A stretch of 64,000 nt of DNA from Bacteriovoracia bacterium (GCA_050246755.1 JBFWVL010000001.1:1440001-1504000), one strand, 5' to 3'. Shown: positions 1 to 64,000, numbered from the stretch's first letter. A program made the numbers and translations. The notes: generated by a model from the letters alone, not told the origin.

Positions 1-1
1 C

Positions 2-751
2 ACGTTAAACAAACTTTCTAGCGGCGCGCGCATCACCAAAGCCGGTGACGACGCAGCTGGACTCGCGATTTCCGAAAAGTTGAAGGGCAGCATCCGCTCC
101 ATGCAACAAGCGAATCGCAACGCCAACGATGGTATCTCGCTCATCCAAACGGCTGAGGGTGGTATCAACGAAGTATCTAACATTCTTCTTCGTCTTCGCG
201 AACTCAGCGTACAAGCTGCTTCCGACACCGTAGGCGATGCAGAACGTAGCTTCACCAACAAAGAATTCCAAGCGCTCAAGGGCGAAGTAGATCGTATCGC
301 TCAAGTGACGAAATTCAACGGACGCAGCCTGCTTAACGGCAGCGGCGAAACCCTGGATTTCCAAGTTGGTATCGAGAACAGCCCCGAGAACGATCGTCTT
401 CAGTACGCTACGGCGACCACGGACATCACTCTTGGTAAGCTCGGCCTCTCCGATACCGGCACCATGACCAAGCAAGCCGCCCAAGAGAACCTCTCGAAGA
501 TCGATAGCGCCATCATGGGCGTGAACGAAAATCGCGCTGGTCTCGGCGCTCTCCAGAACCGCTTGTCTTCGACGGTAAGCAACCTCGGTATCGCTACCGA
601 GAACTTGGCCGCCGCTAACTCGCGAATCCGCGACGCTGATATGGCTCAAGAGACTTCCGAGTTGACCAAGGCTTCGATTCTCTCGCAAGCTGGTACTGCA
701 GTGTTGTCGCAAGCCAACTCTAGCCAGAACCTTGCTCTGAAATTGCTCTAA
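2..751 (+). CDS. fliC: Flagellin, 5' end outside the window
   Basis: Frame open from nt 2 (TLNKLSSGARITKAGDDAAGLAIS); motifs NANDGISLIQTAEG, LGALQNRL, SRIRDADMAQE, LSQAN. Confidence 0.97.
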   Translation, partial: TLNKLSSGARITKAGDDAAGLAISEKLKGSIRSMQQANRNANDGISLIQTAEGGINEVSNILLRLRELSVQAASDTVGDAERSFTNKEFQALKGEVDRIAQVTKFNGRSLLNGSGETLDFQVGIENSPENDRLQYATATTDITLGKLGLSDTGTMTKQAAQENLSKIDSAIMGVNENRAGLGALQNRLSSTVSNLGIATENLAAANSRIRDADMAQETSELTKASILSQAGTAVLSQANSSQNLALKLL

Positions 752-813
752 TATCTCGAAGACGGGGCTCGAACCCTGTCCGCGAGCCCTAGAACCAATG
801 TTCTAACCCACTG

Positions 814-847
814 AAACCACAGAGGATTATCCTCTGTGGTTTTTTTT
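814..847 (+). terminator. Intrinsic terminator after flagellin 1
   Basis: aaaccacagagga-tta-tcctctgtggttt hairpin followed by a T run. Confidence 0.85.
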
Positions 848-871
848 CGTCTTAATACCATACTTTTTTGC

Positions 872-898
872 TTAAGTTTTATTACCTGCTACCGAAAG
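872..898 (+). promoter_or_regulatory. Sigma28 (FliA)-type promoter of flagellin 2
   Basis: TTAAGTTT-N11-ACCGAAAG versus consensus TAAAGTTT-N11-GCCGATAA, upstream of a flagellin with an AAGGAG RBS. Confidence 0.7.
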
Positions 899-966
899 GT
901 ATGCATCAGTACTTGACTGATTCTCTTCGAAAGAGGTGAGGGGCTTAAACAATTAAGGAGTTAAAC

Positions 967-1794
967 ATGGGCTTAAGAATCGCAACTAACGTACCTTCTC
1001 TGGCTACCCAGAGAAACATCACGGCAACCTCTGAAGAAGCTAGCAAGTCATTTGCTCGCTTGTCCTCGGGCCAACGTATCACCAAAGCCGGCGACGACGC
1101 TGCCGGTCTCTCGATTTCCAATAAATTGGAAGCTAGCGTTCGCGGCATGAAAATGGCGCAACGTAACGCAAACGACGGTATCTCCTTCGTGCAAACCGCG
1201 GAAGGTGGCATCAACGAAGTATCCAACATCTTGATCCGCTTGCGTGAATTGAGCGTACAAGCTGCTTCCGACACCGTAGGGGACCAAGAGCGCGGCTTCT
1301 TGAACAAAGAAGTACAAAGCTTGAAGGGCGAAGTAGACCGTATCGCTAAATCCACGAACTACAACGGCACTAACCTGCTCGCGGGCGAAGGCAAAGAGTT
1401 GACGTTCCAAGTGGGAGCCGAAGCTGGTGAAATGAACCGCATCGCTTTCGATCCTTCGAAGACCAACGTTTCCGCCGCCGCTCTCGGCGTGGGCAGCGTA
1501 GATCTTTCTTCGAAAGACGGCGCCCTCTCCGCTCTCGGTGATCTCGACGGAGCCATCAACAAAGTGAACGAAAACCGTTCCGAACTTGGTGCTCTTCAAA
1601 ACCGCCTGCACTCCAGCTCGAACAGCTTGGGAATCGCGGTAGAGAACTTGTCCGACGCTAAATCGCGTATCTCTGATACCGACATCGCGGCCGAGACTTC
1701 GACCATGATCAAAAACCAGATCCTCCAGAACGCTGGTATCTCGGTTCTTGCTCAGGCGAACGCTGCTCCTAACGGCGCACTGAAACTTCTCTAA
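967..1794 (+). CDS. fliC: Flagellin, short (275 aa), without an outer variable domain
   Basis: MGLRIATN...LSSGQRITKAGDDAAGL...LGALQNRL...SVLAQAN; AAGGAG RBS. Confidence 0.97.
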   Translation: MGLRIATNVPSLATQRNITATSEEASKSFARLSSGQRITKAGDDAAGLSISNKLEASVRGMKMAQRNANDGISFVQTAEGGINEVSNILIRLRELSVQAASDTVGDQERGFLNKEVQSLKGEVDRIAKSTNYNGTNLLAGEGKELTFQVGAEAGEMNRIAFDPSKTNVSAAALGVGSVDLSSKDGALSALGDLDGAINKVNENRSELGALQNRLHSSSNSLGIAVENLSDAKSRISDTDIAAETSTMIKNQILQNAGISVLAQANAAPNGALKLL

Positions 1795-1935
1795 TTCACT
1801 AATTTTAGGTCTGCATCTGTAGAGGGTGCAGACCTTAAGCCCGCCCTAGCTGGGAGTGTAAGCTTTCAGCTGGGGTTTTTAAGAAGGAATAGGGCTTATC
1901 GCTGGACGCTAGATCGATTGACCGTAGAGGGAAGA

Positions 1936-2190
1936 ATGAAAAAAGCATGGAAATATTTTGTGGCAGTTGTGCTCCCGGTTTCGGGACTTTCTGCTTTGTT
2001 CGCCGCCTGCTCCACTGCTCCCTGCAATAACGACGCATGCTACGACCGTAACCTCTCTTCCGCCGACCCCTATAAGCAAGGCGACATCGCGGCCTGGGGA
2101 TCTGAAAAGCAGATCGCCGAGCAAGAAGATGAACGCGACGCTAGAGCGGAAATGAAGATGAATCGCCCGGTAAGAAACCGCGAGCGTTAA
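1936..2190 (+). CDS. Small putative lipoprotein
   Basis: MKKAWKYF...LFAAC lipobox; GAGG RBS before ATG at 1936. Confidence 0.65.
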   Translation: MKKAWKYFVAVVLPVSGLSALFAACSTAPCNNDACYDRNLSSADPYKQGDIAAWGSEKQIAEQEDERDARAEMKMNRPVRNRER

Positions 2191-2360
2191 AATGAAGAAG
2201 AAAAACCTGCTTTCCTACCTCGCGGTAAGTGCCTTCCTCGCTACCGCCTGTTTTGTGCTCCTATAAGGAAGTTTACCCGGCTCCGGAAAAGCATCCGAGT
2301 CGGGTTTATTTTTCTACAGCCTAACCGCCGCCTCTCCGATCCGTATCTTAGGAGAGGCAT

Positions 2361-2717
2361 ATGCAATCTGGAAGAGTATTGCCCGTAATCCGCCAGTTCT
2401 TTACCACCACGCTCACCGCGAAGAGCGCTACCGATTCCCATTCCCAAAATCAGCAAAAACGCGAACAAGAGCGCGAACCCACCGAAGAAGAAGCCAAAGC
2501 GGCTTTCGAGTTTCTTTTGCAGCAAGAAGAATTCAAAGCCAAGGGACTAAAGGTGGAGCTGCAATTCCTCGAGGGACGCCAGTGCATCGTGGTTTCCGAC
2601 AATGCCGGAGTCCAGCTCCGGGTAATCAAAGGCTCCGCGATCCTGCGCGTGCTTGAATCCACTATCCTCGGTAAAGACGGCCAAATGCGCGGCCGCATCC
2701 TTGATCGCCGCTTGTAA
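2361..2717 (+). CDS. FlaG-like protein
   Basis: 118 aa near the flagellins; LKVELQF...IVVSDNAGVQLRVI...GRILDRRL matches the FlaG C-terminal pattern; AGGAG RBS; sigma28-like site at 2315-2342. Confidence 0.6.
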   Translation: MQSGRVLPVIRQFFTTTLTAKSATDSHSQNQQKREQEREPTEEEAKAAFEFLLQQEEFKAKGLKVELQFLEGRQCIVVSDNAGVQLRVIKGSAILRVLESTILGKDGQMRGRILDRRL

Positions 2718-2741
2718 TTTATAAAACCCAAAGGAGTTCTC

Positions 2742-3047
2742 GTGAAAATTCTTTTCGCCACCATAAGCCTTGCCCTCGCCACTTCTTCGGCCATGGCCGG
2801 AAAAGGAGAAAGCTGCCTGGACAAAAAAGAGATGAAAATGCTCTCTACGATCCGCGGAAACCTTGTGCAGGCCAAAGTAAGCCGGCCCGACTGCGCCCGT
2901 TTGCGCGGTGCCGGCGCATGCATTTCCCCCGCGGACCAGGCTAATATGCAGTTCCTGGAGCGGAAAGAGAATGGCGATGCCGAAGCCTGCGGTGAAACCC
3001 CCGATCAGCAAGAAATAGATTCAGTTGGCGAAGAGGCGAATCCTTAA
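2742..3047 (+). CDS. Secreted Cys-containing hypothetical protein
   Basis: AAGGAG RBS, GTG start, signal peptide ending SSAMA, four Cys. Confidence 0.7.
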   Translation: MKILFATISLALATSSAMAGKGESCLDKKEMKMLSTIRGNLVQAKVSRPDCARLRGAGACISPADQANMQFLERKENGDAEACGETPDQQEIDSVGEEANP

Positions 3048-3085
3048 CGCTCGAAACCGGCCCGCTTTTCCTGTAAATTCAGAGA

Positions 3086-3829
3086 ATGCGGGTTTTCTAT
3101 ATTTCCGATATCCACCTTCCCGAAGGCACTGCACCAGCTGCGCGGCGCTTCGCCGATTTCGTGAAATCCGTTCCTCAGCCCCGCGACACGCTCGTGCTCG
3201 GTGGAGATATCTTCGATCTCTTCGTGGGAAATAAGAAAATATTCCGCGAGAAATTTGCCGAGGCGCTGCAAGCGATCCGTGGAGCGGGCGAACGCGGCAT
3301 CACGGTTCATTACCTCGAGGGAAACCATGACTTTCATCTAGCTTCGGCTTTCGCTCACACCCCGAGCTTCCATTTTCATGCCGACGATTTCTCTTTCAAT
3401 GCCGACGGAAAAAAATTCTACGTTTCCCATGGCGACTTGATCGACGAGGAAGATAGGGGCTACCGCCTCCTACGCAGGGTAACGAAGAACCGGCCGTTTC
3501 AGCTATTTGTGCAGGCGATCCCGAATATCGTGGTGGATAAGATCGGCACCTGGTCGAGCCGCCACAGCCGGAAATATACCCGCACCGAAGGCATGGGCGG
3601 TGAGAACCAGAAGAGAATCCGTGGGCTCTATCTGGAGTTCGCCAAGGAGAAAGTAAAGCAGGGCGCGAACTTTGTGCTGGTCGGCCATTCTCACCTCCGC
3701 GATCAAATTCAGATCAAGGAAGAGGGCAAGTCGGGCGAGTATATCAACCTCGGCTACTCCGCTGATTCTTTGAACTACGCGGTATGGACCGAGGGCGAAG
3801 AGCGGTTCACGCTCAAACAGTATCCCTGA
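3086..3829 (+). CDS. lpxH: UDP-2,3-diacylglucosamine hydrolase (LpxH family metallophosphoesterase)
   Basis: ISDIHL, GDIFD, GNHD, SHGD and GHSH motifs. Confidence 0.85.
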   Translation: MRVFYISDIHLPEGTAPAARRFADFVKSVPQPRDTLVLGGDIFDLFVGNKKIFREKFAEALQAIRGAGERGITVHYLEGNHDFHLASAFAHTPSFHFHADDFSFNADGKKFYVSHGDLIDEEDRGYRLLRRVTKNRPFQLFVQAIPNIVVDKIGTWSSRHSRKYTRTEGMGGENQKRIRGLYLEFAKEKVKQGANFVLVGHSHLRDQIQIKEEGKSGEYINLGYSADSLNYAVWTEGEERFTLKQYP

Positions 3830-5132
3830 TTCCCGGGTCGATCTCGGTTTCCGGCGCGCGCAGAATCACGTCTTTATCGGCGGAATAAATTCCCGGGCGG
3901 GGCAGGCCGAAGTTTGCCTCGAGCGGAAGAAAATAAGCGCCCGTGTGCGAAATCAAAAGCCGGTCCCCTTCGGTAAGCTCGGGTAAAGGGACAGATTGAA
4001 AGAGCCAGTCTCCGGAATGCGGAAGGTTTCCGTACACGAAGGTATTGGCCATGCTCAAGACGTCTTGCCCTTTCTCGCTGCTAGGTAGAGCAATGGGGTA
4101 AATTCCACGGTGGAGGGGGCCGAGGATGGCCGTATTTCCGTCGGTGATCACTACGTCGCCTTCGGGGTAGAATTTTTTCTTCACGGCACGCACTTCGATC
4201 ACGGTGCTCAGGGCCCGGGAACATACGGCGCGGCCGGGCTCGAAAAAAATCTTCCATGCTTGCGCGCGCTTCTTGCCGAGAGTATCGGCTACGACCGAGC
4301 TTACCGTTTCGCCAAGCTCTCCGAGGGAGAAGTCGCGCTCGCATTTCTCGGCGCGGAATTTTTCTGCCTGCGCCGGATTATGGAATACCGCGAGTTCGGC
4401 GGGTTGGGGGCGATAGACATAGGGGGAATCAATGCCCCCGCCCAAATCCAGGAAAGAAATTTTCGGGGCCGAAAACGAATCGACCATTTCGGCCGCGCGA
4501 ATTAGCTTCTCCGTGCGGTTTTTAAAATCTAGGCTAATTTCCAGAAGTGACTGCACCGAGGCCCCGGGGTTGGAGTGCAAATGAAGGCCGAGGGAAGAAA
4601 CTGAATTTTTTGGAAAACGGGCCAAGGCGTCTTTCAATGAATCCGCGTCGGCGTGAAAGCCAAAATGGCTATTTCCGTCATGGATTCGCAAGGCAATGGA
4701 AAGGGGACTAATGGCATCGCCGTTTTCTTTGAGGGCCTCTCCCAGCAACTGAGCCATCGGCAAGGAATCCACCGTGAGCCGCTGGATTCTTTGCCCAAGC
4801 AGGGCCTCCTCGAGGCCGGCTTTAGTCCAGGCGGCACCGTTCAACAGAATTTGGCTTCCCTTGGCTCCGGCAAGCGAGGCCTGGCGCCGGTCGGCCGCGC
4901 ATACCGTTTCGATATTCCAGCCGTCACTCACGAGGCAGCGCAGAAGGGCTAATAGAGAATTTGTTTTGGCGGAGTAATAGAGCCCGATATTAGGCAGGCG
5001 AGAGGAGAGGGCGGTTTTTAGGGTGGCAGCATCTTCTTTTAAGCGGTCCTCATAGTACACATGGAAGGGTGTAGGGTATTTTGCTAGGTGGGCCGGTAGG
5101 GCAGCGGATTTTTCGCGTTTCGTCAAAGTCAT
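3813..5132 (-). CDS. PLP-dependent fold-type III decarboxylase family protein (LysA/ODC-like)
   Basis: YYSAKTN (PLP Lys), DLGGG, FEPGRA, HTGAY; start placed at ATG 5132 after TACAAT-N6. Confidence 0.8.
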   Translation of the reverse strand: MTLTKREKSAALPAHLAKYPTPFHVYYEDRLKEDAATLKTALSSRLPNIGLYYSAKTNSLLALLRCLVSDGWNIETVCAADRRQASLAGAKGSQILLNGAAWTKAGLEEALLGQRIQRLTVDSLPMAQLLGEALKENGDAISPLSIALRIHDGNSHFGFHADADSLKDALARFPKNSVSSLGLHLHSNPGASVQSLLEISLDFKNRTEKLIRAAEMVDSFSAPKISFLDLGGGIDSPYVYRPQPAELAVFHNPAQAEKFRAEKCERDFSLGELGETVSSVVADTLGKKRAQAWKIFFEPGRAVCSRALSTVIEVRAVKKKFYPEGDVVITDGNTAILGPLHRGIYPIALPSSEKGQDVLSMANTFVYGNLPHSGDWLFQSVPLPELTEGDRLLISHTGAYFLPLEANFGLPRPGIYSADKDVILRAPETEIDPGIRDTV

Positions 5133-5185
5133 GGTAGAATTGTATATGGCCCTCCCTTGGAGTGCCACCTGAGGAGGAGTCTTGG

Positions 5186-5809
5186 GTGTCGAAGAATAAT
5201 ACCGGTAGTATTATTTTCGTGAGTCCCGGTGAGTATTTTCACGGGGCGGTTGCGGGAGCCGCGGCTACGCTGCGCGTGGATGTGTCGGATCACGCCAAAC
5301 TTTACCTCGCCCAGCTTCTCGGGCAATTCATTAGCATCGAGCATTTTTATCCTAAAGACGCCGACGGAAATCCCGCCGATACTCTCACCGAGCAGTTAAA
5401 AAATGCGCTCGCGGAAGAACAGGCCCGGGCTCGCGCGCTTCGCCTGAAGCAGCTCGGGGATTTCTCGCTCTATATCGCCGGCTTCTTCACCGATAGTCTA
5501 AGCCGCAAGCTCGTGGACGTAGATTACTATATTGGGATGGGAGAGGCGGCCTACGAGAACGCGGCCCGGCTCGAGAAGAAAGCCAAGGCGGATTTGTTCC
5601 TCGAGCTTTCGAGGAAGTTCCCGCAATTCGTAGAAATTCTCTCTCAGATCAGCGAAGAAACAGGGTTCAATCCGGAAAATCACCGCGATCTTTTGCGCGT
5701 ATATGACCTATGGAGTAAAACCGGCAGCGAGCGCCTTGCCAAACAGCTCGCCAAGGCCGGCATTGTGGCCGGCCCGAAAAAGCCCGGCGATTCCCAGGAC
5801 GATTCTTAG
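5186..5809 (+). CDS. Conserved hypothetical helical protein
   Basis: GAGGAGG RBS then GTG at 5186; LGDFSLYIAGFF...VDVDYYIGMGEAAY resembles a widespread uncharacterised family. Confidence 0.75.
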   Translation: MSKNNTGSIIFVSPGEYFHGAVAGAAATLRVDVSDHAKLYLAQLLGQFISIEHFYPKDADGNPADTLTEQLKNALAEEQARARALRLKQLGDFSLYIAGFFTDSLSRKLVDVDYYIGMGEAAYENAARLEKKAKADLFLELSRKFPQFVEILSQISEETGFNPENHRDLLRVYDLWSKTGSERLAKQLAKAGIVAGPKKPGDSQDDS

Positions 5810-5812
5810 GTT

Positions 5813-6439
5813 ATGCCGCTTCTCCTTAAAGTTATTTTGTTCAATGCCTTGATGGCCTTCGCCAATGCGCCTGCGGTGGAATTTCGCTCCACTCAAAATA
5901 TCCATGCTTCTCCGCAAATTCCTCTCCCTGCTCAATGCGAATCGAAATCCCTCGCGAAGAACATGAAGAATAGCTATATGCGCCAATTGGGTTCCTGCGG
6001 TTCCACCCAAAAGCTTTACGAGGAAGCTAACCGCGTGCGCAAAGATATCTTCGTGAAGAGGATCGCGAATACCGGCCTGCCGCCCGAGCCGGGAGATGCC
6101 TGCGAGACCGAAAGGCGCGTAGCGCTTCAGGAGAGCGTGATCGACGCCTACCAAGTGGTGGACGACGCGGTAAAAGCGGAGGAAGAGCGCCTGGCGAAAA
6201 TTTGCGGCGGTGACCGTGCCCAGATGGAAGAGTGGCGCGCTTTCGCGCAAGCTCACTGCGTGGAGCCCGCGAGGTCGGCGGCGGCGAACCTCGCGCAAGA
6301 ATTCAGGCGCGACCTCGACGCAGTGGTGGCCGACGGACAAAAAATCAAGAAAGCGTACCAAAGGCAGTTGGATGCCGATATGAGTTCGATCGCTAAAGAA
6401 ATTGCGGCGGCGCGCGCCTGTGAGAAAAGACTGAAATAA
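5813..6439 (+). CDS. Secreted helical hypothetical protein
   Basis: Signal peptide, helical composition, six Cys; starts 3 nt after the upstream stop. Confidence 0.7.
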   Translation: MPLLLKVILFNALMAFANAPAVEFRSTQNIHASPQIPLPAQCESKSLAKNMKNSYMRQLGSCGSTQKLYEEANRVRKDIFVKRIANTGLPPEPGDACETERRVALQESVIDAYQVVDDAVKAEEERLAKICGGDRAQMEEWRAFAQAHCVEPARSAAANLAQEFRRDLDAVVADGQKIKKAYQRQLDADMSSIAKEIAAARACEKRLK

Positions 6440-6470
6440 AAAAGCCAAGGCACTAGGCCTTGGCTTCTCT
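6438..6470. terminator. Hairpin/terminator between convergent genes
   Basis: aaaaaagccaagg-cactagg-ccttggctt inverted repeat with an A-tract. Confidence 0.65.
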
Positions 6471-6486
6471 AAAAAGAAATTCCAAT

Positions 6487-7137
6487 CTATTCGATCGTGA
6501 ACGTCTTGATCGCGTCGCCTTGGCTGATCTTCGGCACGTTGTCGAGGCCTTCCACAACTTTGCCGAATACGGTGTATTGGTTATCGAGGTGGGGAGCGCG
6601 GCCGAGCATGATGAAGAATTGGCTGTCGGCCGAGTTCGGATCCGCGGTGCGGGCCATCGACCAGATGCCCATTTCGTGGAGATGGGAATTGAATTCCGCC
6701 TTGAGCTTGGTGCCCGAGCCGCCGGCGCCGGTGCCGGTAGGATCGCCCGCTTGCGCTACGAAGCCGGGAATCACGCGGTGGAATTTAATACCGTTATAGA
6801 AGCCTTCGGAAATCAGCTGGGCAATGCGCTTCGCGGTGGCGGGAGCGTCGCTCGTGAAGAAACGGAATTTAATCACGCCGCCTTTTTCGAGGGTCATGGT
6901 GGCAACGGCTTTGGAAAGCCCGTCGGACTGGGGATTTAGGTCGTACTTGGTGGACATGGCGGTATTCTCCTGTGGTGCGGAAGTGGTGGCGGGAGTGGAA
7001 GCGGTGCTTTCGGTAGGGGCGGAAACGGCGGCTTCTTCATTGGAGGAATCCCCCCGTTTCATGAAATAAAAGCCGGCGGCGGCGATAACAACTAGCGCCA
7101 CGAGAACGATACCTATGATTTTGCCTTTTCCCTGCAT
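6487..7137 (-). CDS. Membrane-anchored cyclophilin-type peptidyl-prolyl isomerase
   Basis: FYNGIKFHRVIPGFVAQAGDPTGTG, SMART, SQFFI, LDNQYTVFGKV; N-terminal TM helix. Confidence 0.93.
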   Translation of the reverse strand: MQGKGKIIGIVLVALVVIAAAGFYFMKRGDSSNEEAAVSAPTESTASTPATTSAPQENTAMSTKYDLNPQSDGLSKAVATMTLEKGGVIKFRFFTSDAPATAKRIAQLISEGFYNGIKFHRVIPGFVAQAGDPTGTGAGGSGTKLKAEFNSHLHEMGIWSMARTADPNSADSQFFIMLGRAPHLDNQYTVFGKVVEGLDNVPKISQGDAIKTFTIE

Positions 7138-7204
7138 TTGACACCCCTTCGGCGGTCAGTTAACGATACCCCAGGATACTAAAGACGTTTCCCGTAACCG
7201 GCAA

Positions 7205-7945
7205 TTGGAAAAAATGGAAAAACCTTTCTGGGATCATCTAGAGGAATTGCGCGCCCGGCTGATGAATTGCCTCTATGCGCTACTCGCCACCTCGCTGGTG
7301 GGCTACCTAGTGCGCATGCCGGTGCTCGATTTTCTCAAGGCCCCCCTTTTTAAGGCCCTCCCCCCGGAACGCCAGCATCTCTATTTCACCGGGATGTTCG
7401 AAAGCTTTTTTAATCACTTGCAGATTTCGCTCCTCGTCGGAGTTTTTCTCGGGAGTCCTTATTTTGTGTACCAAATCTGGGGATTTATCAGCCCTGGCCT
7501 ACACGGCCACGAAAAGAAACTGGCCACGCCCTTTATCCTGGCCGCTACTCTCTTCTTTTTTCTTGGTGCGGCGTTCGCGTATTATCTAGTGCTCCCGCTC
7601 GGATTTAAATTCTTCCTCGAGTTTGGACAGCCGGCCGATGTGCCGATGATCACGGTGAAAGAATATTTTAGCGTTCTTTTCCGGCTATTGCTCATCTTCG
7701 GGGGAAGCTTTGAATTGCCCGTGGTGCTGGTGCTGCTAGCTAAGGTGGGGATCGTGAATTACGAAATGCTCATCGCACAGCGAAGGAACGCGATTATCGC
7801 GATTACTTTGGTTTCAGGTTTAGTGGCGCCGCCGGATGTGATGTCGATGCTGCTGATGATGGCCCCCCTCTACGTGTTCTTCGAGGGCGCGGTGCAAGTG
7901 ATACGGATGATGGAAAAGAAAAAGACCCCCCCTACGAACCGTTAG
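7205..7945 (+). CDS. tatC: Twin-arginine translocase subunit TatC
   Basis: PFWDHLEELRARL, YQIWGFISPGL, FELPVV, PPDV; six TM segments (ATG 7214 is an alternative start). Confidence 0.95.
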   Translation: MEKMEKPFWDHLEELRARLMNCLYALLATSLVGYLVRMPVLDFLKAPLFKALPPERQHLYFTGMFESFFNHLQISLLVGVFLGSPYFVYQIWGFISPGLHGHEKKLATPFILAATLFFFLGAAFAYYLVLPLGFKFFLEFGQPADVPMITVKEYFSVLFRLLLIFGGSFELPVVLVLLAKVGIVNYEMLIAQRRNAIIAITLVSGLVAPPDVMSMLLMMAPLYVFFEGAVQVIRMMEKKKTPPTNR

Positions 7946-8000
7946 GCCCGTTATGGGGAGGGGGATCTTTTCCGGCACTGAGGAGTGCTGGGAACTGAAA

Positions 8001-8216
8001 TCAACCGGTCTTTTTCGCGTGTTTCCAGTGGTCGTACTGCTCTTGCTTCTTGTCGAAGTCCATAGCGGGTTCGCCCATTTTGTTGATGAGACCGAATTTA
8101 AATTGGTCGAAGTGTTCGGCGCAGAAAGCAAATTTGCTAGGTGGGTGTTTGCACTTGTTCACTTTGCAGTGAATGGCTGCCGAAACTTCTGGTTTGCCTG
8201 GTTTTTTGTCGCCCAT
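8001..8216 (-). CDS. Small Cys/His-rich, probably zinc-binding, protein
   Basis: AGGAG RBS; C-x4-C-x9-C-x2-H pattern; sigma28-like site at 8271-8298. Confidence 0.65.
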   Translation of the reverse strand: MGDKKPGKPEVSAAIHCKVNKCKHPPSKFAFCAEHFDQFKFGLINKMGEPAMDFDKKQEQYDHWKHAKKTG

Positions 8217-8402
8217 GAGTATCTCCTGTAATTAACTGATCAATAAGCCCTGATTTATCTCACATAAAACTTCTCGGGTATTACCGGTGCCGTCTTTAGT
8301 GAAATGATCGGGTATTTTACAAGCAGTTGATTTTACTAGATTAAATAGCTAAATTTTCTCTGGCGCGGATGCTATAATAGAGGTCTATCTTTGGGGGCTC
8401 TA

Positions 8403-9992
8403 ATGACCTATTTCCGCCTTATCCTGCTACTAGCAACCGTTTTGGTTGCCTCCGTTCCCCCTGCCGGCGCTGACGCTGCCGAGGAGCGAATCTTTGCGGT
8501 GGTTTCTAAAGTGGAGGGATCCGGGAACGCTCGCGTGCGCCGTGAGGCGGGAACCGAAAGCGTGGTGGGGGAGCAGATGGAAATTTACGCCGGTGATCGC
8601 ATTTTCACCGACGATACCTCCACCGTAGACATCCTCCTCCAAGACGGAACGATCATTCGCGTCGGCATCCGCTCGGAATTCACGCTCAACGAGGTGAACC
8701 TGCAGGCCGGTATTCTTTCTTGGGTATTCGGCTTGGCTCACGGAACGGTGCGCTCCCTGATCGAGAAGTCTCCCGATAAAAAGACCACCCGGCTGCGGAT
8801 AAATACGCCAGCGGGCACCATGGGCGTGCGTGGCACCGAGGTTTTGCTCGAGCACCAGAAAGAAAGCGGCCTCACCTCGATCTTCACGTTAGAGGGCCAG
8901 GTGGATTTCGGCGCACGCGGCTGCCAAGAAACTAAAAAATGTTTAGTTGTGGGCGCGGGGAAATTCTCGCGGATTAAATCGGGAGAAAGGCAGCCTGCCC
9001 CGGCAGCGTCCTTCACGATGAAACAAGTATTGAGCTTGCCCACACCCGCCGCCGATAGCGTTTCGGCGCCGCCCGGAACGGTGGGGGGAGGGAATAAAGA
9101 ATCCGCGGAAGTGGAGCGCTTGGCGCTTTTTCAGGGAATTTCGCGCGCGAACGCGGGGCTATTAGCCGGGATGGACGAAGCGGCGCTCTCGAGGACAGTG
9201 AAAGGCGCCCAGGAAAACATGCAAAATGCTCAGGACCAATTTTTGGGAAGAACCGCGGAGATCCGTGAGGCTATGTACGCGGCGATGCGCGAAGGCACCT
9301 TCGAAAAAGTGCTGAAGGTGGCGGAAAGTTACGAAACGGTGAAGAACGGAAAAGCTCCCGTGGACGATCCCGCGGAAAAACTGACGTTCGGGCCCCTGGC
9401 CGTTAAAAAATTCGCGCTGGGAAAGGCCGTGATTGAATCGAGCGCGTTTAATTCCAATGCCACGGGAGTAAAACCCGCCACCAAGGAGCAAATCGAAGTG
9501 GCCACCGCGAATAAAGCGCCGGCGGCGAAGCCGGTACTGGGGCCGGAAGTGGCGGCATTAGTGAGCCAAAGTTCCGATGCCCTGAAGAAAGCGTCAGAAT
9601 GGGCACAGGCGGTGGAGGTGAAGACCGCTGCCCTAAAGGGAAATTCCGAAGTGGCGGTGGACCCCTACAAGACGTATCGCCTCCCAACGACCTCTCAGGA
9701 AAAGGCGGTGGTACAAACGGCCGAAATAGCGCAAGAAACCCGCGTTCGTCTCTCCTCAGTCAAATCCGGTAGCTGCAATATTCTCTGTTCGATCGCGAAA
9801 TTTTTTAGCGGAGATACGAAATCCAGCGCGAACACCAAGACAAGTAAAACGGCTACCGCTACGGCCCCGAGAGCTTCAGCGAAGATGGCTACTTGCGCGC
9901 ATCCGATCACCACGTGCACGTATCAGCCTTGTGATACGCGCACGGGAAAAATTTGTAAGCAGGAGAAGATCTGTAAGCAAACCTGCCAGTAG
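8403..9992 (+). CDS. Exported FecR-domain protein with Cys-rich C-terminus
   Basis: Signal peptide; GDRIFTD...DGTIIRVG...INTPAGTMGVRGT FecR motifs; TG-C-TATAAT upstream. Confidence 0.85.
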   Translation: MTYFRLILLLATVLVASVPPAGADAAEERIFAVVSKVEGSGNARVRREAGTESVVGEQMEIYAGDRIFTDDTSTVDILLQDGTIIRVGIRSEFTLNEVNLQAGILSWVFGLAHGTVRSLIEKSPDKKTTRLRINTPAGTMGVRGTEVLLEHQKESGLTSIFTLEGQVDFGARGCQETKKCLVVGAGKFSRIKSGERQPAPAASFTMKQVLSLPTPAADSVSAPPGTVGGGNKESAEVERLALFQGISRANAGLLAGMDEAALSRTVKGAQENMQNAQDQFLGRTAEIREAMYAAMREGTFEKVLKVAESYETVKNGKAPVDDPAEKLTFGPLAVKKFALGKAVIESSAFNSNATGVKPATKEQIEVATANKAPAAKPVLGPEVAALVSQSSDALKKASEWAQAVEVKTAALKGNSEVAVDPYKTYRLPTTSQEKAVVQTAEIAQETRVRLSSVKSGSCNILCSIAKFFSGDTKSSANTKTSKTATATAPRASAKMATCAHPITTCTYQPCDTRTGKICKQEKICKQTCQ

Positions 9993-10001
9993 CGGCGCGG
10001 G

Positions 10002-11273
10002 CTAGATATCCCGCTCCATGGCCTTCTGGAAGTGCGAGATGATCGCTTCGCGCGCTACGTGGGAAGCTTTCACCTTCCAGTATTTGCGATTGATGATCAT
10101 CGAGGCGAAGGCGATTTTTTTCTTGGGATTCGTGCTCGACTGCGCGAATCCCACGAACCAGTCGTAGCGTCCGGCGGGAGCGGTGCCCGAGAGCGAGCCA
10201 GTCTTGGCGCCAATGAAAAGCTTAGAGAGCACCGGGTGGTGATTATAGTCGCGGTATTCCTTGCGGGCTGTGCCGCGGGTGATGGTATTTTCCATGATCA
10301 TCGAAAGCGATTTGGCCGTGTCTTGGTCCATCGGGTGGAAGAGCATTCCCCCGTCTTCCATCTCGTACACTTTCGCTCCGTCGGCGGTGCTCACGTCTTC
10401 CACCACGTGGGGTACCACCATCCGTCCACCGTTGATCACGCTGGCGGCCATGAGGGCAGCCTGAATGGGATTAAGCGTCTGGCGCTGGGTATAGCCGGAT
10501 CCGGATTCGGCGAGGCCGAAATCATCGGTGGGCACGAGGGCCGAACCCATTTCGAGGGGCATTTCGAAATCGATCTTCTGGTTGAAGCCGAAGCCATTGG
10601 CATATTTCTGGAGGGCCGCCGGGCCTACCCGGGTCATGGCGATCTTACCGAATACGGTGTTCACGGATTTAGCGAAGGCTTCTTCAATGGTGATGAAGCG
10701 GGTCCAGCGGTTCACGTAGTCGCGGAGGTTGCCTTTATAGAGGGTGCCGTAGCGGCCGTTCACGGGGAAGAGCGCATTCGGGCGGATCTTGCCTTCGTCG
10801 AGCGCGGCGGTGGAAGTCACCATTTTAAAAACACTGGCGGCGGGAAAGGTGGCTTGCAGGGCCAGGTTTCCTTCGTGTCCTTGGGAGCTATAGTCCACCA
10901 TCGCGAGGATCTTGCCGGTTTCGGGATCTAGGGCCACGAAGGCGCCGAAATCGGGAGAATAGCGTTCATAAACATTTTCTATTTTTGCCTGGAGCTCGGC
11001 ATCCAGCGTAAAGTGCACGCGGTAAGATTTATCGCCGCTCTCGATGGGAAAATAATCGAGCTTGAGGTGGTTGGAGGTGAGGCGTTGGTCGCCGAGAATC
11101 TTGGCGATCTCCGAGCGTTCCATCTGGTGGTGAAATACCGAGCTGCTGGCTAGCTTACGAATAGCCGTCTTCGGCTTCGATTTACCTGGTGTGAGGAGGA
11201 TGCCCGTAGCGAAAACCGCCAATAACGCAGCGCATCCGGATAACCACAAAACGGGCTTGAATTTATTCATCAT
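10002..11273 (-). CDS. Penicillin-binding transpeptidase-domain protein
   Basis: ASVFK (SxxK), SVN (SxN), AKTG (KTG); N-terminal TM; no full dimerisation domain. Confidence 0.9.
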   Translation of the reverse strand: MMNKFKPVLWLSGCAALLAVFATGILLTPGKSKPKTAIRKLASSSVFHHQMERSEIAKILGDQRLTSNHLKLDYFPIESGDKSYRVHFTLDAELQAKIENVYERYSPDFGAFVALDPETGKILAMVDYSSQGHEGNLALQATFPAASVFKMVTSTAALDEGKIRPNALFPVNGRYGTLYKGNLRDYVNRWTRFITIEEAFAKSVNTVFGKIAMTRVGPAALQKYANGFGFNQKIDFEMPLEMGSALVPTDDFGLAESGSGYTQRQTLNPIQAALMAASVINGGRMVVPHVVEDVSTADGAKVYEMEDGGMLFHPMDQDTAKSLSMIMENTITRGTARKEYRDYNHHPVLSKLFIGAKTGSLSGTAPAGRYDWFVGFAQSSTNPKKKIAFASMIINRKYWKVKASHVAREAIISHFQKAMERDI

Positions 11274-11396
11274 GAATTAACCCCTAGAACTAATTAGCTT
11301 TTCGGAGGGAGTCCCCCCTCCATTTAATGATATCAGGCTAGTGTAGCACTTAAAATACAGAAATTATGAGAAAATACCGAAATATATCAAGGCGAT

Positions 11397-12680
11397 ATGC
11401 TCACCTATAAAGAGAAATTAAAGCAGTTTTCGGAGCGCCTTATTGAGGCCCAGAAGCAAGTTAGGCTTCTGGAAGCCGTGCGTTGGGACCCAAAAATCCT
11501 CGAAGAAGTGCGTAAAAACAAATACAAAGAGCTTCCCAAAGTGGACCGCTCCACCTACGAAAATATCCCCCTTGGCTACGACCCCGACCTCAAGATCGCG
11601 GAGCTCCAAGGCATTGCCAACGACCTCGTGAACGATATCGGCCCGGAAGATTCCCTGGTGCGGATCCTGCTCGCCACCTGCCAGGAATTTCAGGACGTTC
11701 TGCGCATGCTCCAGGTAAGGGGGCGGCCCGAATTTTACGAGTATTCCAAAAAGCTCTACGGCTCGCCCCAGGATCATTTTTTCGGATCCTTGATCAGCGT
11801 GAAGGATCTCGGCCTTCACCTTTATAATATTTTGTCGGGCGTGCAAGACAGCCCGGCGGCCGACGAACGGATGCAGCAGGTGGACGCCCAGCACGCGCTC
11901 AAAGATCTCGACGAGCGCTTCGGCAAATATTTTCCCGGGCAAAACGTGAAGGTGACTATCGAGGACGCGATGGTGGCCGACGCAGCCGCGAGCGCCAAAA
12001 CAATTAAGCTCCGCGAAGCCGCCACTTTTACTAAGCGTGATATCGATATTCTCGAAGTACACGAAGGCTGGGTGCACATGGGCACTACGATCAACGGCCT
12101 CGAGCAGCGCGTGGCCAAGTGGCTGCATAAAGGCTCCCCCCGCGTGACCGCCACCCAGGAGGGCCTCGCGGTATTGATGGAAATTTTTTCCTTCGTTACG
12201 TTTCCTCGTCGCGCACGCAAGATCAACGATCGCGTGCTGGCGATCGCCAAGGCGGAAGAAGGCGCGGACTTTCTCGATGTGGTGGAATATTTTCGTACCG
12301 AAGGCTACGAGGAAGACGATTGCCTAATCGCGGCGCAGAGAGTTTTTCGCGGCGGCGACGTGAAGGGTCGTTACCCTTTCACCAAAGACATCTCCTATTG
12401 CAAAGGTTTCGTGGAAAACTATAACTTCATCCGGGCTTGCATTCAGGCCGGCCGAAGCGAAATCGTCCCCTTTCTCTTCGTGGGTAAAGTGCATGTCTCC
12501 GACGTTCCCGTGCTCTACCAGAAATACCGCGAAGGAATCGTGGATCCGCCCAAATTCCTCCCCCCGTTCTTTAAGGACCTCAATTCCCTGATCGTATGGA
12601 TGAGTTTCTCCAACTTTTTGAGTGCCGCCGGCATGACCAGCGCTCAGGATGCCTATCGCAACCTGATTCAGAAGATCTAA
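11397..12680 (+). CDS. QEGLA-motif (DUF1704/MATCAP-like) metallo-carboxypeptidase family protein
   Basis: HEGWVH (HExxxH), TATQEGLAV, RVFRGG, FTKDISY. Confidence 0.88.
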   Translation: MLTYKEKLKQFSERLIEAQKQVRLLEAVRWDPKILEEVRKNKYKELPKVDRSTYENIPLGYDPDLKIAELQGIANDLVNDIGPEDSLVRILLATCQEFQDVLRMLQVRGRPEFYEYSKKLYGSPQDHFFGSLISVKDLGLHLYNILSGVQDSPAADERMQQVDAQHALKDLDERFGKYFPGQNVKVTIEDAMVADAAASAKTIKLREAATFTKRDIDILEVHEGWVHMGTTINGLEQRVAKWLHKGSPRVTATQEGLAVLMEIFSFVTFPRRARKINDRVLAIAKAEEGADFLDVVEYFRTEGYEEDDCLIAAQRVFRGGDVKGRYPFTKDISYCKGFVENYNFIRACIQAGRSEIVPFLFVGKVHVSDVPVLYQKYREGIVDPPKFLPPFFKDLNSLIVWMSFSNFLSAAGMTSAQDAYRNLIQKI

Positions 12681-12758
12681 TATCCCTTCCGCTTGATTTC
12701 ATTTGGTTTCCGCGTTCTACTATTTTGAAATTACGTTAATCGAAAGGACTCGCGGAAA

Positions 12759-13580
12759 ATGAAGATGAATAAATTAGGTCTTTTTGCTGTTGCTCTAGCT
12801 ACCTTGCTCGGTGCCAATGCGTTCGCCGCCGTGGAACTGGCGAAAATCGGCTCCAAGTCTCTCACCGACGCCGACATGAAGAACCTCGTGGGCGCGATTC
12901 CCGAAGGACAAAAACAACAAATTAACGGCGACGCGAACATTAAAAACCGCATGGTAGAAAACCTCGTGGCCGAAGAGCTCTTCGTGCAAGAGGGCGAAAA
13001 AACCGGCCTCGCGAAAGACAAAGAATTCCAGGCAGCGCTCGAGCGTGCCCGCCGCCAGCTTTTGGCGAACCGCTACCTCCAGAAGAGCATCATGCCCAAG
13101 ATCACGGACGCAAACGTGCGTAAGTTCTTCGACGCAAACAAGCTCCGTTATAATCAGGACGAAGTGCACGCGTTTCACGTGCTCCTGAAAACCGAAGCCG
13201 AAGCCAAGGAAGTGTATTCGAAGGCTAAAGGCGGAGAAGATTTCGAAGTGCTCGCGAAGAAATACTCCAAGGATCCTACCTCGGCCCAGAACATGGGTGA
13301 TCTCGGATTCATGACCCGCAGCCGTATGCCGCCCCAGTTCTCGGAAGCCGCGTTCGCGATGAAGGCCGGAGAAATCAGCCAGCCCGTGAAAACCCCTTTC
13401 GGTTACCACATCATCAAGATGGTGGAGAAGCGTGAAGGCAAGCCGGTTAAGTTCGAGGACGTAAAAGAACAAGTGCGCGCCGACTACCAGAACGAGTCGA
13501 TCAACGACCTGATTTCTTCGCTGAAGAAAACGAATAAGGTTGTGGTGTTCGAAGACAAAGTGAAGGCACTGAAGTTCTAA
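12759..13580 (+). CDS. Exported parvulin-type PPIase (PrsA/PpiC-like)
   Basis: Signal peptide; HVLLK, FEVLAKKYSKD, GDLGF, PVKTPFGYHII. Confidence 0.92.
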   Translation: MKMNKLGLFAVALATLLGANAFAAVELAKIGSKSLTDADMKNLVGAIPEGQKQQINGDANIKNRMVENLVAEELFVQEGEKTGLAKDKEFQAALERARRQLLANRYLQKSIMPKITDANVRKFFDANKLRYNQDEVHAFHVLLKTEAEAKEVYSKAKGGEDFEVLAKKYSKDPTSAQNMGDLGFMTRSRMPPQFSEAAFAMKAGEISQPVKTPFGYHIIKMVEKREGKPVKFEDVKEQVRADYQNESINDLISSLKKTNKVVVFEDKVKALKF

Positions 13581-13604
13581 TTTTCGCTTAAGAGACAGAA
13601 GACT

Positions 13605-13642
13605 GAGGCCCGGCGGTTAAATCCTTCGGGCCTCTTTTTTTT
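13605..13642 (+). terminator. Intrinsic terminator
   Basis: gaggcccg...cgggcctc followed by T8. Confidence 0.8.
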
Positions 13643-15094
13643 CTAGACCGCGGGCTGGCGCTTCCTTTTCTTCTCTTTTTTCACGCCCGAGGATTTCTGC
13701 CGGAATAAAGGCACGCCCGATTTCACGAGCTTGCCGCTCTCGTCGAATACGCTCTTGGCGCAGGGATATTTACCCTCTAGCGAATCCACGAAGTTCGGTA
13801 CTCCCGGCAGGGTCACGTGCTGGATTACGCGGGCCACGTGGCGTTGGAGCACGCAGGTCTTGAACCACTGCCAGTTCTGGATGCTGCCATTGAGGTTCGT
13901 TACGTCGATCTTATCAGTGAGCTCGTTATATTTTCCGGTCCAGTAGAGGCTGTCGATCATGTCGGCGGGAGAGAAGTTCTTGAAGGTGGCCACCTTCTCG
14001 AGATCCGCGCGTGTCCATTTATTATAATGGGCCAACGCGTCCACGGCTTTGGGGCCAGCGTTGTAGGAACCCACGGCCAGCAGCCAGCCCATATGTAGCG
14101 GGTACGCGCGGTCGTAGCCGGCCTGGCAGCTGCGCCCGAATTTTTCCTCGGGCTTATACTGATCTTTCTGCTTGAGGCCGGTGGGAATGAAGCGGGCGTA
14201 GAGCGAGGCGAGCTCGTTGGCCTTGGCGGCGATGCCGTTGCGGGGATCTTGGCAGCTCGTTACGAAGGCGCGTACGGCATCGTAGCGCATTCTCTGCACG
14301 GCATTCGAGGCGGGAGGGAAATCGCTTACCACATCTTCAAAGGCGATATTCTGGAAATGTTCTTTCTGCAGGCGGTATTCGGGCAAGCCATGGAGCCGGG
14401 TTTTCGCGATTTCGTAGAATGGTTTCACCAAGGTGGTTTCGAGCTGAGCGCAATCGAGCGGCGCTTTTCCCAAACCGATCCCGCGGCGGCGCGCGCCCTT
14501 TTGTTTTTCGGCCCAGCGGCACCATTCCAAAATATTTATTTGTCCAAGGCCGCAGGAGAAATTATTTCCGTCTTCGGCGATACCAAGCTCGGAAAAGAGT
14601 GATTCCTGGTAGAGCGCGCCGGTGAGCACCTGGGCGGGCATTTTATTTTCCTGGCTGGCTTCGTAGACGGCGGCGAGTTTCACGCTGCGCAGGCGCACGG
14701 CATTGTTCTGCATCCAGGCCAGCTCGATGGCGCCAGCCGAAAAGCTCCCGGGCCGCAAAGCTTCACGGCGCAGAACCTCGGTGGCGCGGCAGTAAAGGAG
14801 GGGGCGTTTGTTGAGGCGCCAGTACTCTTGGTCTTCCGGCGAAAGATTGGCGGGAAAATCTTTTTGGGGATCGTTCACGCGGGTGAGGTCGAGGCAGTCG
14901 CGATCGGGCATGCCCGGAATCAATTCTTCCACACAGCCTACCGGAGGCTGGGCCCAGTCGACGGGAGTTACGAGCGCGGAAGCGGGCCTGCGGTCCGGGG
15001 TGTTCTCGAATTCTTCCAGTAGATCCGCGGCGTGAAACGCGAAGGCGGAGCTGGAAAATAAAAAAAGCGCGCAGATGGAAATTTTGGCGAGCAT
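13643..15094 (-). CDS. Secreted lytic-transglycosylase/lysozyme-like protein with large insertions
   Basis: Signal peptide; SLT motifs ALYQES, GLGQI and AVGSYNAGP. Confidence 0.7.
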   Translation of the reverse strand: MLAKISICALFLFSSSAFAFHAADLLEEFENTPDRRPASALVTPVDWAQPPVGCVEELIPGMPDRDCLDLTRVNDPQKDFPANLSPEDQEYWRLNKRPLLYCRATEVLRREALRPGSFSAGAIELAWMQNNAVRLRSVKLAAVYEASQENKMPAQVLTGALYQESLFSELGIAEDGNNFSCGLGQINILEWCRWAEKQKGARRRGIGLGKAPLDCAQLETTLVKPFYEIAKTRLHGLPEYRLQKEHFQNIAFEDVVSDFPPASNAVQRMRYDAVRAFVTSCQDPRNGIAAKANELASLYARFIPTGLKQKDQYKPEEKFGRSCQAGYDRAYPLHMGWLLAVGSYNAGPKAVDALAHYNKWTRADLEKVATFKNFSPADMIDSLYWTGKYNELTDKIDVTNLNGSIQNWQWFKTCVLQRHVARVIQHVTLPGVPNFVDSLEGKYPCAKSVFDESGKLVKSGVPLFRQKSSGVKKEKKRKRQPAV

Positions 15095-15183
15095 GGGAAT
15101 CCTCGAGTGAAAAAAGAAGGCGTTCCTAAATTATATAGGAGGAGAAAATGGCTGCCAACGAGGGAGCCTACACGCGAGCGGCT

Positions 15184-15762
15184 CTAGGCTTTTTTACCCA
15201 TGGCTACCAGGTACATTTCCACGCTCGCTTGGCGGGTGCTGTCCGGCTTGAAGGGCTTGAACGTGGTGAAGCGGGCTTCGATTTGTTTGCGCACGCTATG
15301 CGCATCTTCGCCTTCAAATAATTTCACCACGAGATTGCCACCCACCTTGAGGTGCTTCTCGGCCACCGCGAGGGCATGCAGGCAAAGCTCGGCGGAGCGG
15401 GCCTGATCGCGGATCTTCACGCCGGAAGTTTTCGGCGCCATATCGCTGAGCACTACGTCGAAGGGGCCTTCCGGCATATGCTCGGGCTCGAGCTTGAAGG
15501 CATCGCCGTGGATGAAGCGAAACTGCGGGTGCTTGAGCTCCACTTTTTCCAGGTCTACCCCGAGCACGAGGCCACGGGGGCCAACCATCGGCAGAGCCAC
15601 TTGCACCCAGGCGCCGGGGGCGCATCCAAGATCGAGCACCTTGGCGCCGGACTTTATGAGCTTAAATTTTTTTTGGATTTCTTGGAGCTTATAAGCCGAG
15701 CGCGCGAGGTAGCCCTCTTCCTTTGCTTTGCGGTGATAGAAATCTTTTTTTTCATACGCCAT
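15184..15762 (-). CDS. rlmE: 23S rRNA Um2552 2'-O-methyltransferase
   Basis: GYLARSAYKL, LDLGCAPGAW, VLSDMAP, VVKLF, EMYLV. Confidence 0.95.
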   Translation of the reverse strand: MAYEKKDFYHRKAKEEGYLARSAYKLQEIQKKFKLIKSGAKVLDLGCAPGAWVQVALPMVGPRGLVLGVDLEKVELKHPQFRFIHGDAFKLEPEHMPEGPFDVVLSDMAPKTSGVKIRDQARSAELCLHALAVAEKHLKVGGNLVVKLFEGEDAHSVRKQIEARFTTFKPFKPDSTRQASVEMYLVAMGKKA

Positions 15763-18172
15763 AAAATTCCACCACCGTGCAGCCCTCGCCGCCCTCCTGG
15801 AGGGTGCCGGGCCGGTATTTCAGCTCGTATTTAGTCTTTTTTAGGAAATCCCGCACGGCTTTTTTCAGGGCCCCGCTGCCGTGGCCATGCACGATACGCA
15901 CGAAGGCCTTCCCGCTGCGGCTGGCCCGGTCGATATAGGTGGCCACTTGGTCCATGGCTTCGTCTACAGTACGGCCGATGAGGTTTAATTCAGTTGGCAG
16001 AGAGAAATCTTCGGTGGGCCGTTGGCGGTTCGCCGTTCGCGGTGAAGAAGGAGCGCGGGATTCGGCGCGGGGCTCGATTTGGTCCCACTTCACTTTCATG
16101 CGCAGGTTTCCGACCATCACCTCGGCCTGCTTTTCTTTCAGCGCCGGATCCGAAAGCAAAACGCCTTCGGTGCGCATCGTGAGCAGGCGCACAGGCCCGT
16201 TCTTGCGGAAGCTCACGGCCTCTTCCTCGTGCTCGATCGGAATGGTTTTGGGCGGGGGCTGGGCGGGGGCCACTTCGTCCACCATCTGGTGCACCGCCTC
16301 GAAGCTCTCCTTCAGCTTTTCGGTTTCGGCTCTGGCCGCCACGGCGGCTTCCTGCTTCTCCTGCACCGAGGGAAGGCGTTTTTTATAGGCGGTGATGGTG
16401 CGGTCCACTTCGGCCATGGCACTGCGTTCGGCCTCTTTCACGAGTTCGAGGGCTTCGTCGCGGAACCGTTTCTTATAGGCCGCGAGATCGCTATTGAGTT
16501 TGGCGTAGCGGGCCTGCTCCTCCTCGAGATTTTTTTTCACCGCCTCGAGCTCCAGCTTGGCGGCAGCGAGCTCTCGCTCTTGGCCTTCCAGTTTGTCTAC
16601 GGCGCTCTGCTCGGCCACTTTTTCTTCCGAGAGAAAGGAGCGGGCCTGATTCACCAAGCCGGAAGATAATCCTAACTTCAGGCCGATCTCCAGCGCGCGG
16701 CTGGATCCTGGCACGCCCATGCGCAGGCGGTAGGTGGGAGAAAGCTTCTCGGGATCGAATTCCATCGAGGCGCTCTCGAAGGCGCTTTCACCCGAGGCTT
16801 TCAATCCGTTGAGGTGAGTGGTCACGATCGCGTAGGCTCCGCGGGATTGCAATTCGGAAAGAATGGCCCGAGACAGCGCGGTGGCTTCGTCGGGATCGGT
16901 GGCGTGGAGGATCTCATCGATGAGCACGAGGGTGCCGCGCTCTACGCTCTCGAGAATCTCTTTGAGGTGGAGGATGCTGCCCGAAAAGCTCGAGAGGCTG
17001 AGTTCGAGGTTTTGGGAATCGCCGATCTGCGCGAGCACCTTGCTCAAAAAGGGAAGCTTAGATTCGCCGGCGCAGGGTAGAAAAAATCCCGCCCGCGCCA
17101 TGAGTGAAGAGAGGCCCACGGCTTTCAGCAGTACGGTTTTTCCGCCCGTATTGGGGCCGGAGATCACGAGCACGCGGCGTTCGGGGCCGAGCACGAAGCC
17201 ATTGCGAATGATTTTTTCGGGGGCGAGCACGAATCCCAGGAGGGGGTGGTAGAGCCCGTCGAGGAAGAATCTATCCGAGAACTCGGGGCGAGAAACGCCC
17301 TTGATGGTTTCGTATTTGCGCGCGAAGCTGGCGCGCGCGAGGCAAAGATCGATCTCCACGGAGGTCTCATACGCGTGGGCGAACTCGGCGGCGTGGGGGA
17401 AAAGCTTGGCCGAGAGCTCAGCGAGGATGCGATACACTTCCTCTTCGATCTGGAGCTGGGTTTGTTTGATTTTATCGTTCGCGTCGCGCACGGCGGCCGG
17501 CTCCATGAACACGGTGGCCCGCGTGGCCGAGCTTTCCACTACGAATCCCGAAACTTTATTGCGGAATTCGGATTTCACGGGGATGAGGTAGCGCCCGTCG
17601 CGCACGTCGTAGAATTTTTCCTGGAGGAAGCCGTCGCGGAAGGCTTGCTGCAGTACCGCTTCGACGCGTTCCCGCGCTTCGGAATGCAGGCGCCGCTCCT
17701 GATCGCGCAGGCTGCGCAGGGCGGGGCTCGCGGAATCTTTTACTTGCCCGTGGTCATCGATCGCGCGCACCAGGGCTTCGGTGAGGGGGGCGAGGGGAGG
17801 AAGCGAAAGAGCGCGGGCGTGGAGGCCGGCGCAGGCCAATACCCCTTCTTTGCCACCGAGGATGGCCTGGAGTTCCTGGGAAATCCTCGCAAGTTTGGAA
17901 AGATGAAGGAGCTCTTTTCCATCCAGTACCGAAGAGCGTTCCAGGCGCTCCAGCACGGGCTCCAGGGAATCCAAAGTGGAGAGGAATACGAAATTTCCCA
18001 GCTCCAAAGCGCGCAGGCCCTGATCCGTGAGCTCTAGGAGCGCTTCCGCTTCGTGGCGATTTTCGCTCGGCGCTATCTCGAGCGCGGCAAGCTTCGCTGG
18101 TGCGCTCAGGCAATGAACGCTATAATGCCGGAGCAGTGATTGCCATTCCAGCGATGGAAGATCCGAATTCAT
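15752..18172 (-). CDS. mutS2: MutS2 (RqcU-type): ABC ATPase, coiled coil, KOW and Smr domains
   Basis: ISGPNTGGKT, SLSSFSG, LIDEI, TTH, YRLRMGVPGSSRA, C-terminal IVHGHGSGAL Smr; no mismatch-binding N-terminus. Confidence 0.95.
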   Translation of the reverse strand: MNSDLPSLEWQSLLRHYSVHCLSAPAKLAALEIAPSENRHEAEALLELTDQGLRALELGNFVFLSTLDSLEPVLERLERSSVLDGKELLHLSKLARISQELQAILGGKEGVLACAGLHARALSLPPLAPLTEALVRAIDDHGQVKDSASPALRSLRDQERRLHSEARERVEAVLQQAFRDGFLQEKFYDVRDGRYLIPVKSEFRNKVSGFVVESSATRATVFMEPAAVRDANDKIKQTQLQIEEEVYRILAELSAKLFPHAAEFAHAYETSVEIDLCLARASFARKYETIKGVSRPEFSDRFFLDGLYHPLLGFVLAPEKIIRNGFVLGPERRVLVISGPNTGGKTVLLKAVGLSSLMARAGFFLPCAGESKLPFLSKVLAQIGDSQNLELSLSSFSGSILHLKEILESVERGTLVLIDEILHATDPDEATALSRAILSELQSRGAYAIVTTHLNGLKASGESAFESASMEFDPEKLSPTYRLRMGVPGSSRALEIGLKLGLSSGLVNQARSFLSEEKVAEQSAVDKLEGQERELAAAKLELEAVKKNLEEEQARYAKLNSDLAAYKKRFRDEALELVKEAERSAMAEVDRTITAYKKRLPSVQEKQEAAVAARAETEKLKESFEAVHQMVDEVAPAQPPPKTIPIEHEEEAVSFRKNGPVRLLTMRTEGVLLSDPALKEKQAEVMVGNLRMKVKWDQIEPRAESRAPSSPRTANRQRPTEDFSLPTELNLIGRTVDEAMDQVATYIDRASRSGKAFVRIVHGHGSGALKKAVRDFLKKTKYELKYRPGTLQEGGEGCTVVEFYGV

Positions 18173-18196
18173 GGGGGCAATCTACCAGATAGGCAT

Positions 18197-19648
18197 ATGG
18201 CACTCAAATGGAAGGAAATTTCGCTCCTGCTCGAGGAAGCACGCCCCGTGCTGCTGGGCTCTGCTATGCAGAGAATCGTGCAAGTGCGGGAAGTGGCCGC
18301 CGGCGAGAGCTTCTATTTTCAGGGTTTTGGCGAGCTGGGGGGCTGGCGGCTTTGGAGCTGCCTGCAGCAGGATAATGCCTGCCTCGTATTTGCCGGGGAA
18401 GACTGGGATCTTGAGGCCCAGCCGGAGCCTTCCACCTTCGTGATGGTGCTGCGCAAGCATCTCGTGGGCCGCAAGATCACCGGCCTCGAGCAGGTGCATG
18501 GCGAGCGCATCGTGCTGCTACATTTCGACAATGAAATGTCCCTGCTCTTTGAGCTGCTCCCCAAACGCGCCAACTTGCTGCTCGTGGATTCCTGGGACCC
18601 TGCAAAGCGCACCGCTCGCTCCATCCAATCCTTCCGCACAATCTCGCTTGCCCCCGGCGCCATTCATAGCCTGCCTCCGGCGCCGCCTACTTTGTCGGAA
18701 GAGATTAGAACGTTCGGAGAAGCGGATCCCGGCGCGGCCTTTCCCTTTCACGAAGCGGTGGCCGAGAAGTATTGGAATTTGGTGCAGAAAAGCGGGCTCA
18801 CTTCTCACAAAAAACTTTGGCGCCAGGCCTGGAAGAGCCATAGCCGCAAAGTAAATTCGGCGCTCGAGAACGTGAAAAAAGATTTCAAGGAAGCCGAAGA
18901 GGCGGAGCTATTTCTTAAGCGCGGGATGGCGCTCGTGGCTCACCTCTATGAGCTCGGCCCGAAAAAATTTCCAAAAGAGAAAAAAATCGAGCTCGACGGA
19001 ATCGAAATCCCGCTCGACCCCTCGAAAACCTATTCCGACAATTCCGAAGCCTGCTTCAAGAAATCGAAAAAATTCACCCGCGCCGTGGGCGAGCTCGCGG
19101 GCCGGATCGAAACGCTCGAGAAGAAAGTGAACGAGCTCGCCAAAACGGCGGAGAAAATCGAAAAGGCCGCCACCGACGAAGAGCTCGATGCGCTCGCGCC
19201 GGAGTTCGAAAAAGAGGGCTTGCCCCTGCCGGAAAAATCCGACGGGAAAGAGGAAAAGGAACAAGCTTCCGCGAAGCCCTTCCTGGAATTTAAGTCCACC
19301 GATGGTTTCCGCATCCTCTGCGGACGCAACCAGGCCGAGAACCGCCGCGTTACTTTCCAGGAAGCAAAGGGCAACGATCTCTGGATGCACGCGAAGGGCT
19401 TACCCGGCGCCCACGTGGTGGTGAAGGGCCAAAAAAACAAAACCATTCCGCTCTCCACCCTGCTCGAGGCCGCGCAGCTTTGCCTCTATCATTCGAATAT
19501 TCGCAAAGGGAAATCCGCCGAGGTGGACTATACCCAGCGTAAACACGTGCGCGCGATCAAGGGAACGGTGGCGGAAGTTACCTATACGGGGAATAAGACG
19601 CTCTACCTGGATGCGGATCCCGAAGTGATGAAGAAGCTACTTAGCTGA
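18197..19648 (+). CDS. rqcH: NFACT family protein (RqcH/Rqc2 homolog)
   Basis: NFACT-N FVMVLRKHL...GERIV...FELLPKRANLLLVD; coiled coil; NFACT-R DGFRILCGRN...DLWMHAKGLPGAHVVV. Confidence 0.9.
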   Translation: MALKWKEISLLLEEARPVLLGSAMQRIVQVREVAAGESFYFQGFGELGGWRLWSCLQQDNACLVFAGEDWDLEAQPEPSTFVMVLRKHLVGRKITGLEQVHGERIVLLHFDNEMSLLFELLPKRANLLLVDSWDPAKRTARSIQSFRTISLAPGAIHSLPPAPPTLSEEIRTFGEADPGAAFPFHEAVAEKYWNLVQKSGLTSHKKLWRQAWKSHSRKVNSALENVKKDFKEAEEAELFLKRGMALVAHLYELGPKKFPKEKKIELDGIEIPLDPSKTYSDNSEACFKKSKKFTRAVGELAGRIETLEKKVNELAKTAEKIEKAATDEELDALAPEFEKEGLPLPEKSDGKEEKEQASAKPFLEFKSTDGFRILCGRNQAENRRVTFQEAKGNDLWMHAKGLPGAHVVVKGQKNKTIPLSTLLEAAQLCLYHSNIRKGKSAEVDYTQRKHVRAIKGTVAEVTYTGNKTLYLDADPEVMKKLLS

Positions 19649-20866
19649 GGTAACCAGCGCTACTGCCTGCTCGCGCGTGGCGATCTTCTCGTTCAGCTGC
19701 TCACGGCGAACCATAGCCAATAGTTCTTTGATCTTTGGCCCCGCCGGAATACCGAGTTCCAGCAAATCTTGCCCGCGCAGCAGCGCCGGTGGATCCAAGC
19801 GCCCAGATTTCTCCGCTTCGGCCCTTTCGATCGGCAAGCGAGCCAGCCAAGGCAGCGCCGCTTCGTTCTGGGCGGTGAGAAGAGTCCAGGCGTATTTGAA
19901 ATAGGGCGAGGCAAGGGCGGTTTTCCGGTCGGCGAGCTCGAGCTTGGAATAGGCCGTGAGGCGGGTGATCTCGTCGGGCAGAGCGCGGATCATCGCCTTC
20001 ATCTCTTTGGGCAGTACGAAGAGCTTTTCTAAATCTTCGCCAGAAACCCAGAGTCCGATCCCGGCGTAGAACAAACCCATCGGCGGGGCTTCGTGAAAGC
20101 CGGCCGTGAAGGTAGGCCCGAGTTCCCCGAGACGCGTAAGCACCGAGGCTTCCGGCTCTATCGTGCCGAATACATGGGACCATAATCCCGTTTCTACTAG
20201 TCCTGCCAATCCCAGCATGGGCTGGCCCGAGGCGAAGATACGGTCCATTTCCTGGGTGATGCGTTCCCGGCTCACGAGCGAAAGCCTTCCCGACTGGGCG
20301 CGGATCGCGCTCACGATGCCGGGGCCCAACTGAAAATCCAGCTGGGCCTGGAAACGAATTGTCCGGAGCATTCTCAGCGCATCTTCCTGGAACCGCGCCG
20401 CGGGATCGCCCACGCAGCGGATGATCCGCGCTTCGATATCGGGGAGGCCGTTCACGTAGTCGATCACTTCTCCGGCGGCGGGATCGTAAAACAAGGCGTT
20501 GATCGTGAAATCACGGCGTTTCGCGTCTTCCTCAGGGTTTGTGAACGAAACTTCGGTAGGGTGGCGTCCGTCGGTATAGGCGCCGTCGGTGCGGAAGCGG
20601 GCGATTTCCACGGGGCCGGCGTCCGTAACCACCACCATGATGCCGAACTGTTTGCCTACGTCGAGGGTTTTGGGGAAGAGCGAGGCGATCTCCTCCGGGC
20701 TAGCCTCCGAAACGAGGTCGAAATCCTTGGGGCTAACTCCCAAAAAGAGATCCCGCACGGCTCCTCCGGCCACGAAAGCGCGCCGGCCGGCCCCCTGCAA
20801 TCGCAGGATAATTTCTTTCACATGGGGCGGCAATTGGTGGTACCAATCCACTCGATGACTACGCAT
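19637..20866 (-). CDS. cca: CCA-adding tRNA nucleotidyltransferase (class II)
   Basis: VAGGAVRD...PKDFDL, DAKRRDFTINAL, EDALRMLR, SRERI. Confidence 0.88.
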   Translation of the reverse strand: MRSHRVDWYHQLPPHVKEIILRLQGAGRRAFVAGGAVRDLFLGVSPKDFDLVSEASPEEIASLFPKTLDVGKQFGIMVVVTDAGPVEIARFRTDGAYTDGRHPTEVSFTNPEEDAKRRDFTINALFYDPAAGEVIDYVNGLPDIEARIIRCVGDPAARFQEDALRMLRTIRFQAQLDFQLGPGIVSAIRAQSGRLSLVSRERITQEMDRIFASGQPMLGLAGLVETGLWSHVFGTIEPEASVLTRLGELGPTFTAGFHEAPPMGLFYAGIGLWVSGEDLEKLFVLPKEMKAMIRALPDEITRLTAYSKLELADRKTALASPYFKYAWTLLTAQNEAALPWLARLPIERAEAEKSGRLDPPALLRGQDLLELGIPAGPKIKELLAMVRREQLNEKIATREQAVALVTSAK

Positions 20867-22087
20867 ACCAATTCTTTACCATGCATCGGCCTAAACCGTT
20901 ACGCCCAAGAGCGCGCCAAGAAGAAGCACCCCTGGGTGTTTTCCAACGAAATCCAAGATATGAAGCACGCGCAGAAACTCCCGCCGGGATCCCTGGTGGA
21001 CGTGCTGGATTGCCACGGTGGCTATATCGGCACCGGCTTTGTGAACCCGAAATCCTTGATCACCGTGCGCCTCCTCACCCGCGAACGCGGCGAAGCCATC
21101 GATGCTGATTTCTTCCGCAACCGCATCGAAGCGGCCCTTCGCACCCGCGAGCCCCTCTACGGGAAAAAATCCACCTCCGCCGGAACCTACCGCGCCGTAT
21201 TCGGCGAGAGCGACGGCCTTCCCGGCCTCGTGATCGACCGCTTCCAGGGCGCCTGGGTAGTGGAGCCCCATGCCTTCGGCATGTTTGCCCGAAAAAAAGA
21301 AATCATCGAAGCCCTCCGTGAGCTCGCCGGCAAAGACGCGATCGTATTCCGCACCGACCACCGCTCCGCCCAGCTCGAGGGTATGGCCGTGGAATCCGAG
21401 CTTGTGCACGGCGAGATTCCCAAATCCGGCGTATTCGCCGTCGAGGACGGAATCCGTTTTCCCGTGGACCCTCTCAAGGGCCAGAAAACCGGTTTCTTCT
21501 TCGACCAACGCGAGAACCGCGCATTCTTCCGCAACTATATCGAAGGCGCCGCCCGCGAAGGCAAGCAAGTGCAGATCGCCGATCTCTTCTGCCACCTCGG
21601 TGCCTGGGGACTCCGTTCCCTAAAAGCCGGTGCTGCACATGTGACTTTCGTGGATAGCTCGGGCCCGGCGCTCGACGCCGTGAGAGCCGCCGCTAAGGAG
21701 CTCGGAGTTTTGGATAAAGCCGACTTCGTGGAGAGCGACGTGCTCACTTTCCTCAAGGCACAAAAAGCCGGCGCTTGCGGCGCGCTGGTGGTGGATCCTC
21801 CCGCGCTGGTGCCTTCCAAAAAAGACGTGGCCGCCGGTTCCAAAGCCTACCGCGAGCTCAACGCCCAGGCTTTTCGCATCGTGCGCCAGGGCGGAGTGGT
21901 ATCGAGCTCGAGCTGCTCCTACCATATGCCCGAAGAGCGCTTCGAAGAGGTGCTCGCGAAAGCCGCCCTCGATTCGAATCGCGAAGCGAAGGTGATCTAC
22001 CGCGGTGGCATGAGCGCCGATCATCCTTTCCTTCCCGGAATGGAAGAGGGCCGTTACCTTAAGAATTTATTTTTGGTGGCGAAGTAG
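20855..22087 (+). CDS. RlmI-like rRNA m5C methyltransferase
   Basis: HPWVFSNEI PUA domain, ESDGLPGLVIDR, GQKTGFFFDQRENR, VDPP, SSCS; the N-terminal extension in the ORF track overlaps cca and was trimmed. Confidence 0.9.
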   Translation: MTTHTNSLPCIGLNRYAQERAKKKHPWVFSNEIQDMKHAQKLPPGSLVDVLDCHGGYIGTGFVNPKSLITVRLLTRERGEAIDADFFRNRIEAALRTREPLYGKKSTSAGTYRAVFGESDGLPGLVIDRFQGAWVVEPHAFGMFARKKEIIEALRELAGKDAIVFRTDHRSAQLEGMAVESELVHGEIPKSGVFAVEDGIRFPVDPLKGQKTGFFFDQRENRAFFRNYIEGAAREGKQVQIADLFCHLGAWGLRSLKAGAAHVTFVDSSGPALDAVRAAAKELGVLDKADFVESDVLTFLKAQKAGACGALVVDPPALVPSKKDVAAGSKAYRELNAQAFRIVRQGGVVSSSSCSYHMPEERFEEVLAKAALDSNREAKVIYRGGMSADHPFLPGMEEGRYLKNLFLVAK

Positions 22088-22103
22088 GTTACGCTATCGC
22101 CAT

Positions 22104-22640
22104 ATGCGTCTCTCTCTGCTTATTTGCCTTTTGCTGCTTGGCTGCACGGCCAAGCCCAAAGAACCACCTAAACCCCCAAGGGTGGGCTGCACGATCGTAC
22201 GCAAGGCGATTCCTGAGCCCAGCACTTCCGGCGACGCTGAAATGTCCACGATGAAGGATCCTTCCGATCCCCGCTATAAACCCCTAGATCTGATCCGCTG
22301 GAATCCGCAGCTAGACTTGAAGCAGCGGGAGGAGCTGATGAGCCTATATCGGCACACCCAAGTAGAAGTAGACCGGATTGATGGCGAAATGGCGAAGATT
22401 AAGGGTGAATACTTCCGGGCGGTGGTTACGCCCGCACGGGATGAGGCGAAGGCCAAAGAGTTGCGACTCAAGTTGGCGGAATTGAATCAAAGCCGACTCA
22501 ACGCCTCGTTAAATATGATCGATTTCATCGAGGTGGTGATCGGGAAGAGTGGGGGCGTGGATCGCGACTCCATCCAAAGGGCCTTGCTGCGCGAGGAGCG
22601 CCGCCTGGACGAGCTGGAAAAGATACGATGCGAGCCCTAA
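22104..22640 (+). CDS. Lipoprotein with a helical Spy/CpxP/ZraP-like region
   Basis: LLLLGC lipobox; QLDLKQREELMSL...AKELRLKLAEL helical pattern. Confidence 0.6.
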   Translation: MRLSLLICLLLLGCTAKPKEPPKPPRVGCTIVRKAIPEPSTSGDAEMSTMKDPSDPRYKPLDLIRWNPQLDLKQREELMSLYRHTQVEVDRIDGEMAKIKGEYFRAVVTPARDEAKAKELRLKLAELNQSRLNASLNMIDFIEVVIGKSGGVDRDSIQRALLREERRLDELEKIRCEP

Positions 22641-23689
22641 GTATTCTGCTGCTCCTTCTCACGGTCGGTTTTTCGCCGGTGGCGGAGGCGAAGGGCGGAG
22701 ATGTGAACCTGATCAACTGCTCGATCTTCGATTCTTCGGGAAAACTCCTGAAGATGTACCGGGCTTGGCTCTGCGCTTTTTTTCCGAATGGAAAAATGCT
22801 GCTCGGGGATGGCGCCACTCTCACGTTCTACGACCAGAAGATGAATATCGTGTGGGCGAAAGACATGCACGTGCATGGGTCCATTACGTATTCTGAGGCC
22901 GACGACACGGCGCTGTTGCAGGTTTCTCACGTGCTGCCCGGCGATCTGCGCGGGGATCGGCTGGAGGTCTACGACCAAGAAGGAAAGCTGATCAAGCACT
23001 TCAACTTTACTTCGAAGCATGCGTTCAAGCCGCAAGAGTTCAACTACGATCGTTTCATGCTTCCTTCCCGCGTGAAGGAAGAAGTGCACCACGTATGGTC
23101 TTTTTACCGGATCGGGCGTAATCGCTCGAAGCTCCCTTTCCTTCGCGAGGGAAACTACGTGGTGGCGGATGCATTCGGCGTGATTTATTTTTTGGATAGC
23201 AAGCTGCAGAAAATCGTCCACACGATTCATAATCATAAATTGGGGATAAGCAATTTGCGTGACGTGCAGGTTACGGAGCGCGGGAACTTGCTAGCGTATA
23301 ATAGCGGAAACGTAGACGCGCAGGGGCAGCCGTATTCTTCGCTCGACGAAATTAACCCTACGACCGGAAAATTCATTTGGCGCTATATCGCCAGTCCCCC
23401 TACTTCTTTTTATGGACCTAGTGAAGGGAATGTGCAGGAGCTCCCCAACGGAAATTTTTTGTATAGTTTGGTGATGGACGAGCGTAAGGGCAAAGAGCGG
23501 CGGCACGTTCCGCAGGAGGAGCTGGAACCCTGGATGCTCATTCAGGGCGGGCACCAATCGATCGAGATCACGCGGGATGGAAAAGAAGTCTGGAAGATGA
23601 TCTCGCACGACGATGATCTCTCCGGGAAGCCTAACGTGGTGAAGCGGCAGAATTTAGACAAGTATTTCAGCCGAAAAAAGAGATACTAG
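22628..23689 (+). CDS. Exported beta-propeller protein, arylsulfotransferase-like
   Basis: Signal peptide; EINPTTGKFIWRY, GNVQELPNGNFL, IEITRDGKEVW repeats. Confidence 0.65.
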   Translation: MRALSILLLLLTVGFSPVAEAKGGDVNLINCSIFDSSGKLLKMYRAWLCAFFPNGKMLLGDGATLTFYDQKMNIVWAKDMHVHGSITYSEADDTALLQVSHVLPGDLRGDRLEVYDQEGKLIKHFNFTSKHAFKPQEFNYDRFMLPSRVKEEVHHVWSFYRIGRNRSKLPFLREGNYVVADAFGVIYFLDSKLQKIVHTIHNHKLGISNLRDVQVTERGNLLAYNSGNVDAQGQPYSSLDEINPTTGKFIWRYIASPPTSFYGPSEGNVQELPNGNFLYSLVMDERKGKERRHVPQEELEPWMLIQGGHQSIEITRDGKEVWKMISHDDDLSGKPNVVKRQNLDKYFSRKKRY

Positions 23690-23708
23690 CCGCCAGGACA
23701 ATTTTCCC

Positions 23709-25154
23709 ATGAGCCAAAAGAATATTCTCAGGGTGTGGTTGGCGGCGCTGGTGGGCGCGCACGTGTGGACGCACGATTTTGTCTACCGTGGCCTGCTCGT
23801 GATTTGTGGGGACAGCGATTACTACCTTCACCTATCGAAGCATCTCGGCGGACCTTCGCCGGACCGGCCCATGGGTCTTCCATTTTTTTTGGCGGCGGTA
23901 GCCGGCGTGGCCGAGCGGGTGCATATTTCCTTGGTTTCTCTCTTGGCAGTAGCGGTTCATGGGCTGGCAATTCTCGCGGCCTATGCCTGGGCAAATACCG
24001 CCAGCAGGGGCGTACGGTCGGACCGAATTTTCTTTGCCGCTCTCGGCGTGGCCACGGCAATTCAGTTTTTTCCTCTATTATTGCTGATGCACTCCGCGCT
24101 GTTGATGCCGGATTCGCTGGCCCTAAGTGCGTTAGTCTTGATTCTTTGCGGAATTAGTCGCTCAAAGCCCGGGATTCGTTCTTTGGGCTGGGCTTTTCTC
24201 GCCGGAGTGTTTGCGTTGCTGCGAAGCGGACAGCTAGCGCACGCGTTGTTGATTTCTTTTTTTCTTTGCTGGCAGATCTGGAGCTTCGAAGGGGCGAAGG
24301 GGAAGCGCGCGATTTTACTTTGCGGGGTGGTGCTGAGCGCAGCGCTGCCGATTTTTCTTTATCACGAATATAATTTTAGGCAGCTCGGCGCGCGGAATTT
24401 CGGATTTATCGGCGGAAGAACAACGCTGAGTCATATCGCGAAGGGAGCGAGTTGCGAAGAGTTGATGGAGATTGCCGGCACGGCGCAAGAGCGGGAATTA
24501 ATGAAGCAGCAATGCCGGCCCGAGGAAATGAGCAAGGCGGAAGAATACCAGTTGCTTTGGGATTCGGGGAGCTTGTTTGGCCGGATCGACGAGGCCCTCA
24601 AGGAAACTCGGGCCCAGAGTAACGAGCGCTACGAAAGATGGGCTGGGCGTGCGCTCTACCTTTTTCCCGGCAAAGCAATTGCGGCGGCGTATTCTAACTT
24701 GAACGAAAGCATGCGCCGGCCTGTTTCCTATAACTTCAAACTGGCGGCGCCCGTAGAGCTCACGGAAACCTGCAGCCTGTTCACGTGGCACCTATGGAAG
24801 ATGGCTCCTCGTGATTTTATGCGCGAAATGGGGGAGTACCAGCGGCAAAATTCTGGGTTCTTCAGGGTATTTGATTCTTTTAATGAGTGGGCGGCCCGCG
24901 CCGTTACTATCTTTTCTTTAGTATTTCTCGCCTGGCCACTTTTCTATGGTTTCACTCCGATGCGCGAGGAGCCGGTGCTGGCGCTGAGCTATGCTCTAGC
25001 TTGGACCCAGCTCCTGATCACTTCTTTCGGCGTATATTACTTTACCCGGCATCATCTGTTTTTTTGCGCGCTTTCGTTCTTCCAGTTTTCGCTGCTGCTG
25101 AATGCTATTGCACGGCTGCCGAAACGCCCGCAGGAGTCGCAATATAAGAAATAG
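23709..25154 (+). CDS. Polytopic membrane protein, possible GT-C-fold glycosyltransferase
   Basis: About 10 TM helices; GDSDYYL...DRPMGLPFFL first loop; LMPDSL; large periplasmic loop. Confidence 0.6.
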   Translation: MSQKNILRVWLAALVGAHVWTHDFVYRGLLVICGDSDYYLHLSKHLGGPSPDRPMGLPFFLAAVAGVAERVHISLVSLLAVAVHGLAILAAYAWANTASRGVRSDRIFFAALGVATAIQFFPLLLLMHSALLMPDSLALSALVLILCGISRSKPGIRSLGWAFLAGVFALLRSGQLAHALLISFFLCWQIWSFEGAKGKRAILLCGVVLSAALPIFLYHEYNFRQLGARNFGFIGGRTTLSHIAKGASCEELMEIAGTAQERELMKQQCRPEEMSKAEEYQLLWDSGSLFGRIDEALKETRAQSNERYERWAGRALYLFPGKAIAAAYSNLNESMRRPVSYNFKLAAPVELTETCSLFTWHLWKMAPRDFMREMGEYQRQNSGFFRVFDSFNEWAARAVTIFSLVFLAWPLFYGFTPMREEPVLALSYALAWTQLLITSFGVYYFTRHHLFFCALSFFQFSLLLNAIARLPKRPQESQYKK

Positions 25155-26916
25155 AACCGAGCGCATTCACCACTTTTCCGGTGGTGGATTTTGCGGAGAG
25201 AGCGGCGGCGGTAGTTCCCCCGGCTTTAATGGAGGCGACCACGTCGGCGGCGGTATAGCTGGGATTATAGGCATACACGAGGGCGGCGAGGCCGGCTACG
25301 GTGGGGGTCGCCATTGAGGTGCCGTTGATGGTGTTGTAGGTCGTGTTATCGAGCACTAGCTTTTTCAGATTGAATTCGAGAATGCCCACGCCGTAGCCCA
25401 CTACGCTGGCGTTCGAGGTGAGTTGAAATCCGATATTGCACTGGTTGGTGCGGCAAGCATCGAGATCGTAGCTGTAGCTTTGGGCGGTGGTGCCGGTATT
25501 TCCGCTGAGCTGATCGAGCTGAGTTCCGCCGCCGGCGAATGGGTCGGTACCGGTACTGTCGATCATGAGATTGAAATAATCGGTGCTCGCCTCGGTATTG
25601 AGGAAGGCGTAGTAGGAGAGCACGGCGGCGCTGGCGCCGGATAAGTCGAATTGTTTATATACCTGCGCATCGAGGTTGTTGGCGTAGGTTGTGGAAGTTC
25701 CATTCCAGGTGGCGGGGTTCGTGAGCATGTCGTAGGTGGTGCCGGAGAGCGAGACGGAATTGTGGGTCCAGGTGGCGTCGTTACTGGTCCAGCCGGTGGC
25801 GAAGGTATCGGTGGTATTGGTTTCGGTACCGTTCCAGGTGCTTAGGATATTCGTGCCGGGGGCGCCTACGTCGACGCTCGAGTAGCCGTAGTTGCTGAAG
25901 CTGGCGAGAGAAAAAGATTGGTCGAGCGCGGCCACGCAGATGAGGTTGGCGGTGGTGTAGTTACAGGGGTAAACGGCATTGCCGGAAGAGTCGTTATTGG
26001 TGCCGTCGTTGCCGGCGGCCACCACGATCACGATGCCTGCGTTGCTGGCGGTGGTGAGGGCGGTATTAAAGGCTGCATCGTAGCTTGACCCACCGAGGCT
26101 CATGTTGATCACTTTCGCGCCTTCGGTGCGGGCGAAGTCCACGCCGAGCACGATGTCGGCGGTGGTGCCGGAGCCAAGGGCGTCGAGCACGCGCACGGCC
26201 ATGATGCTGGCGGTCCAGCAGACGCCGGTAGTGCCCACACCATTATTGCCGATGGCGCCGATGGTGCCGGCCACGTGGGTGCCGTGACCGTGGTAATCCA
26301 TAGGATCATCGTTGGAGTTTACGAAATTATAGCCGTGGTTCGGATAGGTAATGCCCCCGTCCCACATATTAGTGGCGAGGTCGTCGTGGTTATAGTTCAC
26401 GCCCGTATCGAGAACGGCCACGGTAATTGAGCTACAATCGGTGGTGACGCTCCAGGCGGCTTCGGCGCCGATGTCTTTGCCGGAAGTACCCGGGTTGTGG
26501 GAGGTATAAGTTCCGCCCGCCACGGTTTGGCCGGTATTCTTGAGTCCCCAGAGAGAAGAGTAGGAGGTGTCGTTGGGCACCGAGCTGATGTGATAAATAA
26601 AATTAGGTTGGGCAAACTCCACGTCGCCATCGCGATTGAGCTGGGCCACCGTGTCTTCCACATTCTGGCCGGCCGCGAGTTTCATTTTCACCAGCCCGGA
26701 CTGCCCCAGGGTTTCGGCGGAGGCTACCCCATAGCGGGCGCGTAGGCTATTGCGGGCGGAAAGAGTGCTGATGCGGCTCGCGGGCTTCACGAGAACTTCG
26801 CCTGGTTTATAGGATTGTTTGTTCTGGTTTGCCCAAGGGCGAACGCGGGTTCCGGCGGCCGGCAGGATGGCTAAGCAGGAGACGGCAAGAAGAAGGGTGC
26901 GAAAATACTTTTTCAT
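25105..26916 (-). CDS. Secreted S8 subtilase with an inserted beta-rich domain
   Basis: AVLDTG, HGTHVAG, AAGND and GTSMATP; roughly 165-aa Ser/Thr-rich insert before the catalytic Ser. Confidence 0.93.
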   Translation of the reverse strand: MKKYFRTLLLAVSCLAILPAAGTRVRPWANQNKQSYKPGEVLVKPASRISTLSARNSLRARYGVASAETLGQSGLVKMKLAAGQNVEDTVAQLNRDGDVEFAQPNFIYHISSVPNDTSYSSLWGLKNTGQTVAGGTYTSHNPGTSGKDIGAEAAWSVTTDCSSITVAVLDTGVNYNHDDLATNMWDGGITYPNHGYNFVNSNDDPMDYHGHGTHVAGTIGAIGNNGVGTTGVCWTASIMAVRVLDALGSGTTADIVLGVDFARTEGAKVINMSLGGSSYDAAFNTALTTASNAGIVIVVAAGNDGTNNDSSGNAVYPCNYTTANLICVAALDQSFSLASFSNYGYSSVDVGAPGTNILSTWNGTETNTTDTFATGWTSNDATWTHNSVSLSGTTYDMLTNPATWNGTSTTYANNLDAQVYKQFDLSGASAAVLSYYAFLNTEASTDYFNLMIDSTGTDPFAGGGTQLDQLSGNTGTTAQSYSYDLDACRTNQCNIGFQLTSNASVVGYGVGILEFNLKKLVLDNTTYNTINGTSMATPTVAGLAALVYAYNPSYTAADVVASIKAGGTTAAALSAKSTTGKVVNALGSISYIATPAGVSAAVQ

Positions 26917-27332
26917 AGCGCGGGCACCACGAGGCTGATTTGGGTAGAAGCCGTGCTGAGAGGATTGAGCGCGGAGTAAGCGGCCACGCGAATATAGTAG
27001 GTGCCAGGTACGAGCGAAAGGGTCGTGGAGGTGGGCGCGGATGCGCCGGAAACATAGGGAACTTCCACGAGGTTACCGGCAGACACGACGAAGCCAGAAG
27101 TAGAGCTATAGTAAACTTTGTAACCGCCGCCCGCGCTATTTACGGCGGTTTCGCGGTTGGCGGTCCAGCTGACGAGCACGGAGCGAGGAGTGGGACCGGG
27201 CCTGGGCGTGGGAGTGACGTTCACTTTTGCGCTTTGCTGGGGCATCTTGCAGGCGGTAACTAAAAATACGAGCGCGAGTAGGCTCAGCAGAGCGTACGGA
27301 AAATTTTGCGTGTATTTTACGCGAGGTTTCAC
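26913..27332 (-). CDS. Lipoprotein with an FN3-like domain
   Basis: LVTAC lipobox; LVSWTA...GYKVYYS...GTYYIRVAAY; 4-nt overlap with the S8 gene. Confidence 0.8.
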   Translation of the reverse strand: MKPRVKYTQNFPYALLSLLALVFLVTACKMPQQSAKVNVTPTPRPGPTPRSVLVSWTANRETAVNSAGGGYKVYYSSTSGFVVSAGNLVEVPYVSGASAPTSTTLSLVPGTYYIRVAAYSALNPLSTASTQISLVVPAL

Positions 27333-27392
27333 ACCTGCCTTTCGGTTTTATTCCGGTAAATATTAGAAAAACGGAAGAATAGCGGTAGCGGG

Positions 27393-28331
27393 TTAGCGGA
27401 ATAGTTCGGCGGCAGCGGAGAAGGGATCTAATTTCCGCCGGGAAACTTTGGCGAGCAGTTCCTGCCCACGCGCGCCCGTGAGTAGTTTCTGCGCGGTGAG
27501 TGCGGCCTGATCCCGTACCACGTGCAAAATAGAGGTACGTGCGAAGTGGACGCGCTTTTTGTCGAGCCCGCCCGACTTTTCGAGGAAATCGTGGTGCTTC
27601 TGGATCGTGGCGAATACCTCGTGCACACCTTCGTTCTTCTCGGCGGAGGTTTTCAAAACCGGGATCGTCCACTCCACGTGTCCGGCAAGCTCGAGCATGG
27701 CCGAAAGCTCGCGTACCACGTGATCGGAACCTTGCCGGTCGCACTTGTTCACGATCAGGATATCGGCGATCTCGAGGATCCCGGCCTTCATCATTTGGAT
27801 ATCGTCGCCGCTCTCGGGTACGAGCACCACGAGGATGGAGTGCGCCACTTCGAGGATGCCGAGCTCGGTCTGGCCCACGCCCGCGGTCTCGAGGATCACG
27901 AGATCGTAGCCGGCGGCGTCGAGGAGCATCACCACTTCCTGGGTATTGCGGGAGAGGCCGCCCTGGCCGCCGCGGGTGCCGATGCTGCGGATGAAAACGT
28001 CGTCGTCGGCGCTATGCTCTTGCATGCGGATGCGGTCGCCGAGGATGGCACCACCAGAAAATGGTGAGGATGGATCCACGCATACCACGCCAACCTTTAG
28101 TCCCTTTGCCCGCGCGAGGCGGATGAGCTTGTCGGTGAGGGTGGACTTGCCGGCGCCGGGAGGGCCGGTGATGCCGATGAGGTGGGCCTTGCCGGTATGA
28201 GGATAGACGCGCGCGAGGGCTTCTTCCACTTGGGGCAGGCGATTCTCCACGAGGGTGATGAGGCGAGCGAGGGCGCGTTTGTCTCCCTGCACGAGGCGAT
28301 CGGCGAGATCTTTCATCCGGGTTGAACTCAT
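27393..28331 (-). CDS. meaB: Methylmalonyl-CoA mutase-associated GTPase (MeaB/ArgK)
   Basis: GITGPPGAGKST, DPSSPFSGGAILGDRIRM, ETAGVGQ, NKCD. Confidence 0.93.
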   Translation of the reverse strand: MSSTRMKDLADRLVQGDKRALARLITLVENRLPQVEEALARVYPHTGKAHLIGITGPPGAGKSTLTDKLIRLARAKGLKVGVVCVDPSSPFSGGAILGDRIRMQEHSADDDVFIRSIGTRGGQGGLSRNTQEVVMLLDAAGYDLVILETAGVGQTELGILEVAHSILVVLVPESGDDIQMMKAGILEIADILIVNKCDRQGSDHVVRELSAMLELAGHVEWTIPVLKTSAEKNEGVHEVFATIQKHHDFLEKSGGLDKKRVHFARTSILHVVRDQAALTAQKLLTGARGQELLAKVSRRKLDPFSAAAELFR

Positions 28332-28831
28332 TTTTTCCGCTGCGCTTTCTGGATGAGCTTAGTGGTGGAACGGCCTTCGATGAATTGGAGGGCGCGCGCT
28401 TGGCCGCCGTAAGATTTTACCAGGGCGGCTTCCGGGATTTTGGACATGTCCCAGTCTCCTCCCTTCACGTAGACCAAGGGCTTCAGCTGCTCGATCAGGG
28501 GCACGGGAGTGTTGGATGAAAAAAAGGTAACGCAATCCACGCAGCCGAGCGCGGCCATCACGCGCATGCGATCTTTGAGGGGCACGAGCGGGCGATCTTT
28601 GCCTTTGATGCGTTTCACGGACGCATCGGAATTCATCGCCACGAGTAGGGCATCGCCGAGCGATCGAGCTTGCTCGAGGTAAGCCACGTGACCCGAGTGC
28701 AGGAGATCGAAGACGCCATTGGTGAAAACTACTTTATGGCCTTTTTTCTGCTGGGCGCGCACCCAGGCGGCCGCTTTTTTGGCCGAGAGAACTTTGCTGG
28801 CACTGGAACGAGAGCGCAAGGGATGCCTCAA
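28328..28831 (-). CDS. rfaE2: D-glycero-beta-D-manno-heptose 1-phosphate adenylyltransferase (RfaE domain II)
   Basis: VFTNGVFDLLHSGH, NSDASVKRIKG, VKGGDW, GRSTT. Confidence 0.92.
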   Translation of the reverse strand: MRHPLRSRSSASKVLSAKKAAAWVRAQQKKGHKVVFTNGVFDLLHSGHVAYLEQARSLGDALLVAMNSDASVKRIKGKDRPLVPLKDRMRVMAALGCVDCVTFFSSNTPVPLIEQLKPLVYVKGGDWDMSKIPEAALVKSYGGQARALQFIEGRSTTKLIQKAQRKK

Positions 28832-29535
28832 GGTTTAGGGCGAACGATGGAGCCGGTGAAGCGATCTTGCCAAGGGCGGCGCTTATTATCGCGGAAAGAG
28901 GCAAGAAGGCCGATGCCCGCGAAGGCGGTGCCGATCACGAGCATGAAGAGGCGGAAGGCGGATTCTTTGAGTCCCACGGGCTTTTGGTATTTGTCGTCTT
29001 CCACCACGTGGAGATGGAGGAGCATCTTGCCGAGAGATTGGCCGCCGAAACTTTCGGAGAGCAGGAAATAGCCGCCGAGAATGATGGAATAGAGAAAAAG
29101 AGGGGAGGCTTTATCGGCGCGGAAAACTTCCCAGGCTTGGCTGCCGAAGGAGAGGGCCCAGCAGGCGAGAAGTGGAAGGAGCACGATGCTGGCATCGATC
29201 GCGAAGGCCGCGAGGCGGATAGCTTGCGACGCGGCGGGTTTTTGCAAGATCGAAGTGGCGGCGCTGGGCTCGGCGCGGGTGGTGCGCAGGGTGGAAGTGG
29301 TGAGCGTGGGCGCGGAATTGGCGATTTGGGCTTGGGAAGCGAAGCGAACGGGGCCGGCGGCCACGGCGCCAGTACCGGCGAGAGATTTCTGCTGGAGTTC
29401 TTCATTGAGGTCGAAGTCGCGTTCGGCTTGGTTTGGCTTTTTGGCGAAGCCGAGGCCTTCACTCAGGGCCGAAAAGCCGAGGTGTTCTTCAGTTAGATCG
29501 TCTAGTTCGCTCAAGTCGTGAGGTTGAAACGCCAT
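28828..29535 (-). CDS. RDD family membrane protein
   Basis: RLAAFAID, GQSLGKMLL, RPWQDRFTGS. Confidence 0.85.
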   Translation of the reverse strand: MAFQPHDLSELDDLTEEHLGFSALSEGLGFAKKPNQAERDFDLNEELQQKSLAGTGAVAAGPVRFASQAQIANSAPTLTTSTLRTTRAEPSAATSILQKPAASQAIRLAAFAIDASIVLLPLLACWALSFGSQAWEVFRADKASPLFLYSIILGGYFLLSESFGGQSLGKMLLHLHVVEDDKYQKPVGLKESAFRLFMLVIGTAFAGIGLLASFRDNKRRPWQDRFTGSIVRPKP

Positions 29536-29549
29536 AATACTTTATAGCC

Positions 29550-30272
29550 TCAAAAATCGACCAGATGCAAGGTGATGGCGGCGGCCGTGAGGCCCGCGGT
29601 TTCTCCGCGTAGGATCTGGTGAGAAAGGGCAACCGCCTGAAAACCTTGGCGAATCAATTCTTCTTCCTCGGCTTTACTGAAGCCACCCTCGGGCCCGATC
29701 GCGAGCACGATCCTCGGCGGCTTGGCCGAGATTTTTTCGAGCAGAGCCTTGGCTAAAGAGAGGGGGGCGGAGGGGGAAAGCAGCAGCTTTAGCCCGGGAA
29801 GCTTGGCCTCGGCCTTTAGGGCATCGGCGAGGGGAAGGAGCGCCTGGATTTTCAAAGGGCGGAGGTTTCCCGACTGTTTCACGGCCGCTTGCACGAGGCG
29901 TATCCAGCGGTCCTCTTTTTCGGTGGTGGCCACGGTATGCTCGGTCTGCACGGGATGAAGGGTGTCCACGCCAAGCTCGGTGAGTTTTTCCACGAGCCAG
30001 TCCATTCGTGAGCCCTTCAGCGGGGCTTGCAGGATTTCCACCGAAATTTTGCGGGTATTGGCTTTCACCATCACGGAGAGAACTTCCACGAAGGTGGCTT
30101 CCTTGGCGGACTCCACGATGCGCCCGTGCGCTTCTTTGCCATAGCCGTCGGTGAGAAGCACTTCGTCGTCAATCCCCAGGCGGAGTACTTTGTAGGCGTG
30201 GCGTGCTTCCTCCGGGGGAAGCTGCACCTTTTGGCCTACGATAAGAGGGTCTCTCACGAGGAAACGTTTCAT
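29550..30272 (-). CDS. rsmE: 16S rRNA m3U1498 methyltransferase
   Basis: HAYKVLRL, EKLTELGV, AVKQSG, IGPEGGFS, ILRGETA. Confidence 0.95.
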   Translation of the reverse strand: MKRFLVRDPLIVGQKVQLPPEEARHAYKVLRLGIDDEVLLTDGYGKEAHGRIVESAKEATFVEVLSVMVKANTRKISVEILQAPLKGSRMDWLVEKLTELGVDTLHPVQTEHTVATTEKEDRWIRLVQAAVKQSGNLRPLKIQALLPLADALKAEAKLPGLKLLLSPSAPLSLAKALLEKISAKPPRIVLAIGPEGGFSKAEEEELIRQGFQAVALSHQILRGETAGLTAAAITLHLVDF

Positions 30273-31810
30273 GGGGTTTTCCGCATCACGAGTAAGTTGC
30301 GCCAGCTGCCGTTGGGCGGCATCGCCACGTTGCTAAGTTCTTTGCGGTAGACGCCCACGTTCTTAGCGTACCAGAGACCGACGTAGGGAAGATCCTTGGC
30401 CACCATGGATTGCACTTCGTCGTAGATTTTTTTGCGCTCTTTGAGGTCCACGGTGGCTTCGCCTTTTTCGATCACGGCGTCGAGAGCCGGATTTTTGTAG
30501 CGGGTGCGGTTATTACGGCCGATTTCGCCGGAGTGGAAAACCTCGAAGTAAATCCGCGGATCCACCACGCCCACCCAGCGGAGCTGGTAGAGCTCGGTAT
30601 TTCCGGTTTTCACGTCGGCATAGAAAATCCCCCATTCGAAAGCCTGGTGATCGATGAGAATGCCAGCTTCTTTGGCCTGCGCGGCGATCACGCGGGCGTT
30701 CTCGATCGAGAGCATCGCGGTGGTGGTTTTGAGGGATAATTTAAGCGGAGGCTTTCCGTTCGTGCCATTGGAATAGCCGGCTTCGTCGAGGAGGGCGCGG
30801 GCGCGGGCGAGGTCGCGCTGCACGATCGGCACTTGCGTGTTCGCGTAGTAGTTGAAATCGGCGAGGATATTGCGCGCGGGCACGGCCATGCCGCGGCTTT
30901 TGTAACGGATCAAGCCGGGGACGTCGAGGCTGAGGGCGAGGGCTTCGCGCACGCGGGGGTCGCGGAGTTTCTCGTTGGTCATATTGAGGCCAAGGTAGGT
31001 ATAGCCAATGCCGGGGCTCGAGGCCACGCGGAGCGCGGAGTTTTTTTCTTTTTCGATAAGGTCGATTTTGCGGAAGTTCATTTCGTTTTGCACGAAATCG
31101 AGCTCGCCGCGCTGGAGCTTGAGGTAGCGGGAAAGATCGTCGCGCACCACTTTGATTTTTATCTTCGGCGTGGGTGGCTCGGGGAGGCAGCCGGAATCAT
31201 TACGCACCAGGGAAATTAGGCTGGGATTCAGCTCGGCCACTCGGTAGGGAGCCACCCCGGGAATCAGCACCGGCTTATCGCCGGCGGCGATACCATCGAG
31301 CTGCATGATCTTCATAAGTTCGAGATCGGCTATCACGCTGAGGGAGGGTTTCTCGAGGCCGAGGCGGAATTTTTGGTCGCTGATTCTCTCGAATTTTTTG
31401 ATTCGCTTCATCGCTTCGGCGTGCACGGATTTATTTTTCTCGTCTTGGAAAAACGTCAGGCTCTTTTCCACGTCGCCCGACGTCACTTCTTTTCCATTCG
31501 CGAAACGGCAGCCCTTGCGCAACGTGAACTCAATGGTGGTGGGATTCACGAAGTGGAATTCTTCCGCCAGGTAAGGCTCGGGAATGAGTTTGTCGGAAAT
31601 GGTCACGAGGCTCGAATGCACCAGCTCGTTGATGTGCTGGGAGTTGGCGTCGCTCGCGTAAAGCGGGTTTAGGCTCTGCACCGGCGCGCTCACGATGGTG
31701 GTGATGGTGTCGGCGGGCGAGCGGTTGGGATTGGCGCAGCCTACCGCGAAAAGCGCGGGGCCCAAGAGTAAAAGCGGCAGGTGAATTTTCATCCCGGAAT
31801 TTGGCGCCAT
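30269..31810 (-). CDS. Peptide/nickel ABC transporter substrate-binding lipoprotein (family 5)
   Basis: AVGC lipobox; SLNP, PYLAE, FTLRKG, DPRVREAL, ERKKIY..Q. Confidence 0.9.
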   Translation of the reverse strand: MAPNSGMKIHLPLLLLGPALFAVGCANPNRSPADTITTIVSAPVQSLNPLYASDANSQHINELVHSSLVTISDKLIPEPYLAEEFHFVNPTTIEFTLRKGCRFANGKEVTSGDVEKSLTFFQDEKNKSVHAEAMKRIKKFERISDQKFRLGLEKPSLSVIADLELMKIMQLDGIAAGDKPVLIPGVAPYRVAELNPSLISLVRNDSGCLPEPPTPKIKIKVVRDDLSRYLKLQRGELDFVQNEMNFRKIDLIEKEKNSALRVASSPGIGYTYLGLNMTNEKLRDPRVREALALSLDVPGLIRYKSRGMAVPARNILADFNYYANTQVPIVQRDLARARALLDEAGYSNGTNGKPPLKLSLKTTTAMLSIENARVIAAQAKEAGILIDHQAFEWGIFYADVKTGNTELYQLRWVGVVDPRIYFEVFHSGEIGRNNRTRYKNPALDAVIEKGEATVDLKERKKIYDEVQSMVAKDLPYVGLWYAKNVGVYRKELSNVAMPPNGSWRNLLVMRKTP

Positions 31811-31841
31811 CGCTTATGATTTTAGCAATTCCGGAGGATTC

Positions 31842-33272
31842 ATGGGGAGAATTTCGCTTTTATTGACTTTGGTTTTCGTTCTACCTGCTCCGGCGCGCGC
31901 GCTCACACTGGAGGAGTTCCAGTCCAAACTTAAAGCCAAGATGGCTGAACTCCCGGGAAAGGCCACCGCCTCGGTGCGGGTAGAGGTTTTGGGCCGCGAT
32001 CAGGTGCTTTTCTCGCATAACGAAGAAAAAAAACTCGTGCCCGCGTCCAACGTAAAGCTGATTTCTACGATGGCGGCCCTGGAGAAAATGGGGCCGGGCT
32101 ACACGTTCGAGACCAAGGTGTTCCAGAAGGGAAATGATCTGATTCTGGCGGGTAACGGGGATCCTTACCTGGTAAGCGAACGGCTCTGGCTTTTGGCCCG
32201 GGCAGTGGCGCGCACGGGACTAAAACAGGTAGGGACCATTCGCGTAAACAATTCCGCGTTCAGCGAAGACTACCGCGGGCTTATGGCCTTCGAAAAAAGC
32301 GGTGAGCCCTTTACCGCCATGGTTTCGGCCACTAGCTTGAATTTCAATTCGCTCGAAGTGCACGTGACGCCGTCCCTCACCGGGAATAAACCTAAAATAG
32401 AGCTCGGGCCCGTTCCGCACAAATATGCGCAGCTGCGTAACGAGGTAACTCAAACCGGCGGGAGCGGAAAGGACCTGGCGATTCGTCCCGTTTCCGTGAA
32501 CGGAAACCAGGAAACGTTCGTGATTTCCGGCACGATCGGGAAAAACGCGAGCCCGGTAATTCTTTACGCATCGGTGAATAATCCCGCCTCGTATATTGCG
32601 CACGCGTTCGCGGCGCTTTTACGCGTGGAGGGCATTCAGGTGAAGGAAGATTTTGGGGGTTCCACTTTTGCGCCAGCCGACGGCGGTGAAAAAGTTTTAG
32701 TCAGTCAAGAGGGGCCCGCTCTTCTCGATCTGGTTCGACTTCAAAATACCTTTTCTAATAACTTCATGACCGAACAAGTATTTCAGGCATTTGGCGCGTT
32801 TTCCGAGGGGGGAGCGGCTTCTTTAGAGAAATCGCACCGGGCCGGAAATAAGTTTTTACGGCTCCGCGGCTCATGTCGCGATGCCACAATGGAGAATGGA
32901 TCGGGACTCGCTTGGGAGACGCAAATCTCGAGCCACTGTTTTGTGGAGACATTGCAAACTAGCTATCGAGATTTTCGCGTTTTTGCCGATCTAATAGGTA
33001 GCCTTCCGGTGGGAGGGCAAACGGGCAGTTTGAAGTCGCGGTTCAAGAGAGTTGGGCCGGGTTTTGAGCCCTGGAAAGTGCGGGCCAAAACCGGCACTCT
33101 CTGGAGCAAACAGGCCGTGTCGTCGCTAGTGGGATTCACTCAATCGGCGAGCGGAGAAACGATCGTATTCTCGCTGATCGAGAACGATAAACGAAACGAT
33201 CCGGGCTTACTGCGGGGAATGAAGGATTGGGAAGATCGATGCGTGGAGCTTATGCAGCAGTTAAAGCTTTAG
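31842..33272 (+). CDS. dacB: D-Ala-D-Ala carboxypeptidase/endopeptidase (PBP4, S13)
   Basis: PASNVKL (SxxK), GNGDPYL, SNN, ENGSGL, RAKTGTL. Confidence 0.92.
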   Translation: MGRISLLLTLVFVLPAPARALTLEEFQSKLKAKMAELPGKATASVRVEVLGRDQVLFSHNEEKKLVPASNVKLISTMAALEKMGPGYTFETKVFQKGNDLILAGNGDPYLVSERLWLLARAVARTGLKQVGTIRVNNSAFSEDYRGLMAFEKSGEPFTAMVSATSLNFNSLEVHVTPSLTGNKPKIELGPVPHKYAQLRNEVTQTGGSGKDLAIRPVSVNGNQETFVISGTIGKNASPVILYASVNNPASYIAHAFAALLRVEGIQVKEDFGGSTFAPADGGEKVLVSQEGPALLDLVRLQNTFSNNFMTEQVFQAFGAFSEGGAASLEKSHRAGNKFLRLRGSCRDATMENGSGLAWETQISSHCFVETLQTSYRDFRVFADLIGSLPVGGQTGSLKSRFKRVGPGFEPWKVRAKTGTLWSKQAVSSLVGFTQSASGETIVFSLIENDKRNDPGLLRGMKDWEDRCVELMQQLKL

Positions 33273-34567
33273 TTTTTCCCGCGCTTGCGCTCGCGTTTTT
33301 TTCCACCAATCTGTCCGCCGACGAAATGCTCATCATGGGGCCGCCCGTGGCTACCACCGCCCAGAACGCCGCCGCCCGCACCGTAGCCTTTCCCGCCGCC
33401 TATGGTCCCTTCCAGTTCGACGCGAAAATAGAGAAGCGTGTGTCCTTTTGGGTGAACGTGTACATGAAGTATCATTCCTGGGAGACCGTGATTCACGACG
33501 TTAAGTACCCCTGGCTCGTATACGGGGAGGTGAATACCTCGAAATCCAAAAGCGCGGCCAGCATCGAGAAGGCCCGCGTGATCGCCCTGCTGCGGCGGAC
33601 CTCGGCGAAACAGAAAGAAATCGCGGCCGGCACCATGAGCCGCGATAAGCTTCGCGCCGACGAAGAAAAAATGCTCCAGCTTTTCGAGATGCATAACTTA
33701 GTTGGTGAGCTCGCCGCTGCCGCCGACTCTAGGCGGGTACGCGGGCAGGCCGGATTAAGGGATGCTCTCGAGGATTCGCTCTTCGTCTCCGGCCGCTACC
33801 TTCCACGCATGGAAAAGGTATTCGAAAGCTTCAACCTTCCGCCCGAAATTGCCTACCTTCCCTTCGTGGAAAGTGGCTTCAATAAAAAAGCCGTCTCTAA
33901 GGTGGGCGCCTCTGGCATCTGGCAGTTCATGCCTTATACCGGGAAACTCTACCTGCGCGTGGACGAAGAGGTGGACGAACGCAACGATCCCATGCGCGCC
34001 GCCGAAGCCGCCGCTCGTCTGATGCGCCAGAACTTCGCCGCCCTCGGCTCTTGGCCCCTCGCCGTTACGGCCTACAACCACGGCACCGCCGGCATGGGCC
34101 GCGCCGTGAAAGAGGTGGGCACCACCGAGATTTCCGAGATCATCGCTAAATACGAGAGCAAGAGCTTCGGTTTTGCCTCGCAGAATTTTTATTCCTGCTT
34201 CTTGGCGGCCCTACACGTGGCGAAAAACTCCGCGCAGTACCTCGGCGAGATCCCGCGGGCGCGAAAGCTAGAATTCGATGAGTTCGTTATGCCGGACTAT
34301 GTAGATATCCACGTGCTGTTAGAAAAAATGGAAATTGAAGAGACGATGTTCCGCGAGCTAAACCCCGCGTTGACCCAGGAAGTTTACAGTGGCCGCCGCT
34401 ATATTCCCGTTGGCTATACGATCCGCGTACCGGTGGAGGCGCGCGCGAATTTCTTCGCCCGCTATGAGTCGATTCCGCCAGAACAGAAGTTTCGCGAACA
34501 GAAGAGCGTGATGGGCCCTACGCCAGCGTCGTTGGTCAGCACGGGCGCGGCCGCAAAGGCGAACTAG
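33227..34567 (+). CDS. MltD-like lytic murein transglycosylase (true start may be slightly downstream)
   Basis: LPFVESGF, GASGIWQFMP, VDERNDP, AVTAYNHG; degenerate LysM-like ELNP region. Confidence 0.9.
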   Translation: MGRSMRGAYAAVKALVFPALALAFFSTNLSADEMLIMGPPVATTAQNAAARTVAFPAAYGPFQFDAKIEKRVSFWVNVYMKYHSWETVIHDVKYPWLVYGEVNTSKSKSAASIEKARVIALLRRTSAKQKEIAAGTMSRDKLRADEEKMLQLFEMHNLVGELAAAADSRRVRGQAGLRDALEDSLFVSGRYLPRMEKVFESFNLPPEIAYLPFVESGFNKKAVSKVGASGIWQFMPYTGKLYLRVDEEVDERNDPMRAAEAAARLMRQNFAALGSWPLAVTAYNHGTAGMGRAVKEVGTTEISEIIAKYESKSFGFASQNFYSCFLAALHVAKNSAQYLGEIPRARKLEFDEFVMPDYVDIHVLLEKMEIEETMFRELNPALTQEVYSGRRYIPVGYTIRVPVEARANFFARYESIPPEQKFREQKSVMGPTPASLVSTGAAAKAN

Positions 34568-35760
34568 AGCCAATTCAATTGAAACGTAGATTTCATCAGC
34601 TGTCTGGAATCTATCCAGAACTGCCCGTTCTCGCATTCCCACGAATATTTCGGCGTGCCGGCGGCATTATGGCAGCTGGGGCCGAAGCTGTCCCTTACCA
34701 AGAAATCGCAGCTTTTGCTTTTAGGATTGAAGCGCCGGCCCACGATCACGGAGGCGTGCGCGGGGCAGGAGTAATTAAGCAAGCCGCCGGCATCGTCTCC
34801 TATTTCGTAGGCACCGATCTTTTCCTGCACGGAACCGCAGTACTGCACGCCTATCGGCTGCGCGGGCACGCGATTTAGTTTTTCGTGGGCGATTTTTTCT
34901 AGTTCGTCCACGCGGTATTCCGTAAGGTTCTCTTTGTTTCTAGGAAAGAGCTTCATGCGATTTGCCATCTGCGGTTCCGGTATTTCAGGCTGAAAAGAAT
35001 GAGCGGAGCAGAATTTCTCGAGAAATAAGCCGATGGAGGAAACGGGCATGGCCATCGCGGAGGCGGCTTTTACCGCGGCGATGATGTCTTTGGCGGGAAT
35101 CACGTTCTCCCGCGTGCGGCATTGAAAAAATTCTTCGCTGAGATCGGGGTCGGCTTTTCCGCCCAGGATGCCGGCCAGAAAGGGAAGGGGCACTGCCTGG
35201 TATTTTTTTATTTCGGCGTGAATCGCCTGGAGGAAATTGCGTTTGCTGGGATAAAGGCGGAGATCGGAGTTTTCGCCTAGGAGCTGCTTTTGTTCCTGTT
35301 CCGTAAGGCCGAAGCTGCCGTCGAACTGGTTGAGCCAGTTTTGATCGCAGACGGGCTTTTTCCCGGCGAGTCTCATGGCTTCCATCGCGTTACCCATCCC
35401 GAATATTTTGACCGGACCCGCGAACGGCATCTCCATGCGGTCGAGGGAGAGCAGTTTCATCTCGGCGTTAGCCGCCATGGCGGCGAGCGAAAGCGGGGCG
35501 GTGAGCCGCCGCGGCAGCTTTCCTTCTTGGTAGAAGCGGCGGGCATCGATGAGCTGCGAAGCTTCTACGGCGTAGCAAATTTCGGAATCGGTGGCTTCGG
35601 CGAGCGAGCGTTGGTCGTAGACCGGAATTTTGGCGAACGGGCCGTTACCTTGGTCGAGGCGCACTTCGGTGCAGTCTTTTTCTTCCAGGGCATGGGCCGC
35701 GGGCATGCTCAGCATGGAAAAAAGGAAGGCAGCTAGCAGTTGGGTAGCTTTGATTTCCAT
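34564..35760 (-). CDS. Secreted papain-like cysteine protease
   Basis: Signal peptide from ATG 35760; VYDQ...ICYA (Gln/Cys) and HASVIVG...FLVRDSFG (His/Asp). Confidence 0.75.
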   Translation of the reverse strand: MEIKATQLLAAFLFSMLSMPAAHALEEKDCTEVRLDQGNGPFAKIPVYDQRSLAEATDSEICYAVEASQLIDARRFYQEGKLPRRLTAPLSLAAMAANAEMKLLSLDRMEMPFAGPVKIFGMGNAMEAMRLAGKKPVCDQNWLNQFDGSFGLTEQEQKQLLGENSDLRLYPSKRNFLQAIHAEIKKYQAVPLPFLAGILGGKADPDLSEEFFQCRTRENVIPAKDIIAAVKAASAMAMPVSSIGLFLEKFCSAHSFQPEIPEPQMANRMKLFPRNKENLTEYRVDELEKIAHEKLNRVPAQPIGVQYCGSVQEKIGAYEIGDDAGGLLNYSCPAHASVIVGRRFNPKSKSCDFLVRDSFGPSCHNAAGTPKYSWECENGQFWIDSRQLMKSTFQLNWL

Positions 35761-35816
35761 AAGAACGAGTTCCCTCTCGGGAATTGTAGCAACGACTCCG
35801 GCACCGGCGGTAGGCA

Positions 35817-35851
35817 AAGAAAAAGGGGCGCCGATTTCTCGGCACCCCTTT
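35817..35851 (-). terminator. Intrinsic terminator after the M14 gene
   Basis: On the minus strand: aaggggtgccga-gaaa-tcggcgcccc followed by ttttt. Confidence 0.8.
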
Positions 35852-35866
35852 GAAATTTCAGAGATT

Positions 35867-37114
35867 TTATTGCCCGTAGAACAGCGTCGTCTCCGGACGT
35901 AGCGTGGCGCGGTGCGGATCATCGGCGAGGTCGAGCATATAGAGCATCGGCTTCACGTTCGCCTGGAACGTGCTCTGGATGGCGCCCACTCCGGGATAGA
36001 AACCGCCGCCGCCCCACTGGTCTTTCGGCGTGAGTTCGAAGGTGAAGGCGAAGATGCCGAGGGTGCCGTAGGCCCAGTCGGTGGTGTCGCCGCTGGTGAT
36101 ATAGAGGTCGCTCGATTGTTCGGGGGTATAGCCGTTCCAGCCAGCCATGGTGGTTGCCATTTTCTTAAACGTATCGTGGTCGGCGGCATTCGCGATCGGA
36201 TCGTTGGTGTAGCCCCAGGGGTAGAGCACGAGCTCGCTGTAGGAGTGGAGGGTAAGCAACACTTTAAGGTTCGGGTGGCCTTCCACGAAATTCTTCACGG
36301 CGATGGTCTCGGGCTCGCTAAAAGCTTTGGGGCCCATATAGATGTCGGAGCAGGTGTCGCTGGAGCTTCCTCCGGTTCCCCATTTAAAGCCGTAGTTGCG
36401 GTTCAAGTCCGTTCCGGCGCAACGGGCGGTGGGGTTCACGCGGTTTTTACGCCACATTTTATAGGAGCCGCTGGCGATATCGTATTCGGCACCATCCACG
36501 TTAAGCATGGGGATTACGAAGAAATCGCGGCGGTCGAGGAGGTCGCGTACGGCGCGATCGGTGTCGTATTTTTCTACCAAGTATTTAGCGAAGAGGATGG
36601 GGACTTCCACCGAGAGGTGTTCGCGGGCGTGGTGGGCGCCGATGAGTACCATGCCGGGAAGGCCGGAGGGGGTGAGGCCGTCGGTGGCGTGCGGATTGAT
36701 ACGGATCCCGCGGATGAACTTGCCTTCCACGGTGCGGCCGATAGTGAAGCTATGCACGAGGGTGGGGTTTTTCGCTTCGAGGGCATCGAGCTCTTCGTTC
36801 ATTTCGGCGTAATTATGGAACTGGGAGTCTTGGGAGGGAAAGTCTTCGGTGCGGATTTCGGATTCAGGGAAGTAGGAGAGCACTTCAAAGCCTTTAGCTT
36901 TGAGGGACTCGATCATTTTGAGAGTGCCGAAGCCGTAACTGATGCCATCGATCTGGGTTTCGATCGAAACGCCTTCGTTTACGATGGCCGAACGAACGGT
37001 TTTGTCCTTAGCGCGGATTGAGACCCACTGCATTTCGTTTTCGTTTGTTTCCGCCCTGGCCGTGGCGATTAGGAATGTGAAAATGGTTACTATGGCTAAC
37101 GAAAGCTTCAGCAT
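35867..37114 (-). CDS. Secreted zinc carboxypeptidase (M14, carboxypeptidase T-like)
   Basis: AAGGAG RBS; HHAREH, WRKNR, DLNRNY, LHSYS, FTFEL. Confidence 0.93.
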   Translation of the reverse strand: MLKLSLAIVTIFTFLIATARAETNENEMQWVSIRAKDKTVRSAIVNEGVSIETQIDGISYGFGTLKMIESLKAKGFEVLSYFPESEIRTEDFPSQDSQFHNYAEMNEELDALEAKNPTLVHSFTIGRTVEGKFIRGIRINPHATDGLTPSGLPGMVLIGAHHAREHLSVEVPILFAKYLVEKYDTDRAVRDLLDRRDFFVIPMLNVDGAEYDIASGSYKMWRKNRVNPTARCAGTDLNRNYGFKWGTGGSSSDTCSDIYMGPKAFSEPETIAVKNFVEGHPNLKVLLTLHSYSELVLYPWGYTNDPIANAADHDTFKKMATTMAGWNGYTPEQSSDLYITSGDTTDWAYGTLGIFAFTFELTPKDQWGGGGFYPGVGAIQSTFQANVKPMLYMLDLADDPHRATLRPETTLFYGQ

Positions 37115-37194
37115 GAATCTCTCCTCCTTGGAGCGTGTTACAAAGTGTCTAACGCTTACAGTGTAGACAAAACTATGAGATAACAAATTCCTAA

Positions 37195-38193
37195 ATGGCC
37201 CCTGACAGACAATATCAGCATGTTTCGGTTTTATTGAGCGAGTCGACCGCCCCCCTTGTAGAAAGTAAAGGGCTGGTGCTCGTGGATTGCACTTTGGGCG
37301 GTGGGGGCCACACGGAAGCGTTGCTGCGCGGGAAGCCTTCGGCCCAAGTAGTCGCCTTCGATCGCGATAAAGCCATGATCGATAAGGCCGCGATTCGTTT
37401 TCGAGAAGAAATTGCTTCGGGCCGCCTGCGTTTGGTTCATGGGAACTATGGATCTATCCGCCAGCGCTTAGCCGAGTTCGGGATTCACGCGGTAGACGGA
37501 ATTCTCGTGGATGCGGGAGTGAGCTCTTTTCAGATCGACGAGCCGGAAAGAGGTTTTTCTTTCACTAAAGCAGGGCCGCTCGATATGCGGATGGACCAGT
37601 CGCAACCGCTCACCGCGTACCAGCTGGTGAATGAGTGGCCGCGGCAAGAGCTGGAAAAGATTCTCTACGACTACGGCGAAGAGCGTTTCGCCCGGAAAAT
37701 TGTATCGCGGATTCTCGATGAGCGCAGCAAAGCGCCGATAACCGATACGCTCGCGCTCGCGCGTATCGTGGAAAACTGCTTGCCTAGGGCGCGGGGCCCG
37801 CAAAAAGGCAGTCATCCTGCCACGCGCGTATTTCAGGCCCTTCGCATCGCGGTGAACGACGAGCTCGGTGACCTAAAGCTGCTTTTGAACGAAATTCCGT
37901 CGATTTTAAATCCTGGTGGCGTGTTTTCCGCGATCGCGTTTCACTCCCTCGAGGATCGCCTGATCAAGGAAAGGCTGAAATACCTTGCGGCCGGCTGTGT
38001 TTGCCCGCCCACGATTTTTTCCTGCGCCCGCTGCGGCAAGGCCCCGGGATTTTTACTCCAGAAGAAGCCTATCACGGCTAGCGAGAAGGAATTAGAGGCG
38101 AATCCACGCTCACGGAGTGCAAAGCTCCGTGTATTCGTGCGAAACTCAGAGGAGATTTTGCAACCGGCGGTGAGGGTGGATGGCCAGCAATAA
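37195..38193 (+). CDS. rsmH: 16S rRNA m4C1402 methyltransferase
   Basis: DCTLGGGGH, GVSSFQID..RGFSF, PLDMRMD, FQALRIAVN, NPRSRSAKLR. Confidence 0.97.
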   Translation: MAPDRQYQHVSVLLSESTAPLVESKGLVLVDCTLGGGGHTEALLRGKPSAQVVAFDRDKAMIDKAAIRFREEIASGRLRLVHGNYGSIRQRLAEFGIHAVDGILVDAGVSSFQIDEPERGFSFTKAGPLDMRMDQSQPLTAYQLVNEWPRQELEKILYDYGEERFARKIVSRILDERSKAPITDTLALARIVENCLPRARGPQKGSHPATRVFQALRIAVNDELGDLKLLLNEIPSILNPGGVFSAIAFHSLEDRLIKERLKYLAAGCVCPPTIFSCARCGKAPGFLLQKKPITASEKELEANPRSRSAKLRVFVRNSEEILQPAVRVDGQQ

Positions 38194-38464
38194 CAAAGGC
38201 GGAACGTTACGGATCATGCTCGTGCTCACGGGAATCACCGTGGTCACCTTATTTTTCGTGTGGACGCGGCTGCAGAATATCCGTTTGCGGCGCGAAGGTG
38301 GGCGCCTGAAACAGCGCGAGCAGGAAGTGCTGCTCGAGAATAATCGCCTAAAACTGGAGTGGGCCCGCCTGGTTTCCCCTAAACGCCTTGAAGAACTGGG
38401 CCAAGAAAAATACAATCTAAAGAGACCCCGTCCTGAACAAGTGGTGGTTCTCAGCGAACCCTAA
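38180..38464 (+). CDS. ftsL: Cell division protein FtsL
   Basis: TM plus coiled coil, LKLEWARLVSPKRLE; lies between rsmH and ftsI. Confidence 0.85.
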   Translation: MASNNKGGTLRIMLVLTGITVVTLFFVWTRLQNIRLRREGGRLKQREQEVLLENNRLKLEWARLVSPKRLEELGQEKYNLKRPRPEQVVVLSEP

Positions 38465-38480
38465 ATGCCCGTGAGCGTAA

Positions 38481-40439
38481 ATGGATAAGAATTTTCGAAT
38501 TCGCCTAGGCGTATGCCTGCTTTTGATCGGTGCGCTCGGCGCCGGCGTGATGGTGCGCGCGGCTCTGCTCATGCTGGTTCCTTCCGATCGCTTAAGCACC
38601 GCGATGAATCGACAGTTCCGCACCGAGCCTCCTCGGTTACCCCGCCGCGGCTATATTTTGGATCGCAATAAAGAGCCGATCGCCGTGAGCATGGACGTGA
38701 AATCTCTCTTCGTGAATCCGGGCAAAGTGAAAAACAAAGCTCAACTCGCCGCCAATCTCAGCCGCATCCTGAGCATGCCGGCCTCTCAGCTTCGGAGCAA
38801 ACTGAAGAGCGATCGAGGCTTCGTGTGGCTAAAGCGCCAGCTGAGCGAATCTGAGCTTGCGGCCGTGGAAGACATGCTCGACAAGCATCCCGCCCTCACG
38901 CTTTCGCTGGGCCTTAGCAAAGAAAGCAAGCGTTTCTATCCTAACCAAAGCCTAGCGGCGCAGGCGCTCGGATTCACCGGCCTTGATTCGAATGGCCTCG
39001 AGGGCATAGAGCTTTTCTACGAGAAAGACCTCGCGGGCGAGAGCGATCCAAAAAAATATTCCGATGGGCGCTCCCTGGTGCTCACGATTGATAAGGCCCT
39101 GCAATATACCCTTGAAGAAGAGCTCGCACAGGGTCTGAAAGAAGTAGGCGGAATCGCCGCCACCGGCATCATCATGGACGCCGAAAACGGCGACATCATC
39201 GCGATGGCCTCTTCTCCTTCCTTCAATGCAAACCGTTTCGGCGGATCTACCGCCGACGCGCGCCGCAACCGCAGCGTGACCGATACCTTCGAGCCCGGGT
39301 CTACCCTAAAATCCATCGTGGTAGCGGGAGCGCTGGAAGACGGGGTGATCACGCCGAAGACGAAAGTATTCTGCGAGTACGGCCGGATGCAGATCGGCAA
39401 GCACTGGATCAACGAATCGGAAGCCAAGGACAAATGGGGCTGGCTGCGCATCGGGGAAGTGCTGCAGAAATCTTCCAACGTGGGTGCCACGAAGATCGGC
39501 TTCCTCTATGGCGCCAATAATATTTTCAATTGGCTGAAGAAAATGGGCATCACCGAAAAATCCGGTATCGATTTGCCCGGCGAGATGTCCGGATCCCTGG
39601 TGCGTCCCGAGAAATGGTCGAAGATCACGCAGAGCAATATTTCCTTCGGGCACGGTATCTCGGTTACGCCGCTGCAAATCGTGCGGGCCTACGCCGCCAT
39701 CGCCAATGGCGGCCTTCTCGTGAAGCCCCGTCTCGTAAAACAACTTTATACCTTCGAGGGTGAAATGCAGGCCGAGCTCAAGCCGGCGGCTCCCGTGCGG
39801 GTGATGAAGAAGCAGACCGCCGATATGGTGGCTACGATGCTCGAAGCAGTGGCCACCGAAGACGGCACGGCACCTAAGGCGGCAATTCCGGGATTCGTGG
39901 TGGTAGGAAAAACAGGTACCGCGCAGAAGCCGATTCCCGGCAAGGGATATAAATCAGGGAAATACATGTCGAGCTTCGTGGGCTTTGCCCGTGGGGTAAA
40001 ACCCAACTACGTGGGCTTTATTCTGATCGATGAGCCCAAATATCCTTACTACGGCGGAGAAACCGCGGCTCCGATTTTCCGGCGCGTGCTCACCGCCGCT
40101 CTCGCGCGTGAGGGAGTTTCGCCGGATCCCGAGCTCGTGAAACCTGAGTTCAGGATCGGAAAGAAAAACGGTTCTCCCCAGCAATCGGAAAGAATCGTCG
40201 CCGTGGCCGCGGCGCCGGTAGCCCCCAAAGATCTTGCCCGCGCCGACGATTACTGGATGATGCCCAATCTCGCCGGCCTCACCGCCCGCGATGCTATGGA
40301 TCTGTTCAGCAATAAGGATTTACAGCTCCAGCTGCGCGGCTCCGGTCTGGTAAAAACTCAGCGTCCTCCCGCCGGCGCGCTGCTGAAAAAGGGCGATGTC
40401 ATTTCGCTCCGCCTCGAGCGAGACACCGCACTTCCATGA
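38481..40439 (+). CDS. ftsI: Division transpeptidase FtsI/PBP3 with a C-terminal PASTA domain
   Basis: RGYILDRN, FEPGSTLK, SSN, GKTGTAQ, MPNLAGLT. Confidence 0.95.
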   Translation: MDKNFRIRLGVCLLLIGALGAGVMVRAALLMLVPSDRLSTAMNRQFRTEPPRLPRRGYILDRNKEPIAVSMDVKSLFVNPGKVKNKAQLAANLSRILSMPASQLRSKLKSDRGFVWLKRQLSESELAAVEDMLDKHPALTLSLGLSKESKRFYPNQSLAAQALGFTGLDSNGLEGIELFYEKDLAGESDPKKYSDGRSLVLTIDKALQYTLEEELAQGLKEVGGIAATGIIMDAENGDIIAMASSPSFNANRFGGSTADARRNRSVTDTFEPGSTLKSIVVAGALEDGVITPKTKVFCEYGRMQIGKHWINESEAKDKWGWLRIGEVLQKSSNVGATKIGFLYGANNIFNWLKKMGITEKSGIDLPGEMSGSLVRPEKWSKITQSNISFGHGISVTPLQIVRAYAAIANGGLLVKPRLVKQLYTFEGEMQAELKPAAPVRVMKKQTADMVATMLEAVATEDGTAPKAAIPGFVVVGKTGTAQKPIPGKGYKSGKYMSSFVGFARGVKPNYVGFILIDEPKYPYYGGETAAPIFRRVLTAALAREGVSPDPELVKPEFRIGKKNGSPQQSERIVAVAAAPVAPKDLARADDYWMMPNLAGLTARDAMDLFSNKDLQLQLRGSGLVKTQRPPAGALLKKGDVISLRLERDTALP

Positions 40440-41902
40440 GAAAAATTACGCTGGTGGAGCTTTTGCCAAATAGCTCCGCCCCCGACGTGAAAGTTACTGG
40501 CTTGCACTATGATTCCCGGAGAGTTGAGCCTGGTTTCGTTTTTTTCGCCGTGCCCGGCTTCAAAGAGGACGGCGCCAAGTACGTTCCCGCCGCTTTCGCC
40601 AATGGCGCCGTGGCCGCAGTGGTGGAAAAGGGCGCCGCAGTGCCGGCGGAATTCCGCGATCGTTGCCAAGAAGTGGACGGCGTGCGCCGGGCGCTCGCTG
40701 AAGCGGCCGCGGCATTCTACGAATTTCCCGCCCAGCGCTTGGCGCTTTTCGGCGTGACCGGCACCAAGGGAAAAACGAGCTCCACATATTTGCTGGAAGC
40801 GGTGCTGAGAGAATCGGGGAAAAAGACCGCGCTCGTGGGGGGCGTGCAATGCTGGCATCCCGGCGCTCGTTTCGATTCGAAGCTGACCACGATGGAATCC
40901 CTGGATCTGCAAAAATTTCTCTCCGACGCGGTGAACGCCGGTGCCGAAGTGGCGGTGCTGGAAGTTTCTTCCCACGCTCTTTCCCTCGACCGCGTGTGGG
41001 GTTGCCACTTCCAGGGTGTGCTATTCACAAATCTTTACGAAGACCATCTCGATTTCTACGGTTCTATGGATCCCTACTTCGCCGCTAAAAAGCTTCTCTT
41101 CGACGAGCCCTATCGCGGGTCTGGCACCGTGGCGGTGGCCAACCTCGATTCGATTTACGGGACACGGCTCGTGGCGGAGTGCCCGGGGAAATGGAATACC
41201 TTCGGAAAAAATAAGGGTGATTTTCCGGTAACCCATTCGGAATATAGCGAAGCGGGAGTCAGGCTGGAAATCGATGCCGGTCCGGGAGGAAAAGTGAAGG
41301 TCGATTCCCAGCTCTTCGGGGCCTTCAACGAGCAAAACGTGGCGGGAGTGGCCGTGCTCGCCCTCGCGCTTGGTTATCCAGTAGAAACCATTCAGCGGGG
41401 GATCGCTTCTCTAGCGGCGGTTCCGGGACGCGTGGAACGCGTGCCCACGTCGTTACCCTTTTCGGTATTCGTCGATTACGCCCACATGGGCCCCGCGCTG
41501 GAAAACGTGCTCACTTCTCTCCGGCCTTTTTGCAAAGGAGCGTTATCGGTAGTGGTGGGCGCCGGGGGCGATCGGCCCCCAGAAAGAAGAACGGGCCTGG
41601 GGGCGGCGGCAGCTAAGCTGGCCGATTTCACCGTGATCACCTCCGACAATCCCCGCACCGAGGATCCCCGTAAAATTATTTCGGCCGTGGAAAAAGCATT
41701 TCTCGATGCGGGCGGGGGCCTTTACCAGATAGAACCAGACCGGCGCGCCGCCATTCGCCTCGCCTTGCAGAAAGCAAAGCCTGGCGACATTATCTGCATC
41801 GCGGGCAAGGGCCACGAAAGCGGGCAAACCATCGGCACGAAAACCATGCCTTTCGACGACCGCGTGGAAGCGGCCGCGGCGCTACGAGACCTCGAGGCCT
41901 AG
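40436..41902 (+). CDS. murE: UDP-MurNAc-tripeptide synthetase, meso-DAP type
   Basis: DSRRV, GVTGTKGKTS, EVSSHAL, DHLDF, VDYAH, SDNPR, AGKGHE. Confidence 0.95.
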   Translation: MRKITLVELLPNSSAPDVKVTGLHYDSRRVEPGFVFFAVPGFKEDGAKYVPAAFANGAVAAVVEKGAAVPAEFRDRCQEVDGVRRALAEAAAAFYEFPAQRLALFGVTGTKGKTSSTYLLEAVLRESGKKTALVGGVQCWHPGARFDSKLTTMESLDLQKFLSDAVNAGAEVAVLEVSSHALSLDRVWGCHFQGVLFTNLYEDHLDFYGSMDPYFAAKKLLFDEPYRGSGTVAVANLDSIYGTRLVAECPGKWNTFGKNKGDFPVTHSEYSEAGVRLEIDAGPGGKVKVDSQLFGAFNEQNVAGVAVLALALGYPVETIQRGIASLAAVPGRVERVPTSLPFSVFVDYAHMGPALENVLTSLRPFCKGALSVVVGAGGDRPPERRTGLGAAAAKLADFTVITSDNPRTEDPRKIISAVEKAFLDAGGGLYQIEPDRRAAIRLALQKAKPGDIICIAGKGHESGQTIGTKTMPFDDRVEAAAALRDLEA

Positions 41903-41949
41903 TTTATACATCCCGCAGCATTTCTGCTTTTTTCAGCGCTTCTAAGGGG

Positions 41950-41979
41950 TTGACACGCCCCTCGGAAATTGACCAAGAT
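41950..41979 (+). promoter_or_regulatory. Sigma70-type promoter directly before mraY (leaderless geometry)
   Basis: TTGACA-N18-CAAGAT, 5 nt before ATG 41985; no SD sequence. Confidence 0.55.
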
Positions 41980-41984
41980 ACAAA

Positions 41985-43061
41985 ATGCTCTATTACTTTC
42001 TTTTCCCGATGGCGGGCGAGGTCGGCCTTTTTAACGTATTTCGCTACATCACTTTCCGCGGCCTGGGCGCGGCGATGACGGCCCTCCTTATATCCCTTGT
42101 GCTCGGCCCCTTTTTTATCGGCTGGCTAAAAAAGCTGCAGATGGGGCAGGTAGTGCGCACCGATGGCCCGCAGACCCACCTTAAAAAATCCGGTACCCCC
42201 ACGATGGGCGGAATTCTTATTCTCTTTTCGATGCTGGTTTCGCTTTTGCTCTGGGGCGATTTGGCGAGTAAGGAATTTTGGATCGTGCTCTTTGTAACGA
42301 TCGGCTACGGCTTAATTGGCTGGGTAGACGATTACCGCAAAGTGGTGAGAAAAAATCCCAAGGGCTTGTCTGCCAGGCAAAAGCTTTTTTTCCAAATTCT
42401 CGTGGCCGCGGTGGCTGGCTGGCTATTGCAGAATTATACCGGTGTGAATTCCGAGCTTCACGTTCCCTTCTTTAAGCACTTCGCGCTGGATCTCGGCTGG
42501 CTTTATATTCCATTTTCTCTCTGCGTGATCGTGGGTGCTTCTAACGCTGTGAACTTAACCGACGGGCTCGACGGACTGGCCATTGGCCCAGTGATTACTA
42601 CGGCGGCTACCTTCATGGCGCTTGCCTATGTGGCCGGGCACGTGAAAATCGCTGAATATCTCGAGATTCCTTATATCGCCGGGGCCAGTGAGCTCGCGGT
42701 ATATGCTTCGGCCATGGCCGCCGCGGGCCTCGGCTTCCTGTGGTTTAATTCTCATCCCGCTCAAGTATTTATGGGTGACGTGGGTAGTTTGGCGCTAGGC
42801 GGCGGAATCGGCGCTTTGGCGGTAGTCACGAAAAACGAAATTCTGCTATTGGTGGTGGGCGGCGTCTTTGTTATGGAAGCGCTATCCGTGATGATTCAGG
42901 TGGCCTCCTTCAAGTTGAGGGGGAAGCGGGTTTTTAAAATGGCCCCCATCCATCATCACTTTGAGCTCAAGGGGTGGCCGGAGCCGAAGGTGATCGTGAG
43001 ATTTTGGATTATTTCTGCCTTATTGGCGATCGCCGCTTTGTCTACGTTGAAGCTGCGCTAG
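41985..43061 (+). CDS. mraY: Phospho-MurNAc-pentapeptide transferase
   Basis: [42 protein letters not shown]. Confidence 0.97.
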
Positions 43062-43073
43062 GGGATTTTGGTT

Positions 43074-44474
43074 ATGTCGAAAGCGATGAATTATAGCGGA
43101 AAAAAAATTGTGATCATGGGACTCGGAAAATCTTCCGTGGCCCTCGCCAAATTATTGCACTCCCGCGGAGCCCAAATTTCCGTGAGCGAAATGAACCCGA
43201 AGGATCAGGTGGCCGAGCCGGCTAAAGAGCTTGCCGCCCTCAAACCCGAGATCGAAGCGGAATACGGCAAACATACCCCCCAGCTTTTTCTCGAGGCCGA
43301 CGTGGTGGTGGTGTCCCCCGGAATACGCCCGGATACGAAGCCCTTAGACGAAGTTCGGGCCAAGGGCATTCCCATCGTGAGCGACGTGGAATTGCTCGCC
43401 CAGGAAATCAACGTGCCCATCCTCGCCATTGCGGGCAGCGAAGGCAAGACTTCAGTGGCTTTTCTCCTTCGTGCTTTCATGGAGGCCGGCAAGAAAACCG
43501 CGTTTTTTAGCGGCGACCACGGCGAGCCCCTCGCGAATTTTTTGCTCAAAGGCTCTAAGGCCGACTACGTGGTGCTCGAGCTGTCCCCTTTCCAGCTTGA
43601 TAATATCCAGCAATTAAAGCCCTACGTATTCGTGCTCACTTCGCTCCAGCCTCCTTTTCCGGAGCGCTTTTCCACGCCCGAGCTCTACGGACAAACGCTG
43701 AGAAACGTGTTGAGCAATCTCGACGACAAGTGCTTCATCGTCTACAACTTTCGCGACTCCAACCTCAAGGCCCTCGTGGCCGGAAATCCGGCCCCCAAGC
43801 GCGTGTACCGCCGCAAAGATCCCATCAGCCTCGGCGAAGAAACGGCGCGCCTCTACAAGGGCTGCTGGCTCGCCTCGAGCGGGCGCGAGCTCGTGTGGAA
43901 AGAGACCGAGCAAAATCGCACCACATTTAATCTCCGCGGTCTCAAGCTCTACGGATTGCATAACCGCGATAATCTGATGGCCGCCCTCAACGTGGCGAAG
44001 ATCATCGGTATCTCCAACGAAGCGATCCAAAAAGTGATCGACACTTTTCCGGGTGTGCCGCATCGCCTCGAATTCGTGAAGAAAAAGGGAGGCGTGCAGC
44101 TGATCAACGATTCTCGTTCCACGAATGTGGACACGCTTCGTCTGGCTCTCGATTCTTTTCCCTTAGACCCCGTAATTTTAATCGCCGGAGGCCGGGATGC
44201 TCAGGCGGACTTCACGTCCCTCTCGGATATCATCAAGACCCGTGTAAAAACCCTGGTGCTGGTGGGCGAGGCGAAAGAGCATATTAACCGCTGCCTGGGT
44301 GATTTTTCGGAGACCTTTCTGGTCGGGACATTTGAAGAAGCCGTTTTGCTCTCGTACCAGAAGTCGCGCGAGGGAGATATCATCTTGTTGTCCCCGGGCT
44401 GCGAGAGTTACGATATGTTTGTAAGCTATGAAGAGCGCGGCAATTACTTCAAGAAGTACGTCGAAGAAATTTAG
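43074..44474 (+). CDS. murD: MurD-like ligase with degenerate catalytic motifs
   Basis: Position in dcw; GLGKS, VVSPGI, HRLE, NDS, LIAGG, LLSPGC.S.DMF..YEERG..F; several motifs altered (see findings). Confidence 0.85.
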   Translation: MSKAMNYSGKKIVIMGLGKSSVALAKLLHSRGAQISVSEMNPKDQVAEPAKELAALKPEIEAEYGKHTPQLFLEADVVVVSPGIRPDTKPLDEVRAKGIPIVSDVELLAQEINVPILAIAGSEGKTSVAFLLRAFMEAGKKTAFFSGDHGEPLANFLLKGSKADYVVLELSPFQLDNIQQLKPYVFVLTSLQPPFPERFSTPELYGQTLRNVLSNLDDKCFIVYNFRDSNLKALVAGNPAPKRVYRRKDPISLGEETARLYKGCWLASSGRELVWKETEQNRTTFNLRGLKLYGLHNRDNLMAALNVAKIIGISNEAIQKVIDTFPGVPHRLEFVKKKGGVQLINDSRSTNVDTLRLALDSFPLDPVILIAGGRDAQADFTSLSDIIKTRVKTLVLVGEAKEHINRCLGDFSETFLVGTFEEAVLLSYQKSREGDIILLSPGCESYDMFVSYEERGNYFKKYVEEI

Positions 44475-44504
44475 CGCGCCACTCTCACAATCGGAAAGCC
44501 GACA

Positions 44505-45650
44505 ATGAAGTTAGCTCTCTCTCAAAATTTTTCTTTTCTGCCCGTCACCAAGGGCGGGCCCGTAGATAAGCTTCTTTTATTCACGGCCCTCAGCCTCGCC
44601 GCCTTCGGGCTCGTGATGGTGTATTCCGCGAGCTATATCCTTTCCCAGGAAAAATTCGGCGACGGTCTCTATTATTTCAATCACCACCTGATCTACCTAA
44701 TGATGGGCTTGGCCTGCATGACGGTCTGCCGCTTCCTCGACTACCGCGTTTGGGAAAAGCTCGCGCCGTATCTTCTGTCCGTAGGTTTCTTTCTCATGGC
44801 GCTCACCCAGATCCCCGGCCTCGGCCACCGCGCGGGCGGGGCCAGCCGCTGGATCAACGTGGCCGGATTTTCCCTGCAGCCCGTGGAATTTGCGAAGGTG
44901 GCGGTGGTGATCATGCTCGCGCGTCTGCTCGCCCGGCCCGACCAGGAGTTCGGTAAGGTGACGACCGGATTTCTTTTTCACCTCTGGCCCAGCGTGGTGA
45001 TGATTTTTTTCTGCATGCTGCAGTCCGATTTCGGCAGCACGGCCCTCATCATCGCCACCACGGGCCTGATGCTCTACTTGGGTGGCGTACAATTGAAGTA
45101 TCTCGCTGGGGCGGCATTAGCGGTGGTCCCTCTCTTGGCCGGTGCGATCATCGTGGCGCCGTATCGTCTCGCGCGCTTGCTTACTTTCCTCGATCCTTGG
45201 GCCGATCCCCAAGGGGCGGGTTTCCAGATCGTGCAATCTTTCATCGCCTTTTATCGTGGCGGTTTATTCGGCGTCGGCCTCGGTAACAGCAAGGCGAAAA
45301 TCTTTTATCTTCCCGAGGCGCATAACGATTTTATTCTTAGCGTGGTGGGGGAAGAGCTCGGATTTCTCGGTATCGCGCTCCTGAGTCTCACGCTCATGCT
45401 CCTAGTGTTCCGCGGGATCCGCGCGGCGGCCAAGGCCGACACCCGCTATGCCGAGATGCTCGCCGCCGGCCTCACGATTCTGCTTGGGTTCGAGGTTTTC
45501 TGGAATGCCGCGATCGTGCTTGGGCTTCTTCCTACCAAGGGAATGAATATGCCGTTCATCTCGAGCGGGGGCTCTTCGATCATTTGCGCGCTCTCGATCA
45601 TCGGGATTCTCCTCAACGTTTCCGCTCAGGCGCGGCGCGAAGCCCGGTAA
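44505..45650 (+). CDS. ftsW: SEDS family peptidoglycan polymerase FtsW
   Basis: GLVMVYSAS, GASRWI, QPVEFAK, LPEAHNDFI, EELGF, PTKG..MPFISSGGSS. Confidence 0.96.
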   Translation: MKLALSQNFSFLPVTKGGPVDKLLLFTALSLAAFGLVMVYSASYILSQEKFGDGLYYFNHHLIYLMMGLACMTVCRFLDYRVWEKLAPYLLSVGFFLMALTQIPGLGHRAGGASRWINVAGFSLQPVEFAKVAVVIMLARLLARPDQEFGKVTTGFLFHLWPSVVMIFFCMLQSDFGSTALIIATTGLMLYLGGVQLKYLAGAALAVVPLLAGAIIVAPYRLARLLTFLDPWADPQGAGFQIVQSFIAFYRGGLFGVGLGNSKAKIFYLPEAHNDFILSVVGEELGFLGIALLSLTLMLLVFRGIRAAAKADTRYAEMLAAGLTILLGFEVFWNAAIVLGLLPTKGMNMPFISSGGSSIICALSIIGILLNVSAQARREAR

Positions 45651-45651
45651 A

Positions 45652-46752
45652 ATGGCAAGTTCTCCCCGCAAACTACGCATCGCTTTCGCCGGAGGCGGCT
45701 CCGGCGGGCATCTCTATCCCCAGGTGGCGGTGGCGGGGGAGATTCGCAAACTCGCGCCCGATACCGAGATATTCTTCGTGAGCGCGAAGGGCAGCATCGA
45801 GGAAAAGCTTGTTCCCAGGGCGGGCTATGAATTGGTGCTCATTCCTTCCGGCAAGCTCAAGGGGCAGGGACTGCTCAGTACTTTCAAGACTCTCGTATCG
45901 CTTTTTCTCTCCGTTTTCGTATGCGCAAAAATTCTGCTCACTCGTCGTCCGGATCTGATCTTCAGTGCCGGAGGCTACGCGGGGGCGCCCTTCCTTGTGC
46001 TGGGCTCGATCTGCGGCGTGCGCTGCGAGATCCTCGAGCAGAACCGCATGCCGGGTTTGGCGAACCGTTGGATGGCGAAATTCTGCAAGCGCATCTACGT
46101 GAACTTCGCCGCCTCCAGTGAAAAATTCCCGGGCAAAGATGTGCGTGCCGTGGGGCATCCCTGCCGTCCCGAAATCGAGAAGGCGCGCTGGAATAATCCC
46201 GAAGCCGACGCTTTATTCAAAGCCAATCCCTTCAAGATCTTCGTGTTCGGTGGCTCGCAGGGAGCAATGGGAATCAATCGTCTCCTGACCCAAGCCGCGC
46301 CGTTTTGGAAAGGCCTGGAGATCGAAATTCTCCACCAAACCGGCGAAGCCGATTTCGAACGCACGAAAAAAGAGTATCACGAGGCCGGTTTCACGAAAGT
46401 TCGGGTGGAGAAATTCATCTTCGAAATGGCCGAATCGTTTAAGGCATCGCACTTGGTGATTTGCCGCGCGGGCGCGGGAAGCCTGGCGGAGCTGGCGGCC
46501 GCGGGTAAGGCGGCCATCTTGATCCCCCTCGTTTCCAAGGACCGTCACCAAGAATTCAATGCCACCGAGATCGAGAAGCTCGGCGCGGCGCTTTCTTTCC
46601 TGCAGGGCAAGCTCACGGGGCAAATCCTTGCGGGCGCGGTGAAAGACCTTTACGGTGACCGCTCGAAATTAAAATCCCTGGCGCAAAAAATGAGCGAGCT
46701 GCACAAGCCCGATGCCGCGATTCAGATCGCGCGCGGAATTTTAGAAGGATAG
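45652..46752 (+). CDS. murG: Undecaprenyl-PP-MurNAc-pentapeptide GlcNAc transferase
   Basis: GGGSGGHLYP, GGY, EQN..PG.AN, GGSQGA, RAGAGSLAE. Confidence 0.96.
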   Translation: MASSPRKLRIAFAGGGSGGHLYPQVAVAGEIRKLAPDTEIFFVSAKGSIEEKLVPRAGYELVLIPSGKLKGQGLLSTFKTLVSLFLSVFVCAKILLTRRPDLIFSAGGYAGAPFLVLGSICGVRCEILEQNRMPGLANRWMAKFCKRIYVNFAASSEKFPGKDVRAVGHPCRPEIEKARWNNPEADALFKANPFKIFVFGGSQGAMGINRLLTQAAPFWKGLEIEILHQTGEADFERTKKEYHEAGFTKVRVEKFIFEMAESFKASHLVICRAGAGSLAELAAAGKAAILIPLVSKDRHQEFNATEIEKLGAALSFLQGKLTGQILAGAVKDLYGDRSKLKSLAQKMSELHKPDAAIQIARGILEG

Positions 46753-48123
<1,371 letters not shown>

Positions 48124-48165
48124 CCCGTTAAATGAATATTATTCTTCCGGCTCGTACCTACGCGT

Positions 48166-48597
48166 CTACTTCAGCCAAGTGGGCAGCTTCAGCGCCAGCT
48201 CGTAGTCGATCCAGCAATTTCCCGTATAATCCAAGGGACCGCCCGAGCCGGGTTTGCGGTAATTATAGGCCGTAGCTTGGAGCCCCGGCTGTCCGCGCAG
48301 GAATTTGCGCTGTGAGCCCGCGGAAACGGCGAAGATGGCGCCGGCTTCGAAAGAAATGAAAGTGATTTTCTTTTCGAAGAGGTCTGCATCCTCGAGCCGC
48401 ACCGGATAGCTTTCTTGCAAGCTATTGCCGAAAAAAGTACGGCGTTCGTAGCGGAAAGAAGTGGGCGTAATGGGATTTTCGTTCAGCAGGAAAATTTGGT
48501 GCAGGTAGGAGCGGCCGCTGCATTCGGCCACGAGTTTTTCTTCGGCGCTTGCGCAGGGAGAGCTCATGAGGGCGATGAGGATCAAAATTTTGGTCAT
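48166..48597 (-). CDS. Secreted hypothetical protein inserted antisense within dcw
   Basis: GGGAG RBS, signal peptide ending CASA, two further Cys. Confidence 0.7.
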   Translation of the reverse strand: MTKILILIALMSSPCASAEEKLVAECSGRSYLHQIFLLNENPITPTSFRYERRTFFGNSLQESYPVRLEDADLFEKKITFISFEAGAIFAVSAGSQRKFLRGQPGLQATAYNYRKPGSGGPLDYTGNCWIDYELALKLPTWLK

Positions 48598-48662
48598 TAG
48601 CGTCTCCCCGGTTGGTCACTTTGGAGATCGCACGATTTGGCGTTTTGCGCTAGATTCTTCTG

Positions 48663-49553
48663 ATGTTTCCCGGCGAAGTCCCGCACCGCTCGAATGAACC
48701 CTTGGCCCGCTATACTTCTTACCGTATTGGCGGCCCGGCCCATATTTTGGCCATGCCCATAACGAAGCGGCATATTCACGCGATCGGGAAATATTTGCTG
48801 GATACCGGTACTCCCTATTTCGTGCTGGGAAACGGCTCGAACGTGCTGGCGCCCGATGAAGGCTTTGATGGCGTAGTGATTTGCACGAAAGAGCTCGAGT
48901 CATTCCTGGAGATTTCCGGCACGAATGTGCGGGCTTCGGCGTCCACGCTGAACTCGCGTTTATTGCGCGGGTGCGCGGAAGCGGGTCTCGGGGGAATCGA
49001 CGCGCTTTCGGGGGTGCCCGGAAACCTAGGCGGCGCGGTGTTCATGAACGCCGGTACGGCCTCGGGGTGGATCGCGGAAGTTTTGGCAGAAGTAGAAGTG
49101 GTGAGCTTGCGTGGCACGGAGAGAACGGTTTCCGGGGCGGCGCTGAAATATTCCTACCGCGAGCAGCATTACCTCGAAGACGGCGAGTTGATCTGGGGGG
49201 CGCGGTTGAATTTGAAGCGTGAAGAACCCGAGGTGATTCGCGCCCGCTTGGCCGAATCGGTGAGGAAGCGCAAAGCCGCGCAGCCAATCGAATTGCCGAG
49301 CTGCGGCAGCGTTTTTCGCAATCCGGAAGGCAAAAATGCGTGGAGGCTCGTCGAGGAAGCGGGCTTGAAGGGATTTGCTAAGGGCGGGGCCAGGATCAGC
49401 GCCAAGCATTCCAACTTCATCGTGAATGAGGGCGGCGCTACCAAGGCCGACGTGCTCTTTCTCATTCAAACGGCCAAAGAAAAAGTTTATGCTACTTCAG
49501 GAATCCGCCTCCAAGAGGAAGTAGTTCAGCTCAACGGCAAAACCCTGAAATGA
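48663..49553 (+). CDS. murB: UDP-N-acetylenolpyruvoylglucosamine reductase
   Basis: TSYRIGGPA, GNGSN, GVPGNLGGAVFMNAG, QP...PSCGSVFRNP, HSNFIVN. Confidence 0.96.
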   Translation: MFPGEVPHRSNEPLARYTSYRIGGPAHILAMPITKRHIHAIGKYLLDTGTPYFVLGNGSNVLAPDEGFDGVVICTKELESFLEISGTNVRASASTLNSRLLRGCAEAGLGGIDALSGVPGNLGGAVFMNAGTASGWIAEVLAEVEVVSLRGTERTVSGAALKYSYREQHYLEDGELIWGARLNLKREEPEVIRARLAESVRKRKAAQPIELPSCGSVFRNPEGKNAWRLVEEAGLKGFAKGGARISAKHSNFIVNEGGATKADVLFLIQTAKEKVYATSGIRLQEEVVQLNGKTLK

Positions 49554-50347
49554 AATCAAGCGCCGCCAAACCATTTATCTTCGTCGGTGTGCCCATGGCG
49601 CTGGGCCTCGTGGCGTTGATTTTTGGCGGCATGGAGCTTCGCAGTTTTCTGTTAACATCTCCCCGCTTCGCCGTAAAGGAAGTGGTGGTGCTCACTAAGG
49701 GCAAGGCCGAAAAAGAGAATATTCTCCGCCTCGCCGGCATCCCCCCAAATACAAATATATTTTCTTTAGATCTCGATCGCGTGCGTCGCAGCGTGGAGAA
49801 AGAGCCGTGGGTGCATTCGGCCACCGTAGTGAGGGCGCTCCCCAACCGCATCGAAATTCAATACGATCCGCAGATTCCCGTGGCCATCCTCGGTGCCGGC
49901 TCGATGTATTACCTGAATGGAGAGGGGCGTCCTTTTTATAAAATTCAGACTGGTGATTCGCTTGCCTATCCCTTGGTTCAGGTGGAGGGGGGCTTTCGCA
50001 ATTCGGAATTATCACGGAAGCGTGTAGAGACTGGGCTGGAAATTCTCACTACTTTGCGCACTTCGCCCCTCTTTTCGGAGAAAGATTTGGGCGAAGTAAC
50101 GGTGCGAATGGATGCGGAAGATGGGGCGGCGCCCTACGTGTTAACACTGCGCTTTCCCCCTCGTAATCTCCCTATAAAAGGTAAGCAGCCAAATCGGTTA
50201 TACACCGCAAGCTTTGGCGAAGGAGATTTGTCCACTCAAGTCAAGCATTGGGAAGCTGTGCTGCGCCATCTCGCGCAAACCGGCAAAAACCCTAGATTAA
50301 TTCGTTTGGAGCTAGGGAAGAAAGTGGTTGTCAAACTAGAACGGTAA
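49550..50347 (+). CDS. ftsQ: Cell division protein FtsQ/DivIB
   Basis: TM plus POTRA domain (NIFSLDL...EPWV..ATVVRALPN.IEI); precedes ftsA. Confidence 0.85.
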   Translation: MKSSAAKPFIFVGVPMALGLVALIFGGMELRSFLLTSPRFAVKEVVVLTKGKAEKENILRLAGIPPNTNIFSLDLDRVRRSVEKEPWVHSATVVRALPNRIEIQYDPQIPVAILGAGSMYYLNGEGRPFYKIQTGDSLAYPLVQVEGGFRNSELSRKRVETGLEILTTLRTSPLFSEKDLGEVTVRMDAEDGAAPYVLTLRFPPRNLPIKGKQPNRLYTASFGEGDLSTQVKHWEAVLRHLAQTGKNPRLIRLELGKKVVVKLER

Positions 50348-50418
50348 CTCTACCCTAATAGTATAGGCTACCGTGTCATTGCGGTAACAGTAGCGGAAAC
50401 GCTCCTAAGGAGGGGGTC

Positions 50419-51645
50419 GTGGCCAAGCAAGAATTCATCGTTGGTTTGGACATCGGCACGACCAAGATCTGCGCCATCGTTGGGCAGGTAACGGAAACGG
50501 GCATCGATATCATCGGACTTGGCACGCGGCCTTCTACCGGTCTGCGCAAAGGTGCGGTAATTAATATCGATTCCACCGTAGAAGGCATTCAGCGCGCGAT
50601 CGAAGAAGCGGAGCTGATGTCGGGCTGCCAGATCTCCTCGGCATATATCGGCGTAGCCGGTAATCACGTTCGCTCCTTTAATTCTTCCGGCGTTGTTTCG
50701 GTGAAGAACCGTGAAATCGATAAAGACGATGTAGAGCGCGTGATCGATGCGGCCAAAGCAATTGCCATCCCCGCCGACCGGCAAGTAATTCACTTAATTC
50801 CCCAGGATTTCATCATCGACGGCCAAGACGGTATCAAAGAGCCGATCGGCATGAACGGCGTGCGCCTCGAGGGCAAAATTCACATCGTAACCGCGAATTC
50901 TTCCTCCACGCAAAATCTCGTGAAGTGCTCGAACCGTGCAGGCCTCAACGTGAGCGAGCTCGTGCTCGAGCCGATCGCTTCGGCCGAAGCCGTGCTTTCG
51001 GATGATGAAAAAGAGTTGGGCGTGGCGCTCGTGGATATCGGCGGCGGCACTTCCGACATTTGCATCTTCGTGGGCGGTGCGCTGGTGCATACCGGCGTGA
51101 TCAATATCGGCGGAAATCATATCACCAACGATATCGCGGTGGGCTTGCGGACTCCGCAGGTGGAGGCCGAAAAATTAAAGGTGCGCCACGGCGGCTGCAT
51201 GAAAGAGTTAATTGCGCCGGAAGAAACGATCGAGGTTCCGGGAGTGGGCGGGCGCCAGCCACGCATCGTGGCCCGTCGTTTGCTCGCCGAAATCATCGAG
51301 CCGCGCACCGAAGAGATTTTCCAGCTGATCAAAGCCGAGATTGAGAAGACGGGCTATACCGATCTCATAGGCAGCGGAGTGGTGATCACTGGCGGATGTT
51401 CCCTGCTCGAAGGAATGCCGGAATTAGCGGAAATGGTTTTTGAGATGCCCGTGAAGAGGGGCTACCCCAGTGGTATGGGGGGAATGCGCGACATCGTGAA
51501 TTCCCCAAAATACGCCACCGGAGTGGGGCTCTTGAAATACGCGGCAAATAAAATGGCAGCCAAGAATCACCGATCCCATATGGGCGAAGGCGTAGGACGC
51601 CGGATGCGCGATATGATGAACGGCTGGTTTAAGGATTTATTCTAG
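50419..51645 (+). CDS. ftsA: Cell division protein FtsA
   Basis: [40 protein letters not shown]. Confidence 0.97.
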
Positions 51646-51658
51646 GACGGAGGAACGC

Positions 51659-53275
51659 ATGTTTGAGCTGGATAAAGCAGCAACGGTGGCCCAAGGGGCG
51701 AAAATTAAGGTAATCGGCGTGGGCGGCTCGGGCGGCAATGCCGTAAACACCATGATCAAATCGGGATTGAGCGGCGTGGAGTTCATCTGCGTGAATACCG
51801 ATCGTCAGGCCCTCGGTGCTTCCCTCGCGGAAGTGAAGATTGCCATCGGCGGCGAACTTACGAAAGGCCTTGGCGCCGGTGCGAATCCCGAAGTGGGAAG
51901 ACGCGCGGCCCTCGAGGACTATCATAAAATCGCCGACGTGCTCCAGGGTTCCGACATGGTATTCGTGACGGCCGGCATGGGCGGTGGTACCGGAACCGGC
52001 GCGGCTCCCGTGATCGCGAAGATCGCCAAAGAACTCGGCATCCTCACCGTGGGCGTAGTGACGAAGCCCTTCGATTTTGAAGGCCGTAAACGCATGCGCC
52101 AGGCGGGCGATGGTATCCGTTTCCTCCGCGAAAGCGTGGATTCCCTGATCACCATTCCTAATCAAAGACTGCTTTCGATCGCCGGTAACTCGATGAGCTT
52201 CATGGACGCCTTCAAAAAGGCCGACGAAGTTCTCCTGAATGCCGTGCAAGGGATCTCGGACTTGATCAATCATACGGGCTTGATCAATACCGACTTCGCC
52301 GACGTTCGCACGATCATGGCGAATAAGGGCCTGGCCCTCATGGGAACCGGCATCGGCGAGGGCGAGCACCGCGCCGTAGAAGCTGCAACCAACGCGATCT
52401 CATCTCCGCTGCTCGAGGATATCTCGGTAGACGGCGCCACCGGCCTGATCATCAACGTAACCGGCGGATCTGACCTCACGGCCTTCGAAGTGAACGAAGC
52501 TACCACCTTGATCATGGAAGCCGCCCACGAAGATGCCGAGATTATTTTCGGCTCCGTGATCGACGAGAACATGAAGAACCGCGTGAAGATCACCGTGATC
52601 GCTACGGGAATCGGCGCACAGGCGCAGCTCGGCGTGCCCGCTACGATGGAGCGAGTGCTTCCTCAGGGTATGGGTTCGATGGCCGGCACCCAGGCGGAAT
52701 CGCTCTCTAGTCTTCCCAAGCAGGCGTCCGTGCCCAGCTCGGTTCCTGAGCGGCCAATGGCTCTCGGCACCGGAGCTAACTATAATCACCCCGCGCTAAA
52801 CGGCGGGATGGCTTCGGCGGCTCCTGTCGCCCCTTCAGTTCCCCCTCCGGCTCCCGCAATGAAGCAGGAGCTCGATCAAATCATCCCTTCGGCTTCCTTG
52901 GCTGAATTGGATGCGCAAATCGATTCCTTCGGCGCTGGCGGCGAGGCCGAGGATGAGCGTGATATCATGGAGGAGTTCGAGGAAACCTTTCCCGTAGCGC
53001 CTTCTCAGCCACGCGCGGCCACCGCAACCCCTTCTACGGCAGAGCTTGCGCGCAAGATGGAGCAAGTGGAGATGTTTGAGGAGAAGGCCGCGGCGGCCGA
53101 AGCGCGCACAAAAGAAGAGTCACCCGCAGTGAAGGCCCGGGACGCGCGTTCCGAAAGCCTTGCTCGTGCGCAACAGATCGCACGGAGCCTCGGTGTGACC
53201 AATCTCTCCGACGATGAATACGATATTCCGACCTTTATTCGTCGCCAGCAGCAAAATCCTTCCGTAAACAACTAG
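51659..53275 (+). CDS. ftsZ: Cell division protein FtsZ with a long C-terminal linker
   Basis: [27 protein letters not shown]; C-terminal peptide [10 protein letters not shown]. Confidence 0.98.
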
Positions 53276-53297
53276 TTAGAAAATAGAACGAGTTGAT

Positions 53298-53325
53298 AGA
53301 GGGCCTCCGAGGCCCTCTTTTTTTT
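53298..53325 (+). terminator. Intrinsic terminator after ftsZ
   Basis: agagggcct-ccg-aggccctct followed by a T run. Confidence 0.88.
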
Positions 53326-53563
53326 GTCAAATTCAAGAATGACGCAGCTCGTTTTGGTCGGCTAGATTTCAGTGATGAAAAAATCATTGATTTGCTGCGA
53401 GCGGCCATAATAAAAAGTACATAGCGTTTGTGTAAGGTTTTGCCAGCGCTATCCAGAAGATACCATTCCTATTTTCCACGTAACCGCGTTTTCATATCTC
53501 TACCGAATAACGTGAACGGCCTCAAGACAGAGACCATTGGAATTTCGGCTAACGGAGGGATTA

Positions 53564-55114
53564 ATGAAAATAGGGAACGTCTTCTTATCAATCGTCACCT
53601 TGGTGGGTGTACTAGCCGGTGGCGCAGCTTCTGCGCAAAGCCAGATGATCCAAGTGAATGGTCAGCTTCGTCCTGCATACCGCGAGGGTGAAGTGATCGT
53701 GAAATATAAAGACGGTGCCAACCGCTCTTTCCGCACGATGACGGCAATGTACTCGCGCGTGAACGTAGTGGCCGTTGATCGCTTCAAGGGCGCTTTCAAA
53801 AATTTCGAAAAGCTCACGTTCAACACCTCCAACCTCTCGGTGGAACAAGTGGTGGCCGACATTCAGCGTGATCCTTCGGTTGAATACGTTCAGCCGAACT
53901 ACATGCTCTACGCTTTCCCCAATCAGCTTGCGCAGCCGAAGAAGCTCGGCGAGCCCTGCATGATTCCCGGAATTCCTTATCCTCCCGGCTGTGAAGACAG
54001 CGGCGGCGGAGGCGGCGGAACCCCTCCTCCCGGCGGCGGTCAGCCCTGCTTGATCCCCGGCATCCCTTATCCCCCAGGCTGTGAAGACGGCGGTGGTGGC
54101 GGAGGCGGCGGTGGACCCACTCCTCCTCCTGCAAACCGTCCGGCAATCCCAGCATTGCCCGCGGAAGTGAATCCCCCCGTTGCGGATCCGAATCTTTCGC
54201 AAGCATGGGGCGTACTAAAAGTTTCCGCTGATAAGGCATGGTCTATCGAGAAAGGCTCCAAGAACCTCATCGTGGCCGTGATCGATACCGGCGTGGACTA
54301 TACCCACCCTGACTTGGCTTTCAATATCTGGAGAAATCCTAAGGCATTGAACGCGGTTAAGACCGGCGTAGACGCACAAGGTGACGAAATCACCGGTGAC
54401 GTTGTGGGCTGGGATTTCGTGCACAACGACAACCTTCCTTACGACGACAACGAGCACGGCACGCACTGCGCCGGCACTATCGGTGCTGTGGGCGGCGACG
54501 GACAAGGTGTTTCGGGTGTGAACCAACGTGTTTCCATCATGGCAGTGAAATTCCTCTCCGGCCAAGGCAGCGGCACCACCGCTGACGCCATCAAAGGAAT
54601 CGACTATGCCGTGAGCCGCGGCGCTAAAGTTCTCTCCAACTCTTGGGGCGGCAAAGGCGACGACGGAAACAACGCCCTGAAAGACGCTATCCTCCGCGCT
54701 CAAGCGAAGGGTGTGCTTTTCATCGCGGCCGCTGGTAACGATTCCACCAACAACGACAGCGACCCGGTTTACCCCGCCGCTTTCAACTTGGAAAACATGA
54801 TCACCGTAGCTGCTACGAGCGAGACTGATGGGCTGGCCTACTTCTCGAACACCGGCGCTAAATCGGTGCACGTGGGAGCTCCCGGTACGAACGTATACAG
54901 CACTGTTCCTGGCAATAAGTACAACAAGCTCTCGGGTACCTCGATGGCTTGTCCGCACGTTGCCGGCGCAGCCGCCCTCGTATGGTCGCACTTCCCGAAC
55001 GCAGACTTCAAAGAGATCAAGCGCCGCTTGATGGATTCTGGGGATGCTGTCGGCGCCCTTTCAGGTAAGACCATTACCGGAAAGCGCATCAACGTACTCA
55101 ACGCTCTTAACTAA
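53564..55114 (+). CDS. Secreted S8 subtilase (thermitase-like) with repeated Cys/Pro peptide cassettes in the pro-region linker
   Basis: GGAGG RBS; AVIDTG, HGTHCAG, AAGND, SGTSMACPHVAG. Confidence 0.95.
   Translation: MKIGNVFLSIVTLVGVLAGGAASAQSQMIQVNGQLRPAYREGEVIVKYKDGANRSFRTMTAMYSRVNVVAVDRFKGAFKNFEKLTFNTSNLSVEQVVADIQRDPSVEYVQPNYMLYAFPNQLAQPKKLGEPCMIPGIPYPPGCEDSGGGGGGTPPPGGGQPCLIPGIPYPPGCEDGGGGGGGGGPTPPPANRPAIPALPAEVNPPVADPNLSQAWGVLKVSADKAWSIEKGSKNLIVAVIDTGVDYTHPDLAFNIWRNPKALNAVKTGVDAQGDEITGDVVGWDFVHNDNLPYDDNEHGTHCAGTIGAVGGDGQGVSGVNQRVSIMAVKFLSGQGSGTTADAIKGIDYAVSRGAKVLSNSWGGKGDDGNNALKDAILRAQAKGVLFIAAAGNDSTNNDSDPVYPAAFNLENMITVAATSETDGLAYFSNTGAKSVHVGAPGTNVYSTVPGNKYNKLSGTSMACPHVAGAAALVWSHFPNADFKEIKRRLMDSGDAVGALSGKTITGKRINVLNALN
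53948..54088 (+). repeat. Two-copy coding repeat, 90-nt period: G(E/Q)PC(M/L)IPGIPYPPGCED with Gly/Pro spacers
   Basis: Copies at 53948-53998 and 54038-54088. Confidence 0.9.
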
Positions 55115-55134
55115 GAACGCTAGTACTCAGAAAC

Positions 55135-55165
55135 GAGGAGGGGGCTTAACCGCCCCTTTCTTTTT
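55135..55165 (+). terminator. Probable intrinsic terminator after the S8 gene
   Basis: gagggggc-ttaacc-gcccctttc followed by ttttt. Confidence 0.65.
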
Positions 55166-55222
55166 GATTTTATTATAAATAATGTTTATGTAAAATAAAC
55201 AACCGTTTAAAGGGGAGAAGCT

Positions 55223-55993
55223 ATGAAGCCCGTATTGATCTTGGTCTTGCTGTGTTCTATTTCTGGTTCGGCATTCGCTTCCGGGGTGGAGCTGGCCATA
55301 GTGGCAAGCTTGCCGAACGAAAAAATGAGTTTCGTGCGAGAAACCTTGCGCGAAAAATTCGATTTCACGGGCAAGCCGGGTAATACGGACTACGCCACGG
55401 CGATCACTTACTTCGCCCAAAAAAATGGAGTGCAAACCGTGAGCGCCATCCAGGTTCTTACGGAAGAAGGCTCGGTAACCACGGACCATTTTCATCAAGG
55501 GCTGGAACTTGGCGCTTCTCAGGCTCCAATCGTGCTGGCTCCCTTGGGTGGAGCAGATATGCAAAGTAGCTGCCTTAAAATGGCGGCGCAGCCTCAGACC
55601 GCATTCCTGTTGCCCATAGGATCTGATGCAGCATTCGATAACGGAGCTTTAGAACCGGCTTGTTACTCCGCTAATATTTTATTCGTGGGTGGGATGAATA
55701 AAGAGCTTACTGAGCTAGCGGTTAACCAGACCTATGGCACCAAGGCTCGCATCGGAGTTCCCTACGTAACCCTTACGGCCCCAGTGGGCGAAGATGGACG
55801 TACCATAACGTACACGTCGAAGGCTTTCGGTCTTGGCATGCTCGCCGGTAAGATGGCCGCGCTCCTGCGGGAAGAGCCCTCTTTGCGCGGCGGGACGCTC
55901 ATCCAGCGTTTTGTTGATACCAAAACGGCTTATCTGCCCTCTTTATTGGGTAAGGTCCGCGACGCCCGTGCGCTCGTAGACGTGGAGTACTAA
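55223..55993 (+). CDS. Secreted subtilisin-fold protein lacking the catalytic residues (pseudoprotease)
   Basis: GGAG RBS, signal peptide; colinear similarity to the neighbouring S8 domain (see findings). Confidence 0.7.
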   Translation: MKPVLILVLLCSISGSAFASGVELAIVASLPNEKMSFVRETLREKFDFTGKPGNTDYATAITYFAQKNGVQTVSAIQVLTEEGSVTTDHFHQGLELGASQAPIVLAPLGGADMQSSCLKMAAQPQTAFLLPIGSDAAFDNGALEPACYSANILFVGGMNKELTELAVNQTYGTKARIGVPYVTLTAPVGEDGRTITYTSKAFGLGMLAGKMAALLREEPSLRGGTLIQRFVDTKTAYLPSLLGKVRDARALVDVEY

Positions 55994-56010
55994 GCTCGAT
56001 TTTTTTCCGT

Positions 56011-56042
56011 AAGGGGGCTGGGCTCGGGCTTAGCCCCCTTTT
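56011..56042 (+). terminator. Intrinsic terminator
   Basis: aagggggct...agccccctttt. Confidence 0.7.
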
Positions 56043-56157
56043 CTATTCGTTTTAGGCCTCCAACAAAATCCTAACAATACTCATCTTTACCCTCTGATTT
56101 TGGGGGGTTAAAAAGAAAATTAGCTAAACGAAAGACATCCTAAAAAGGGAAGTAAGT

Positions 56158-56493
56158 ATGAAGTTCCTCCTGAGTTTCCTGGCCCTCGCCACGATTTCCT
56201 CTTCTGCCTTCGCGGCCACCACGGTTCTCGAGTGTAAGGGCAATACGCTTAACGGCAATCCCCGTCGTATCGAGATCCAGGCGAATGCCATCACCGTAAT
56301 ATTCGACGACCAATCCGTGATGAGCGGCGAAACGTCGAGCCAAAATCGCGGTTCCCCCAATACTTATTTCAACGTGGTGGGCTTCGATTACGGAATTCCC
56401 AAAGCGCTCCTCAACGGACGCGTAAAAGAAGCCGGCGTGCTGATCTCAAGCTATGACTATCCCTACGAGGAAGTAAGCTGCACTCGTCAGTAA
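56158..56493 (+). CDS. Small secreted hypothetical protein
   Basis: MKFLLSFLALATISSSAFA signal peptide; one Cys near each end. Confidence 0.75.
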   Translation: MKFLLSFLALATISSSAFAATTVLECKGNTLNGNPRRIEIQANAITVIFDDQSVMSGETSSQNRGSPNTYFNVVGFDYGIPKALLNGRVKEAGVLISSYDYPYEEVSCTRQ

Positions 56494-56537
56494 AGAAGTA
56501 ATGGAAGGATCCATATAAAGAGGATGCCGCCAATGAG

Positions 56538-56572
56538 AAAGGGCCGAAGTACCTTTCGGTACTCCGGCCCTT
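56538..56572. terminator. Hairpin between convergent genes
   Basis: aagggccg-aagtacc-tttc-ggtact-ccggccctt. Confidence 0.6.
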
Positions 56573-56652
56573 AACGGCCATGCCCATGGCCTTTTAGCGC
56601 GTCCAGCGCCCCTTCTTCTCCATCCTAGAGAAGGTTATCCCCCCGGATAAAA

Positions 56653-57078
56653 CTAAACTTTGAAGTCCACGGCGTCGCCGAGGCTCTTATGGCGTCGTCC
56701 TTCGGCATTGAGAGCTTCACTGCGCTCGGCGGCCTCTTTGCATTCGATGCAAAGTTCGGCCGTAGGACGAGCCTCAAGGCGCTTCACGCTGATTTCTCCG
56801 CCGCAACCAAGGCACTGGCCGTAGGTCCCGTCTTTGATGCGCAGAAGGGCTTCTTCCACCTTGCGGAAGTAGAGGCTTTCGCGATTTCCGAGGCGCATTT
56901 TCATTCCGCGTTCGGTATCGGCGAGGGCCATGTCCACTTCGTCGAGGATTTCGTTCTGGTCCACGCTGAAATCTACGCGAATGGTTTTACCATTCGAGAG
57001 AATTTCGTCGCGCTGCGCTTGCAGCTGAAGCAGAAGAGCTTGGATAGAGAGTTCATTTTTTTTCAATTCGTTGTTCAT
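56653..57078 (-). CDS. dksA: DksA/TraR C4 zinc-finger protein
   Basis: DEVDMA, EALLRIKDGTYGQC..C...I...RLEARPTAELC.EC. Confidence 0.9.
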   Translation of the reverse strand: MNNELKKNELSIQALLLQLQAQRDEILSNGKTIRVDFSVDQNEILDEVDMALADTERGMKMRLGNRESLYFRKVEEALLRIKDGTYGQCLGCGGEISVKRLEARPTAELCIECKEAAERSEALNAEGRRHKSLGDAVDFKV

Positions 57079-57174
57079 AAAAGAGTCCTTCTAAAAAACG
57101 AGGCGCGCATTCCTAATGCGCCTCAAATATTTTGGTAATCCGACTTTGTCTCTAAGGCGGGAGGGAGGTCCCGT

Positions 57175-57762
57175 TTAGGGTTGACCTTTAAGGTCTTTGA
57201 GAATCAGTTTGGACAGACCCTTTAGAGTCTCCAAGACGCCGACTCCATCGCTGGCCACTGCTTCAAATGCAGGATGACCGCTCGGATTAAGGACCTTTTC
57301 CATTTCCGGGAGCGGGCAGACGTTAGGCAAATCACGTTTGTTGAACTGGTGCACGAGTGGGATAGATTCGAGTTCATAGCCTTGCTCCTCTAAATTCTCT
57401 CGGAGGGTGGCGAAACTTTCTAAGTTCGCCTCCATCCGGGTTACTTGGCTATCTGATACAAGGACTATGCCGTCGACTCCTCTTAGAATTAAACGCCGGC
57501 TGGCGTCGTAGTAGCTCTGGCCGGGCACCGTATAGAGATGAAAACGAATACGGAAGCCCCTCAGCGTACCGAGCGCTAAGGGCAGAAAATCAAAGAACAA
57601 AGTGCGTTCGTTATCCGTCTGCAGGCTGATCATTTTGCCTTTGCCGTCGGGATGGGTCTGCGAATAAATATACTGCAAATTCGTGGTCTTACCGCTCATC
57701 GAGGGACCGAAGTATACGATCTTGCAGTTAATTTCTTTTGAGTTGTAGTTAACGAAGCTCAT
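57175..57762 (-). CDS. mglA: Ras-like polarity GTPase MglA
   Basis: EINCKIVYFGPSMSGKTTNL, RTLFFDFLPL, LYTVPGQ, NKRDL, EAVA. Confidence 0.96.
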   Translation of the reverse strand: MSFVNYNSKEINCKIVYFGPSMSGKTTNLQYIYSQTHPDGKGKMISLQTDNERTLFFDFLPLALGTLRGFRIRFHLYTVPGQSYYDASRRLILRGVDGIVLVSDSQVTRMEANLESFATLRENLEEQGYELESIPLVHQFNKRDLPNVCPLPEMEKVLNPSGHPAFEAVASDGVGVLETLKGLSKLILKDLKGQP

Positions 57763-57774
57763 AGATAAGTGGCC

Positions 57775-58368
57775 TCAACTACGAGCGTTTTCGAAGAGAC
57801 GATCGATTTCGTCGTCGGTGATATCGGAAAAGAGGGTGGAATCTTTCTCGGTAAGATTTTCCAGTGGGGCCGAATTTTCCGACCCCAGTGGTGGCATTGT
57901 GGCCCCGCTAGATTTTGCCCTGGGCTCACTTTCGCTGGCAGCCCTTTCAGATTCTTGCAGCTCCCACTGCTCGGGATTGGCCACGCCCAGGCGCTCGAAG
58001 GTTTCGGCGTAACGCCTTACTTTCATGCGGAATAGGCCGGGATTCAGAGGCTGATCGTAAAGCGCCGCCAGCCAGTGGTCGGAACCTACAGCTACGGTAT
58101 AGAGCCCTACCTCATCCGAGTCGCAAGCGAAGCGCGTAGGGGAGTCGGAGGCGCTCCCGAGCTGGCCCATGGATTTTCCGGCCGCAATCATCGCGGCGGC
58201 GAGGGCGGCGATACTGGGAAAGTGAGTGTCCTCGAGCCAGCCGGACCGATACAAGATTTGTCCACTCTCGTGAAAAAGAATCACGGCCTTGGTGCCGAGT
58301 TCGTGGCTCATCCGCTGGATCAAGCTTTGGAGGCTGGGCTGCTGGGAAGACGCGCCGGTTCCTAGCAC
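57775..58368 (-). CDS. mglB: MglB-like roadblock/LC7 protein with an acidic C-terminal helix
   Basis: Directly upstream of mglA; AVILFHESGQIL...IAALAAA...PGLFRMKV; C-terminus FSDITDDEIDRLFE. Confidence 0.8.
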   Translation of the reverse strand: MLGTGASSQQPSLQSLIQRMSHELGTKAVILFHESGQILYRSGWLEDTHFPSIAALAAAMIAAGKSMGQLGSASDSPTRFACDSDEVGLYTVAVGSDHWLAALYDQPLNPGLFRMKVRRYAETFERLGVANPEQWELQESERAASESEPRAKSSGATMPPLGSENSAPLENLTEKDSTLFSDITDDEIDRLFENARS

Positions 58369-58991
58369 TCGGTTCTATTCTCCAGCGCACGGCCGAGGGT
58401 GCCGCGGTCGGCGTATTCGATCGATCCGCCCATGGGAAGGCCGTAGGCTATTTTATAGAGACGAACGCCAAGGGGCTTCATCAGACGCGTGACATAAAGT
58501 GCGGTAGCTTCGCCTTCCACGCTGGGGTTCAGCGCGAGCACGATTTCCTTTTTAGCGAGGGTGGGACTGGTATCCATCCAGCCGCGTACGCGGCGCAGGA
58601 GTTCCTGCACGCGTATTTGATCGGGACCGATACCGTCTACCGGGGAAAGAGTGCCGTGCAGCACGTGGTAAGTGCCTTTGAACTTCCCGGAGGATTCGAG
58701 GGCGCGCACGTCGCTCGGGCGCTCCACTACGCAAATGGAATCTTGGGAGCGAAGAGGATTCACGCAAATTTCGCAGAGATCGCTCTCGGTATAAGTGAAG
58801 CATTGGGCGCAGAGATGAATTTTTTCTTTGGCCTTGAGCAAAGCATCCGTGAGGCGGCGCACGCGATCGGAATCGGCGTTTAGCAGATGGTAGGCCAGGC
58901 GCGTGGCGGACTTTTCACCGATTCCCGGCAGCTTGGAAAGCTCGTGCACGAGTTGGGTGAGGGCGTCAGCGGTGGACGGAAGAAAAGACAT
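58362..58991 (-). CDS. recR: Recombination mediator RecR
   Basis: LPGIGEKSA.RLA, C4 zinc finger, CVVE..D, YHVLHG.LSP, EGEATA. Confidence 0.97.
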   Translation of the reverse strand: MSFLPSTADALTQLVHELSKLPGIGEKSATRLAYHLLNADSDRVRRLTDALLKAKEKIHLCAQCFTYTESDLCEICVNPLRSQDSICVVERPSDVRALESSGKFKGTYHVLHGTLSPVDGIGPDQIRVQELLRRVRGWMDTSPTLAKKEIVLALNPSVEGEATALYVTRLMKPLGVRLYKIAYGLPMGGSIEYADRGTLGRALENRTEC

Positions 58992-59009
58992 TAGGCCTCC
59001 GCCTTTAGC

Positions 59010-59351
59010 TTAGAACATGCCCGGGGGTAGGGGAAGGCCCCCGAACGCCCCGCCCATCATTTGGGATTCTAACTCTTTGGATTTTTTCAGGGCCTCGCTC
59101 ACGGCGCCCTTCACCATCTCGGAAAGCATTTCGGCATCGGCGCCCTCGAGGGCCTCGGGTGCGATCGTGAGGGAGAGCAATTCCTGCTTGCCACTCACCA
59201 CGGCCTTCACGGCACCGCCGCCGGCAGAAGCCTCCACCGATTTGGTGGCGAGCTCGGCCTGCATTTGTTCCATCTTTTTCTGCATCTGCTGTGCTTGTTG
59301 CATCAGCTGCTGCATATTTCCCATTCCGCCCATTGGTCCACGTGGTTTCAT
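59010..59351 (-). CDS. ybaB: YbaB/EbfC nucleoid-associated protein
   Basis: MQQLMQQAQQMQ...EASAGGGAV; lies between dnaX and recR. Confidence 0.93.
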   Translation of the reverse strand: MKPRGPMGGMGNMQQLMQQAQQMQKKMEQMQAELATKSVEASAGGGAVKAVVSGKQELLSLTIAPEALEGADAEMLSEMVKGAVSEALKKSKELESQMMGGAFGGLPLPPGMF

Positions 59352-59362
59352 GATTCCGTCTC

Positions 59363-61138
59363 CTAAGACTTGGCTTTATCTATATCAAAACTGGAAAGTT
59401 CCGCGCCAAAGATTTCTTTCGTGTTCTTCACGATCTCGTGAGAAAGAAAGCGCGTTTTTGCGTCTGCGGCACTTAGGGCCTGGCTCGTTTTTTCTTTTTC
59501 GCGCATGGAGGCCACGGGACTCTTTGCTTCGCTCTCGGCCACGGCTTCCAGCGCGAGGCGCACGGCGCGGTGGGTATAAGAGCGTAGGTGAGTTTGCAGC
59601 TGCTCAAAATTGGTTTTGTGCTGGGCCTGGAGCAAATAGAAAGAATGGCTTTTGCGGAATCCCAAACGGATGCTTTCAGCTTTTGCCCAATCGTCCGTGT
59701 CGCTCAGGGGCAGGGCATGTTCGAGCAGAGCCCCGAGGCTAGGTTTCTGCTGGAGCACATACTTCACGAAATCTTCGAAGTTGGGCACGCCCACGGGGCC
59801 GGCGGGAGTGCCGGGCAGGCCCGCGGTTTCCATTTCGGCCAATACGCTAACTTTTCCGGGCGGGGCCAGGATTGGAGCTACCGAAGGACTTTTTTTTTCC
59901 GCGAAGGATGGGGGCGCGACTGGGGCCTTAGCGGACGGAGGGGTTGCACGGGAAGCGTTAGCCCCGCCGGAAGAACCCAGCTGCATCGTTCCGTTCTGCA
60001 TGGTGCGCAATAATTCTTCGAGGGATTTCAGGTGCCCGATTCCCGCTAGGCGCGCTAGCGCCATCTCGAGGCTGGCTTTGGGCAGAGGGCTGCGCAAAAT
60101 TTCTTCGAGCGCGGTGGTCATGGCGCGGTAGGCGGCCTGAATGGTCTCCGGCGAAAGAGTTTGCACGAGCTCTTCGTACTCGGCTCTTTCCTCGGGAGAA
60201 AGCTCGGTGAGCGAGGCATCGGCGCGGAATTTCACGAAGAGTGCATTCCGGAGCGTTTCCGAAAGGCTGATCGCGATCTGCTTCATTTCGATGCCGCCGA
60301 GGAAGGCCTCCTGCACCATCGCCGCGGCCTCCACAAGTTCACGCTTGAAGGTGTGGTTCAATACTTTCACGAGAAACGTTTCGCTCACGATGCCGAGCGC
60401 TTCGCTCACGCTCTCGATGGTGAGCTCGGTGCCGCCGAGCGCGAGACACTGATCGAGAGAAGAAAGCGCGTCGCGCACGGAGCCCTCGGCTTTTTTCGCG
60501 ATCAAGCGGATAGCGGCCGGCGCGGCCTTGATTCCCTCGAGCTTCGAGAGCTTGGCCAAATGTTCGGCGATCTGGGTTTGCGGAACGCGGCGGAAATCGA
60601 ATCGCTGGCAGCGGGAAAGAATCGTGGCCGGGATTTTCTGTACTTCGGTGGTGGCGAGCAGGAACGTAACGTGAGGGGGGGGTTCTTCCAGCGTTTTCAG
60701 GAGCGCATTGAAGGCCGCGTTCGTGAGCATGTGCACTTCATCGATGATGTACACTTTCATGCGGCCGCGGGAAGGCAGGAACTTCACCTGCTCGCGCACT
60801 TCGCGCACGTTTTCTACGCCGTTGTTAGAGGCGCCGTCGATTTCCAGCACGTCGAGCGAAGAGCCGTTATTGATTTCGAGGCAGCTCGGGCATTTATCGC
60901 AGGCGATGCCGGGATGCTTACCGCCGGGCTGGGAATCTTTGTCTTCGCAACGCAAAGCCTTGGCAAAAATTCTGGCTACCGAAGTTTTTCCTACGCCGCG
61001 GGTGCCGGTGAGCAAATAGGCCTGGCCGAGTTTATTTTGCTTGAAGGCGTTGGTGAGCGTATGCGCGATATGCTGCTGGCCGACTAGCTCGGAAAACTGG
61101 CGGGGGCGGTATTTGCGGGCAAGTACGATGTACGACAT
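59363..61138 (-). CDS. dnaX: DNA polymerase III tau/gamma subunit
   Basis: LARKYRP, GTRGVGKT, EIDGASN, DEVHML, NALLKTLEEPP, SRCQ. Confidence 0.97.
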   Translation of the reverse strand: MSYIVLARKYRPRQFSELVGQQHIAHTLTNAFKQNKLGQAYLLTGTRGVGKTSVARIFAKALRCEDKDSQPGGKHPGIACDKCPSCLEINNGSSLDVLEIDGASNNGVENVREVREQVKFLPSRGRMKVYIIDEVHMLTNAAFNALLKTLEEPPPHVTFLLATTEVQKIPATILSRCQRFDFRRVPQTQIAEHLAKLSKLEGIKAAPAAIRLIAKKAEGSVRDALSSLDQCLALGGTELTIESVSEALGIVSETFLVKVLNHTFKRELVEAAAMVQEAFLGGIEMKQIAISLSETLRNALFVKFRADASLTELSPEERAEYEELVQTLSPETIQAAYRAMTTALEEILRSPLPKASLEMALARLAGIGHLKSLEELLRTMQNGTMQLGSSGGANASRATPPSAKAPVAPPSFAEKKSPSVAPILAPPGKVSVLAEMETAGLPGTPAGPVGVPNFEDFVKYVLQQKPSLGALLEHALPLSDTDDWAKAESIRLGFRKSHSFYLLQAQHKTNFEQLQTHLRSYTHRAVRLALEAVAESEAKSPVASMREKEKTSQALSAADAKTRFLSHEIVKNTKEIFGAELSSFDIDKAKS

Positions 61139-61248
61139 TATTTAGAAGGGCAGAAAGGCATAAGGGCAGAGGGGCATAGTGGAGGAGATCCGCAGCTTGC
61201 CATTTTGCCTTATGCTATTTTCCCCTTTTGCCTTTATTAAAATTTAGT

Positions 61249-61350
<102 letters not shown>

Positions 61351-61420
61351 AAGGAAAGAAATAGCGTATTGGGGGTGGGGGAACAAGGAAATTGCCCGAA
61401 TTGCCGCAGAGCGCATGGGC

Positions 61421-61448
61421 AAAAAAAGAGGCCCAGTTTAGGGCCTCT
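61421..61448 (-). terminator. Intrinsic terminator after the 61475-62863 gene
   Basis: On the minus strand: agaggccc-taaact-gggcctct followed by a T run. Confidence 0.8.
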
Positions 61449-61474
61449 CCGGAAACGATTTTTCTCTGCTAATT

Positions 61475-62863
61475 TCAGGGGATTAGAAACCTAATTTTCG
61501 CCAACCTTGGGTAAATCGTGTGTTCGCCGTCAATGGTGAAAGTGATGCCGACGTTTGACGCGAAAGATTCCTCATGGATTTTTCCGTGCGCAATGGCATC
61601 GGTAATGATCTCCTTGGCTTTCGCTTTTGCCTCCGCGTCGAATTGAGCGAGCTTATCGAGCTCGGGATATAGCTTTTCATTCATCGTTTTCAGCCAGTAG
61701 GTTCGGGCCAAGCGAGTGAGTCTGTCTTTGGATGCCAGCACGTCTTTTACCAGCGATTTCAAAACGGGCTCACAGCCGGCGGGTCTGCCGCTGCATTCCT
61801 CGCGAACGGTGCGGGTGATGTCGTCTTCTCCGGAAGACGGGAAGAAGGCCCCGGGAAAAAATCTCTGTAGTTCGCTGTACATCCAGGTGGACTTATCCAC
61901 TAGCGTGGGACCCCGTTCCGGAAAAAAGAAACCATCTTTAGAAATTTTGGCCTTTATGGAATGTGGCCCGTATTTCGTTTGCCACTGGTTGTAGCGTTTC
62001 ACGAAGGCCAGGTTGTTTTCTTTGGCGGCGTCTTCGATATATTTTTTGAAATTTGCTTCTTCATTCGACGTGAGATCGGCAGTCATTCTCGCGAACGTAT
62101 TGGCGTCCCCATCGCCGTAAGAAAATCCCAATTTCTTCATGCGTTCCAGAAAAGCAACGGAATCTATCGGCGTGGAATTTATCAGGCTGCTTACGAGGGC
62201 GCGGGTGGCGCGACTGTCTCGTTGTTCCTGCTCGAGCCGCGCCGTATGGTACACCAGCTCATGCAAGAAGAGCACGGCCCCGCTCAGCCGGGAGTGAGAA
62301 GGATGGTTGAAAAGCCGGGAGTCGATTTGCAGCTGGTCTTCGGATCCTGTGCGGTATTGGGTGGCCATGGTGGCCACTACGCAGCGGGAAGCGTCGATGT
62401 ACCCAACGTCGTTCTCGTCGTGCACGCGCTTGAGGCCGGCGGGACGCATGATAATCTTATCATCAGAAAATACCGCGGAGCCATTGCGGATCAGGTTCGC
62501 CGCCGCCGGAATGAAGGGGGCAAATCTCTGCGCAATTTTTTCGGAATAGGCGCGGACGCCCTCATTTGCGCCTATTCCGATGATGGAGGGAGCCATTCGG
62601 TCTAGACCGCGGGGCATTCGGGCCTCATAGAGATCGTAGGCTTCCACGGAAGTGATGATTCCCCCGGTAGTTTCGGCATCTAGGATCTGGCCGAAACGCG
62701 GGCTCTGAGGGTTGCGGATCGCGGCCGGAATAGTCGGATCGGCAAAACAAACCACGGAGTTTTCTCCGCCTCCGCTCTCGGATCCGCCCTCGGCGGCGAA
62801 AGTAGTGGATGCTCCCAGGCTGAGTGCCAGCGCAAATAGGATCAGGTGTTTCGGGTTACTCAT
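61475..62863 (-). CDS. Secreted hypothetical protein with an N-terminal Gly-rich motif and an HExxY motif
   Basis: Start MSNPKHL after a GAGGA RBS; signal peptide; GGSESGGG..VVC; LFLHELVYH. Confidence 0.75.
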   Translation of the reverse strand: MSNPKHLILFALALSLGASTTFAAEGGSESGGGENSVVCFADPTIPAAIRNPQSPRFGQILDAETTGGIITSVEAYDLYEARMPRGLDRMAPSIIGIGANEGVRAYSEKIAQRFAPFIPAAANLIRNGSAVFSDDKIIMRPAGLKRVHDENDVGYIDASRCVVATMATQYRTGSEDQLQIDSRLFNHPSHSRLSGAVLFLHELVYHTARLEQEQRDSRATRALVSSLINSTPIDSVAFLERMKKLGFSYGDGDANTFARMTADLTSNEEANFKKYIEDAAKENNLAFVKRYNQWQTKYGPHSIKAKISKDGFFFPERGPTLVDKSTWMYSELQRFFPGAFFPSSGEDDITRTVREECSGRPAGCEPVLKSLVKDVLASKDRLTRLARTYWLKTMNEKLYPELDKLAQFDAEAKAKAKEIITDAIAHGKIHEESFASNVGITFTIDGEHTIYPRLAKIRFLIP

Positions 62864-63656
62864 GGTCTTTTTCCTCGGTAATGGTTGAATTGGAAAGCGG
62901 GATGAGCTGAACGCCCAGATTGAAAACGTGGGTGCGGTTGCCCTGGTCCAGGAAAGCGCAAAGCTCGCGGCGGAACGTTTTGATGCGCGCTTTCGCTTCC
63001 GGAATGAGGGTGGGATCAACCGCCATCGTCATCGCGGTGATGTCCTTCATTTCTTGGGGCACGAGATCGATCGCGGCCAAAGCCTTCTGCAATAGCTGGC
63101 GCTGCAACTCTTTGAGGGCGGGGCCGGTTTGGCCTTCGGAGTAATTCGTGAGGAAGGCTTCGGTTTTCACGAGGCGCCCCTCTTTTCTTTCGAGTAATTC
63201 CAAACGCTCCAGGCGTTCGAGCGCCACCGAGGCTTCGGTGGCGCTGATACCGAGTTTTTTGGCGATCCATTTCGGGGAATCGCTAAAATTTTTCGTGAAG
63301 GTGAGCTCCAGGATGGCGTAGTGGTACCAGTCGGCCATTACGGCGAAGGCATCGGCGGAAAGCTGGTGAAAAGCCGGAACAGCGGTGGTGCTTTCCGGTT
63401 TCTTTTTCGGCAGGGCCGCAAGCAGCTGCGCTTTGGTGGCGGGCGGCACCGAGAGGCGGTTGCTGATTTTTTCTACGATCTTGGGAGAGATCCGGCGTTT
63501 GCCGGCCAGGATTTGCGATACGGAGGAAGCATCCATATCCAGCAATTTGGCGAAAGAGCGGAGGGAGAAGCGCGGGTTTTTCCGGCTTCGGTCCGTGAAC
63601 TCTTTCTGTAGCCACCACCGGAAATCCAGGGCGTTGTTTACTTGTTGGATGCTCAT
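62856..63656 (-). CDS. TIGR02147/DUF4423-like HTH protein
   Basis: RKNPRFSLRSFAKLLDM..SSVSQIL.GKR HTH; DWYHYAILEL; WIAKKLGIS; IKTFRREL; FNLGVQLIPL. Confidence 0.85.
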   Translation of the reverse strand: MSIQQVNNALDFRWWLQKEFTDRSRKNPRFSLRSFAKLLDMDASSVSQILAGKRRISPKIVEKISNRLSVPPATKAQLLAALPKKKPESTTAVPAFHQLSADAFAVMADWYHYAILELTFTKNFSDSPKWIAKKLGISATEASVALERLERLELLERKEGRLVKTEAFLTNYSEGQTGPALKELQRQLLQKALAAIDLVPQEMKDITAMTMAVDPTLIPEAKARIKTFRRELCAFLDQGNRTHVFNLGVQLIPLSNSTITEEKDHE

Positions 63657-63819
63657 GTTGCGATGCAATATAGCAACGCATTGCGGCGTAATCAATGGAT
63701 TTTGCCACAAAGTGTGGCAAAGTTTATGCCACACGAAAAACAGTTTCCAATCAATGAGTTATTAAAATTGCTAGGTCTGCTTTAAACTTTTAGGAAGTTC
63801 TAATTTTCGGAGAGTTTCC

Positions 63820-64000
63820 ATGAAACGTGCTCTTTTTTGCTTAGCATTAGCCCTGCTTTTTAGCGCCTGTTCTTCCGCCAAAGTGCGGATCCTTCCCGGC
63901 GCCAACGGCGTGAACAAAGTAGTCTCTTCCGATCATGAAAAAGAAGATGCCGAAGAAGCCGCGATCAAAGAAGCGAATAACTTTTGTGAGAAACAAAAAC
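63820..64000 (+). CDS. Lipoprotein, 3' end outside the window
   Basis: GGAG RBS; MKRALFCLALALLFSAC lipobox; frame open to the window end. Confidence 0.75.
   Translation, partial: MKRALFCLALALLFSACSSAKVRILPGANGVNKVVSSDHEKEDAEEAAIKEANNFCEKQK

Follow-up and report, generated by a model that had tools for sequence, protein, structure and literature searches.

A conserved neighbourhood linking mutS2 to a short rqcH without the HhH pair in Bdellovibrionota

The window analysed here, a stretch of 64,000 nucleotides from a Bdellovibrionota bacterium, carries at 15184-22087 five consecutive genes: rlmE, mutS2, rqcH, cca and an rlmI-like gene. The locus is probably a compact, lineage-conserved Bdellovibrionota neighbourhood which physically links two core genes of ribosome-associated quality control, with cca and the rlmI-like gene as housekeeping companions. 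The linkage of mutS2 and rqcH supports, at the genomic level, a pathway leading from MutS2 to RqcH that has been described in Bacillus subtilis. That pathway has so far rested almost entirely on this one species, and the coupling of the two genes in a distant Gram-negative phylum is independent genomic evidence for it. The locus is a variant of a known system: the pathway is known, and what is new here is an RqcH without HhH domains and without S4 partners. This RqcH, lacking both the HhH pair and the usual helper proteins, is the most unusual part of the locus.

The gene identities and the geometry given in a preliminary description of this DNA proved right, as judged by profile matches and by start codons read from the sequence. 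The gene for an rlmE-like FtsJ 2'-O-methyltransferase (15184..15762, minus strand, 192 aa; PF01728, TIGR00438) overlaps with its start the stop of mutS2 (rqcU; 15752..18172, minus strand, 806 aa; TIGR01069, alignment to 7qv3) by 11 nt (15752-15762). Translation of mutS2 starts at an ATG complementary to 18170-18172 and that of rqcH at an ATG at 18197, so that the divergent start codons are separated by a spacer of 24 bp (18173..18196). Both start positions are kept in four close relatives, and the spacer is also 24 bp in the relatives L006 and L008 and longer in L009 and L007. The short NFACT/RqcH homologue (18197..19648, plus strand, 483 aa; Pfam, alignment to 7aqc, AF2 model), lying in an open frame called at 18140-19648(+), converges on a class II tRNA nucleotidyltransferase gene (cca-like; 19637..20866, minus strand, 409 aa; PF01743, PF12627), the two stops overlapping by 12 nt (19637-19648). 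The cca start (20866) stands head to head with that of the gene for an RlmI-family PUA and SAM-dependent RNA m5C methyltransferase (20855..22087, plus strand, 410 aa; PF17785). In the open frame of the latter (20561-22087(+)) the only well-placed in-frame ATG is at 20855, giving a 12-nt overlap with the 5' end of cca, and in L006, L008 and L009 the in-frame rlmI-like ATG immediately abuts the cca start codon.

The mutS2 product is full-length and lacks MutS domains I and II: it matches TIGR01069 at 663.5 bits (cut-off 400) over model positions 5-790 of 790 in a profile search, and aligns collinearly with B. subtilis MutS2 (7qv3; E 5e-104, residues 5-803 against 6-784). The order of its parts is that of B. 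subtilis MutS2/RqcU (7QV3, 8QPP). In the ATPase core (16628-17167, minus strand) the Walker A (GPNTGGKT) and Walker B (LVLIDE) motifs both align to their B. subtilis counterparts, as does the MSSS/KOW-like region (PF20297), which scores 23.5 bits, slightly below the cut-off of 26.8. The SMR domain (15764-15988, minus strand; PF01713, 74.7 bits) retains HGxG but has N-L-I where B. subtilis has D-L-R, and the DxH nuclease motif is therefore wholly gone, in contrast to SMR nucleases of the SmrB and Cue2 type. According to PMC10897456, MutS2 splits disomes without cutting the mRNA, and DxH loss is frequent in the MutS2 clade. The loss had been overlooked in the preliminary description.

Conservation of the linkage was assessed in 151 Bdellovibrionota genomes with 80 regions, 74 chosen only by a match to rqcH and six, all of family f17, chosen around mutS2; related genomes in the sample are not independent samples. 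Adjacency of the two genes, presumably far apart in the B. subtilis genome, is not peculiar to this one genome, a possibility which the preliminary description had raised, and is found in at least five family-level Bdellovibrionota groups. Of the 74 rqcH-chosen regions of other Bdellovibrionota genomes, 32 have mutS2 directly beside rqcH; with rqcH alongside in 6/6 of the mutS2-chosen f17 regions, the overall figure is 38/80. Families f1, f7, f8 and f17 have the two genes in divergent orientation, and in 18/18 f11 genomes they stand in tandem, rqcH then mutS2. On a tree of RqcH, the tandem arrangement forms a single clade and the divergent one occurs in at least three separate places, the arrangement states requiring 7 changes against a shuffled mean of 33.4. 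Across the phylum rqcH is present in 75/151 and mutS2 in 86/151 genomes, and in f10, f14, f18, f19, f21 and f23 each is found in 0/39; a co-occurrence of 97% for RqcH and MutS2 is given in PMC11633108. In families f2-f6 and f9, which belong to the window's class, 15 of the 19 sampled genomes have mutS2 on a different contig from rqcH or more than 200 kb from it, and in the remaining four the distance is 17-26 kb. The 56 of 80 loci without a Bdellovibrionota label include one Nitrospiraceae locus with mutS2 adjoining rqcH and two Nitrospirota loci with a stand-alone Smr gene (89-90 aa) divergent from rqcH. Burroughs and Aravind 2014 (PMC4075521) report no conserved associations for bacterial NFACT genes. 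The archaeal neighbourhood which they describe, with a Mut7-C RNase and AMMECR1, resembles the present one in tying NFACT to RNA-processing or RNA-modifying enzymes, whereas the partners here are mutS2, cca and the RlmI-like enzyme.

The three flanking enzymes are recognisable at the level of architecture. The rlmE product scores 173.6 bits with PF01728 and 173.7 bits with TIGR00438 (rrmJ; positions 1-186 of 188, a complete domain), below the equivalog cut-off of 300.15. In the cca product the PolyA_pol head (PF01743, 126.6 bits) is joined to an RNA-binding domain (PF12627, 46.5 bits); the CCA enzyme model PRK13299 gives 232 bits, below its cut-off of 290, and the C-terminal half is unmatched. 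The motifs GGAVRD, DFD, RRDF and EDALR can be read in it, and the host genome has a second, pcnB-like paralogue of 786 aa. The rlmI-like product combines PUA_3 (PF17785, 70.3 bits) with a SAM methyltransferase, and scores 268.9 bits with NF046099 (RSP_2647 family; cut-off 600), 221.5 bits with RlmI PRK15128 (cut-off 712) and 240.2 bits with NF053718, below its equivalog cut-off. Both methyltransferases share the domain architectures of E. coli RlmE (Um2552) and RlmI (m5C1962), FtsJ and PUA plus class I methyltransferase respectively, but their scores lie below every NCBIfam equivalog cut-off, and the likeness is one of architecture only.

The products of all five genes have ribosomes or tRNA as their targets, which could point to a dedicated five-step module under common regulation, in which MutS2 splits, RqcH tails, Cca rebuilds tRNA 3' ends clipped in the course of release, and the recycled 50S is re-methylated or proof-checked by RlmE and the RlmI-like enzyme. 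Gene order lends this some weight. rqcH and cca converge with overlapping 3' ends in 19/80 regions, and rqcH is linked to the rlmI-like gene in 33/80, 15 with the latter divergent upstream and 18 with it downstream on the same strand, a link which has therefore outlived a rearrangement; both linkages extend across the window's class. rlmE is close to mutS2 in 16/80 regions and directly downstream of it also in L007, L009, L010, L011 and G106. A precedent exists in mammals, where tRNase Z(S) and TRNT1 mend tRNA that ANKZF1 has cut (bioRxiv 10.1101/2021.08.05.455008). In that recycling route (ANKZF1, tRNase Z(S)/ELAC1, TRNT1) a CCA enzyme is likewise tied to rescue, whereas here the tie is one of gene position alone, no clipping nuclease was found in the genome, and in bacteria Pth is the release factor. 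PMC11633108 ascribes bacterial release to Pth, which leaves the tRNA intact with its CCA unclipped, and Pth, SmpB and tmRNA are all present in the host genome; a search for a Vms1-like nuclease domain found none but had no positive control and is hence uninformative. Moreover, the rlmI-like gene occurs in 119/151 genomes, including families without rqcH (f10 7/9, f13 19/20, f18 11/14), and so is a housekeeping gene, and cca was not found close to rqcH in the f11, f16, f17 and f20 regions. Since the rlmI-like gene occurs without rqcH and the cca family is near-universal, neither tracks rescue, and we know of no rescue role for RlmE or RlmI. A five-step module is thus unlikely. Under the preferred reading of a linked mutS2-rqcH pair, cca and the rlmI-like gene would be housekeeping RNA enzymes travelling with rqcH in the window's class, their linkage more likely reflecting expression in common with the translation machinery, or inherited order, than steps of rescue.

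Inherited order might also be the whole explanation, the arrangement then being a frozen accident that means nothing for function or regulation, not even in the case of mutS2 and rqcH. Genes around rqcH can indeed keep their order without any functional significance, unrelated genes being equally well conserved beside it in other clades: in f16, f20, f22, f24 and f25, genes for an ABC transporter and a GHMP kinase come after rqcH in 19-21 regions, and trpC, trpF, trpB and trpA precede it in 13-15 Nitrospirota loci. The mutS2-rqcH adjacency is also missing from about half of the sampled genomes. However, the pair exists in both a divergent and a tandem version, in clades with very distant RqcH proteins (the A1 profile gives 717 bits in f1 against 34-103 bits in f17 and f11), and the two genes have been gained and lost together across families. 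A biochemical link between the two proteins is, moreover, established in B. subtilis, as reported in PMC11633108 and PMC10897456. An accident of descent consequently appears quite unlikely for this pair.

The short RqcH has NFACT-N (18197-18670; PF05833 NFACT_N, 113 bits, cut-off 31), a linker (18671-18742), a coiled coil with the M hairpin (18743-19213) and NFACT-R (19283-19642; PF05670 NFACT-R_1, DUF814, 48.5 bits, cut-off 29.8), all on the plus strand and in the same order as in B. subtilis RqcH (7AQC, 7AS8, 7OPE). Sequence alignment to the latter (7aqc, E 3.7e-36) pairs NFACT-N with residues 68-172 and the coiled coil with 301-440. The AF2 model (pLDDT 86.6) has 7aqc_R as its best Foldseek match (E 9e-25), and its N-terminal domain superposes on 5h3x and 3doa with an rmsd of 2.6-2.9 over about 175 columns; helices 183-253 and 279-323 lie on either side of strands 263-272, the middle hairpin. 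The protein differs from its B. subtilis counterpart in length, 483 against 570 aa, and in the loss of both HhH motifs from the interval between NFACT-N and coiled coil. No HhH pair was found when it was compared with long forms by hhalign (probability 100, about 100 long-form columns unmatched), and in the model the coil 159-182 leads directly into the coiled-coil helix 183-233 with no HhH between. An HMM of the HhH region, which matches 29 of 33 long RqcH proteins including 16 of the 20 left out of its building, matched 0/80 Bdellovibrionota rqcH ORFs and 0/79 short database homologues. Two HhH motifs after NFACT-N are described by Burroughs and Aravind 2014 (PMC4075521) as a core feature of all NFACT members.

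Other signatures are retained, as in B. subtilis: an acidic-Arg motif, an E-hydrophobic-hydrophobic motif (E119-L-L, the counterpart of E121-I-M) and a conserved Asn. G102-E103-R104 aligns to L-D97-R98, with E103-R104 (18503..18508, plus strand) as the counterpart of the D97-R98 tRNA-contact motif. The GER noted in the preliminary description, where it was offered as a reason for altered tailing, is present but trivial as a peculiarity: this column pair has R in 21/21 short and 13/13 long RqcH proteins, and E in 17/21 and 11/13, E-R being the majority in both.

In B. subtilis the HhH domains contact the tRNA anticodon stem-loop, and the HhH pair matters for tailing together with RqcP and YlmH. 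Neither of these S4 cofactors was detected here: the host genome has no match to the RqcP/Hsp15 model at E<=0.1 and none to YlmH_RBD, and across the 151 Bdellovibrionota genomes RqcP/Hsp15 gave only cross-matches of at most 21 bits to other S4 proteins and YlmH gave 0 matches above cut-off. Neither the HhH loss nor the absence of the two cofactors had been remarked upon in the preliminary description. With the HhH pair absent and the genome without RqcP and YlmH, tailing by RqcH is not assured. A tentative and rather improbable reading is that Bdellovibrionota run a different form of tailing, in which this RqcH works without RqcP or YlmH and a neighbouring gene supplies the missing tRNA-side or H69-side function or recycles tRNA; such a variant would probably extend to those lineages of Myxococcota and Nitrospirota that carry this short protein. 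Candidate replacement factors would be the CCA enzyme and the PUA-containing RlmI-like enzyme, relatives of which modify helix 70, adjacent to where RqcP binds. A 2024 paper on YlmH reportedly asks for a 'yet-to-be-identified factor', which this variant, if true, would name. The published question of what replaces RqcP and YlmH is now directly testable, with a defined protein, few positional candidates and cultivable relatives (Bdellovibrio).

On the preferred reading, MutS2, whose ABC-type ATPase is intact and whose SMR domain has no DxH nuclease residues, most likely recognises collided ribosomes and then most likely splits the stalled ribosome with the mRNA uncut. The short RqcH would bind the resulting 50S-peptidyl-tRNA particle and may direct C-terminal tailing, with release presumably via Pth. 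Database names still reading 'endonuclease MutS2' and 'fibronectin-binding protein' recall the older view in which MutS2 acts on DNA (recombination suppression, endonuclease), NFACT is an adhesin and the pairing has nothing to do with ribosomes, but this is hardly credible given the absence of the SMR DxH residues, top structural matches to ribosome-bound RqcH complexes, and retention of the tRNA-contact E-R, E-L-L and conserved N.

The two genes would be transcribed outward from the 24-bp spacer and may be co-regulated, and rlmE may be co-transcribed with mutS2. Outward reading from so short a spacer would place the promoters inside each other's coding regions or leave the mRNAs nearly leaderless; no sigma-70-like site was called in the spacer, where promoter calls do not exceed chance. 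The spacer also holds a degenerate 7+3+7 palindrome, of which L006 and L008 have a perfect copy.

The cluster around rqcH in the window is real and conserved. It consists of five consecutive genes, identified from the ORF list and Pfam and NCBIfam scans: an rlmE-like FtsJ methyltransferase gene (15184-15762, minus strand), mutS2 (15752-18172, minus strand; TIGR01069 at 663.5 bits, cut-off 400 bits), the NFACT/RqcH homologue rqcH (plus strand, ATG at 18197), a class II tRNA nucleotidyltransferase gene (cca, 19637-20866, minus strand) and a gene for an RlmI-family protein with PUA and methyltransferase domains (plus strand, best start ATG 20855, end 22087). Reading of the DNA leaves a 24-bp spacer between the start codons of mutS2 (ATG, 18172) and rqcH (ATG, 18197), and places the rlmI-like start at an overlap of 12 nt with the start of cca (20866). 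The mutS2 stop is overlapped by rlmE (11 nt) and the rqcH stop by cca (12 nt). The preliminary description of a head-to-head mutS2-rqcH pair flanked by rlmE, cca and an rlmI-like gene was thus borne out in every detail, in gene content and in junction geometry, by ORFs, domain scans and DNA reading. The window has a G+C content of about 52-61% and belongs to an assembly of 3.55 Mb in 10 contigs (95.7% complete), whose closest database proteins and contigs come from metagenome-assembled genomes labelled Bdellovibrionota, Bdellovibrionales or Oligoflexia.

Conservation of the gene order was followed in two passes, the first a tblastn search with the window proteins on 80 public rqcH loci (the best 80 of 573 confirmed matches). 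Within this set a divergent mutS2-rqcH pair is retained by the nearest relatives, L006-L011 (33-67% identity in RqcH), as are ppiC, rlmE, cca and rlmI where the contig is long enough; an rlmI-like gene lies near rqcH in 20 of these best 80 loci and cca in 15, and mutS2 adjoins rqcH once (L056) among the 56 loci not labelled Bdellovibrionota. Stand-alone Smr genes of 89-90 aa were seen divergent upstream of rqcH on two Nitrospirota contigs (L066:9367-9633 and L084:5377-5646). The second pass covered 151 Bdellovibrionota genomes, including that of the window. The Pfam NFACT_N model proved too insensitive as a phylum probe (39/151 genomes) and was replaced by a profile from an RqcH alignment, A1, which matches in 75/151 (E<=1e-10); MutS2 matches in 86/151 (E<=1e-60) and the rlmI-like protein in 119/151. 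Regions of 20 kb from 80 genomes were then scanned with HMMER, 74 centred on rqcH and six, all from family-level group f17, on mutS2 because rqcH scored under threshold there.

In 38 of these 80 regions mutS2 directly adjoins rqcH, and the adjacency recurs beyond the window in the rqcH-centred regions considered separately (32/74). Divergent pairs occur in f1, f7 (where 1.3 kb separates the genes), f8 and 17 of the 18 f17 genomes (the contig of the remaining one ends at rqcH), and the tandem order rqcH then mutS2 in all 18 f11 genomes; mutS2 was not found within the 20-kb region in f2-f6, f9, f15, f16, f20, f22, f24 and f25. On a FastTree phylogeny of RqcH itself (80 rows, one short f11 ORF left out) the mutS2 state requires 7 changes, against a shuffled mean of 33.4, with the tandem form as a single clade and at least three separate placements of the divergent form. 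Across the 151 genomes, rqcH and mutS2 coincide in presence and absence at the level of families. The rlmI-like gene falls inside 33/80 regions, divergent and upstream of rqcH in f3, f4, f5 and f9 (15 regions) and downstream on the same strand in f1, f8 and f17 (18 regions), while cca is convergent with rqcH in 19/80, all of the window's class and often with overlapping 3' ends, and rlmE is near mutS2 in 16/80 (f1 and f17). Since families that lack rqcH commonly carry the rlmI-like gene, the latter is regarded as a housekeeping gene.

Conserved order alone is weak evidence, because other neighbours of rqcH are equally conserved: an ABC transporter set and a GHMP kinase follow it in f16, f20, f22, f24 and f25, and rqcH itself follows trpC, trpF, trpB and trpA in 13-15 Nitrospirota loci. 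The mutS2-rqcH pair stands out because it recurs in two orientations among highly divergent clades and because both genes are gained and lost jointly. The portions consulted of Burroughs and Aravind report no conserved neighbourhoods for bacterial NFACT genes (PMC4075521), and in the papers searched we found no report of mutS2-rqcH adjacency or of an RqcH lacking the HhH pair; RqcP/YlmH counts for Bdellovibrionota may be listed in the supplementary tables to PMC11317155 and PMC11633108. A 270-aa protein (L114:10412-11224 and homologues) is encoded after rqcH on the same strand in 16/18 f17 genomes; it has no Pfam match and was not found in the window's genome with the query used.

The RqcH encoded in the window (483 aa) has two blocks that align with B. 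subtilis RqcH, its residues 74-167 with 68-172 and 216-481 with 301-567. It had been proposed that tailing could differ because the protein has GER in place of the DR motif. GER aligns with L-D-R of B. subtilis RqcH; however, E is the majority residue at this position in both short forms (17/21) and long forms (11/13) and R is invariant, so a GER-based difference in tailing is not supported. The real difference is that about 100 residues are missing. In a profile-profile alignment of 21 short and 13 long RqcH sequences (probability 100, E 1.7e-87) the long-form HhH region is left unmatched, and an HMM of this region matches 0/80 Bdellovibrionota rqcH ORFs and 0/79 short database homologues against 29/33 long ones. 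In the AlphaFold model (pLDDT 86.6), only a coil (159-182) lies between the NFACT-N strands and the coiled coil. Foldseek ranks ribosome-bound RqcH first (7aqc_R, E 9e-25) and aligns only about 175 of 266-267 residues in N-terminal crystal structures that include the HhH. Two HhH domains are described as a core part across all NFACT members in the portions consulted of Burroughs and Aravind (PMC4075521). The cluster carries a new, minimal RqcH variant.

This short form is the one found among database homologues from Myxococcota and Nitrospirota, two phyla in which, according to the part of PMC11317155 consulted, sizeable fractions have RqcH without RqcP or YlmH and a factor still sought has been proposed. 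The Hsp15/RqcP model, which does match B. subtilis, gave no match in the window's genome at E<=0.1, and only matches of 21 bits or less in the 151 Bdellovibrionota genomes. Of these 14 weak matches, 13 fall in ORFs 207-380 aa long, which is the size range of uS4, TlyA and pseudouridine synthases, and the remaining one in an 88-aa ORF from a family without rqcH; YlmH_RBD gave nothing above cut-off in the same 151 genomes. We infer that loss of the HhH is linked with loss of the S4 partner. S4-domain matches in the window's genome comprise uS4, TlyA, six pseudouridine synthases and one 69-aa YbcJ/YaaA-like protein (L177:1420-1629, on contig 2). The last, the only stand-alone S4-domain protein found there, is a possible candidate for an RqcP stand-in. 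Pth, SmpB and tmRNA are present; a search for bVLRF1 (PF18826) gave no match in this genome and none in any control genome either, and so carries no weight.

Over its whole length the MutS2 of the window is collinear with the B. subtilis protein (7qv3, E 5e-104), and the Walker A and Walker B motifs are intact in this alignment. Its SMR domain retains HGxG, but has N-L-I where B. subtilis MutS2 has D-L-R (DxH in nucleases). In the sections consulted of PMC10897456, DxH is described as frequently lost in the MutS2 clade, and MutS2 as splitting disomes through ATP hydrolysis with the mRNA left uncut. Most likely, collided ribosomes are sensed and split by MutS2, and the stranded chain is tailed by the short RqcH and released by Pth. 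In this scheme mutS2 and rqcH are read outward from their common 24-bp junction and rlmE would be carried on the mutS2 transcript, with cca and the rlmI-like gene as housekeeping enzymes kept nearby and assigned no rescue step. The known MutS2-RqcH pathway gains genomic support from the cluster.

From this geometry, co-regulation of mutS2 and rqcH is plausible. Scans of 15000-22300 returned two promoter-like sites (1.8 expected), both outside the divergent junctions, and 11 terminator-like sites (10.6 expected). The mutS2-rqcH spacer is occupied by a 7+3+7 inverted repeat, GCAATCT-NNN-AGATTGC (18177-18193). The related loci L006 and L008 have a perfect copy, the copy in the window carries 2 mismatches, and L010 and L011 have none. 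The window copy is no better than chance (at least two matches at <=3 mismatches in 86/100 shuffles), and for this reason it is not claimed as an operator. At the other divergent junction, the start codons of cca and the rlmI-like gene stand back to back (CAT|ATG) in L006, L008 and L009, where the window reads ACC in place of the rlmI-like ATG; the window's gene likely starts at an ATG that lies within cca, 12 nt upstream of that position. Around this junction (window 20855-20866) DNA identity across the four sequences is 82%, above the protein identities of 49-67%.

Several further genes were observed beside the cluster or elsewhere in the genome. The three co-directional ORFs directly after the rlmI-like gene (178, 353 and 481 aa; 22104-25154, plus strand) have no Pfam or NCBIfam match, were not seen alongside the cluster in relatives, and are followed by a subtilase with a fervidolysin-type prodomain (25105-26916). 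The genome encodes another class II nucleotidyltransferase (786 aa; G000:C1:1169311-1171671; L088:812-3172), which best matches the pcnB subfamily (218 bits, under the 306-bit cut-off) and whose long C-terminal part has no Pfam match. On the other flank, a 483-aa ORF without Pfam or NCBIfam match (13643-15094, minus strand) separates ppiC from rlmE; it looks like an insertion specific to the window's genome, because ppiC directly abuts rlmE in L009, L010, L011 and another sampled Bdellovibrionota genome, G106. A bacterial MATCAP homologue (11397-12680, plus strand; PF08014, 400.9 bits) is, among the 80 Bdellovibrionota regions, common to the window and G106 only.
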